From the NCBI GenBank assembly GCA_964016885.1, contig OZ024740.1, positions 236,840,001 through 236,904,000 on the forward strand: a DNA stretch of 64,000 nucleotides. The letters are read 5' to 3'. The translations under genes were made by a program, and so were the position numbers. This document shows, piece by piece, positions 1 through 64,000 of the stretch; within the stretch, counting starts at the first letter, position 1; every line of letters starts with the position of its first letter. Source of the DNA: Eledone cirrhosa. Its lineage: Eukaryota. The notes under the pieces are model-generated. The model was not told where the DNA came from and did no database searches. It saw only the letters and a program-made list of their open reading frames with translations.

Positions 1-3000
1 AGGTTAGACAGTTTGCCCATTAGAAAATGTCTGAGATATATGGAAAGTTACTCTTACGTGACATCAGTATAATGACAATGTTATCTTTCTATTACTCCTG
101 TAAAAATAAAAGCCATGACTATAAACTGATATTTTCCCTGAAACATAACTATATTGGTCCCATCAGCAAGCATAACTGTAGTTCTGGTTAAGATTGAAAT
201 GTGTTGCCAGCCAACAACATACAAAGGTTATTACAATTCAGAGTCGTTTAGATAAATAATTTTTCTATTATAATAACTTAAACACATCCACAATGCTTTT
301 ATTTAATCAACCCAGTGTTTTACTAATAATTTATTTTATTGATTCTTGAAAGCATGAAAAGCAAAGTTGAGTTAGGCAGAATTTGAACTTAGAACAAAAA
401 AGGTTGTAACTAAATACTGTAGGCATTTTGTGAAATACTAACAATTCAGCCAATCTACAAGATTGACATCATTAAAGGGAAAAATTTAATAGTTTGATTC
501 CATTATTTATTTTGCCACTGACTAACCGACAATCTTACTGATGCACATTTTATGATAAGAGAATCAGAGATGACTGTTAAGTAAAACTAAAGCCTTAAAA
601 AATGAATAATGAAAAGGTTCCTTGTTCTTGAACAAACCAATGAATTCTTGAATATATTTAGAAACAAACTGGCTGCAATACTGCAGAGACCAGATAAATT
701 ATTGTTGTGGACTTTATTTATTTAGTTATGAAAATTGAATGATGTGTGCTTGAGAAATGTTAATCAATGCACAGACCATATATTGCTGCTTAATGTTATT
801 TTTATTGATGATGTCTTGATTTGCTTGGCCTATATTCCTAATAATAAAAGAAGGCCCTGACAAGAATTAATATTTAAGCATAGTTGGGTCTCATGATTTA
901 AAGTTTCTTTGGGGGTTTTCTAACAGTCAGAATATGAAAACATTGCAAGTGAGAGATGTCAAACATCTCAACAGACCAAAATATTGCTTATGTAATAACT
1001 ATAGACACAGCCATGGCTGGTGTCAAAGATGTATAACCCTCAGTGAATCCAAGCTAATTAGCAGGAACCAGTAAAATAATATGGTCTACACACCTAAGTA
1101 GTAAGTAACATTGAAGAAAGATTTTATTTATAGCCCTGCAGGTCCCACATGAAATAAGTAGGATCTTGTAATCTTGCATCCTTTTACATGTGCAAATAAA
1201 CTGAATGAAACAGCAAATATATATTGAGGAGGATAGAAAAATGTCGGCCAATTTTATAAATATAGGTGAAGATAATGGGAGGGAGAAGTAAATTATTGAA
1301 AATAAACTAAGAGTCAATATATTGCATAACAAAAATGTGTGTAGTGTATGTATTATGTTTAGTGTAATTGTAGTAGATTATGTGTGATGTAGATAAAATT
1401 GTGGTAGAGTATAAGATGTTTAAAAGAACAGCACTAACATGGATGCAGTTGATAGGATAGGGCTGAGAAAGGATTTTGTTCATCTTTTAGCAACAGCAGG
1501 GCAATGAACCCTTGATTAGAGGTAATAAAACAAGGATTAGTAGAATTAAAAATCAGATATTAGGTAGAAATTAGTGAATTGTGGAAATAGTGTTAAAGAT
1601 GGCAAGGATGTGTTAATATAATATTATCACCAGGAAAGTTGATGCCAAATAGCAACATGTCTTCAGTATTAGAACTGAGTTGGGGTGTAATGTTTCTATT
1701 GCAGTACAAATGGGGCTCTTAACTTATAATGGAGTTGTCCAGTCACACAATATGACAAGGGCATTTGGAAACCGGGCAGAATCCATCTTTTTCCAGTTGA
1801 TTTCTTCCAGAGAAAGAGAGAATTGATCCCAGTACTTGTACTTTGCCTTTCACCCTTTTGAGGTCAATAAAGTTGACCTCAGTGGGATTTGAACTTAGAG
1901 TGCATTGAACAGGAATAAAAACCAAGGCATTGTTAATCCAATGCACTAACTCTGCCAATTCGATGTAAAGAAAACTCAGGTTTATTCATATACATCAATA
2001 TAATAGGATAGTACTTAGTAAACTTCACCTAATAGAGTCACCGCTTAATATAAATGTGTAACCAACAAGTCATTGTCATCAAAATCCACAAACTTCAGAA
2101 TAATGTTTTATCATAGTTAAGTTTTCATTTTGTTGTTGCCTTTGAAAATATATAAAACAAAAAAATGTTCCAATACCTTAAATCAGTATTAACATTATAA
2201 TTGGAGTTTGGAAGATGGGATATCTGATTTAGCCACTTCTTCAAATGACTGCAGGTTACCATGTGCACTAAAATTAATATCACAAAATATTTTATGCATA
2301 TAGCAGTTTGGTTCACAGCAACAACATGCTGACAATTTAGTAGAGTTCTTCAGTATAGAGCTAAAACCTAGATCTACGCTAATATTAAACTTTTCATTTA
2401 TTATTACTTATGTAATAAGTCATCTCTCTAGGTTATAGCTAGATATAGTGTCATTACATTTCTGTAAAATAAATTTTTGAACTATGTACAAAAAGGAAAA
2501 GCTGTGTTCCTAAGTGTATAATGAAAAAAATAATATATTGTCCAGTTTAACAGCACTGTTTGTCCTTCAGGTAACTCTCACAGAGAACAAGTTGTGGCAA
2601 ATGTTTTAGCTAGGTGTCTGGTCTGGTGATAACTTCTCTTATGACTGTCTCCAAGGTCTTAAAATAAGGGTCATAGGTGCTATCATTCCTCTTCTGACTA
2701 ATCCATAAAAATCCTTCAATTAATAATATACTAAAATCAAACTATTGACTTTGCTTGCTAAAAGTGTGAAGATGTGCAACCTAGTGGTTAACTCCTGATT
2801 GTACCAGATCAGGTGGTGTTTTGTGTCTTTAAACAAGATGCTTCATTTTACATTGCTCCAGTCTACTCAGCTGAAAAAATATTAGTACCACCAGCAATAG
2901 CAGCTGGGAATTAACCCCCATGACAAATTGGCATCTTGTACAGGGAAGAATCTTGTACTTTCTGTCACTCAACATTTTTAAACCTAGGATACACTACACA

Positions 3001-4491
3001 CAGTTGAATCTTTGGACTTAGGATAGACTAACCTTTTAACCTGTGAAGAATATGCATCTGTTTAAATGTGAAATGAAATTGTTGCTTGAACCTTTGTTGA
3101 CGCCCATTAAATGGAATCAAGACAGGGAGATGACAAGTTCAAGAGCAAAGGACTTAATAAAACTTTACAGAATTTGGTTTCATGCTCTGTGCATTGTAGA
3201 TTCAAATCTTGGGGTTAACTTTATTTCCCATTTAACGGGATTAGCAGTCAATGTAATAATTACTAGAGGTAATTCAATTAATTATACGCTCATACTAATA
3301 AAAAGAATCTGGTCTTGTGACTAATGTAAAATAATTCAATATGGTTAGACCAGACTAAGTAATGTAAAGATTGTCATATATTTTGTAAAACTTTTATAAG
3401 TGATGTATTTAGTTGGAGAGTGGTGTGGAATAGAAGGACTACACAACTACTGCTACAAGGTAAGTAGTTAGTAGTAATAATTGCAGTAGTATTAATGGTA
3501 GTAATAGTGCTGGCGGTATTAGTTGGAGAAGTTATATACTTCAGCTAGGCATAATGCCATCTCATGTAGGGGAGGATGTATAAATTGGTCAGGTACCTAT
3601 TCAAAACTACTACTCTCCTCACAACCCACAGCCACTACTATTGTTTACAGATCATGGAGTGTAGATAAAAAGCACAATACAAATCTCAGTGTGAATTGAA
3701 CTCAAAACAGTGAGGCATCAAAATAGATACAATAAGGCTTCTGATCTACCTTCTGTTCTCCACATCAACATACTGGTGTGGCATGTAAACAGAACATATC
3801 AATGAATGGAATAGAAATTATTTCAAGATTTAATGACCAGATCAGGAAACAAAATATTTGTAGTGGAAACAAGGAAGGTATCTGTTCTTTTAGTATGTTA
3901 CAACATGCAATAAAGCAGATAAGGAGGAGGAAAGGGGGCTGATGATAGACCTCTGTAAATATGAACTGTAGGAGATATTTACTGGATGTACACATCATTT
4001 TAGTAAAGTACAATCAATAAAATAGTATACATTAGCAGATACATATATATACATGAGAAGTCTAGTTATACTACATAGTGTATGTAGTATATATTAAACG
4101 GCAGTGACTGTTTGAAGATCTTGGGTATTAGGAGTGCTTCGGGATGATAATGGTGGTAGTAGTAGTAGTAGTAGTAATAATGATTTCTAATGTAGGCAAA
4201 AGGCCAGCAATTGACAGATACTTTATTTTATTGATCCTGAAAGGATGAAAAACTAAATTGACCTGTGATATTTGAACTTAAGTTCTAGAACAAATATGGT
4301 GAAGCATTTTTTCTGACACTACCAAATTGTACCACTCTACTGCAAGAGACTCAATACAGTGTGGTAAGATGTGGATATATTATGGTACAGTATAAGGTAG
4401 AAAGTGAAGTCAGTTAAAAGAACAGTAGACAGATGGATGCAGTCGAGAGGATAGACCTGACAAAGAACGTTGGTCATCTTTTAGCAATGAT

Positions 4492-4684
4492 AATAATTGT
4501 TTCTACTTTTGGCACAAGGCCAGCAATTACCCAGTGCATTACTGATACTTTATTTTATTGACCCAGTAAGGATGAAAAGCAAAGTTAACCTCGGCGGGAT
4601 TTGAACTCAGATCATAAAGAGACCTAACTCTATGCTTCAAAGCATGGTGTCCGACTCTCTACCGATACTGCCAATCCACCGCCC
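4492..4684 (-). mobile_element. tRNA-derived SINE family A, young full-length copy with 18-bp TSD
   Basis: A box TGGCAGTATCGG and B box GAGTTCAAATCC on minus; TSD tttagcaatgataataat at 4480-4497 and 4688-4705. Confidence 0.88.
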
Positions 4685-5062
4685 TAATTTAGCAATGATA
4701 ATAATGATATCTAATTCTGGCACAAGCCCAGGAATTTAAAGGGAGGAGAAGTCAATTAAATTGGCCCCAGTAGTTTATTCTATCAATCCTAAAAGAATGA
4801 AAAGTAATACCAGAATGTAAGAAGCATTTAATCATTGTTGAACAGAATATCTAACATTGGCACAGGAACCACAAATTTTAACAAGGTCTTAAAAGGACAG
4901 GAACTAAGCACTAAAGTCTACCCTGATCACACATGGTGGGAAAGAAGTACAGTTAATTAAAGTAACCAAGTATTTGTTTTAATGCAGGCAGAATAAAAAG
5001 CAACGTCAATCTCAGAATACAAAGGGACATAACTGCAACACGTTTAGTCTGAACAATAATAC

Positions 5063-5660
5063 TTGTTTCTATTTTAGGCACAAGGCCAGCAATTACCCAG
5101 TACATTACTGGTACTTTATTTTATCGACCCCGTAAGGATGAAAGGCAAAGTTAACCTCGGCGGGATTTGAACTCAGACTGTAAAGGGACGTAACTATGCT
5201 AGATTTCTAAATTTAGGTACAAGGCATTCAATTTCGGGAAGAATGGTAAAACAATTATATCTACCTTAGTAGGATGAAAGGTGAAGTTGTCCTCAGTAGG
5301 ATTTCAACTTCAAATAAAAGGTCAGAACAAATACTACCAAGCATTTGTCCAATGCTCTATTGATTCTTCCAATTCACTGCCCTTAGATTGAATGATAATA
5401 ATGGTGATAATAATAATAATATACTACTACTAATAATTGTTTCTACCATATGAACAATTTGTTTTATATGGATAATGCTGTAGATTAATCTAAAATTATT
5501 AATAATAATTGTTTCTACTTTTGGCACAAGGCCAGCAATTATCCCAGTTTATTACTGGTAAGGATGAAAGGCAAAGTTAACCTCGGCGGGATTTGAACTC
5601 AGTCTGTAAAGGGATGTAACTGTGCTGCAAAGCATGGCGCCCGACCCTCTGCCAATTCAC
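5063..5660 (-). mobile_element. cluster of partial SINE family A copies
   Basis: Repeated ggcacaaggccagcaatt and ggatgaaaggcaaagttaacctcggcgggatttgaactcag blocks separated by (AAT)n. Confidence 0.85.
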
Positions 5661-6703
5661 ATTAATAATAATGGTAATGACGATTTCTTATGTATGAAAT
5701 ATGAAATTTATAGGTTAATTTCCTGATAAAATCTTCCTTTTAAACATCTGGTTGGAGGAAGTGATCATCAAAGCAAATGTTTGCAAGAGTAGACTCCACG
5801 TCATTAAACAGATTAGATACATAAATTTTACAGCTGCAAGTGAGAATTGAAACCAAATTCCCAATTTTGAAGCTTTGAGAAACTATCTCTGTGTTATAGC
5901 ACAACTTACTATAAAAAGTTCTGAGCATAAAGACATTATCATAAACGTTGCTCAAGAGGAATGTGTTGACATTAGTGAAGTGATTAATTATATTATTAAT
6001 TCCTAAATTTCTCATTAACAATATATAATGAGGAATTGCACAAAAATGAAAAATCAATCTAACAAAGATCCAATGCCAGAATTCCAACGTGGCTGTTCGT
6101 TTTGCAAGAAATAGCAGCCAAATATTCTAATTACACTCCACAAAAATGCTAATGATACATTGGACAATCTGATCCTCTATATACAAAAAAGTAAGTTGGT
6201 CATGGTTGGAATATCTTTCTTCATATGGCTGTTCAATCAGGTCTCTCTCAAAGGTTAAACAACAAGGATGTTTATCTAATAATAAGTCTATATAACAATT
6301 TACATATAGAATGACTATTTTACTGGTTTCAGTAATTAGACTGCAATCATGCAGCAATTTGTTCTAAATTAATTTTCAGCTTGCATGGCACAGATGTTAA
6401 CTGAAAGAATCCGGTTTCAATTTGGGTCGTTTTCAGCCTTAGTGCAATCAGATGATCTCTTTTTCTCTCTTTCAGACTATATATCTAAGTAATAAAGTGA
6501 GTAGGCTAGTGGTGGTAGAAGTGACAGTGGTCTGTGTCGGCATGAATTGATAGGAAAATATAAAAAATATAACCAGGTGTATTGATTAACAAACAACAAC
6601 AGAGCCTGAAATATTCTTATCTCTTCTCCTCACATAGCTGATTTTATTTTTTGTCGATTTTTATGTATGTATATATGTGTGTGAGTGTGTGTGTGTGTGT
6701 ATT

Positions 6704-6743
<40 letters not shown>

Positions 6744-6867
6744 TATACATATTAATAAGAGGAATTCCAACTTTGTCTGATTTACTCGTTTTATTTACAA
6801 TCCTTTAAAATTTATAATGGTATTATAATGAAATAGTATGATAGAATATTAAATTCTAAGTGTTAAT

Positions 6868-6906
6868 TGAACAAGTACTTTCATGCTTTCGCAATCTTCA
6901 GGTTCA
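6868..6906 (-). ncRNA. mirror copy of the hammerhead motif in the left arm of element 1
   Basis: Exact reverse complement of 6980-7018. Confidence 0.7.
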
Positions 6907-6979
6907 TAATATGTGGTGACAGTCAAGTTTGCAATTTTCAACAGTTGAAAATTGCAAACTTGACTGTCACCACATATTA

Positions 6980-7018
6980 TGAACCTGAAGATTGCGAAAG
7001 CATGAAAGTACTTGTTCA
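6980..7018 (+). ncRNA. minimal type I hammerhead ribozyme motif (predicted cleavage after 7013)
   Basis: TGAAC-CTGAAGA-T TGC GAAA GCA T-GAAA-GTAC-TT-GTTCA: stem I TGAAC/GTTCA, core CUGANGA and GAAA, stem II TGC/GCA with a GNRA loop (U-U at its base), palindromic GUAC in place of helix III. Confidence 0.7.
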
Positions 7019-7224
7019 ATTAACACTTAGAATTTAATATTCTATCATACTATTTCATTATAATACCATTATAAATTTTAAAGGATTGTAAATAAAACGA
7101 GTAAATCAGACAAAGTTGGAATTCCTCTTATTAATATAATCTTGTATACACAATCATACACACCCGTGTATACTTATCTATCTATATATACATATATATA
7201 ATGCCTTTATGGTAAATAAAGAAA

Positions 7225-7455
7225 TATATATATACATATACATATATATATACATATACATATATATATACATATACATACATATACATATATATATACA
7301 TATACATACATATATATATATATATATACATATACATACATATATATATATACATATACATACATATATATACATATATATACATATATATACATATATA
7401 TACATATATATATATACATACATACATATATATACATACATACATATATATATAC

Positions 7456-7494
<39 letters not shown>

Positions 7495-7965
7495 CATATA
7501 TATACATACATACATATATATACATACATACATACATATACATACATACATATATATACATATATACATATATATACATATATACATTTATATATACATA
7601 TATATATACATATATACATTTATATATACATATATATATATACACATATATATACATATACATACATATATATATATATACACATATATATACATATACA
7701 TACATATATATATATATACACATATATATACATATACATACATATATATATATATACACATATATATACATATACATACATATATATATATATATACATA
7801 TACATACATATATATATATATACACATATACATACATATATATATATATACACATATATATACATATACATACATATACACATATATATACATATACATA
7901 CATATATATACATACATATACATATATATACATACATATACATATACATATATATACATATATAC

Positions 7966-7997
<32 letters not shown>

Positions 7998-7999
7998 AC

Positions 8000-8031
<32 letters not shown>

Positions 8032-8053
8032 ACACATACATATATATATATAC

Positions 8054-8085
<32 letters not shown>

Positions 8086-8249
8086 ACACATACATATATA
8101 TACATATATATATACATACATATATATACATACACATATATATATACACATACATATATATACATATATATATACATATATATATACATATATATATATA
8201 TACATATATACATATATATATATACATATATATATACATATATATATAC

Positions 8250-8314
<65 letters not shown>

Positions 8315-8384
8315 CACATATATATATATATACACATATATATACATATATATATATACACATATATATATATATATATACACA

Positions 8385-8420
<36 letters not shown>

Positions 8421-8615
8421 CACATATATATATATATATATACACATATATATATATATATATACACATATATATATATATATACACATATATATATATA
8501 CACATATATATATATATATACACATATATATATATACACATATATATATATATATACACATATATATATATATATACACATATATATATATACACATATA
8601 TATATATATATACAC

Positions 8616-8676
<61 letters not shown>

Positions 8677-8695
8677 TATATATATATATATACAC

Positions 8696-8728
<33 letters not shown>

Positions 8729-8743
8729 TATATATATATATAT

Positions 8744-8796
<53 letters not shown>

Positions 8797-8833
8797 TATA
8801 TATATATATATACACATATATATATATATATAT

Positions 8834-8872
<39 letters not shown>

Positions 8873-8889
8873 TATATATATATATACAC

Positions 8890-8922
<33 letters not shown>

Positions 8923-8957
8923 TATATATATATATACACATATATATATATATATAT

Positions 8958-9006
<49 letters not shown>

Positions 9007-9032
9007 TATATATATATATACATATACACACA

Positions 9033-9064
<32 letters not shown>

Positions 9065-9164
9065 CACATATATATATATATATATATATACATATACACA
9101 TATATATATATATATATATACATATACACACATATATATATATATATATACATATACACACATA

Positions 9165-9226
<62 letters not shown>

Positions 9227-9261
9227 CATATATACACATATATATATATATATATATATAC

Positions 9262-9294
<33 letters not shown>

Positions 9295-9337
9295 CATATA
9301 TATACATATATACATATATATATATATATACATATAT

Positions 9338-9374
<37 letters not shown>

Positions 9375-9375
9375 T

Positions 9376-9416
<41 letters not shown>

Positions 9417-9485
9417 TACACATATATATATATATATATATATACATATATACACATATATATATATATATATATATACATATAT

Positions 9486-9536
<51 letters not shown>

Positions 9537-9543
9537 CATATAT

Positions 9544-9596
<53 letters not shown>

Positions 9597-9613
9597 TATG
9601 TATATACATATAT

Positions 9614-9655
<42 letters not shown>
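7225..9655. repeat. degenerate (TA)n array of about 2.4 kb, interrupted by C (TATACA polarity on +)
   Basis: Seen directly; it produces the spurious IYIY ORFs in the track. Confidence 0.97.
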
Positions 9656-9659
<4 letters not shown>

Positions 9660-9794
9660 ATACTTTGGGAGGGTCATGTTGCCAATAAGAAACACACGCA
9701 CCAGTTGCATTCACTTCAATTTAATTTATTATATATTTATAAATTTCTGGTTGGTTGGTTGGTTCCACAACCAGATAGTTGTTTATATATATAT

Positions 9795-9839
9795 AGTCAT
9801 AGTTCTTTCGTCACACACTCTGTGACCTCTTCAGTGACT
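9795..9839 (-). ncRNA. mirror copy of the hammerhead motif in the left arm of element 2
   Basis: Reverse complement of 9945-9989. Confidence 0.8.
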
Positions 9840-9944
9840 GGGGATTTCTTTCTTCGTTTCTGTGCCTTTCCTTTCTTCTATCCTACGCCATTTTGGCGTA
9901 GGATAGAAGAAAGGAAAGGCACAGAAACGAAGAAAGAAATACCC

Positions 9945-9989
9945 AGTCACTGAAGAGGTCACAGAGTGTGTGACGAAAGAACTATGACT
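9945..9989 (+). ncRNA. minimal type I hammerhead ribozyme motif (predicted cleavage after 9984)
   Basis: AGTCA-CTGAAGA-G-GTCACA gagtg TGTGAC-GAAA-GAAC-TA-TGACT: 5-bp stem I, 6-bp stem II, one extra G after A9, minimal helix III, CUA cleavage triplet. Confidence 0.8.
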
Positions 9990-10188
9990 ATATATATATA
10001 AACAACTATCTGGTTGTGGAACCAACCAACCAACCAGAAATTTATAAATATATAATAAATTAAATTGAAGTGAAAGCAACTGGTGCGTGTGTTTCTTATT
10101 GGCAACATGACCCTCCCAAAGTATAACGATATCGGTTTCAACACACGGTTTCAGATAAAGAATCTTGCTAAACAAATTCAGAAACGAA

Positions 10189-13585
<3,397 letters not shown>

Positions 13586-15714
13586 TTTTTCAAGAAAAAT
13601 TATGTCGCATATCATATAATACAAAAATTAATTCTATAATTCAGTTTAAAGTATATATATATGATTACAGATCTTACGGTTGGTTTATGCTGTTACAACT
13701 CAAGTCCTAGATTTAGTGGGCCTCCAATGAGGCTGCATCTCATAGGAGTTGTTTTGGGATGTTTTAACAATAAAGGTTTCAGTTCTATTATATCCCCATT
13801 TTTCCATTTGATACAGTCTAAAATGCTGTTAGCATTGCTATTATGTCTATTTTTTTGCTACAGTCACTAGCAGGTCATTGAATTAATACAATTTTAGAAA
13901 AGATGATTCAACATGGTATAAATATAAAATATATATACATATCTATCAAAGGAAATGGGTTTATATAACCTGGACAAACTCTAAGATAGTTCACAAAGCT
14001 ACCAAGAGAATGTAATATTTAAGTTGCCAGATGCTGTTAGAACTAGAGTGTGTGAATGAGTGTGTGAGCGTGTATGTGTGTATGTAGACCAAGGAAGGCT
14101 AGTGAGGTCGCTGTGGTTGATGACAAGAGCAGGAGTGGGTTGGGTGTCCAGATGATTACAATTTTGGGGGAAAAGGATTGGGTAAAGAATTTAAACCGGG
14201 TTGACAAAGGGTGATACAAACAATAGTGTTGGTGACAAAAGGAAAGGTGGGTTTGTAACACAGCTACAATGACTGTGAATAAAAGGTATTTTTGTGTGTT
14301 CATACTAGTATCTGTGTTTGAGATAAAAAAAAAAAAAGTACTCAAAGACTCAAGAAACAAAACCATAGCCATAAGGTTTGATAGACAAACACAAGAATTG
14401 ATAAAATAAACTATGTAGGGTTCTTTAGGTTTCTCATAGGAAAACGTGAAAAATTATCCCAATAAACAAAAAGTTCCCTTGCAATTTTATGTCAGCAAAT
14501 TTCATACTTCAATCAAACATGGAGGAAGAATGATTATTAAATCCTGGGCTCTTTCGTGTCAAATAAACTTTAAGGAGTATCTGAATTCCTTGGCTAAAAC
14601 GGTTATACATCATTTGTTTGCTATTTGGTGTGGTTTGGCTAGTCTAATACAACTAAACCTCAATGGTGAATCAACCCAATATAGCATAATATACATATTT
14701 CTAAAAGTCCTACAATCTTTATATTTGTCCTGACAACAACAAACACAACAAAAATAAAGATTATAAACAATGTTTGTCAAAGAAAATACTTGAGTTTTTT
14801 TCTGTCTATTTCCATTTTACAGTTTAAAAGGTTTTCTACAAACCATATTTGACAAAATAGTTAGAACTCTTTGAAATATTTAAACCACTACTCATTACAC
14901 TGTTGTTTTCCTCAGTCAGCCATGCATTTGGTAGGTTTGTTCTATATATTTCAGCCAAGACAAATCAATATTTATAAACAATATTTCATTGCATAAGTAA
15001 AAGAAAAACACTACAGTTGTTTGCATCACAAATAGCACAAATGAAAATATTTGTTATGAGGATCTCCTGCTGATAACCTAATCAAAGTGCAGTTTAGGAG
15101 TGGTTAACTTTTTTGAGGGCTTGTGTCCACATTAGCAATAATCTTCTAGAAAAATTTCCTTGTGTACCTAAAGCAATTTTTAAGCAGCAGATTATCCTTT
15201 TTATTATATTTGTATTTTACAAATTGTTTTATGGAGAAAGAGTACAAAATGCTTCACGGCATTCTCAAAGAAGTCTGTTTAGTCTTTGATAACAATGTTA
15301 ATCACAGGCAATACCAGTAAACTCAGAGCTCAAAATAATACATATAGTGTCTCTTTGACAAGAGGTTCACTTATTACTAACAAACATTTTTTTAAAGTAG
15401 TGTGTCTCACTGAGCCATTATATCCACTTCTGAGATAACAGCTAAAAAATTATAGGCTGCCAATTCTTTTTCACTAAAAAAAATCATATCTCCTATGTGT
15501 CAGCTTGGGTATGCATGGCACAAGTTTGCCACCCTTCATATAGGCAATAGTCAGGAGATGCATTGCAAATATTTTCATCAGCAACAACATCATTATCAGG
15601 AAAGAGATGTAAAAATTGTCACATTTTCATAACAAGTTTTGTTGTAATAAGAGTTTTCAATATAGACACAAGTCCTAACAAATTGAAGAATGGATACTGT
15701 CAAATTATATCAAC

Positions 15715-16440
15715 CCCAGAAATTAACTGGTACTATTTTTCTTAATCAATCCTGGCAGGATGAAAAGCAAAGTCACCTTTGGTGGAATTTAAACTCTGAA
15801 TGTAAGGGAGACATGATTAAATACTGCAAGGTATTTTGTCCATTGGACTACTCCTTCAGCCAATCCACTGCCATAGTTATAGTGTTTCAACAAACAGTCC
15901 TACAGTAGTCAAACTCTGGACCTCTGGGTAGGCAGGAACAAGTGCTACCATTGTCATTATGAAAGTGTTCACTGCTGTAATAATAACAATAATAATAATA
16001 ATACTTCTAACATAGGCACAAGGCCTCACATTTTTAATTTTTTTAGGTGGGTGATTTAGTTGACTAAATCTTCCCCCTGTACTTGACTAGTACTTTATTT
16101 TATTGACCCTCCATAGGATAAAAGGCAAAATTAACCTCAACACAATGTAAAGGGCCATAACTAGATACCACAATGTATTTTGTCCAACACTCAAATGATT
16201 CTGCAATCCATCACTCAAACAATAATAATAATAATGGTTTCTGATTTAGGCACTAGGCCAGCAATTTTGGGGGAGGGGTAAGTTTATTAAATCAACCACA
16301 GTGCTCAATTAGTACTTTACTTTATCAAGCCTGGAAGGATGAATTTGACCTCTGTTAGATTTTGAAGTCAGAATGTAAAGAGCTAGAACAAATACTACAA
16401 TGGCATTTTATCTGACACCCTACCAATTCTGCCAATCCAA
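15715..16440 (-). mobile_element. three older SINE family A copies
   Basis: Diverged matches to the family A body separated by (AAT)n. Confidence 0.75.
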
Positions 16441-17392
16441 ATAATAATAATAATAGTAGTAATAATAGAAAAAAAATTAACTATGTATTAGGCTGCCAAA
16501 TCGATGCAATAGAAATTATAAAATATGAGATGTGTCTAAGAGAACAGTATTAGAATTTGGAAAGAAGTCTGTGGCATGAAATACTATACAGAATTGAATG
16601 CTGGGTCATCAACATCTAAGGCATTTCCTAGGAAACAGCAGTTGAGACCATTTTGCAAGATACCAGAAACTGTTCATAAGAAAATGATACTTTAAAATGC
16701 TCATGTGAAAATGATTCTGTAACATTTTGAACAATCATTTCGCATAGAATAGCTTATCAATCATGGTTGAGGATGGAAGATTAAAATGAAATATTAATAA
16801 AAAAAAAAATGATACATGAGATGAATGGAGGAAAATATCTGTAAAATAAGTATGGCTGTCATCTGTTAGTCGTCTCTGTGAAGGTTGTTTGGGTGTAGGC
16901 AATAGTCTGAGAACAAAGCTGTCAGCCATAGTTAAGAAATCATTAAGGTACGGTGAAGGGTACAGAGAAGTGAGGCCATTATAGGGAGCTATGGAACTGT
17001 CTTTTAAAGGAAGCCCTAAAAACAGTTTTCCATGAAGCTAAAAATATAAAGGCAGACACACAACAGCTAAGCCTGTTTAAAGGTCCCATTGACACACCTT
17101 TACATATGGGTAAAAGAATAGCTCTCAAAGGAATAGGAAGTCCTGGTTACATATGAAAATTATATTTTATATACACATGCGGCACTTGTTCACATTTCTC
17201 AATCATCCATACTCCTTTACATGTATATTTTTCTCTTTTTCTCTAATACATACACACACACTCTGCTGATATGATTGTTTGTTAAAAGAGATTTATCTAG
17301 TCATGGCTTTATAAACAGTTGAAACTGAGAGCTATGCAGAAACATTGGAGAAATATCACATTGCCACATGCAGTAAAACAGTGTTCTGGAAT

Positions 17393-17398
17393 TTTATT
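17393..17398 (-). terminator. candidate AATAAA polyadenylation signal of AP1AR
   Basis: AATAAA on the minus strand about 480 nt after the stop codon; chance matches are likely in this AT-rich background. Confidence 0.3.
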
Positions 17399-17876
17399 TT
17401 TTAGGATTTCAAATTACTTTTATGGAATCACAGATAAGATTGGTTTCATGGAAAGCAAAGAAAAATATATAACCTTAGTACAACTGAAAAATAACTTTAA
17501 ACAAAAAGTAAAAAAAAAAAAAATCAAAACAAAACATAACATAAAAGAAAATGTTGAAATATAAACATTGAAGTGAGCAATAGCAGCAGTAGTAGCAGGT
17601 CCGAGATTGGCTACACTTATAGAGTTGCAGCCTGGACAGGTAAGTGGACCAAGAAATAGCCATAAAGATATCAGGCACATGGTAAGTGGTTCACAACACC
17701 AGCGCACTGTCTGAACAGTGAGAAAAGTCTTTTAACAGTCACCTTCAAATGGTATGTCAAACATCTATTGTCACTAGCAGACAGTAATAGTTCCTTAGAA
17801 TTGTACTTTCGGCACCAAGGAGGGTAGCAATCCAATCCCAAAAATGTTTCATCAGTTGATATGTTGTTTGCTACTG

Positions 17877-18067
17877 TTATGTTCCTTTGCCACTTTTTCT
17901 CACCGTTAATAGTTGTTCTCTCTCAAGAACATCGGCACTGACATAATCATTGTCCCATTCGAGATCAGCAGAGTTTGCAGGACTGGTAGGGTGTAACATT
18001 TCTTGAGCAGCTAGGGCAACAAGATTTTCTTCTGTGGCTGATCGAGGTGCTTTATGGGGTATAATAC
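17877..18067 (-). CDS. AP1AR: AP1AR/gadkin-like terminal coding exon (stop TAA at 17877-17879)
   Basis: tttttcag|GT ATT...; phase 1 start. Encodes (G)IIPHKAPRSATEENLVALAAQEMLHPTSPANSADLEWDNDYVSADVLEREQLLTVRKSGKGT*, similar to vertebrate RSKTEEDIL...GLEWENDFVSAE. Confidence 0.93.
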
Positions 18068-18321
18068 CTGAAAAACAATGAAATAGATTGGTGTAGTAAC
18101 AGAAATAAAGGATAAGTTCAAGATAAGTACACAAGTAGATTGAAAACATTTAAAATACTAAACTAAGTTCAATAAGGTACATTACACAATTTTTATGAAG
18201 CCAATTCTTTTCAGAACACAACTGGTAATGGATTTAAAGATTTTGAACAAATTAATGAAAGAAATACATTTTACATGATTTAAAGTGAAAACACTAAGGT
18301 ACCAAACACTGGATACATAAT

Positions 18322-18514
18322 AATAATTGTTTCTACTTTTGGCACAAGGCCAGCAATTATCCAGTGTATTACTGGTACTTTATTTTATCGACCCCATAAG
18401 GATGAAAGGCAAAGTTAACCTCGGCGGGATTTGAACTCAGAATGGCAAGGGCCGTAACTCCATGCGTCAAAGCATGGCATCCGACCCTCTACCGATACTG
18501 CCAATCCACCGCCC
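18322..18514 (-). mobile_element. SINE family A full-length copy with 15-bp TSD
   Basis: Pol III A and B boxes; TSD atacataataataat at 18313-18327 and 18527-18541. Confidence 0.88.
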
Positions 18515-18574
18515 TTTTTTTATATAATACATAATAATAATAATATTTGGATACATAATAATAATAATAATAAT

Positions 18575-18714
18575 AATGGTTTCTGATTGAGGCACAAGGC
18601 CAACAATTTTTGGGGAGGGGGAAGTCAATTAAATCGACCCCAGTGCATTACTGATACTTTATTTTATCAACCCCGTAAAGATGAAAGGCAAACTGATACT
18701 GTCAATCCCCTGCC

Positions 18715-18749
<35 letters not shown>

Positions 18750-19025
18750 TGTTTCTACTTTTGGCACAAGGCCAGCAATTACCCAGTACATTACTGGTAC
18801 TTTATTTTATCAATAATAATACTTTCTAATTTTAGGCACAATATCAGCAATTTAGGGGTAGGGGAAAATTGATTAGATCAACCCTAGTACTTGGCTGGTA
18901 CTTTATTTTAACGACCTTGAAAGGATGAAAAGCAAAGTTGACTTTGGCAGGATTTGCACTCAGAACATAAAGAGCCAGAACAAATACTGCTAAACCTTTG
19001 TCCAACACTGTAACAACTCTGCCAA
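18575..19025 (-). mobile_element. nested partial SINE family A copies
   Basis: Three partial bodies joined through (AAT)n. Confidence 0.8.
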
Positions 19026-19044
19026 AAATAATAATAATGATAAT

Positions 19045-19510
19045 TCCGAAGCTAAACAAAAATGCAAGAATTTGGGGAGAGGGGTACAAACAGATAAAGA
19101 ACTACAACACAAAAGGCCTGACCTGGTGGGTTTTGACAAGGAAAAAAGATCTTGCTTAATTATAGATGTAGCTTGCCCCTTTGACACAGGAGTGCATGAA
19201 AAGGAGAGGGAGAAAATTAACTGGTACCAGGATCTAAAATGGGAACTGAAAAGATTTGGGACTGTCATGAAATCAAGGTCATCTCCATCGTCATACGAAC
19301 ACTAGGTACTGTCTCAAAGAGTTTCCAAGGCTGGCTAAAGACCTTCAGCCCAGCTACCTTTTTTTGGAACATTTCAAAAAATTTAACTACTGGGAACAGG
19401 AAGGACTCTTCAATACATCCTGAATATCTGAGACAGTGGGTAGTGGCTTGATGTTCATTAGAGCAATGTTTCCGTTTAAATAACATCAATGACAGAGATA
19501 TCAAATTCAT
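19045..19510 (+). mobile_element. 3' fragment of an R4/Dong-like non-LTR retrotransposon (restriction-like endonuclease)
   Basis: QTDKELQHKRPDLVGFDKEKRSCLIIDVACPFD...EKINWYQDLKWEL and VISIVIRTLGTV (PD-D/ExK RLE); flanked by (AAT)n. Confidence 0.82.
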
Positions 19511-19519
19511 AATAATAAT

Positions 19520-20040
19520 TATTATTTCTACATTTGCCATGAGGCCAGTAAAGTTGGGGTCAGGGAAAGTCAATTATATTGATCCTAGTACTTGACTGGT
19601 ACTTTATTTTATCAACCATGAACGGACAAAAGGCAAAATTGACCTTGGCAGGATTCAAACGCAGAATGTAAAGGTCTGTAACTATATGCTACAAAGCATT
19701 TTGTCTGACACTAATGATACTGCTAATCCACTGCCTTCACAGTAATATTAACAAAAATAGATTATTAACAACAAAGGCATCAAATGAGACATTAAGTAGA
19801 TGAAACACAAAAACACAAACTGTGGAAGTGTTTCATCAAGTGAAATGAAATATCAAATATAATAATTGTTTCTACTTTTGGCACAAGGCCAGCAATTACC
19901 CAGTGTATTACTGGTACTTTATTTTATCGACCCCATAAGGATGAAAGGCAAAGTTAACCTCGGCGGGATTTGAACTCAGACTATAAAGGGCCGTAACTCT
20001 TTGCTACCAAGCAAGGTGTCAGACCCTCTACCGATATTGC
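19520..20040 (-). mobile_element. two SINE family A copies (19520-19737 older, 19861-20040 young)
   Basis: Family A body with B box. Confidence 0.85.
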
Positions 20041-20054
20041 CATTCTTTTATACA

Positions 20055-21860
20055 TCCATTACAGGTGCTATGACGAAGTTCCTCCTCCAGCTCACCATGT
20101 CTAGCATTGCCATCTGAATTTCCCCTCCCTCCAACCTAGTGTCATCTTCAAGAACATCCTTCAGCATTGTGGTTCGTCTTCCAACTCAGCTGCATGTATC
20201 AAATTTCCAGAAAAGGACTCTGCCAGTAGGCTCATAGTGACATTTCACATGTAAGCTAATGTGAACCTCCTATGCCTTATGATGTCAGAAAGGCAAAGAT
20301 GTGAGCCATAAAGCGATTTCTTTGCTACATCTGTTCTCCAGGATGTGTTCTGGACCCTTCTTAGCATCTGGGTGAATGTGCCACTAATCCTCTTGGTGAC
20401 TATTTTTGTCAATGTCCATGACCCACATCTGTAGAGGAGAATGGACTCAACCGTTGCTTTGAATAGCCTCATTTTTGTGTTTTTCTTGATCACAGATACC
20501 TGCACTTTTGATAGGGAGTTGAGAGTCACTCATGCTTTGCTTATCCTGGGGTCCATGTCATACTCAGTGTTTATAAAACTGCCAAGATACAAGAAGTCAT
20601 CAACCTTCTCAATCTCCGAACCACCCAGCATTTGATTATTTGATGTTGCATTTTGCCAGCATTCAAGAAGAGTCATATGGATTGCACTGCAGCCTCCATT
20701 CTGTGTAACATGTCCTCAGTTTATTTTCCCAGAGAGCTATGTGATTTGCATAAGTCCTTTCAGGTAGAACTTCTTCCAGATGTCAGGTGCTTTGTCGACA
20801 TTTCAGTATTATTCTGCTTGATGGTGCAATGGCATTACGCAATGCATAATCAAGGCATATCACAAAAAGAAACGGAGCCAGAGGATCTCCTTGGAGGACT
20901 CTGGTGTCAATGGAGAATAGATCTAAGTTTTCCTTGGGTGTCATCCCAAGTGCTAAAGTATTTTCATACATGACTTTAATTGCATTCACAATCTGATGAT
21001 GAATCCCATACACAAGAAGGATTTTGAACATCATCTTTCAGTCGATCGAATCAAAAGCCTCCTTGAAATCTATGAATACAATTGGTGCCTACTTCTTGTG
21101 ATTCCGTACCTGCTCAATAATCTTTCTTGGAGTCAAGATGTGTGAGACAGTAGAGCAAATTGGCTGAAATCCATTTTGGCTGGAACGCAGTGTTGTTGAT
21201 ACTTAGTCTGATCCTATTGTAAGTCTTTGCTGCGATTTTCATAAGACTGATGTTGCTATAGTTGATGCAGATGGTAAGATCATCTTTCTTTGGTATTAGT
21301 ATTATTCCTGATATTCCCCATTTCGCAGGCCTGTGTCTTTCAAAGATTTTGATGCAGAAGTCTTTTAGAAACTTGTGAGCTTTGGGTAGTTTCCATAGGT
21401 CTAAAATTAGGCCATCAAGCCCAGGAGCTTTGCCTGGTTTCATTACCTTTAGTGCCTTGTCCACCTCTTCAATGGAGAATTCAGCAATGCTTATCTCTGA
21501 ATAGACTTAAAATACTGGCTCAATCGCTAAGTCTGGTTCACAATGATTGTCAGCTGATAGGAGTTTGCGAAAGTGTTCCCTCCAAGTCACAAGGGAGTCT
21601 TCCTCTTAGATATATACCACATTCTTTCTCTTTTTCTTACCAGAAAGTTCTTTTATCAGTCCCCCAAGTTCCTCTGGGTGTGTTGTTGTTTCTATTTTCA
21701 AAATCAGCCAGGGTTTGGTTGATTCTTTCGTCTGCCAGATGGTTGAAAGTACAGCAATGAAATTTCTGGTGATACTGTACATCTGAAACAGCAGATTTGA
21801 AGGTTTCACTTCTAACTGTAGCTATTGCTGCACTTTCCACAGTGAGTGTGGCTCAACATA
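20055..21860 (-). mobile_element. decayed RTE-clade LINE, reverse transcriptase region
   Basis: GKAPGLDG, LIPKKDDL, FIDFKEAFDSI, VLQGDPLAPFLFVICLDYAL, KMRLFKATVESILLY across broken frames. Confidence 0.85.
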
Positions 21861-21929
21861 CCTAGAGAATCTTGGAGATTGATAAAAGAACTTTCTGGTA
21901 AGAAGAAGAGGAAGGATGTGATATAAATC

Positions 21930-22230
21930 AATTTGGGAAAGATGTCACAGCAGTATTCAAGGGAAACCTAAAAACTGTTGTTATAAGTTGCTATTCACCT
22001 CACCATCACCTGCTGGAAGAAGTAGTTGAACAGTTTTATCATCAACTGAGTGCCACTGTCTCTGAAGTATTCCCTCATGCCATGCTAATTATTGGAGGAG
22101 ACTTCAATGCATAAATTAGAGGCAAATTTTCATACCACCAGAGTACTAACAAAAACAGCACATTTCTTGAAGAGTTTCTACATCAACATAATCTCATAGC
22201 TGGAAATACTACTTTCCAGAAATCAAAATG
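21930..22230 (+). mobile_element. AP-endonuclease fragment of a LINE, opposite strand to the adjacent RT
   Basis: TVVISCYSP...EQFYHQL...LIIGGDFNA...NLIAGNTTFQK. Confidence 0.78.
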
Positions 22231-22245
22231 AATAATAATAATAAT

Positions 22246-23585
22246 ATCTGCCATAAATGTGCTTGCAATCCCAGTTGTCACCTATAGATTCAAACGCTAA
22301 TGAAATAAAGAAAATAGACATCAAAATCACGAAACTTCTGACCTGTAATAAACTACATCACTCCCAAAGCACATATGGATTGCCTTTATCTCCCTAGACA
22401 AAATGTAGGTAGAGGAATGATCGAAACTAAGCTGTCATGCAAAATATCAACCATTGGGCTCAATCAGTACCTTAAAACTACAGATGATTGGATGATGAAA
22501 ATGGTTGCAGAACACAAAACGAAGAAGAGGTTACATTCAATCACAAAGGAAAGTAGCAAGTTTGCAGAAGATTGAGAATACAGTTTGAAAATGATAGCGA
22601 TTCTGCAATTGAAGCTGCAGGGAACATCAAAATGTTGGCAAAAGAGGAAGGCCAACAGAAACTGTGTATTAAATCAGAACAATACCACAGAATGGCAGTG
22701 TGTTTCTGTAGCAACGAGTCTGATGTAGAACAAATTTTTACCCTTTAGTGGCAGTGGAGTTCTGGGCTAAAAGTAGAGAGTGAGAGCTTCATTTTGACTG
22801 CACAAGACCAGTGTCTTTCAACGTGCAACTTTCAAGATGTGATAAGAAATGGAACTGACCCACAGAGTTGATTCTGTGATGAGCATGTTGAGACCATTGA
22901 CCACTAGGTATCAGGCTGCAAAGTATTAGCTCCCAGGCAATATAAGATGAGTCATGATAGAGTGGGGGGAATATTTACATTGGAAAATATGCAGGTTTTA
23001 TGGTATAAAAACAGAGGGAAAGTGGTACATCACCCAGATGCAGTAGCAGGAGGTGATAATGTGCCAATCTTATGGGGTTTCCTTGTGAACACTGACAGAA
23101 CAATGAAGGCCAACAGACATGATATAATTGTGAAGGACATTAAAGAGAAAACACGTTTCTTAATTGACAAGAGCATTCCATCAGATTGTAACATCCCGAA
23201 AGAGTTCTGAAAGCTCAATAAATATAAAGCTCTGACAATTGAAATGTGGCATCTTAAAACCTGTACAATACCAGTGATAGTCGGTGTACTTGGAACGATA
23301 CAGGGAACTGAAATTTATTTGGACCAAATAGCTGGAAAGCCATCTCTGCAAGAGATACAGAAAATAGTGCTCACTGGCACTGTCCTTGTCCCGAGAAGGG
23401 CATTATCAATTTAAAACCCTTGCAATGATATTTACTGTTGTTTGAGCCCTTGTGGCATCATTTGTGTGATAATTGATTGTAAAATGTGTGTATTATCAAA
23501 TTTTGCCTCAGGTGTCAGGTTGACACTCGGCAGGATTTGGAAAAAAAGCAGAATTCAAAGGGAGTTTCAAATAATAATAATAATA
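22246..23585 (+). mobile_element. decayed R4/Dong-like LINE, 3' half (post-RT region, CCHC knuckle, RLE) with (AAT)n tail
   Basis: AINVLAIPVVTY, LYLPRQNVGRGM, GLKVESESFILTAQDQ, ETIDH.VSGC, HDRV, TDRTMKANRHDII, IPVIVGVLG; bounded by (AAT)n at 22231-22246 and 23570-23585. Confidence 0.87.
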
Positions 23586-24339
23586 GTATTCTCAAATGGA
23601 ATAACCACATACAGAAAACCAGACCTTACCACAAACTTAAAATGTTTTCAACACAAAAGAAAGTGCCTTCTACATGCTGTTAGTTTACAAATGAAAATTG
23701 AGAGTTGAACCCACCACTCTGATCAACATAGAATTTACTAAAACTCAGGATTTCTTCCTCCATCCAAGCCACCCACTTCAAGTGATACTGGAAGAATAGA
23801 CTGAACCCTTTGTTTGAAATGAAAAGACTTGAAACTAATAAAACAACATGTAACCTATTTCTTTTCTCTATAGCTACCAAAAACAAAGACATTGCCCAAC
23901 CTTCCCTGTGGAAGAAGTATGACAAAGCAATGTTTACATGACACCTGGCAAACAACTTGATCTATAATGTATCATTTGTTCAATAAATACCCACAGAGAA
24001 ACAAGTGATAGGCTTGCTGCATGTAGTATCATCTTGTCTATCCAACTACATCACATGTTGTTTGTACAGTTTAAAAGTGTTCTGTTCCTCAGTACCACTC
24101 TTAACCCAAGAATTCCTGGAAGTTATCCATACTCTTGAGGATAAATAAGTATCAGTGTATCACTGATGGTACTTTCTGACCCAGTGTAGTGCTGAGAATG
24201 ACTGACAACACTCAAGATACCAATGTGGCAATTCTCAGTCTATATTTCATCAAAGCCTTCTTTATGGTAGTTCTATTTCTCCTGCCAACTTCCATTTCAA
24301 GTAGTAGTTCATTTGCTCTTGCTCGATAGGACTAGGGTC

Positions 24340-25090
24340 ATCCTAGGTCAGCAATCTCAGAGGCATCATCGTTTGTAGAGTTGACCAGGTCCAGCAGTGG
24401 CCTTCATTGCTGGTACTCCAATGCCAGTCCCTCTGCATCCCCGAAGGTGACGTTGAGCTTCTGGAGATCTTTAATCACATCTAGGCATCTAGTGCAGAGC
24501 CTGCCATGGGGGCCTCTTCCAGCCTGTGGCTGCTGTGTTAAATGAGAGTAAGGGCTAGGATAATTTGGCAGGAGGCGTTCTAGTGCATGTGACGGATGGC
24601 TATGAGATGGGAAGTCACAGGTTGATGTGTGAAGTAGTACTTTTAAAAATTGGTCAGAGCAAAAAAGAAGGACAACCTTTTTTTCTCATTGTTGACCATA
24701 CGACTTCCTTAAGCATGGTCATTGACAGAGGAAAATTGCCTGGACATGCTTGCAAAAAGAGGATAGTGTGACATTTTCAAAATAGATTTAGCTGACAGCC
24801 ATATCCATATTACACAAGATAGTAAGCATTTGCCATAATTTCACAGGTCAGCTATTACCAGACACTGAACAAGTGCTTGGATAGTGGTTCTTCTTACATC
24901 TGAAAGGGCATGATGATTTTTTCTTCTTTCTCTGAACTGACAGTGCATCTTAGTAAGAACAACCAGTGCCCAAAATTTTGAAAATATCCTTAATCCATGA
25001 CTGGAAAGTTTTCTGGAAAAGACCTGTTGATAACGTCTTTGATAATGAGCATATTGATGTTTATGGTTTCTATTAACCTCTATACAATGC
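24340..25090 (-). mobile_element. decayed RTE-like LINE 3' fragment
   Basis: Degenerate C-terminal GR-P-type segment and late RT-like segments; heavily frameshifted. Confidence 0.5.
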
Positions 25091-25179
25091 AAATATGGAC
25101 AAGATAGCAATTATATCTGCACAACATCAACCACTACTACCATTACTACTACTACTGCTGCTGCTGCTAATTATAATAA

Positions 25180-25450
25180 TAAAGGGAATTGAAAAATATT
25201 TGGTCTGGATACCTGGAAAGCCATCTCTGAAAGAGCTACATAAAATAGTGCTCACTGGCACTGTCCTTGTCCACAGAAGAGCATCTATCAAAAGCATTTA
25301 CTGTTGTTTGTGCCCTTATGGCATCCTTTGTATGACAATTGATTGTAAAATGTGTGTATTATCAAATTTTGCTTCAGGTGTCAGGTTGACACTCGGCATG
25401 ATTTGGGAAAGAATCAAAATTCAAAGGAAGTTTCAAATGATAATAATAAG
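25180..25450 (+). mobile_element. 3' end of the same R4/Dong-like family as 22246-23585
   Basis: High similarity to 23300-23585 (ggaaagccatctctg...aaatgtgtgtattatcaaattttgc...gtttcaaat). Confidence 0.85.
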
Positions 25451-27276
25451 AGCACTAAGGATGAACAACAGATGACTATTTCACTACTCTGAAAAATATT
25501 GATTAATATTGTTAAAATGATAACATAAAATTGAAAACAAATTATGAAAATGTTAAAGGATTCCTGTAAATAATAGATTATTAACTTAGTGAAATTTTAT
25601 TACTTTTTATCTCTTATAATTAATGTATTGCAAATGTTTGAACTAATAGTCAATTAGCCATCACATGTAAACACACTAATGGAGCATATGCCAAATAACC
25701 AGCAGACAGACTCAGACCCCTCAAACAGCACAAAGGAAAACTGTATTATTTACCTCAAAGTTAGAAAGGAATGCCTAAAAGTATGAAAAATTGTGCATGC
25801 AAAGCTCCTAGATTGCTAGAAAGAGCTAACCTTTTAGATATCAACTCAGCCAAACCTGGATCTAATTCTATGAAACAAAACCACCCATTTTAAATTAAAA
25901 TTGTCCAACAATTTTATATGTTAAGTTCCTATCTTCGTAATGAAACAATCAATAATTTTAGTACATCGCTCAAAGTTCTTCATAAAATAATCGAAATGAA
26001 TGTATTTTATTAGAAATGCAGTCACAAAATGTTTAAGCTGGTGCCAGAGGAAAACGATGAGAATCTAAATATGAGGTTAGATTTTATTCCTGAAGTGTCA
26101 CAAACAAAATAGAAAATTATATGAATGAACTGAAGGATACATTTCCTTGCAATACTCTACCTACAAAAAGGGAGTTCTATAACATAAATGTATAATATCA
26201 ATAGAGAAAACAACCTTACTTTAAATGTAACTTTATCAGACATAGAAACAGAGAACCTAAAGGAATGACTTGCGGAAAATACACACAACAAGCAAAAAAC
26301 ATCATGCAACAAAAATGCTAACAAGAACAAAGTCATGGTTTACAATAATGTAAACCATGAAGATAAATCTAACACATGCAAAATAAAAATAAATAAACAA
26401 ATAATTAAATAACAAAACTACAGAATCAAACCCTAACATACCTATATATTACTAACCAACAAAGACTAAATATAATTACATGAACAAAAATATGAATGAA
26501 AGTCAAAAAGAGAAAATTTGAAACATGAAAATTTTGATTATGTCAAGAGTATAAAGGTAGAAATAGTTGAATTAAAATCGATAGTATACATCAGCTACAT
26601 AGTCACTAAGGACAACTGGAGTTCTTTCAAACCATTCATAAAGGAATATCTAAACCAAAACAATGTGTAAAAAATAAAAATATAAGTGATAGTAAAATTA
26701 TATTATAAAACACCAAAATATAAAAAAACAACTGCTCATCAACACAAAACCAAAAGCTAGCAAACCACACCATATTTCAGCTGACCAATGCACGAATTTC
26801 AATGTAAACATGAACATTGTAAATTTCATTACTCAAATTGTTACACTGAATAAAAAAGTATAACACTTTCTCATTGATTGACCATGCATTTACAAGGAGC
26901 CAGCATAACACATAATACAGTACATGCAACAAAATTAGATAGAAAAACAATAGATAATACTACAATTATGTACAGAATCTCACATACAATAAGGATGCTT
27001 TACTAATATCAAATTACAAAATAAAAATTATACATAAAATTAACTATGAATCATAACAGGACTTAAACATTGAATGATCATTAAATCTAGCATTAAAGAT
27101 TTTACTTGTACTCCCATGATCCTTTGCAACCACAACAATGTGCATGAACAACATGCCATTATCATCATCATTCTTATTTAGAAGATGAGGCTGTGAAGGT
27201 CTAATGGATAGAGGAACACTATTGTCCCAAGTCAAACAAAGAACTAATAAAATTAAAAACATGGTGAACACGGTCG

Positions 27277-27311
<35 letters not shown>

Positions 27312-27599
27312 CATGACAGAGTTGGAGCTTTCATATAATGGAAATTTTTCTAACATTAAAAAATACTCATGAATCAACAAAGAAGCCTGTAAGTGGTGGT
27401 TGTTCAGCCTGTCTGTTAGAAATATCAATGAAATATCCCACAAACTACACCCAACTGTCTTTAAAATGGATTGAATATGTTATATATCGTAGTCCTATAT
27501 AGCTTTATACATAAAGAATGGTTATGATTGGAATGAATTTAATCAGGTATGGATGATGAGTGTTGATCTGGGGCTAAACAACAATAACCTACAGAAAAA

Positions 27600-28760
27600 A
27601 GATAATACAAACATACACCACAAAAGGTCTTAGAATGACAAAGTGACCATACTCTGGGACATATCAATTCATACAGATAGGGAGATTAAGAAAAATTACC
27701 CAGATGTTACCATCAAGAAAATAAATGTCTTTTAATTGAGGTATCAGTTCCAATGGCTGACAGTATATCTCTAAACAAAATGGAGAAAGTCTTCAAATAT
27801 AAAGATCTGGAAATAGAAATAACCAGAATATGGGGATTGAAAACAGAAATGATCCCCACAGGTACCTCGAGAATGATTAAAAAAACATGCAGGTAAATAA
27901 ATAACCAAAACCAAAAACTTACATCACACAGAAAATAGTACTACTAGGCACTGCTTACATATGTAGAGTATTTTCAATGCAATAAAAAATAACACCAAAA
28001 TAAAACAAAGCATGTACTGCAATTGGTTATGCAGTGAAAATGCAATAAAAATAAGACTATTGAAATAGAAACAACAACAATAACATTGATAATAATTAAA
28101 ATGCATATGAAAAATGCCTGGTCACCAACAACTAGAAAAATAAAATAGAGAAAAAAGAGAAAAAGATATTAACAGCAAAAGCAGACTGTGCAATCAATGA
28201 ATGAGACAATTTACTACTTAACAACAGGCTGTCTAGTCTTTTTCAAGTTAGATTATATACAGTTTGCCACATAAAATCAGGCTGTCTGTTAATCAGACAT
28301 GATTGAGTCAGAAGCTATGTCCACTCGACAATATGCCCAATCTCCAATATGAAAATGGATAAAAGAGTTAAAAACATGTGTCAAACACATTGCATGATGA
28401 CTTAACCACAATCACTTCGGACATGTCTGTCAAAATGGACTAGAAGATGAAGACAAACCATCCAAATATAATATAATAAAAGACTGGAATGAAAATGTTG
28501 TTACTTTGATAGTCATTTCAATCATTTCTTACCAAACCATTGTCCAAAGGAAGCCAAGAAACTGTCAAGGTACAAGGATCTTGAAATTAAAATAAGTAGA
28601 ATGTGAAGCAAGAATGTAACAACAGTCCCCATAATAATTGAAGTACTAAGTATGATAGAAAAATATGAGAAAAAATATACAAACCATCCGGGTCTCACAA
28701 CGTTACACAGTTCAAAATATAGCCCTGCTGGGCATAGTCTACATCCTAAGTACACTCTGC
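27600..28760 (+). mobile_element. older R4/Dong-like RLE fragments
   Basis: ILGHINSYR/TDREIKKNYPD-like, KYKDLEIEITRIWG and RYKDLEIKISR motifs. Confidence 0.7.
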
Positions 28761-29619
28761 ACACAACACATAACCTCTACAATAACCACCCAATAAAATA
28801 TCACAACTCGCACAACAACAAACAATATAACTCAACGCATGTTCAACATAATGCTCAACACTAAAACTCATATCACCAATCACACAGCATATATAAAACA
28901 CAATTCTATATTCCAAAATACAATGCTACATATACCTTAGCAAAGTTGATCTCAGTGGGATTTGAACTTAGAATGTAAAGAGTCAAAACCACTACAGCAA
29001 AACATTTTGTTTAACACTCTAATGATTATTACAATCTATTGCCCTTCATGATAGTAAAAATAATAATTTCTAACAGTAATAATTGTGATAATATAATGAC
29101 AGTATGAATTAAAGAAGTGTCAACAAACAGGAAAATATCAAAACAAAAGTGGAGAAAGCTAATACTTGTGTAAGTGATATTCACAATAAAAAATGAGTAT
29201 CAATTAGAAAAATCTTGGAATAGAATTTTTAACTGAAATATTTGTTATGTAACATACTAGACTGTTGCAAAGTTTTCCCACTAGAATAGCCATAAATAAT
29301 AGTGGAATGGTGCATGGACTGTAGGACAACTATTACACATAGAATATCAAATATTGTTATTACTAGCTAATGAAGGATTGTCTATATGGCCACATGAAAA
29401 ATAAATGCTTTGTTTAGGCTGCCCAATCTTGACCAAATCAGTATGCACATAGAAGCAGAATGAGTAAGTAGTTATATACATTAAGTAATATATACATGCA
29501 GTTATATTAGCATAGACAGTAAATGGTGCAGGTATTAATAAAACATAACTGAAAATGTCGTAGTCAGTCACAAATACAGAGATGGATCACAGAGATATAT
29601 CTATGAGAAATTATAAGGA

Positions 29620-29900
29620 AAAACTGTGCAAGAGTTCCAAAAGCTCAGTAAATATAAAGAGCTGACAGTAAATAGTATTGGCTGGCATTGGCCATGTCCT
29701 GAGAAAGATATTATCAATTTAAAAACCTTGTCAAGACATTTACTGTTGTTTATGCCCTTATGGCATCATTTGTATGACAAATGATTGTCATATGTGTGTA
29801 TTACCAAATTTTGCCCGAGGTGTCAGTTTGAAACTCAACATGAAATGAGGAAGAAGCAGAATTTAAAGGAAGTTTCAAATATAAATAATAATACTAATAA
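29620..29900 (+). mobile_element. 3' end of the R4/Dong-like family
   Basis: Matches the 23200-23585 3' region and ends in (AAT)n. Confidence 0.78.
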
Positions 29901-31364
29901 TAGAAATATTAGTACTAGTTAAAATAAATATATATTAAAAAATACACAAATAAAACCTTAATTTGTTAAGCAAGGCCTTCTCCATAAACTGATATACATG
30001 AAACATCTATATACAAAAAATATTGCATATACTAATAACATATGAAGTTGAACCTTCTACTGCAAGAGAAAAACATACACAATGAAAGGATAATAATTTC
30101 TTCTGCATAGATTTGTTTTCTTTTACATGAGTTAGATGTTCAGTGCTGTTAGAACATTTTCTCTCCAGCCTCCAAACATAAAATATTTACTACACCTAGT
30201 TACTACACTTTGTTCGGAAAAGCTATGGGCTCTGACCCAAATCTGTAGACAAATGAATTAAAATATCAGTGAGAAACACCTAGCACATTATTATGAAAAG
30301 GAACTGAGTATATTTAGAATTCAGAGTGAATAAAATAATTGTCAAAATGTACGACATTATTGATTTATGCATGCCAATTAGAAATGTTAGGCAATAGAGA
30401 ACATAAGGGTTACTTTGAGTGTGAGAGAGAGAGAGAGAGAAGACATGCATATATGCACGTTGTATAATCTTAAGTTGTAAAATATAGCTGAAGAACATTT
30501 AGAATGAGAATAAAGTGTATTGAGAATGATAACTGTTTGACAGTAATATTTAGTATATAGCTACAGAAATTTATGAATGTTAAAGGTTTAGATCGATATG
30601 TATAACTGTAAAATATTTTACTGTCAGCTAATTTGTCCCTCCTGATACAACACAATTGGCCACAATTCTAATAGCTAATGTTATAATTTTTATGCCTGAC
30701 AGTCAAATTCTGTAACTGTCAACACATGCCTAAAGAAATATCTCATTCAAGATTTTTTCAGTATATCAGAAAGATGTTTCAAAGTTATTGTTTACCAGAA
30801 CCATTTTCACTTAAGAATCTTTTTCCAAGACTGTTTTCTAAGTCTTATGTCCTGTGACATGGCAGCACCTTCACCCAGTTCAACAACTAACTTAACCTTC
30901 AGTGTCAAAAATCAGAAAGTGATTGTTAAAGCTGCCAACACGGAATAATAAGTTAGATGAAAGGAGAGAGAATCTAAGATTAGACAGGATAAACTGAAAA
31001 GAGAACTAGATGCAGCACTTCACAGTAAAATAAACTATTGATCAACAATATCAATGCTGCTATATATTTCTTCAGTAAATCAAATGAGTACTGCTGTGTG
31101 TGCATGTGTACAATTATGAGAGCGTGTGTGTGAGGATGTGTACAATTATGAGAGTGTGTGTGTGTGTGAGGACCACCTCTGTCAGTTCCAACGATGAGTG
31201 TTTCAGTGGTTCAAACAATAATAGTCTGATTGTGAAATTAGAGTACAAGTGCCTGAGCATTCCACTGACATATATGAATTTTAGTATGTTTATGAATGTG
31301 TACAATTGCACATACAATGTACATATGTGTATGTTTGCATACAGATGTATGAATTACATGTAGC

Positions 31365-33390
31365 TCATCATTTTATGTCTACTATTCCATTCTTATGTGG
31401 GTTGGATAGATCTTTTGGTCCATTTGTCATGCTTTTTTATGAGGTTTAGTCTCCCAAGATCAGTTTCTAGTATTTATATCTTCCTTGGTCTTTCTCTTCC
31501 ACATAATCTTTGCTGATTTTTTTGACACTTTACAACTGTTATCCTCCATATGCATCACATATCTGTACCAATTCAGTTTTCGTTCCCTCTAGTGCATTAC
31601 ATCTGATTTTTATTACAACCATTTTTTTCCTTTCAGCTCCTTTGTACTTTTGTTCATCACATATCCGGTAATTCAGCCCTTGCATATGCTCCATATTCAA
31701 TATCCATATTTCACTTCATGCACAAGCATCATACATTTTATCCTTCACTCAGAAAGAGTCCATTTGTTACCAGCAGAAGTAACAGCTCTCTGGACTTTTT
31801 CTACCTTGGCTATTATAATTTTTGGAACACCTTCCTTTGTTGTTAATCAGGTCACCTAGGTAATATAAGTTATCAACTATTTTAAGGAGCCTCATAAGCA
31901 TTTGAAATAATTCATTTCATAGGAGCTCTTACTGTTAACTACTCCTGTGCATCTGTTACATATGAAGTGATTCTTCTCTGTTATTTTGCTTGTAGCCTCA
32001 CAGGCTAGCTGACAAAGTTTTTGTGCACCTCTTGTACATCTACTCATTATGTTGGATACACTGTATGGAATTCCTACCTACCAATGCATACCAATCATTC
32101 CTACCTACCTCCTGCATACCAATAATTGCAACTTCTTAGATTGCAGTAGAGCCTTGTCTTCTTTCTTGCTAAAATGTTTCTCATTGCTAGGTCTAGATTT
32201 TGCTTTCATGCATGGAATATATTTGACAGAATCGGCTATAAGAACTGGGTCATCGGCATACAGAAGTTTCTACTTCCATGGGACCCTTCATGGGACCCGT
32301 CATAGCTGTCAATACTAATAACTGTCTCTCTGTTGGTTTTAGAATAGTTGTCATTTCTCTTTTAAACAACCTCTGTTAGTTGCATCTTTTTTGGTAGCAG
32401 TGAGGGCAAAGGTGCCATTATCATTATGTTCATCAACAATGTCCTGATTTATATTGAAATACTACTTCACAATCTGGAACACCTTGGACCTCTGATCCTC
32501 ATGTCAATTGTTTATACTCAAACTTGACAAGAACTGCACAGACAAAAGTTATATAGTCAACTTTATGAATTCAGACTTACATCTTTCTTTTCTCCTTGCT
32601 AAATATACCTGATATCTATATTCTCTTCTATGTACCTTATCCCCTTTCATCCATTCTTTCAATGCCTGTCTTTTAGAATTTTGGGCTCTCTACCATTCCA
32701 TTCCACCACCATGTCACCTTCCACTTGGCTGGAACAATGTTCCACTTACAGATCTAGTGTACAGTTCAGCACAAATTGTCTTGTAGAAACTCCCAGTTGT
32801 CTTCTATGACATAAGCCTCTATCTCATCCTTTATTTAGACATATACATTTTCTCGTACTTCTTTGAACCTACTTTTGGCAGAGGAACCATTCAGTTCCAT
32901 TCATTCCTTCTCCAGATTTTTTGGTGTTTCTGGATTTGTCTAACTAATTCTGATGTCGCTAATCATTAGTTTATGTTGAGTGCTACATTCTTAGTATTTA
33001 CAATAATTTGTCTATCCTGGTTCTAAGTGAATATGAAGTTTATTTCATTTGCATATTCACCTGGGTGGTAAGTGATCAGGTGACTGGCTAGTTTTCTGAA
33101 GTTAGTCTTGTAATTGGTTAGGTCATTACATTACAGAACTCCAAGAGATCTTATTGCTCATTATTCCTTGTGCCATGTACATAGACAACATGAACATTAA
33201 AACCTCTCTCCCAGTGTTACCCAACATGACCATTAAAGCGACCACGGTTATGCTCTTCATGACTAATTTAACTTTAATTACTTTGAATACTTCAATTATT
33301 TTATCTATCCCCTTTTCTTCCAACAATATGCCTACTTCACCCATGTTCCTCGTCCTAAAGAAATCAGGCTGAAGTTTGCAAACCACCCAT
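31365..33390 (-). mobile_element. old RTE-clade LINE relic (APE to C-terminus, heavily deleted)
   Basis: GEVGILLEEK APE segment at 33126-33386; LLYADDPVLIADS RT motif near 32230-32270. Confidence 0.75.
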
Positions 33391-33410
33391 AGCTAGCTAT
33401 ATATATATAT

Positions 33411-33550
33411 AATAATTGTTTCTACTTTTGGCACAAGGCCAGCAATTATCCCAGTGCATTACTGGTACTTTATTTTATCAACACTGTAAGGATGAAAGGC
33501 AAAGTTAACCTCAGTGGGATTTGAACTCAAAACGTAAAGGGCCATAACTC
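33411..33550 (-). mobile_element. SINE family A, 5'-truncated
   Basis: Family A body with B box. Confidence 0.85.
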
Positions 33551-34254
33551 CTAATTAATTAACTATGCATGTGTTCCTCTGGAAAAAAATATTCTTTTTA
33601 AAAAAAATCTCTTGAAAACTTTTTTTTATTTTTAGAGTTGAAAAAATTCAGGCTTATTTAGCACAATTAAGTAACTGCTTTGTTTGTGTATTCTCCAAGA
33701 ATACACAAACATTTAAAAAAAACATTTAAAAAAAATCTCTTCAATTTCTTTATTGTATTGACTATGATTCTTGTATTCCTTTGGGACTCTCATAATCCAA
33801 ATCCTGAATGAATGCCCCATCGATGATTTAGTATTATATGCTTATATTGAAGTTGAAAGATGTGCAGACATTAATAAAATGATTTGAAATACATCCTTGG
33901 TTGTCAATTAACTAAAGAATTTCCATGTAAATCTAAACACAGCCTAAAGGGCCTAAACGATAAAACTACCAATCATGATAATACTCCTTCTATTGTGACT
34001 ATGGATGCAACATCTTATACTAATATGCTTATTAGTAACTGAAGTGAACCTATTTATAAGAGTAGAAATAAAAATATAACTATCAGAAATAAAAATAACT
34101 ATAATGGTACTATGGTTAAAAATAAAAGTACTAAACAAATAATACAACATATATTTAAACCGCATAAATACTCAAACTCGACAAATTATTTACTCACAGT
34201 CTAATAAACTCGTTAGTATCCCGGAACCTAATAATATAAATACCTATAACACTA

Positions 34255-34430
34255 ATAATTGTTTCTACTTTTGGCACAAGGCCAGCAATTACCCAGTACA
34301 TTACTGGTACTTTATTTTATCGACCCCGTATGGATGAAAGGCAAAGTTAACCTCGGCGGGATTTGAACTCAGATCATAAAGGGACGTAACTATGCTGGAA
34401 AGCATGTCCGAACCTCTACCGATACTGAAG
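34255..34430 (-). mobile_element. SINE family A young copy, just upstream of the Penelope-like fragment
   Basis: Near-identical to 36881-37070 in inverted orientation. Confidence 0.88.
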
Positions 34431-34506
34431 TGATCCTCATCCTCCACCACATAATTTACAACCTCTAAATAAGAGAACCTTATCTTTAGCTAATAAAACT
34501 AACTGT

Positions 34507-35233
34507 AGAAGGCCTTTGACATGGTTTAATCCCCCTTTTAGTAAACATATAGCTTCAAATATACCTAAATGGTTCTTCAGTATAATAGACAAAAATTTTC
34601 CACAATCACATAAGTACCATAAATTACTAAATAAAAATACTATAAAACTTTCTTTTTCTACAACAACTGATTTAGCAGCAAGTAATAATGACAAGAGCAC
34701 AAGTAATTTGAAAAAAATCTCACCCTTGTAGAAGCCTGAACTAATGTAATAACCTTAACACTCATGCTAACCAATGTAATAACCCTAATACTCATGCTAA
34801 CCTAATAACTAACTATGACAGTAAATGTAGACACCCACAAAACTGCCCCTGATTGCTTAGTATATCAATGCGTTGTCTCTACATCAAATGATACTAAAGC
34901 TTACATAGTGGCAACATCTAATAAGTTTAAATCATATTACTATTTTTACTTCCACTCTTTTAAGAATATTAAACCAAGGAATTCTACTTCGTTTGTAAGT
35001 CATATATGGGATTTAAAATGAAATAATATCTCTTACTCCTTTTCTTGGTCAGTTTTAAAAAACTGCAAGATCCTATGATTCAGGAAACAAAAAAAATGAA
35101 ATTTGTGTTTAACAGAATACCTCCTGATAACTAAGTCCAATTAATTATTATTGAACGGGAAGTCTGAAATAGTGTCTATATGCCCACATAGAAATTACTT
35201 TTCTTTTTATTATTTCAAATGTAACCAAACATA
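34507..35233 (+). mobile_element. decayed Penelope-like element, C-terminal linker plus GIY-YIG endonuclease (probably Naiad-type)
   Basis: TWFNPPFSKHIASNIPKWFFSIIDKNFPQSHKYHKLLNKNTIKLSFS, then LVYQCVV...AYIVAT...FK...HSF...NST...HIWDLK, then FSWSVL, NLCLTE, LLNGKSEIVSICPH; stops and frameshifts. Clade assignment is inference. Confidence 0.8.
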
Positions 35234-35489
35234 AACAATGTAATGGATTTTTTAAAACTATTCATTACCACCTTTTCATACCTATAGCTCTAATAAATAA
35301 CACTCCTCTTTTTTCATTTTAGACACCTGATCCATTTAACAGTAATGTCATATGTCCTCTTAATGCAGTCCATATCCTTTGTATAAGTCTATGTCTTTTT
35401 TACGTTTGAACTCCCTGATACCTTATAGTATATATACATATATAATATGCATATATGTACAATTGTAAGTATATAAATATATATATACA

Positions 35490-36025
35490 TGTGTGTGTTG
35501 GACCTCCGTTGGTTCTGATGACAAGTGTTGCACTTATTCTAGCAAACTGCCAACGAAATGAATTCAGAGATGGTGGGGCATTCCACAAGCAGGGAAATTC
35601 AATGTGACACAGTTTAAGACAAGACTGTGCCTTTGAATTACAGGTACAACTTATTTTTGTCAGCTGAGCAGACTGGGACAATATGAAATATAGTGTCTTG
35701 CCTACTGAGAATTGAACTCAAGAGTTTACAATTATGAGCCAAACATTCTAACCACTATATATACACACACACACACACACACACGCACACATGAATTTGC
35801 ACCTAGAAAGTTCCCTTCTGAGGCACAAGTCTGGGCAAGGTTGTTTGTGGAAGACCAGCAGTCACCCATGCATATCAGTCTCCCTTCTTCATGCCTCCAA
35901 TTTTGTTCTGGAGCAACATAAAATAAAGTGTCTTGCTCAAGAACACATCGCAAAGCCCAGTCCGATAATCGAAAACACAATCTCATGAGTGTAAGCCTGA
36001 TGCTCTAACCACTAAGCCATGCACC
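35490..36025 (-). mobile_element. two tRNA-SINE family B copies (CORE-like gagcaagacactttatt domain)
   Basis: Minus-strand heads tagtggttag...gagttcaattc and catggcttagtggttagagc; related to 48995-49320 and 57885-58200. Confidence 0.7.
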
Positions 36026-36065
36026 TTCACATACATATATATATATACACACACGTGTGTGTGTG

Positions 36066-36131
<66 letters not shown>

Positions 36132-36880
36132 CACTCATGTATTTATGTATTGAACATGTATATGTCTCTGTGTGTATGTGAACATCATGGCTATATACCA
36201 ATTACAAATATGATATAGTGTATGAATAAAATAGAACATATTTAACCCTTTTTACATTTAAATCGGCCATATCCAGTCAGAATTCTCTCATCTCTTTCTG
36301 TTCAAACCAACTGTAACTGGCTACTCATACTTATGTTAAGGTATTGTTCTCAAAATAAATAACATCAAAATCTTGTAGATTTGATATTATCTGTGATAAC
36401 TATGTAAGGTAAAGCCTTTACCACAAAAATACAATAGTATATATAGAGTAATGTAATATACATAAAATGAACTTAATATACATAAAATAAACTTAATGTA
36501 GATACATTTTGTCATGATCAAGTCTAGAGAGTCAAACTGTAATAGAACTAAAAAAAGTAATACAAAAGAACAACAAAACTGCAATTACTTCTCTTCATGA
36601 ATAGTTCTTGTTGAACTATGGTGAAGAAAGTAATAAAATATACATAAAATAAACTTAATGTAGATATAGCTAGAGTTTTTAAATTAGAAACTTCAGTGGG
36701 AAAAGAAGTGTAAACGCAATTTCAATTTTTCCCCTCTTTTTATGGAAGAACATAAACCATTATGTGCTTCAGAAATTATAGTTTCTTTATCAGACTATAA
36801 CTAGTCCTATGATTCTGCATATAGAAGGAACTTATTGTAGTTACTATGAGAAACAGGATGTTATTATTTCTACTATGTGA

Positions 36881-37070
36881 CGGTGGATTGGCAGTATCGG
36901 TAGAGGGTCGGACGCCATGCTTTCCAGCATAGAGTTACGCCCCTTTGCAGTCTGAGTTCAAATCCCGCCAAGGTTAACTTTGCCTTTCATCCTTACGGGG
37001 TCGATAAAATAAAGTACCAGTAATGTACTGGATAATTGCTGGCCTTGTGCCAAAAGTAGAAACAATTATT
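36881..37070 (+). mobile_element. SINE family A full-length copy, the only + strand copy seen, 18-bp TSD
   Basis: A and B boxes on +; TSD attatttctactatgtga at 36863-36880 and 37065-37082. Confidence 0.9.
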
Positions 37071-38023
37071 TCTACTATGTGAAGCAGGATGTAGAACTTA
37101 ACTGAAATCATCATTCTAATTTGAAAAATGTACCTTTGTTAGATCATCATTAAATTTATCTTAATTCTTTTAATATATGTTATGTTGTGCATAAATATCT
37201 CTTATTTAATGTTGTTGCCAAATGAATGTATGTCATTCAAATGAGGCAGGCCATATCAATTAAGTTTTACATCCAGTTTAACGTAGAGACCACAATAAAA
37301 TACCTTTGTAGGCAGAATCATAGGGGTAGTTATTTTCTGATGAAGAAATAATAACCTCTAAAATGTATAAAAGATAATATCTTATGTTTTACCATGTTCA
37401 GAAGAAATAATACAAAATATATTTACACTTCATTCTTATCATAGTGAAGCTTCTAATTTAAAAACTATAATAATACATTAAATTTATTTTAAATCTTATA
37501 ATATATGCAGTATTGTGCATAAATATTTACTATAAGATGTTGCTCCTTCTCTCCAAATGCCAGTGTTTTGTTAATTATTCTGATATGGTCAGGCATATGT
37601 ACAGATATGCTTTCCAACTGGCTTTTAATACAATATATACAAGAATTGCTAATTGCATGAAGACAGCAAGAAATTTTATGTTGAATTATCAGTATTTTAG
37701 TTAAAACAATCAAATACTGTTTAACAAGGAAACAACAATAAAATATACACAAAACTTTTTCATGCAATAAAAAAAAAAAAATGATAATTGAAGATTTTAA
37801 TGTAGCCTTGGTTCATGGTAGGTGGATTTTTGGCAGTGTTAGTGAATATAAAATAAAATTTAAAAAATACTAAACAGGGTTGAGGCAGGTGATATTAGTA
37901 AGTTGTGTGCGTTAAACAACAGAAAAAGAAGCTGAACTAATGAAACAAAGCAGTAAATTGGTTGGCTAAGCTACAACAGCAGTGGGCTAAAACAAATGAG
38001 CAGGGACCACCATCAGCACCAAC

Positions 38024-38125
38024 CTGCTTCATGATCCCATTCCAGATCTAAGGAGGATGCCTCAGTATGCGACCGATCTCGAGTATGTGTTGTGCTGCTA
38101 CTAGTACTTTGGCCATCTGCAGATG
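38024..38125 (-). CDS. AP1AR: AP1AR/gadkin-like coding exon with the first DLEW acidic-tryptophan motif
   Basis: ttccaaacag|CA TCT...GCA G|gttggt; 102 nt, phase 1 to 1. Encodes (A)SADGQSTSSSTTHTRDRSHTEASSLDLEWDHEA(G), similar to vertebrate STSLDLEWEDEEG. Confidence 0.92.
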
Positions 38126-39730
38126 CTGTTTGGAATAAAATCCACAGTTAATAGAGAAATGTGAGGAACAAGGAACAAAAAGTAAAGAAAGAAACAGCAT
38201 TAAAGCATGCACCTGTTAGTTGCACAGCATTATTGTAACACAATTACCATTAAATTGAAAACCAGAATTTTAGTCACAGTTTTCAACAACACTAACAATA
38301 CAAAGTTGCTTTGTTCAACACAACTAAAAATGTTTCAAGTTGACAATTTTTAAAGATTTTTTTATTTTGACATGAAAAATTTTACAATAATGGGATCATA
38401 CTAGCCAGTATATTAAATGAAAAAAAAAATATTCTTCTGTTTATGTTGAATTAAATAGCTGTGGGACTAATTTTGCAGCAATTTTAATAGTTGCATTAAA
38501 TATTTCTAGCAGGTTAAGTGACCAGGTAAATGTTCCTTTGTTGGTCCATCAAATTGTATGTAGTTAGATGTTAACTGGTTTTAGGAAAAAGCATTTATGT
38601 TTTTAAAACATATTGATGAGGGGAGGTTCCTGAACAATTAGTTTCCTCTTTACTGCTTAATCAAAGAGAGTAGAACAGTGTCCTAGACCCTTATCAGAGT
38701 CTTCAACATTGGCAGGGGAAGGTATCCTCACACTTAAGGCATAGCCTGAATGTTTGCAACAGAGTTAGTTTTCTTATTAGTCAAAAAGAGTTGAGGCACC
38801 TAAAGGCCAGGTGAAGGTGTTGAACAGAGTGATGGATTAATTCTATTACCCAAGCAAGCCACGGTGGGATTTAATCTGAGAACATAAAAAGCCAGAACAA
38901 ATACCACAAAGCATCTCATCTGACACTAATAATTCCACTAATCCACCACCCTCGGTTGGTACTCTATTGTATTCACTTTGTATAGATGAAAGGTAAAGTT
39001 AAATTCAGTAGAATTTGGAGTCCAGAGAACCAAAATAAATACTGCAAGGCAGTTTATCGAATGCTCTAATGACTGCCGATTTGTCTAGGGTATAACGATA
39101 CATTTTGCCCTAAAATTGTAGGTAGAGATTATCTCTGGAAGGATTATATTAACCCATGACTTTAGAAAGAACAGCATGCAGTTAAAAGTTATACAAGGAA
39201 ACACTGGTTTATAATAGTATCTTGACAACATAAATGTCATACTATCACTACATCATGTCTATAAAAAAGCAAGCAGCAGTTGAGTATTGTTTCTACAAAG
39301 GTCAATATTTCTCTAGAAGTATTTCAACAAAAGTCAGCAATATATGTCTAAATGTGCCTTTCTTTGGAAAGAGGAGATTGTATTCAAGTGTTATTGTTTA
39401 AACAGTCAATGAGTATCTGAATGTTAATCTTTGAATGATCATTTTTTTAATGATGCGGTCATTGTGATTTGTATTGCTTAACATTGTAGTGTCAAATATA
39501 TAGAAATAGTCAAGACAAAAGTAACATGGAAAGGTCTTGTTTAGCCTTAGGTTAGCCCTGATCAAGCAGACCAATGAGCAAATACATTCCTGTCATGACC
39601 ATCATATCTTATTTTGGGGGATAGTAATATACTTAGGAACAAATTACCCAATGTGTGCAATGTTGGAATGGTCATAGCTGGAATGCTTTTCATAATAAGT
39701 TTGTTTCATTAACTGACAAAATCTCATCTA

Positions 39731-40120
39731 CTCTTGGGTCCCAAATAATGATGGGGGCGGGGGTCTGCAAAATCGGTAATTTTTCTAAGTCGTCTCCATT
39801 AATATTTTTAAAAACCAAAATTAGATGTTTAGTTTACATCATCATCATCATCTTTTACGTCCGCTTTTCCCTGCTTGTAAATTTACATATTGAAACTCCA
39901 ACCCTCATATTTATTTTATAATGCATGGGATTTCTAGTAATGTACTTCTTTTGTCATGTATAATATTTTTAATGTATAAAGAAAATTATTTGTCGCAAGA
40001 ATGGTATATCACTTAAAATAACATTTCACCAGAGATAGAGTAGCAAAATTTAATAAGTGGGAAGGGGGGGGGGGGGGTTAAAAATTAATAAGTGGAGGAC
40101 GATTATTTAAGACCCAAGAG
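39731..40120. mobile_element. Tc1/mariner-type MITE with TA TSD
   Basis: TIRs CTCTTGGGTCCCAAATAATG and CTCTTGGGTCTTAAATAATC (17/20); TA at 39729-39730 and 40121-40122. Confidence 0.72.
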
Positions 40121-40689
40121 TATCAACTGTTTGTTAGATGAATGGCACTAACTTTATCTACCTTTATATTTTAGGATTCAATAGATAAGAATAAGAAATA
40201 TGATGATGATGATGATGATGATACAACTTACGATGGAATTATATTTCACTGTAAGATTAATTTATTTATTGGTTGATTTAAAATATTTAGAACACTAAAA
40301 TACATTGATGTTATAAGATCATAATTAAATGGTATATGGTTTCAAAGATATATATTAATAACTATAACGAGATAAAACCAAAATTAGGTCAATACAAGAT
40401 TATAGAGAGCAAAGTTTGTTAGCAATTTATATTTCATTAATATTTTGTGTAAATATTATTTAGTCCTGATCATCCCACCTTTTATTCAAACATAGTGCAT
40501 CAAAGACCATATTATTCAAATTGTCCTTCCTCTTTTAAGATGGGAGGGTGTGATTTGTGGAAGATTTCACTGCACTGAGGTTCTCTTATTGACTTGTTAA
40601 ATATCATTTAGCTTAGCTTTTTTTATACTAAACTACTGAAACTGTTTATATTTTTCTAGAACCTCCCATCTTAATTTTATATAAAAATC

Positions 40690-41010
40690 TTTCATCATCA
40701 TTGTTTAACGTCAGCTTTCCCTGCAAGCAAAAGTTGGACAGGTCTACATAAACTAAGTCAATATAGAAGTGGGGTTACTGACTTCCCAGACAGGTCAGGG
40801 TTCTGTATCTCGCTTATGTTTTACGTTTTATCGAGTACACAGGAGAGATTGTCATGACTTTGACACAAGTGAAGTGTCCTCCCAACCCATTGTTTGGTAA
40901 GCTTTCTACAGCTGGATGCCCTTCGTATCACCAACCGCTCTACAGTTTGTGCTGGGTGCATTTATTGTGTAGATCATCAACACTAGGGTGGCTGTTGCGC
41001 AATGACATGA
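40690..41010 (-). mobile_element. SINE or LINE 3' tail sharing the RTE-type 3' end (ggaagggcatccagctgtagaaa...gacgttaaa(gat)n)
   Basis: Similar to 48318-48480 and 58090-58200. Confidence 0.6.
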
Positions 41011-41249
41011 CTGAAGCATCCTCTTAACCTTATTTCTTTTTATAGGAATAGTTTCTTCAGTGTTTTCCCTGTCACCAACAGGGTTAGTCGTTGTCCCATC
41101 AGAAGAGCCTTCTCTGCTTTGTGGGGACGGGGCAATAGGAAGGAGATGAACATGAAGTTATGGCATTGCAAATAACAGTTTAATAATGAGATAATATTAC
41201 TAAATCCTACTAAATTCTTAATTATTTGAAAATCATAGGCAGTGTCTTT

Positions 41250-41720
41250 CATTAGAAATATGCTAATGAAAGGTTTAAAAGGTTTAAAAAGAGGGAAAAT
41301 GACCCATAACCTTTGCAGGACTTCTCTTGCTGGTAAGGCAGATGTAGATAATGTTCAATTTGAACTTCTGAAGGTTGATGCCTCGAGGAAAAATGTAGGG
41401 AAGAAATAAGGAACTTCCTGGCGGTTGTAGTTCTGAACAGCCTGTTTAAAGTGGACTTATGGTGGGCACGGCAAGATAGAGATAACAAATAACAAAAGAA
41501 GAGGAGATAGAATGAAAACCTGTTAAGTTGGCTTGCTGGAAGTAGTACACAACTCAGAAGGGCAGGAACCATTGTAATTACAGAATAATAGACTAAGGGA
41601 AGCTACATCATGTTGGTAAACAAGTGACTGGTGTATGATGCTGTGTGAAGAAGTCAGATGGCCTTTATTCATGTTTGGCCTTGGATGTATGTATGAGAAA
41701 GACACAGTGTGCATTTGTGT
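41250..41720 (-). mobile_element. old CR1/Jockey-group LINE C-terminal fragment
   Basis: SLVYQHDVASLSLLFCNYNGSCPSEL resembles the SL.HRR.VA.L.LFY.Y..G.C..EL tail of these LINEs. Confidence 0.55.
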
Positions 41721-41930
41721 GGGTGTGTTGTAACAACTACTACATCTCTGATGTATAAGCAGTAATCCTATATGAGAGAAATATTATAATATACACTATT
41801 GGAGGCCCTTCATCTAATCTGAAACCTAGTTTTCTAAGGTCTTCATTGTGGGGGAGTGGGTTACTTATCTAGGAGAGAGTAATGTGATTAATATTCATTT
41901 TAAACTATTGCATATCTATATAACATTGTA

Positions 41931-41931
<1 letters not shown>

Positions 41932-41965
<34 letters not shown>

Positions 41966-42047
41966 GCGTGTGCGTGTGTGTGTGTGTGTGTGCGTGTGCG
42001 TGTGCGTGTGTGTGTGTGTGTGCGCGTGCGCGTGCGTGTGTGTGTGT
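41932..42047. repeat. (GT)n/(GC) microsatellite
   Basis: Seen directly. Confidence 0.95.
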
Positions 42048-42818
42048 AATGCAATTGTTGGCATGAGCTGGACAAGAATTTTTTAAGGCAGTTTTTCTGA
42101 AGCCAATCCATACTTTGTATGGTAAATATTACTGATATTCATTGACCTGCTAAGCTTCAAGATATATTGTTTATGAGGGATGCAAACAAATATCACATTG
42201 TTTTTGAAACAATGTCAATATGTGATGCATGCAGCAACTGTGCTCGCATATATATATATACACACACACAGACATAACTAGCAGCTTCCTTAGAGTCTTT
42301 CACTACTAACTTCATTCAAAAGGCCATAGTAGAAGATGCTATGCAATGGCATCAAACCCAGACCCAAGTGGTTTTGAAGCGAACTTCTTAGCCATACAGC
42401 CATACCTGTACCTAAATATAACCCTTACTGGGTGTATGAATAAAAGTCTAAATGTCTTAGAACAGAAGATAGAGATAACTAGAAGATGTTGGTCTGTCAG
42501 AAAACCTATATATATTGGTTGGTTTTCAAGTTACTTTGCCAATGGATTTGTTAGTGTCAAAGAACATCTATGAAGAACATTATTTAGAATAATTGCATCC
42601 ACTTATAAATTAGATTACAAGTGCATTAAACAATTATTGAATTTTATTACCAAGCTGGAACAAGTAACTTGCTGCGATACTTTCTGTATCAAATTCAGGT
42701 TCTGAGGCTCAACAAGCTGTCAAAGCACCAGCTGCTCTCCAATAGGTTTTAGAATCTGACCTATTGTGGTGGAAACATCTAGTGTCCTGGATCCCTTAAT
42801 CACCTCATTACTTATTAC

Positions 42819-42950
42819 CATTAGGAGAGAGATGATCATCAGCAAGAATGAACCCTGAACGTTTGACTGGCTCGTTCAGTGCATCCCTTGCTATCCTCAA
42901 AGGCAATGCATATACAATTCTGTTCATAGGGATCATGAGGTAACAGACAT
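42819..42950 (-). CDS. candidate alternative (cassette) exon of AP1AR, 44 codons
   Basis: catcag|AT GTC...AAT G|gtaata; 132 nt, symmetric phase 1-1 matching its host intron. Stop-free: (D)VCYLMIPMNRIVYALPLRIARDALNEPVKRSGFILADDHLSPN. No homology recognised. Confidence 0.4.
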
Positions 42951-43320
42951 CTGATGTTTTGCAAAGGACATGAAATGCTAGTATTATAATTTCAGACAAT
43001 AATAATATAGACGTTCATGTTTGTACATATACAAAGAGAAAAAGTCAAGATTTCATTATATAAACAATAAGCATACCTAAAGTAGACTCATCTCTATATA
43101 GACTAATGATGTTGATTATGATGATAAAGTAGTCAATAAATTACTCAGCAGTAAAAATTCAATTAGGAAAATGTACAGGATGCATCTATTCTACTCGTGT
43201 TACAATTTATATTAAATTGAATGTGTTGTTTCTAAACTTTTCAGTATATTTTCCAAGTACAGACACAATTTAATCTGGTTTAATAGAGGAAGTATGGATG
43301 AACAATGCTTTAGTTTTGAG

Positions 43321-43618
43321 CAATGTTTCTCAACCTTTTTACCCTTGTGGAACCCTTGAAATAGTTTTAATGTCTCAGAGAACCCCTGCATAAAAGTTAA
43401 CGACTTAGTTTCAAATAATATAAGAGCTTGAAGCCTTTATTATAATAATCAAAGATTTTCCAACTATATGCTATACATGTGTAGTAAAATTACGAATATA
43501 AAATTAAACAAAATTTTCTCAAAAATACATTAGCTTATTTAACACTATTTCTTGCAGAACCCCTAGTGGCCTATTGTGGGATCCTAGGGTTCCGGGGAAC
43601 ACCAGTTGAGAAACGCTG
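43321..43618. mobile_element. hAT (Charlie-like) MITE
   Basis: TIRs CAATGTTTCTCAAC and CAGCGTTTCTCAAC; degenerate 8-bp TSD gttttgag / gtttagaa. Confidence 0.75.
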
Positions 43619-43725
43619 GTTTAGAATATAACTTGATGAAGATGAGAAATTATCAATTTAATTAGTATCCAGCAATAGAAGCATCTAATCTATAAGTAGA
43701 AACAATCTACTGAGATTTGACTTAC

Positions 43726-43808
43726 CTTGGCGTAATTGCGTTCTTGCTGACAGAGAACGAGCTTTCACACTAGCCAGGAACATTTCAAAATCATCTTCAC
43801 CTCCAGCT
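43726..43808 (-). CDS. AP1AR: AP1AR/gadkin-like coding exon
   Basis: tttttag|A GCT GGA...CAA G|gtaagt; 83 nt, phase 2 to 1. Encodes AGGEDDFEMFLASVKARSLSARTQLRQ, similar to vertebrate GPEDDFESCLRNMK. Confidence 0.92.
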
Positions 43809-45108
43809 CTAAAAATAAAACAAAATAAAATAAAATGAAACAAAATAAAAATGCTAGGAAATATCAGCAGACAATTTGATCTATATTTACAGAACTAAAT
43901 AAATATATACATGCTATACACATATAACTTCTAATTTGAATGGAAAAGGACAGGTGATGTATTGGTGTAATGGTAGTACAGTGGTCTGTATAATCAAAGA
44001 TGTATTTCTACTTTATTTTCAAACTTTGCTCGCTGTTTCATAAACAAAACTTGCTTTGTCTCTCTCTCTCTCAATATAAAAAAAATAAATATATTTAAAT
44101 TACAAATTGTAATTTAGAGTCACAATTCTTAGGCTAGAAAAATGTATACACAATGAATATAAAAAGTTGGTTACCAGTGTTTAGTGGACTGACACAAACC
44201 AGTACTACATACATAATTTGGTACTGATGAAGTTCAGTAGATCTACTATGGTCAAGGAATATAAAGGGATCATATAATTTAAAAAAAAGTTTAGTATATG
44301 GTTTAGATTATCCAAATAGCTTCTACTGCAGTGGTCAAATGACCCATGGACATATAGTTAAGGAATTTAAGGTGATTTGTGATCCTCAGAAATGTCTTAC
44401 CATAGCAAAACAAAAAAGAAAAAAAATCAGAAAAAAAAAGAGGATGCTAACAACCTGTAAAAATTTAGTAAACATTATCTAAAAATCTTTTTGTTACAGT
44501 TTTTATATCTTTACTACTGGACAGAAAATGTTTGTGGAAATTCATATTAGAGTAAAGACTTTCATTTTTAATGTTGATGCAGTCACAGTGCTGTTTTGTC
44601 CTTTTCAAAAATGTCTTGCTAATGCGTTAAGAGTTAAGAAACATTTTCACCCACATCTTCTGGTAGGCAATGCATTTCAGATCAGTGGTGCAGAATAAAA
44701 CAAACCTAGGTGTTAGGGAGTTCTACTAACTGAAAGGTGAGCAAAATTATGACTGCTTCTAACATAGACACACAGCTACAAATTTATAAAGAAAAGCATA
44801 GTTGATTTTTTTTACTCCAGTATTTGACTAATACTTTATTTTATTGATCTCATAAGTACGAAAGACTAAGTCAACTGTGATAAGATTTGAACTCAAGCCT
44901 TTTGGTTATTTATCTACCAATTCTCCCAATCCATCATCATCATCTTTGAACATTTTGTTAAAAATATTCAATGGAAAACCTAGTTAGTTGTAGCTAAGTA
45001 TATGTCATGTAAGACAATTTCTTACAAAGTTTGAATCACAAGTTGTTGAGATAAAGATATTTAGACAACAGAGAAATATATGTACATATTGAACTGAAAT
45101 ATACTTAC

Positions 45109-45275
45109 ACATCCCAATCATGTTCATTATCCCCTAACCAGGAACGGTCCGTATGAGACTTAGTAGTTTGTTGTTCTTTAGCAACACGTTGAAGACGTAC
45201 TATCCGTGCAGCCTCTCTTCGAGCTTCATAGTAAGCTTCTTCTTCCATACGCAACTCCTCCTCTTGTTTTGCAAG
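45109..45275 (-). CDS. AP1AR: AP1AR/gadkin-like coding exon (coiled-coil region)
   Basis: cattag|CTT GCA...GAT GT|gtaagt; 167 nt, phase 0 to 2. Encodes LAKQEEELRMEEEAYYEARREAARIVRLQRVAKEQQTTKSHTDRSWLGDNEHDWD(V), similar to vertebrate LALQEEKLRLEEEALYAAQREAAR. Confidence 0.93.
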
Positions 45276-45603
45276 CTAATGAGACAAATAGTTAGAACAA
45301 TGATTGATGACAGACACTATTGAATACATATCTTTAAATACTTCTGTCTCCAAATTAGTTATAAATAACACCATATGTAGCAAACAGTAGATATATGATA
45401 TGTAATAAAATCATTGAGACAGAAATTATACATGAAACACAATGTGAAATACAATAAAAATAGATCTAAAGATCTAATAATGAGTATAACAGATGTAGCA
45501 GTCTATAGAATATAACCAATGTAACAATTTGTAATACTAAGCATAACACACATATATAATAGAAAAAAAACGAGGATGTTTCATTTACATACTACCCACA
45601 CAC

Positions 45604-45638
<35 letters not shown>

Positions 45639-45723
45639 ATAATAATAAATTTGAAGACTAAAATCCAAAGAGGGCTCGATAAGGATAAATATATATCAAA
45701 TATATAAGGACCTTAGAGCAAAT

Positions 45724-45813
45724 ATTTATTAAAATAACAGATTAAAGTTTAAGCAGTGATTCTTTGCTTAAACTTTAATCTGTTATTTTAATAAATCTAC
45801 GACTGTTATGTAT

Positions 45814-45849
<36 letters not shown>

Positions 45850-45869
45850 ATATAATACATAACAGTCGT
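45724..45869. repeat. tandem pair of hairpins (32-bp arms 45724-45796; TA-centred hairpin 45799-45869)
   Basis: atttattaaaataacagattaaagtttaagca, 9-nt loop, then its exact reverse complement; then acgactgttatgtatt-(TA)n-aatacataacagtcgt. Confidence 0.85.
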
Positions 45870-46699
45870 TAGGTGTAATTTATTCAGCATGTGTAATTGA
45901 TATAATGCATCACCATTAAATGGTAGATGGCACATCTTGTGATCCTGTAAATCTAGTGACATTGAAAAAACACATCTGGTGACCATGTGAATAATACATC
46001 TGGGAATATGGTTCACTATACTCACTCCACTACAATATTTTTGTGTAAGAATACAATGCAGTAGGCTCCTGTAACCTCCAGATACATTAGTACTGCGACC
46101 TAAGTAACCAACTGTTAAATATACAGTACATATGCTGCCTATAGTAGTGAGTTATCATGTACTCAATAGTATCTAGTTACAGTTAGCTGGACTAGGTCAT
46201 AAAAATTGCACAGCAGCACTGATACAATGTAAATCACTGACCCTTTCAACTGATTGTCCAATACCCTAGCAACTCAGTCAGTCATAATAATGGATATATT
46301 TCTCTTGAATTAGCCATTGTGTAATTTTCGTATAAGTGAAGAATAATTGTTTACATTAATCTGAGAATATTACTAGTACTTATTTCATTGAACATGATGG
46401 TATGAAATCTACAATGAACTCTAGTGGAATTTGAATTCAGTACAATAAGATATCAAACTAGATTGAATAATATATCAAGTCAAAAAATTACTTCAAAATT
46501 TGAGATTAGTTAGGTGACATATATTTTGAAGAAGAGATACAGTCAATAATGTCATAGACAATACTTAACTGGTACTTTATTTTATTCACCTCAGAAGGAT
46601 GAAAAGGAATGTTGATCTTGACAAGTTTGAAACAATGAACAATAAGATAAACTAGATAGAAAAAAAAAACTCAATCAAAAAGAACTATTGTAAATGGAA

Positions 46700-47080
46700 G
46701 TTTGTTGTTACTTTCTAGCCTCAATTAGGCCATGATTGAGAAATCCTATGATCAAAAGCCTTCCAGCTATGAGCATTCCCTCTTTTGTTTTCTATTTATC
46801 ATGTACCTAATACCACATTTTCCAGTGTAGTCTTAGATATCAGTTTTAAGGTGGAAGGGTATGGTTTAAGAGAAATTTGGCTGCTATTTCTTCCGGGTAA
46901 AAAACCATGTAGAGGTGCTCTTTTAGAAAATGTGTTATTTAGCCCTGATTAAAAAGATCTATGATCAAAAGCATTCTAACCATGACCATCCCATACTTTT
47001 CTTATGCCTAGGGAACTTAGGACTACATTACCCAATGTGTAATTTTCTAAGAGACTAGCATAGGATATGAGAAAGAATTC
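46700..47080 (+). repeat. dispersed repeat family C (ttgtttagccc...atctatgatcaaa.gcattcc.gccatgacc)
   Basis: Related copies near 39535, 52685 and 63440 (+) and 27400-27585, 51380-51530 and 59270-59465 (-); class unknown. Confidence 0.6.
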
Positions 47081-48272
47081 ACTGTTTGAATTAAAAGTTT
47101 GTAATAAAATATGTTTAAAAAGGGAAGAGAAGTTAGGGATAAAATATTAATAATGTTTCAGCAACAAATTTCATATTAGTGTCAGAAGAACAGTAAGTAC
47201 AGAAAAATATATTAAAGGATGTCTTTACAAATCACAATGAAGCAAAAGAAGCAAAAATCAAGTAAATTTTCAATTGAAATTGTAGTTCTATTGTCAGATG
47301 AACAGTGAGTTTTACATGATAGTTTTAACGGTAATTGAAATACAGTATAGAGGACAGATGTAGTTTGTCAGGGTAAGAGAAGAGTTTAGAGCAGAAGGGT
47401 TGGTAGTGAAATGAGGTGGATGCAAGTAAGATCAATGATGCATGAATTAAAGGCATATTTAAAAGAGTGTTAATAACAATAAATATTAACATGAGAGTAA
47501 GAGCTAATAGCAGAAGAGTGAACAATGTGTTGGAAGAATGGTAGACGATCATTATTGATTCATAGCTCAAGGTTAAGAGGAAAAATTTATTACTGACACA
47601 ATATCTATAGAATATATTTGAGATATTTTCTAAATTGGCACGTGTGTGTGTGTGTAAATGTACATAGGTGTGTATATAATTGCTATTAATATATGTAATA
47701 AGAGTTAAGTCAAATCATTAATAAAAAAATTAGAATATAAAATTTTGAATCATATTCACATACAATAATTGAGAGAGGGAGAGAGAGGAAGAGAGAGAGA
47801 GAATATGTATGAGAGAGCGAGCGAGAAAGAGGGAAGGAATATATGAGAGAGAGTGAGGAGAGAAAATTTATAACATGCCAAATATACATAGTAATTTCAA
47901 AGATTTTTGTAGAAATACTGGGACAATGATGAGCAGAGGATAAGAAGGTGTGTTGGATGGAGGTGATATGAAACTGGCTAGTTCAAAAGACCAGATTCCT
48001 TCGTAATAGTACCAATAAAAGATGGTGAGAGAATAGATATTACATGTGAATTAGTGAATCCTTGCTGATCATCCAGTTGACCAAAAGCACTAATGTCTCA
48101 GAAATATGGATTGTGTTCTAATTTGGCTCTTACTTGAACTTTGTAGAGTGTTAGCAAATAACTAAGGCAGAAAGGTTTTCTGGCTCTGAAAAAGAAACCT
48201 AGTGTTTCAGATAGTTTTAAGAATGTTATATATTTATATATATATTTATGTATATTTATATATATTTATATA

Positions 48273-48317
<45 letters not shown>

Positions 48318-48318
<1 letters not shown>

Positions 48319-48960
48319 ATCATCATCATCAACGTTTAACGTCCGTGTTCCACGCTTGCATGGGTTTGGACGGGGGTATTCCCACTTGAGGCAAGAGTGA
48401 TTGTCTTGCTCGCATAGGACTGTCTGGCAGGTTTTCTACAGTTGGATGCCCTTCCTAACACCAACCACATTTACAGTGTGGGACTGGGAGGTTTTTACCA
48501 TGTTGCCTACACGACCACATTACAGCGTGGACTGTGTGTTTTTTTGTCGTGACACCTACACGATCTCATTTGTTTCGGCCTGGATGTTGTGGCACCAACA
48601 TAACTTTACATAGGAGGGGGTGGTGTGGATGGGGGTGGTGGGACGGGGTTGTTAGAGATGCCTACTGGCTGTAGTAGGTTTTACTATGTATTTAGGTAAG
48701 GCGGGTCTTCTCTATTACTGAGTACCGCCAAAGGTCTCGGTCCAGTGACATTGTCTTGATGAGGTGTAAGTGTGTGAGGTCGGAGTTTATCAGCTCGTCC
48801 CAGGTTTTTCTGGGTCTGCCTACTCCGTAGCTACCATCTATCTTTATTGCCCTGCACTTTGTTATACAGCTATCGACTTTCATGCGCATCACGTGTCCGT
48901 ACCAACGTAGCCTTCTCTCGAGTAAACAACATCTGATCCCTCTTATTTCTAATTTTTTTC
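48318..48960 (-). mobile_element. 5'-truncated RTE LINE 3' end with (GAT)n tail, between (TA)n runs
   Basis: LRWYGHVMRMKVDSCITKCRAIKIDGSYGVGRPRKTWDELI followed by 3' UTR. Confidence 0.85.
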
Positions 48961-48994
48961 CTTATATATATATATATATTTATATATATAGTAT

Positions 48995-49320
48995 CAAAGG
49001 CCCCCTTTGGTCATGAATGACCATTTGTTTGCACCTAGAAAGTTCCTCTCTGAGGCACATGTTCAGGCAAGGTGCTTTTGTAAAAGACTAGCAGTCACCT
49101 ATGCATATCTGTCTCCCCTCTCCACACTACCGATGTTGTCCAAAGGAAAGACAAAGGTCAATACAGCTTGGGACCAGTGTTGTTGCAACTCATTTTTTCC
49201 AGCTGGGTGGACTGGACCAATGTGAAATAAAGTGACTTGTTCAAGGACACAACACACTGTCTCATGTGGAAATGGAACTCACATCACGATTGAGAGCCCA
49301 ATGTTTTAACTACTAAGCCA
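48995..49320 (-). mobile_element. tRNA-SINE family B copy
   Basis: Similar to 35790-36025 (gcacctagaaagttcc.tctgaggcaca); tRNA-like head on minus. Confidence 0.7.
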
Positions 49321-49379
49321 CTAACTTTTACATACACACACATTAGGTCATTGTGATAAATCATCAAACAATATAGTGA

Positions 49380-50200
49380 CTTTCACCATTCAAAATGTGT
49401 GTTGTTCATGATTAGCGAGGATGTAAAGTACAAAATTGGTTCTCCAATATGTGTAGTGATTGTGTGTTTATGTTGCTGAAAAAGATATGGCTGCCATGTT
49501 CTTATTGACGTCTTCAAGGACTCTGTCCACATTGAAAGTACATGTTTGGTGCATATTGTGTGTGGAGGACCTCCTGTGTGCATAAAGTTGAGGAGGAGTG
49601 AAAGGTGGTTTCATTAATATAGGAAGGAGTATGTGTGTGTTGTTAGAAGTGACAGCAAGTAGGTCATTAATGTGTAGGAGAAATATTGTGATAGACACAA
49701 CTGAAAATGTGAGTGTGAGGGAACTATGTCAGTATATATTGTAAAGAAGCAGTTTGAAAATAACATTTCAACTCAAGAAATGAGTGATGGATGGAGCCTG
49801 TTAGTGATGGATGGAGCTAGCTTAGATAGGAGGTTCATTTTTCATATATGGACATGATTTTACTGATGTCAAGTTTAACGACATTGTTATTGTTGTTTAC
49901 AAGGACGAGAAATAAGTAGTGTATAAAATAGAATGAATTTCCAGTATATCTGGCTCTAAAGAAACTCTACTGCCCATCACGGAGGCAGGATGGAAACAGT
50001 ATAATAAAGGAGGTGATTATTAGTAGCATCCATCACTTTTGATATGTTAGAAGTAAGAGTAATAGATCAGTAGTTGGCAGGGTCAGAGAAGTTGCCTGTC
50101 GGGGGTATGGGATGCACAAGTGTGTTTCCAAGTTCGGAGTGAGCATAAAAAGATAAGAGCTAACTTTTGAGGGTACTGTTTGAGGCTAATGTTTCCCTGA
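49380..50200 (-). mobile_element. old CR1/Jockey-group LINE RT fragment
   Basis: IFLLHINDLLAVTSN (RT block before YADD) and HPIP..GNFSDPANY.SITLTSNISKV. Confidence 0.65.
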
Positions 50201-50394
50201 GTGAATAACTGTTTATGGGGAGGGTGTTAATAAAATATCTACCAGAAGCATAATGGAATTGATACAAGGAAGACAAGAAGAATGGGAACAATTATGATAA
50301 TAGAAAATAAATGTAAATTATAATGAAGTTGACTATATTAGTAGTAATGCTAGAGCCTGGATATCCTCTCACATATAATCACTCTTTAGTGGGA

Positions 50395-50805
50395 AATAAT
50401 TGTTTCTACTTTAGGCACAAGGCCAGCAATTACCCAGTGCATTACTGGTACTTTATTTTATCGACCCCGTAAGGATGAAAGGCAAAGTCAACCTCGGCGG
50501 GATTTGAACTCAGATCGTAAAGGGACGTAACTATGCTGGAAAGCATGGCGTCCGACCCTCTACTGATACTGCCAATCCACTAATAATGATTTCTAATTTA
50601 GGCAGAAGGCTAGAAATTTGGAGGGAAAGGAAAGTTGATTATATAGACTCCAGTACTTGACTGGGATTTTATTTTATTTACCTTGGAAGGACGACAGGCA
50701 AAGTTGATTATGGCGGGATTTGAAATCATAATGTAGAGGACTGAAACAAAATACTTCAAAGCATTTCATCTGATGCACTAACAATTGTGCCAATACACTG
50801 CCCTA
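50395..50805 (-). mobile_element. young SINE A (50395-50580) abutting an older SINE A (50582-50805)
   Basis: Family A bodies in tandem through (AAT)n. Confidence 0.87.
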
Positions 50806-52429
50806 ACTTAGTATAAAACAATAGCAACACTTCAGCCCACAAAGAACTTGTAGCTTCTGTATTGTATTTTATTCCTGCCAATAGACAGAAGTAGTTTACA
50901 GTAATTGACTGGAATAGGGTGTATAAGTAGGAGACACCTGGAGTAGATGATAGGGCAGGTGTGGGAAAAGACAATGAAATGTTGGTGCTGATAGTTATGA
51001 TAGTGGTGATGATGATGATATGAGTTTTAGTTGGAGTTATTTTATAAACATCTTATATTTTGTCATATAACTAGCTGACACTCACACACACATACATATA
51101 TAGTAAGTAATCAATATGTTTCCTAAAAGCTGTCTCAAGATGTCTCACATTGTAACAAATGTATTATGTATTTTAAAATATTCTTGAGATTGTGTTCACG
51201 ACAATAGATTCCATTTTAATGAATTAACTAGATGTAGATAAAAATATCTGATTATCTCAAGTCAATAGAATTTCAGATGCTGCATTTCTATAGAACATTC
51301 TAAAGTAAAAGGTTTCTATAGAGACAAGAATTTTCTTGAAACATTGACTATTATATATCATCAAACTTACTGGAAACGTCTGGTTGACCTCTATTCCTTA
51401 AAGCTATAAAAAATCAAAACAGACACATTGGATAATATATTTAATAAAAAGACAGGATGGTCATAGTTTGAGTACTTTTTATCATAAATCTGCTTTATCG
51501 GGGCAGTTTTGAGGCTGAACAATGACAACCAATTACATACTAAGGAATTATTATCAAATAGACATTTAGCATCTATTTATGCATGATGACATATTTGTTT
51601 TTAATGGTTGAGACAGAAGGGGAAAGATTCAAGCTACCCTCTGCTAAAAGCGCCCAAGTATTAACTGGTTGTATTAAACCAGGCAAGGGGTTACATAGAC
51701 AATAAGATTTTAACTCAGAACACAGAGCTGGAAAAAATACCTCAAAGCATTTTATTCAATACTCTAACAATTCTGCTAATCCACTACTCTAGATGAGTTT
51801 AATTTAACTGATACCAAAAAGATAAAAGGCAAAGTTGACCCTGGTGGGATTTGACTTCAAAGTCTTATGCCCTTCAGGACTATCAATTTGCCTTAATTTC
51901 ATATGATTTATATAATATATCCTCTACTGTACATTTAATGATTTATCTTACTATCTCATGGGATTGATTTTGTTCAACAATGCAGCTTTCATAATCAGTT
52001 GTGGTTTCATTGTCAGATGATTAGCCTTAGTGGTTGATGGGATTTGGATTCTCCAACAAAGTGCCGTAATAGACACTGTAAAACATCTCATCTGATGCAA
52101 GAACAATCCACTATCAGAGACAGCTACTTATTTTATTGACCCTGAAAAGGTATAGTTGATTTTAGCCAGGTTTGAACTCAGTGCAAATATCATAAGATAT
52201 TCTATTCGATGCCCTAATGACTTTGCCTATATAACTTCATATAATATAATATATATACACACACACATACATACCATCATCATCATCATCATCATTATTT
52301 TACGTCTGCTTTTCCCTGCTTGCAATCAAATGTACATGTTTTCTTTATAATGTGTATATTTTGGCAGAGTATGTTTCAATAATAATACTCATCAATAAAC
52401 ACTAAATTTTCAGTAATACAATGATGCTA

Positions 52430-52640
52430 ATAATGGTTTCTTATTTAGGCACAAGGCCAACATTTTGGGGGATGGTAGTTGATTAAATCAACCCCCAGTG
52501 CATGACTGATACTTTATTTTATCGATCCCATAAGGATGAAAGGCAAAGCTAATCTCGGTGAGAATTGAACTCAGAATGTAAAGGGATATAACTCTATGCT
52601 ACAGAGCATGTTGCCTGATGCTCTACTGATACTACTAATA
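52430..52640 (-). mobile_element. SINE family A copy
   Basis: Family A body. Confidence 0.8.
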
Positions 52641-53242
52641 ATAAAAAAGTAGATTCAAATTCACAAGGCTATTATGTATTGTTGTTCTTGTTTAGCCTGA
52701 GCTCTTCTCTGGTCAAGCAGATCTATGATCAAAGATATTCCAATCAGGATAATTCTATATTTATTTTTTCAGGCAAAGTGCATCTAGAACTACATTATCT
52801 AACAACATGTCTTTTGTGGGGGTTGAGGTGATATGAAGAAGATTTAGCTTCTGTTTTTAGAAGATCTGGCAACAACATAAAGATTTCATTGTTGGCTTGT
52901 GCATTATTGTCCTGTACCACATTAAGCAACATTAGCAAGACATTCTTGAAAAGTATAAAGCAACCTTATGACTGCATCACATAAAAAAATTGTCTTTAGT
53001 TTACTGCACATTTTCAGAGACCTGTCCATTAGAAAAGGTACTATAAAAAAACTGAATTAATAAACCTATATTTAAACATTTCCTGCTAAATCATTACAGT
53101 ATTTTAAGAGTTAAATATTATTTCATAAAATTTAGTTTAATCAGTAGAGCTAAAAATAGATCAACAGGTTTTTTTATATGACTATATTCACCACATAACA
53201 CTTTGGTTTATATTTCCAAGTAACCATTAGAAAGTATTTTAA

Positions 53243-53444
53243 CCCTTTAGCATTTACATTATATTTATTATTGTATTTTCACAGTAAACATTTTATCTCA
53301 CATAATATTGAATTTATGAGATTTTGATACTATTTATTTTGAGACAATACCTTAACATCAGTATGAGTGGCCAGTTACAACCAGTTTGAACAGAAAGAGG
53401 TGAGAGAATTCTGGCCGGATATGATCAGTTTAAATACTAACGGG
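53243..53444. mobile_element. piggyBac-type MITE with TTAA TSD (partial inverted copy at about 36242-36335)
   Basis: TTAA-CCCTTTAGCATTTA...TAAATACTAACGGG-TTAA (12/14 TIR match). Confidence 0.75.
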
Positions 53445-53807
53445 TTAAGAGACATCATGAAAACTCAGGAATCTTATTTCATTCTAGGACCCTAAACATA
53501 GCTTTTATAAATATCATTGTGTCTATCTTGACATTCTTCCCAACAGGTTTAAGGAAATTATTGCATATACTAATGCTTTATGTGTTATAAGTACATTACA
53601 AGTAGCTTTTACAATGGCTCTCCTGTTAGTACTACAAGTGGAATACAATATGTGTATGAGTGTGTATGAGTGTGTGTGTGTGTCCACCATACTGACCAGA
53701 GAACAGTATTAAAAATGAATCCTTTAAATGGAGTCAATATATCATTGTAGGAGTTTTATACCAATGTCTATCCTTCCTCAATTATCACTGGCATTCGTTC
53801 TTACTAT

Positions 53808-54170
<363 letters not shown>

Positions 54171-55002
54171 AGGGGAGACTGAGGGAATCTATAAAAGAAG
54201 TTTAGCAGTATTTCTTTAAATACTTTCAAAACAATTTTATCACAAAATTCTTCACTTACTGTCTATCATTTCCTCCTCATATTGTCTAGATTGTCTAGAT
54301 TAACAATATTATAGTGTTACTACAGACTAACTATAGTGTTACTATAGCATTACTCTAGTGAAAATGTCATGGTACTGTATAACAACTGTAGCTATATTGC
54401 AGAACATCTGTAAAATTATTGCAGTTCAATTGAAGTAATACCCTATAAAACAACTGAAATGGTTCAATAGTGCAACTGCAAAATTACTATAGAACTACCA
54501 TAGTGGTATTGCAGTAGTAGTACTGATGTTTTACTATAGTGTAATTGAAATGGCGTACAGTATGTATTGTTGGTATAGTACACCTGAAGTGTTACAATGT
54601 GTTTTGTCACTGTGGTGTTACTGAACTGCAAGTAAATGCAAGAATAAGTGAATTAAACATCAATTTATCAAATTTACTTGTGAAAAGGTAAAATATCTAT
54701 AATATTTTAATTAGTTTTATTTAAAAGCTTGGCTATTATATAGGTATTAGTGTCACAGGACGAAAAGCTGGATTTCATCACATTGTTATACAGTTAAAGA
54801 TTAGTAAAACACTGATAAAAACAAAAGTCCAGTACCAATCATTTTATATTTATGAAAAATACATTTTGGAAAACATCCCCCCTAAAGAAAGAAATAAAAA
54901 CACTGTTGGGAATTTTGTTTGTTTTAAAATTAACAGAAAATATTGGATTTTCACTCAGGTTTGAAAAATATTTAATGATATTTAATTTTCAAGTTCCTCA
55001 AA

Positions 55003-55220
55003 ATAGAAACTGTATTAAAATAATACAGAAACTGTATTAATATAATACAGAAACTATATTAAGATAATACAGAAGCTATATTAAAATAATATGGACATTC
55101 ATTAAAATAATACAAAAATTTATTAAAATAATATAGAAATATATTAAAATAATAAGGAAAATTATTAAAATAATATAGAAATATATTAAAATGAAACACA
55201 AAAATATAGTAAAATGATAC
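55003..55220. repeat. AT-rich minisatellite, 21-22 bp unit (taatacagaaactgtattaaaa), about 10 copies
   Basis: Seen directly; units diverge progressively along the array. Confidence 0.85.
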
Positions 55221-55599
55221 AAATATTTATTGATATGGTATATAAACTTAAGAAACCATTAAAAAAATAACCAAAATAGAAACGTAAAAAGCATAATGTG
55301 AATTATTTAAAAAGGATTTTTATTAGTAATGAGAAATAGGATTATTTTATTAGCATATGTTTGTTTGAGAAGAAAAGTAAAGGTACCCATAGGTACACCA
55401 TAGGACCTTCTTGATCTGGAAAGGTTGTGTGAGATTAGTATATTTAGTGTTTAGTTTGAATTGATGTAGTTTAATATTTGGTTTAGAATATATTAGTTAA
55501 GGGAGATTCAAGTAGGATATAGTTCTAGAGAGGGAAACTGAACACTGCTTATAGTATCAAGTATCCCAAGTGAGACTCAGAAATGTGTGAAATGTGGGT

Positions 55600-57640
55600 T
55601 TAAGTGGATATAAAATAGACAGCTCAACTGAGAGGGGAAACAGCAATTGTAATGAAGTTAACAAAAGAGGAAAGATACAACTGAATGATGTAGATATGCA
55701 GGAAAATATGGCGATGGAAGGTTTGGAAGCTAAAGGACCTTTCTGTTAAATATAGGTTTAGAAAGGCCCTATGGGATGCATTTGATGAAAGCTGAGATAA
55801 ATTAGATTCATATCACATAGAGGACAATTAGAAATTCTTAAGTGACAACATTTTGCAAACTACTGATGAGACTTGTGGCTGGAGTAAAGCACCAGCCAGA
55901 CAGAGAGTGAATTGGTGGTGGAACAGCACAGTGGATAAAGCCATTAAAGCTAAGAGACAGGCATGGAAAGACTGAAAAAATGGCAGTAGCAGAGATCAGT
56001 ACCAGGTAGCTAAGAAAGAGGTGTACACAGCTCGAAGAGAGGCTGAAGAAAGTAAATTTGTCAATGTCTTGAGACGTGAGGATCAGAGGCGTGAAGTGTT
56101 CCATATTGCAAGGTAGTATGTCAGTGTGAATAAAGGATGTTGTTGGGGAAAAGTGTGTTAGAAATGATGCTGGTGCACTTAGCCCCACTGATGACCAAAA
56201 GAAAGAGGCCAGGAAATGTTGCTATGAGAGGTTCAAGAATGTAGAGAATGAATGGGAGGAAAGAGACTACTCCCAACTTACCCAACAGAGGGACCAGCTA
56301 TTGAAGTTGTCAGTTATAGGGTCAAATCAGAAATTGCTACAAGGATAAAGGTGATGCTCTAGAAAGGAGCAACTACAGAGGAATGAAACTAATAGACCAA
56401 TTTATGAAAGTGACAGAAAGAGTTCTAGCACAGCTAATTATGGAAAGAGTAGATGGTATGCAACTTGATTTTGTGCCTGGGAGGCAACTAATAGAGAAGT
56501 TTCTAGCCAAGAATAAACTGCTGTATTTAGCTTTTATTGATCTTGAAAAAGCTTTTGACAGAGTACTTCATTCTGCTATCTGGTGGCCTTTTGGGAAATT
56601 AGGTGTAGAAGTAGAAGATTGGCTTGTGAGAACAGTGCAAGCCATGTACAGAGGAACTGTCGGTAAAGTGAGAGTAGAAATTGAGATTAGAGAAGAATTT
56701 AAGGTGCAGGTAGGAGTTCATCAGGGTTCGGATCTCAGCTTGCTGCTGTTTTTTTTATAGTTCTCCATGCCATAAGAGAAGAAGGAGTTTAAAATTGGCT
56801 ATGAGATAAAAGAACTAGAGAATAATTTCCGACTATGGAAACAATTTTCAATCAAAAGGGCAAAAAATAAACTTAGTCAAAATTAAAGTACTAGTAAGTA
56901 GGAAAGAAGATAGGACCCTGGTTCCTTCAGGAAAATTGTCTTGCTCAATATGTAGAAAAAGCAGAGCATAAACTCTATACAATGCATACAATGTAAAATC
57001 TTGGGTACACAAGAGATGACAAAGGCAGACTTTGTAGGCAAAAGATGCACAGGGGTAATTAATGGGAAGAGCGTCAGTGATATAAACAAGGATGCTCTAG
57101 AGCATAATTGCTAGAATAAAGATAGGATGGAAGAAGTTTAGAGAGCTACTCTTACTGTTGACAACAAAAGCCTTCCTATGTACAAAAGAATGGCTGTATG
57201 ATGCCTGTGTGTGAAGTCAATGCTGCATGGTAGTGAAACGTAGGCAGTGACTGCAGAGGACATGTGTAGGCTGGAGAAAAATGAAGCAACCATGCTTTGT
57301 TGGATGTGCAATGTAAATGTTTGGATGAACTGAGGGAGAAACTGGTTATAAGATAAATCCGAAGGGGTGTACAAGAGAGAAAACTGCATTGGTATGGACA
57401 TATGATGTGCATAGATGATGATTACTGGATGAATAAGTGCCAGGAAATCCTAGCAGAAGGAAGCCACAGTAGACGTAAACCAAGGAAGACCTGGGTGGAG
57501 GTGGTGAGAGTTGATCTCAAGTTGCTGAGCTTCACAGAGGAGATGATGAAGAAATGCGATGAGTGGAGATATGCTGTACTGAAAATGATCCATGCATGTG
57601 AACATGGAAAAATGGACATGAAAACAATGATGATGATGAT
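55600..57640 (+). mobile_element. decayed RTE (BovB-like) LINE, RT to 3' end with (GAT)n tail
   Basis: LYLAFIDLEKAFDRV, VQVGVHQGSDLSLLLF, HWYGHMM, RKPRKTWVEVV; many stops and deletions. Confidence 0.87.
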
Positions 57641-57884
57641 ATCAGTGAGTGATAAAAGATAGTGCAGCAGAATTGATCTTCATCATAACATGGTCTGTTA
57701 GAGAAAAGAAAGTTTAGCAACAAAAGAACCATGCTGCATAAACATGCAAGAAATTACAATTGAGATGAAAATAATATATGATCTCTTTTCACATTCAATA
57801 ACCATAAAAGATGTGAGTTGTGAGTTCTAAATGATAATTTGGTAGCAAATTGGGAAGGAAACAGAAATATGTATTATATATATT

Positions 57885-58200
57885 GGCCTTGCAATCGAAA
57901 GGTTGTGAGTTCAATTCTCAGACTGGGTGATGTGTTGTTTCCTTGAGCAAGACACTTTATTTCACATTGCTCCAGTTTATTCAGCTGTAGAAATGAGATG
58001 ATAGGGACTGGGGTCCATATCATTCCACTGCAAAGTGGTCATGGAGGTGCCACGGCAAAAAAGCACCTAGCACTCACTGTAAATGAGGTTGGTGTGAGGA
58101 AGGGCATCCAGCTGTAGAAATCAAGCCAGAATCAGTTCCCGTCCCACCCTTGCAAGCAGGGAAAAAGCGGACGTAAAATGAAATGATGATGATAATGATA
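57885..58200 (+). mobile_element. tRNA-SINE family B with RTE-type 3' end
   Basis: B box gagttcaattc, gagcaagacactttatttcacattgctccag, ggaagggcatccagctgtagaaa, (gat)n tail. Confidence 0.78.
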
Positions 58201-58880
58201 GGATGATAGTATTTCTAATTCCACTCAATTAAAAATTTTTTTTTTTACAAAGAAAAATATTGATATAGATTGGAGAGAATTATGAATGAGATATCTTTAA
58301 AGATAATGCTTACAATTAGGTTTTTATGATTTGGAATGTAAGAGGAAGAATTGGTCTGAATGAAAATAAAGTTATATACATTTGACTAATAATGCACAGT
58401 GAACTGAAATAGCTATCTTATTTAGTCAAACTAATAATCCATGTTTTTCAACTTAGCTGACAAAATCACTCAGAGATGGAATTGAACCTATTGCTAGAGC
58501 CCTTGGTTCGGAGATCACACCATCTATCTAAGTATATTAGCCAAAGTTATAAGAAATATCATAAGAAGAGAATATGCTATTAAAGTTTGGCAAATATTTG
58601 CTAAATGTCTGGTGTCTACATTGAAATAATTTGTGACAGCTCAATAACTTTGAATGACTTCAAAATCAAATCAAAAGTAAATTGTTCCTGAAGAGAACAA
58701 AGCATTGATGGTAAATATCAGCTAATTATTGTTATTATTCTACAAAATATTGCAATACCAGAAGGCTTATAAAAAAATCATGTTTAAATAGTTAATGTTA
58801 TATAATTATGAGAAAAGAACCGGTTTTGAAATCAATTCAGGCAATGATGTCAGAATATAAGGACTTTTAGTTAAACTTAC

Positions 58881-58928
58881 TGATTCAATACCAAGCTCCA
58901 ATACAGAAGTGGTGAACAGCCAATAAAT
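58881..58928 (-). CDS. candidate 48-nt cassette micro-exon of AP1AR
   Basis: gtttctatattag|ATT...TCA|gtaagt; phase 0-0 matching its host intron; encodes IYWLFTTSVLELGIES. Consensus donor site, but no homology support. Confidence 0.3.
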
Positions 58929-60929
58929 CTAATATAGAAACAGACTTGACCAAAATACTTAACAGGAATTACTGAAATAATTAACAATAACAAGTAACTT
59001 ATAACTTTTAGGTCAGTAATTCACTGATGTAAAATCTACTGCAATGCAACTATCACAAGGAAGATAGATTCTGTGTAGTTACTGCAGCAGTTCAATAGGT
59101 TTAATACATCTTTTACATGTTCTTTTACTATTTATTTATGTAATATTACATCAGGACAACATATATTAAAGACAGAAATAGTAATGAATAGAATGTTGGT
59201 TGAAAGCTTCAGACAATAATATCCCTCCATGTCAAACATCTGCCCAAGAAACCTAACCAACTATTAACAACAGCACAAGCCAATAAGAGAATCTCTATAC
59301 AGTCACCCATCTATTAGAAATAGCAGCCAAATCTCCTCCAAACTATACCCTGCTACTTTAGAAAGGGATATATTGCATAATATAATCAATGGTACATTAT
59401 TTTTCAAAATATGATGGGATAGTTCTTGGGTTTATTCAACCAGGGCGAATTTGGAGATAAACAAGATTTCAAGCTGGATTTACAATTTTGAAATTTCATA
59501 TCTTGCAAACAGAATCTCATTCCTGAATTAAATGTAAAAGTCATTGCAAAATTATGCATAATAAATCTTCCATGTTAGTGTAACATTAATTCCCCAAACA
59601 TTTTTCACAACCTTATTCAGACTCTCTCAATATATATAGCTGAGATTATCTATTCCAATATTCATATCATCATAAGATATCTCTTCAATAACTACCATTA
59701 CATGTACATAAAAACATTAGTAATCTACAGAAATTACCATTTTCTACTACCATGTATCCATACCATCATAATTTACCTATACTACAACTATCATATGCCC
59801 ACACAACCATCACTTTTATTCTAGCTAACATCTACTATCATCATATATACATACCACCATCACCTATCTCTACTATAACTACCATTCACTAACATCAAAT
59901 GATCATACCATCATCTGCAACTATTGCATCAACTAGCATCCACAAATAATCATATGTCTATATCACATGTTTATAACCCATTGCAACTCAGATAATTTAT
60001 TTTCTCTCAAGTCAGACTACCCTTTAGATTCTCCCTGTATATCCAATTTAATCCTGTTGTAAACATCAGGGGGAAATTGTGATCGTTCATTTCAGTTCAA
60101 TAGGCAAAATATTAAAAGCCAACCAAGCTACAGTGATCAGAAATATTAGGAGTGGTTTTCAAAAGAGTTCTTTTGGCTGATTATTACGTTTTTGATCCCT
60201 CAACTGTGACTTAACATAGAGACAGCATGCTGAATCCCACTGTCCTACCAATTTTCATGGTGTGTTACATAAAATCAAACTACCATCAAAATTAGCAACA
60301 GTAAACTACCAATCCAAAGAGTGCTTCAGATATGCTCAACCATGAATAGCCACTTTAGATGAACTATAACTTGATTCTGATAAATGTTTAGCATCAGCTA
60401 TAAGCATTGTTGATTGTATTGATATAGTGAAGGGGAATTTCAGCTATATTGATAATTTACCTGAAATACTACTGCATATATTTCAGTTAAACAATCATAA
60501 AAAAATGATCAAAGGCACATCAGTGCAGTTAAAATGTGATAGTCCTGACAATAAAAATATTTGATTCCTCTTTGAATCTTTTGATTCGGACAATTACATT
60601 GTAAGTATTGCATTTTTTGCTGATACAATGCAATACAAATACTTAGGAGTCTGTGTCTGAAACAAAACTTCTATAGAATAATAGAATAATAATAATAAGA
60701 GATAATTAAGTAACTATAATAATATACCAAAACCCTGTCATATTCTTTAAATTAAGATACTGATTGTGAGTATAGACCTGTAACACCTGGTGAAGTCATT
60801 GGGGCACCATTGTGATATATGGTGTTTCTTGGTAATTTTTTTAATCTAGTGGAGCTCATCCCTTTTTCATGTCTGATCACAGCCAATTTCTTCCAGAGAG
60901 GAAGCGAGAAAGAGATATAGAGGAAGAAT

Positions 60930-61080
60930 CAATCCCAGTACTGGACTAGTACTTCATTTATCAACCTCGAAAGGATGAAAGGTAAAGTTGACCTCAGCGA
61001 AATTCTAACTCAGAGTACAGAAAACCAGAATGAATACCTCAAAGCATTCTATCCAATGTTCTAACAGCTATGCCAAGTTG
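60930..61080 (-). mobile_element. older SINE family A copy
   Basis: Family A central domain gaaaggatgaaaggtaaagttgacctc. Confidence 0.75.
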
Positions 61081-61622
61081 CTACAAAGTAAGAAGAAAAT
61101 CAGAAAAGTACAAAAACAGGTTTATGTAGCATATCAGAAAATCAAAATTTAGCACTACAGGATTTTATCAACTAAAAAGACCCACATACAAAAGAAAAAA
61201 ACAACAACACATTTTCAGTAATGAGGTATTCTTTTTTTATGCCTCTTTAAGCAAATTTAGTTAGTTCCTGCAGAGTAAAGGTGGCCAATATTTGAAATTT
61301 TTTTTTAACAAACTAGATTTATTTAGGATTTATTGCAGTTGCCTTTTTTATGTATATAAATATTCATATTTAATGTTAAGCAAGGTGTATTTTGACATGT
61401 AATTTCTACTAGATGATAAAGTTATAATTGTAATAGTTTATCTCTCCGCATTTATATATCCACAAGTTAAAACGACCAGTTATGTATATGTGTGTGAGTA
61501 AGGTTAGTGATGTTTAAAAAAGGGAAGACAGAAAAGCAGAATATATGAAACCCACCACCATAAAACATCAGAACAGCATGGAAGAGACAGCATGGTGAAG
61601 TAAAAATACACCAAAACATTAC

Positions 61623-61716
61623 CTGTGCTTCAATCTCAGCATCATTATTGTGCTCTTCAATGAGAGCCCTATAGTGTTTCTCAGTTAAAAGTTGTTTCTC
61701 ATTGTCAGTCAGGGGC
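61623..61716 (-). CDS. AP1AR: AP1AR/gadkin-like coding exon (most 5' exon found; upstream exons presumably beyond the window)
   Basis: tgtgtag|G CCC CTG...GCA CAG|gtaatg; 94 nt, phase 2 to 0. Encodes (R)PLTDNEKQLLTEKHYRALIEEHNNDAEIEAQ, which matches my recollection of vertebrate gadkin RPLTEEEIVDLRERHYDSI. Confidence 0.88.
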
Positions 61717-62787
61717 CTACACATAGACAGGTTGGATAAATAAAACACCAAAAGCAAAACAAATGCACAATATAATATAAACAAAAATTATATTGAAAAA
61801 TATATAATGAAGTATACATGTTTACTACATGTAATAATAAAAATTCACTACATGTGCTGAAGACAGAAATACATACAATAAGCAGTGTTAGATTGATACT
61901 ATATACATATTTTTTTATTTTGCCTTTCATGATCTGCTAATAATTCTAGTGAGGATTGTAATTCATTGAACATAGTCTGAAGTAATGTAGAATCTTCAAA
62001 TAAGAATGGTGAATAATTTTGATGATATATTATCCAGTTGTTATAAAATGCTGTTGACTAGCAACAAAATGTTTACCTTTACTCAAGATTTAAAAAAAAA
62101 AAAAAAAATCAAAACAGGTTTGTTCTTACATTCAATAAAAATAATTCCATTAATCATAGGGTAGTTAGTATTTTCAAAGGTACAATATCTCAGAATAGAT
62201 TTTGTTACACTTGGTATATAAAAAGAAGCACCACTGATGATATAATTATAACTTCAAAAAATTTACCAAAATAAATTTATCTCAAATTCAAAGCTTTTTC
62301 AGAACCAAGAATCCCTAAACAACATGTGAATTTCAATGTTTTTTTCTATCAGTTCTTTTAAATATCATTACCAAAATAAGTCTATTAGATGAGTAATTAT
62401 GTATGATGTAATGATTCGTTTGCATCAGAGTCTCAGCAACTTAAAAATTATTATTTCAACAAGAAGATGATTGCCTTTAAATGTCACTTTGCCTAGTTTA
62501 TGCTCGGGTGCACTCTTCCTACATATATATATCAGGCTTCTGCATGTTTTTTATCAATTAAATTCCATGTGAAAGATCAACCCAAGTTTACAACATAAGA
62601 CACTATCCTGAAATGAGATTGAACCCAAGCATTTGTGAAGCCAATCCCTTAAATATATAGCTATGTCTGCACCTATGATTACATTACCTTCCTAGAGGTA
62701 AATATTCTATTTGAACTGCTGAATATATATATATATATATATACACATATCCATGTTAGCATGGAAAATAGACGTTAATGAATGATG

Positions 62788-62820
<33 letters not shown>

Positions 62821-64000
62821 TGCACCTGCACAGACATGGCTATGTGGTTGATATGTATATATGGCTTTATATAAGTCCTGTCGAGTTTAACTGAATGAAA
62901 CAGCACTAGTCCTGTAGAAGACATTTATTGTTGAAATAAATCATAATATATATAAGCGATAGGAAAGAGTATATGGAGACTGAAAAATAGACTATATCAA
63001 TGATACACACCTAACGTGTGTATTAATTCCCATATCTGATACACTCATATAGAAGACTCTGATTCAATAGTAGCTAGATGAAATAGAGGAAACAAAGATT
63101 GCTATTATCTCAAAACCACTTCATATTTCCTTCTCTCTGTGAACTAACAAAAGCAATTGAACATTGTTGAGACTTGTTTCACCTGTAACATCTTTTTTGA
63201 TGTCAACGGCTGTGGCTAAGTATGAGCACACACTGTAATATCTTTATTCTAATCTACTGTAGCTTGCAGCTGCAGTTTATTTCCTAAATAATTTCCCAAC
63301 TCTATTGAAACAAACATTAGCCTCGGCATAACACAAAATACACTACTCCTCTCTCTATGGTTAGGAGTAATTACTTGATTAGAAGACTGACACACAATAT
63401 GCTATCAAGAGGCTTCCCAGGGGATTAGACTATTATTTTTATTTAGTCCTTAGGTCAGCCTTGGCCTAGCAGGCCATTTTTAACACAGTAGGATGAAATT
63501 CAGTTATTTTCATCAGAGATTCCCTGATATAATGTAGTTTATTATGACAATACAATTAGATAAAGCAAACATTATGAGGTTGAGTATAACAATTTTAAAT
63601 TTAAGCTATGAAATACAACAGTTTCTTTTTGTTTTATGGCTTAATCAGCAGGGTAGATTGTGTTTATGACCTCTGTACCCCACTAGACTGATTAGCTCAA
63701 TGCAGTTTATGATCAATTTTAAAATCTGTAATGTATGTAGGTTGCATGTGTGTGATATTTGTCTATGACCACTTGTGAATGACATAAACGAGCAAGTTCC
63801 CAGTGGATCTAATTCCATGGAATCCATATTAATGAGTGATACACCAAGCAAGTCATTGACTTACAAGAGGAAGTTTGTGAAATATAACTAAACCTGGACA
63901 TGCCAGTATTGAGTGTGTGGGTCAGAGAAACCCATACCTTTCTATGGAAGGTATACAAATGATTACAGAGAGATAGAGAGAGAGAAGAGAAGAGAGAGAG

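Follow-up and report, generated by a model that had tools for sequence, protein, structure and literature searches.

The stretch of DNA analysed here (64,000 nucleotides, referred to as the window) contains a palindrome which carries a hammerhead ribozyme motif on each of its two strands. From the letters alone it had been proposed that the antisense arm of a read-through RNA would sequester the ribozyme and that the layout thereby acts as a built-in switch. The locus therefore raises the question of whether the palindrome is a regulated ribozyme, and, if not, what kind of element left it there and how its mirrored form arose.

Comparison of the arms places the palindrome's centre at 9892, with arm pairing spanning 9652 to 10132 (see Table 1). 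Over this 239-bp palindrome three arm mismatches were counted (9656/10128, 9709/10075 and 9843/9941), none of them inside the ribozyme, as the sequence-only reading had it; its account of the hammerhead parts, their coordinates and the mirror copy also agreed with a check of the sequence. A9941 and G10128 are alleles private to this locus. At the junction, the 5′ reach of the tail-less arm exceeds that of the tailed one by ~5 nt. Folded as RNA, the region has an energy of −431 kcal/mol against −113 ± 5 kcal/mol for 100 shuffles. An assembly or read fold-back artefact was considered, as the position between long microsatellites makes for difficult assembly. However, the right arm bears 61 extra bases, the arms differ at three positions, the flanks are not mirrored, the exact junction recurs in different flanks at C1:128410340, 157653171 and 205812553, and an equal architecture is found at hundreds of loci, clean-flanked ones included, so that an artefact can be given almost no credence. 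The locus is thus a real and young structure, as had been suggested; the palindrome had been read correctly, but its 61-nt tail, which identifies the class of the element, had been overlooked.

Table 1. Features of the palindromic insertion, and edited sister insertions elsewhere in the genome. Positions are those of the window unless a contig is given.
Feature	Position	Strand	Basis or remark
Minimal type I hammerhead, CUA triplet	9945..9989	+	Sequence, folding; predicted cut after 9984
Hammerhead mirror copy, identical to plus motif	9795..9839	-	Predicted cut between 9800 and 9799
Tail-less inverted arm, 5′-truncated PLE pseudo-LTR, to inner tail boundary	9657..9894	-	Matches L033 reference 2592-2851
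Tailed pseudo-LTR arm, portion common to inverted arm	9894..10127	+	Sequence match
PLE tail, 61 nt, on plus-strand arm only	10128..10188	+	Comparison with family palindromes
Head-to-head junction, 3-nt loop, 1-2 nt overlap	9890..9894		Arm comparison
Short ATG motif at junction, presumably YY1-like, intact on minus arm only	9886..9894	-	Zone of family 5′-end clustering
TA/TACA microsatellite left of insertion, inferred target	7224..9654		Read from sequence
TA-rich microsatellite right of insertion, inferred target	10189..13585		Read from sequence
Edited sister insertion (L161/L162)	G000:C1:2.087-2.090 Mb		Clustered A>G, element sense
Edited sister insertion (L293/L294)	C1:18.413 Mb		Clustered A>G, element sense
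Edited sister insertion (L295)	C4:189.33 Mb		Clustered A>G, element sense
Edited sister insertion (L296)	C12:36.56 Mb		Clustered A>G, element sense

It should also be noted that ~5.8 kb of TA microsatellite (7224-13585) surrounds both this palindrome and a second hammerhead-bearing palindrome, Element 1, and that a flip of the GC skew near 12,000 indicates that the TA repeat tracts are themselves partly inverted. Elsewhere in the window, two frames at 21114-21506 (minus strand) and 56320-56760 (plus strand) resemble, by eye, fragments of LINE-type reverse transcriptases.

The plus-strand hammerhead consists of a 5-bp stem I (9945-9949/9985-9989), CUGAAGA (9950-9956), an extra G (9957), a 6-bp stem II (9958-9963/9969-9974) with a 5-nt loop, and GAAA (9975-9978) followed by GAAC and UA. 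The features of the minimal hammerheads of Penelope-like elements (PLEs) are present, namely an intact core, an extra base before stem II, the G10.1-C11.1 pair and a NUH triplet, which is CUU in 80 of 135 family arms. Stem III is vestigial, with at most 2 bp around 2 nt, and is not self-complementary; positions 15.2/16.2 are complementary (G/C), but loop 3 is AA. According to folding predictions, in which neither proteins nor tertiary contacts are considered, the isolated motif forms stems I and II, and closure of stem III costs ~5.5 kcal/mol. Because the stem III loop is not palindromic, the forced intermolecular stem III helix of a dimer was predicted at +2.4 kcal/mol, against −4.8 kcal/mol for Element 1. 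No Rfam family reached its gathering score within the 64-kb window and, at E ≤ 10, no hammerhead family was among the best 150 of 153 matches; those listed were hairpin or microsatellite matches to miRNA-type models and were rejected as generic. Neither the stable stem III nor the curated-model match of a canonical, monomer-active type I hammerhead was found, and with so short a stem III the earlier description of the motif as near-canonical was overstated. As modelled here, the hammerhead is of a minimal, dimer type. The minimal metazoan PLE hammerheads (Cervera and de la Pena, 2014; PMC4209133) share with it a short stem I, a long stem II, a vestigial stem III, the extra base between positions 9 and 10.1 and the G10.1-C11.1 pair, and occur as opposite-strand pairs 100-700 bp apart. 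It differs from them in its non-palindromic stem III loop (AA at this locus, GA or AG in subfamilies), so that a dimer helix would carry a tandem purine mismatch.

The parent of the module was sought in a long family copy (L033), where the same module lies downstream of a 778-aa frame with RVT_1 (327-414) and GIY-YIG (673-763) matches, both below the curated Pfam cut-offs (E ~2e-4). Its translation contains a C-x4-C-x2-C linker before the endonuclease and a CCHH endonuclease motif, and L033 also has an inverted 5′-truncated copy directly upstream. The hammerhead core lies ~280 nt past the stop codon both in L033 and in a second long copy, L031. Endonuclease-positive PLEs are defined by a reverse transcriptase followed by a C-terminal GIY-YIG endonuclease, with a CX2-5CxxC linker in Neptune and Nematis (PMC8557442). 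As Penelope and Poseidon have no such linker, the CX4CxxC linker points to a Neptune- or Nematis-type parent, and to judge by this protein the parent is an endonuclease-positive PLE, probably of one of these types. Among the relatives listed, the closest named protein was from Octopus vulgaris (68%), which makes an octopod host probable, and no named clade reference element was among the best 120. The frame with the reverse transcriptase and GIY-YIG domains is absent from the truncated copy at 9657-10188.

The layout of the locus is also that of a PLE insertion. Pseudo-LTRs in tandem or inverted orientation, an optional tail, a bias towards TA repeats and inverted 5′-truncated copies have been described for PLEs (PMC8557442), as have palindromic junctions (PMC3846280). 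In common with complex insertions of endonuclease-positive PLEs (PMC8557442; Pen2a_Av, PMC3846280), there is an adjacent inverted 5′-truncated copy, a palindromic junction, a tail at one end, a hammerhead in the pseudo-LTR, a TA-repeat target and a parent with reverse transcriptase followed by GIY-YIG. The copy at 9657-10188 differs in that its tail is 61 nt long rather than the 30-40 nt described for those published insertions, that it is without a coding remnant, and that no target-site duplication is readable within the microsatellite. The palindrome is thus a 5′-truncated PLE insertion with an inverted pseudo-LTR, a 61-nt tail and a TA-microsatellite target, and both its layout and its ribozyme type have already been published. 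Assignment to the non-LTR retrozymes (non-coding tandem hammerhead units) was rejected, the locus being a head-to-head single insertion with a module derived from a coding PLE; no passage on inverted layouts was found in a retrozyme preprint (10.64898/2026.07.22.740005).

Counts were made across the 3.0-Gb genome with reversed patterns as controls. The exact 30-letter core pattern gave 18,038 matches and the family 3′ motif 23,280, and 821 pairs of cores lie mirrored at a spacing of 100-130 nt, with 0 for each reversed control; taken with the fold energy, the 18,038 and 821 matches against none place the structure far beyond chance. The right arm matched all 40 scored candidates, out of 1,101. 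Neighbour pairs within 5 kb of the first 100 cores were head-to-head in 12 cases, tail-to-tail in 2 and tandem in 2. Among the first 50 of the 821 mirror pairs, 43 belong to the same family and 7 to another, and these 43 family palindromes bear the tail on one arm only in 40 cases, on both arms in 1 and on neither in 2. Outer ends lie at reference 2851 or 2912 in most copies. The palindromic layout is a routine product of PLE integration. A short palindrome could alternatively be a non-autonomous mobile unit (MITE- or retrozyme-like) copied whole, given that 4 of the first 50 pairs have an identical junction and that one sister copy (L296) begins at the junction zone and is edited, like a daughter of a hairpin RNA. 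However, most loci have differing junctions, there is no tandem multimer at this locus, and one shared junction is tailed on the opposite arm in L118 compared with L001, L130 and L134, which indicates that the junction formed independently. Such a unit is accordingly considered improbable.

Two arrays were observed in the course of the census. At L031/L032 (G000:C7:32.855-32.865 Mb) there are three identical 3,526-bp units, each with a truncated PLE and a 23-nt satellite; this is a segmental tandem and not one made by the PLE. A short tandem array of ~110-nt units holding most of the ribozyme lies between TA runs at L297:1000-2200.

Conservation of the ribozyme was assessed in 135 arms chosen independently of the core pattern, its positions being divided into tolerant and constrained by the author after viewing the table. 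With this division, common variants were present at none of the 35 constrained positions as against 5 of the 10 tolerant ones (p = 2e-4) and 9 of 40 flank positions (p = 0.003). Variation was seen at N7, in loops II and III, at the cleavage base and at the final pair of stem I. Covariation of both stems across family copies, on which the sequence-only reading had laid weight, found partial support: stem II shows signs of it against a diverged sister family, and the evidence for stem I is thin. In this sister family the hammerhead occupies the equivalent position, and its stem II differs in sequence yet remains paired; by eye, in a small number of sequences, stem II showed two to three two-sided changes relative to L079 and one relative to L080, and stem I a single terminal change in L080, the sister copies being decayed. 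L079 belongs to a sister family which L093 and L098 connect with an endonuclease 46-57% identical, and a protein search for diverged relatives mostly returned the same family. A loose hammerhead pattern gave 22 matches against 21 in its control and was for this reason uninformative, and only hits with family-like flanks were used. In a sequencing run of another organism, the summed contig depth reached ~1e5 over 9945-9984, fell to 40-700 to the left and right of it and rose again at the tail, though this depth does not measure copy number and could stem from another family sharing the motif.

On the pattern of variation in these copies, the ribozyme is genuine and conserved at family level. 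It was inherited from active source elements and is under selection there, where it is likely a weak cutter assisted by dimerisation or by protein. PLE hammerheads described so far cleave poorly even as dimers (PMC4209133) or depend on the protein of the element (PMC11167929).

Further hammerhead families were encountered. Element 1 (window 6749-7223) is a perfect palindrome centred at 6943 (6749-7137, no mismatch) with a tail to ~7200, and its hammerhead is of a different minimal type with a palindromic stem III; a DNA search with it gave no match, and an exact pattern then gave 5,981 cores, often head-to-head. A remnant of a PLE-like endonuclease was found upstream of Element 1 in 2 of 12 loci. 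A third family (L065, L076, L077, L237-L256), with 6,947 exact cores which also occur as head-to-head pairs, shares the first 14 letters and differs in its stem I and in the greater length of its stem II. In 20 loci no coding frame of its own was found, and it was for lack of this link not used for covariation. Nine other loci (L081, L084, L086, L087, L088, L092, L097, L099 and L100) represent an old decayed family with short-stem-II hammerheads and related flanks.

The sequestration of the ribozyme in a read-through RNA, the first half of the switch proposal, was upheld by folding predictions for either direction, and already during synthesis. In the full hairpin the predicted pairing of stems I and II is below 1e-17, and position 9950 is already paired to its mirror by the time the growing chain has been extended to 9960. 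An RNA beginning at 9930 was predicted to form stems I and II at 0.9-1.0, and one beginning at 9894 to form stem I at 0.1-0.55, depending on its length. Since the mirror arm would pair with it in a read-through RNA, the hammerhead at 9945-9989 is likely inactive, and at this locus it is probably silent. None of the sequencing runs listed as matching the sequence was of RNA, which counts neither for nor against transcription.

The second half of the proposal, that a competent ribozyme is kept silent by the hairpin and set free by initiation at the centre, unwinding or editing, fared less well. It gains from the predicted sequestration, from the short RNA in which stems I and II fold and by which an RNA initiated at the centre could do so, from the survival on the minus arm of the motif which we take to be YY1-like, and from a record in DNA of editing of family RNAs across the region (see below). 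Against it stand hundreds of equivalent pairs with varied junctions, in which the mirror layout is routine, and the want of upstream promoter-like motifs: longer copies carry what are presumably an ETS-like motif ~110 nt, an NRF1-like motif ~100 nt and a YY1-like motif 57 nt before the core, and the first two are absent from the copy at 9657-10188. Moreover, the stem III duplex is predicted to be unfavourable (+2.4 kcal/mol), PLE hammerheads are the poor or protein-dependent cutters described above, the edits alter core adenosines, and no mark of selection was found at this locus. A built-in switch is thus highly improbable.

The starts of the insertions, sampled by the 3′ motif, suggest how the RNA was copied. 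Of 100 arms, 78 span the cut site, so that the copied RNA was mostly uncut at the ribozyme; insertions starting at the cut site were rejected as a class, with a single arm starting near it, and ambiguously. Eleven arms start 56-74 nt before the core, which is presumably where transcription begins. A further 12 start in the ribozyme's first half, between 10 nt upstream and 17 nt downstream of the core start, and 1 in the preceding 45 nt; the former may possibly reflect stalling of the reverse transcriptase at stem II. The spanning arms resemble PAc, a Poseidon of Anolis, where, in vitro, uncut RNA is the main template and ribozyme cleavage is dispensable for insertion (Frangieh et al., 2024; PMC11167929).

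Editing, one of the three proposed releases, has left traces in the family. Among 297 aligned pieces, A>G enrichment in element sense was seen in four, which come from two loci, and T>C enrichment in none. A two-site edit pattern gave seven matches, comprising besides the two source loci a further two edited ones, on other contigs, and one without edits; a four-site pattern matched the genome only at its two source loci, with 0 for the T>C control. L297 was rejected as an edited copy, not being hyper-edited. In the four edited loci, A->G changes affect 30/75, 38/73, 14/72 and 14/72 adenosines inside reference 2575-2760 and 6/355, 0/131, 2/115 and 0/30 outside it. This zone extends roughly from the junction zone to a point 100 nt beyond the core and includes the pseudo-LTR and the ribozyme. 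Where both arms of an edited locus cover it, 36/36, 28/30 and 9/11 edits are common to the two. G is depleted upstream of the edits (12/60 vs 84/232, p = 0.02) and enriched downstream (p = 0.026).

These edits appear to be of the ADAR type. They share clustered A>G and upstream-G depletion with the ADAR hyper-editing of repeat-derived double-stranded RNA, for which octopus is among the most edited species and Penelope is heavily edited in lizard (PMC5625713). Relative to that study, the marks are here fixed in the genomic DNA of sister insertions and not at the 9657-10188 locus, and downstream G is enriched, whereas in octopus that preference was found to be reduced. Among the open-licence papers listed, no title dealt with edits that have become fixed in PLE insertions. 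Edited copies are rare in the family, and at 9657-10188 a single one of the three arm differences is A>G, lying at the duplex edge, which was not accepted as evidence of editing at the locus. The proposal that editing bears on this region thus stands insofar as it has occurred on family RNAs, but not as a release: as the edits change A6, A9 or the GAAA box (reference sites 2656, 2659 and 2679-2681), such changes would inactivate the ribozyme. Any transcript of the locus would be a long double-stranded RNA on which ADAR or small-RNA pathways could act, and not a regulated ribozyme.

With regard to the origin of the mirror, the arms of 37 of the 43 family palindromes were aligned; the other 6 were left out, and the alignment of some old copies is noisy. 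The two arms of an insertion show a median of 1 difference over ~197 columns, compared with 14 for arms of different loci; they are identical in 13 of the 37 insertions, and 17 private variants are shared between arms. Derivation of the arms from RNAs of different subfamilies was rejected, as the polymorphic columns, 26 of the 197, hold 20 of the 177 differences between arms. Low arm divergence and the edits shared between arms indicate that both derive from one sense RNA. The arm reaching further 5′ is the tail-less one in 22 of 40 palindromes and the tailed one in 16, the two being equal in 2.

These data are best explained if both nicked strands of the target prime reverse transcription on one sense RNA, from two fixed start sites 61 nt apart, and if both cDNAs stop near the 5′ end of the RNA and their ends are joined by microhomology. 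The protein of a PLE nicks and extends both strands, with two start sites which bracket the tail (PMC11167929); PAc has these start sites and AT-rich targets in common with the family, and the available part of that paper does not explain inverted arms. Among the open-licence papers listed, no title dealt with two-ended priming in PLEs. Alternatively, a single cDNA or an antisense template could have produced the mirror by simple fold-back (self-priming), the mechanism put forward in PMC3846280. A shared template for the arms, the near symmetry of many junctions, whose overlaps are short (−10 to +5), and the 3-nt loop closing the junction here would all agree with this. However, were a tailed cDNA to fold back, the tailed arm should be the one extending furthest 5′, which is the case in only 16 of 40 palindromes and not at this locus; from a tail-less cDNA the tail cannot be made; and an antisense template does not fit the edited loci, with A>G in element sense only and no T>C-rich piece or control match. 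Fold-back with trimming of the ends, or later gene conversion between the arms, could mimic part of the pattern, and fold-back in its simple form is regarded as rather unlikely. Two primings on one RNA with microhomology joining are therefore favoured over the fold-back variants, with reasonable though not strong confidence.

Taken together, it is very probable that this locus holds the 3′ end of a PLE laid down twice, head to head, by integration, with a hammerhead likely inactive at the locus and a ribozyme inherited at family level. As such it is a real, young and ordinary PLE stub of known layout. The mechanism of PLE integration is an open problem (PMC8557442), and hundreds of such stubs constitute clean records of it. 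The family offers countable tests of fold-back against two primings, of a sense against an antisense template, and of whether the ribozyme cuts before copying, and its edited sister copies represent RNA editing entering inherited DNA. It is tentatively proposed that the mirrored stubs may supply RNA antisense to the ribozyme end of active elements, so that integration would itself create an ADAR-dependent brake on the PLE; this is suggested by the edited zone of the four sister insertions, which starts where the stub arms start and spans the hammerhead. If this were so, the shared edits and the two-way asymmetry of the junctions would be genomic proof of priming from both nicks on one sense RNA.
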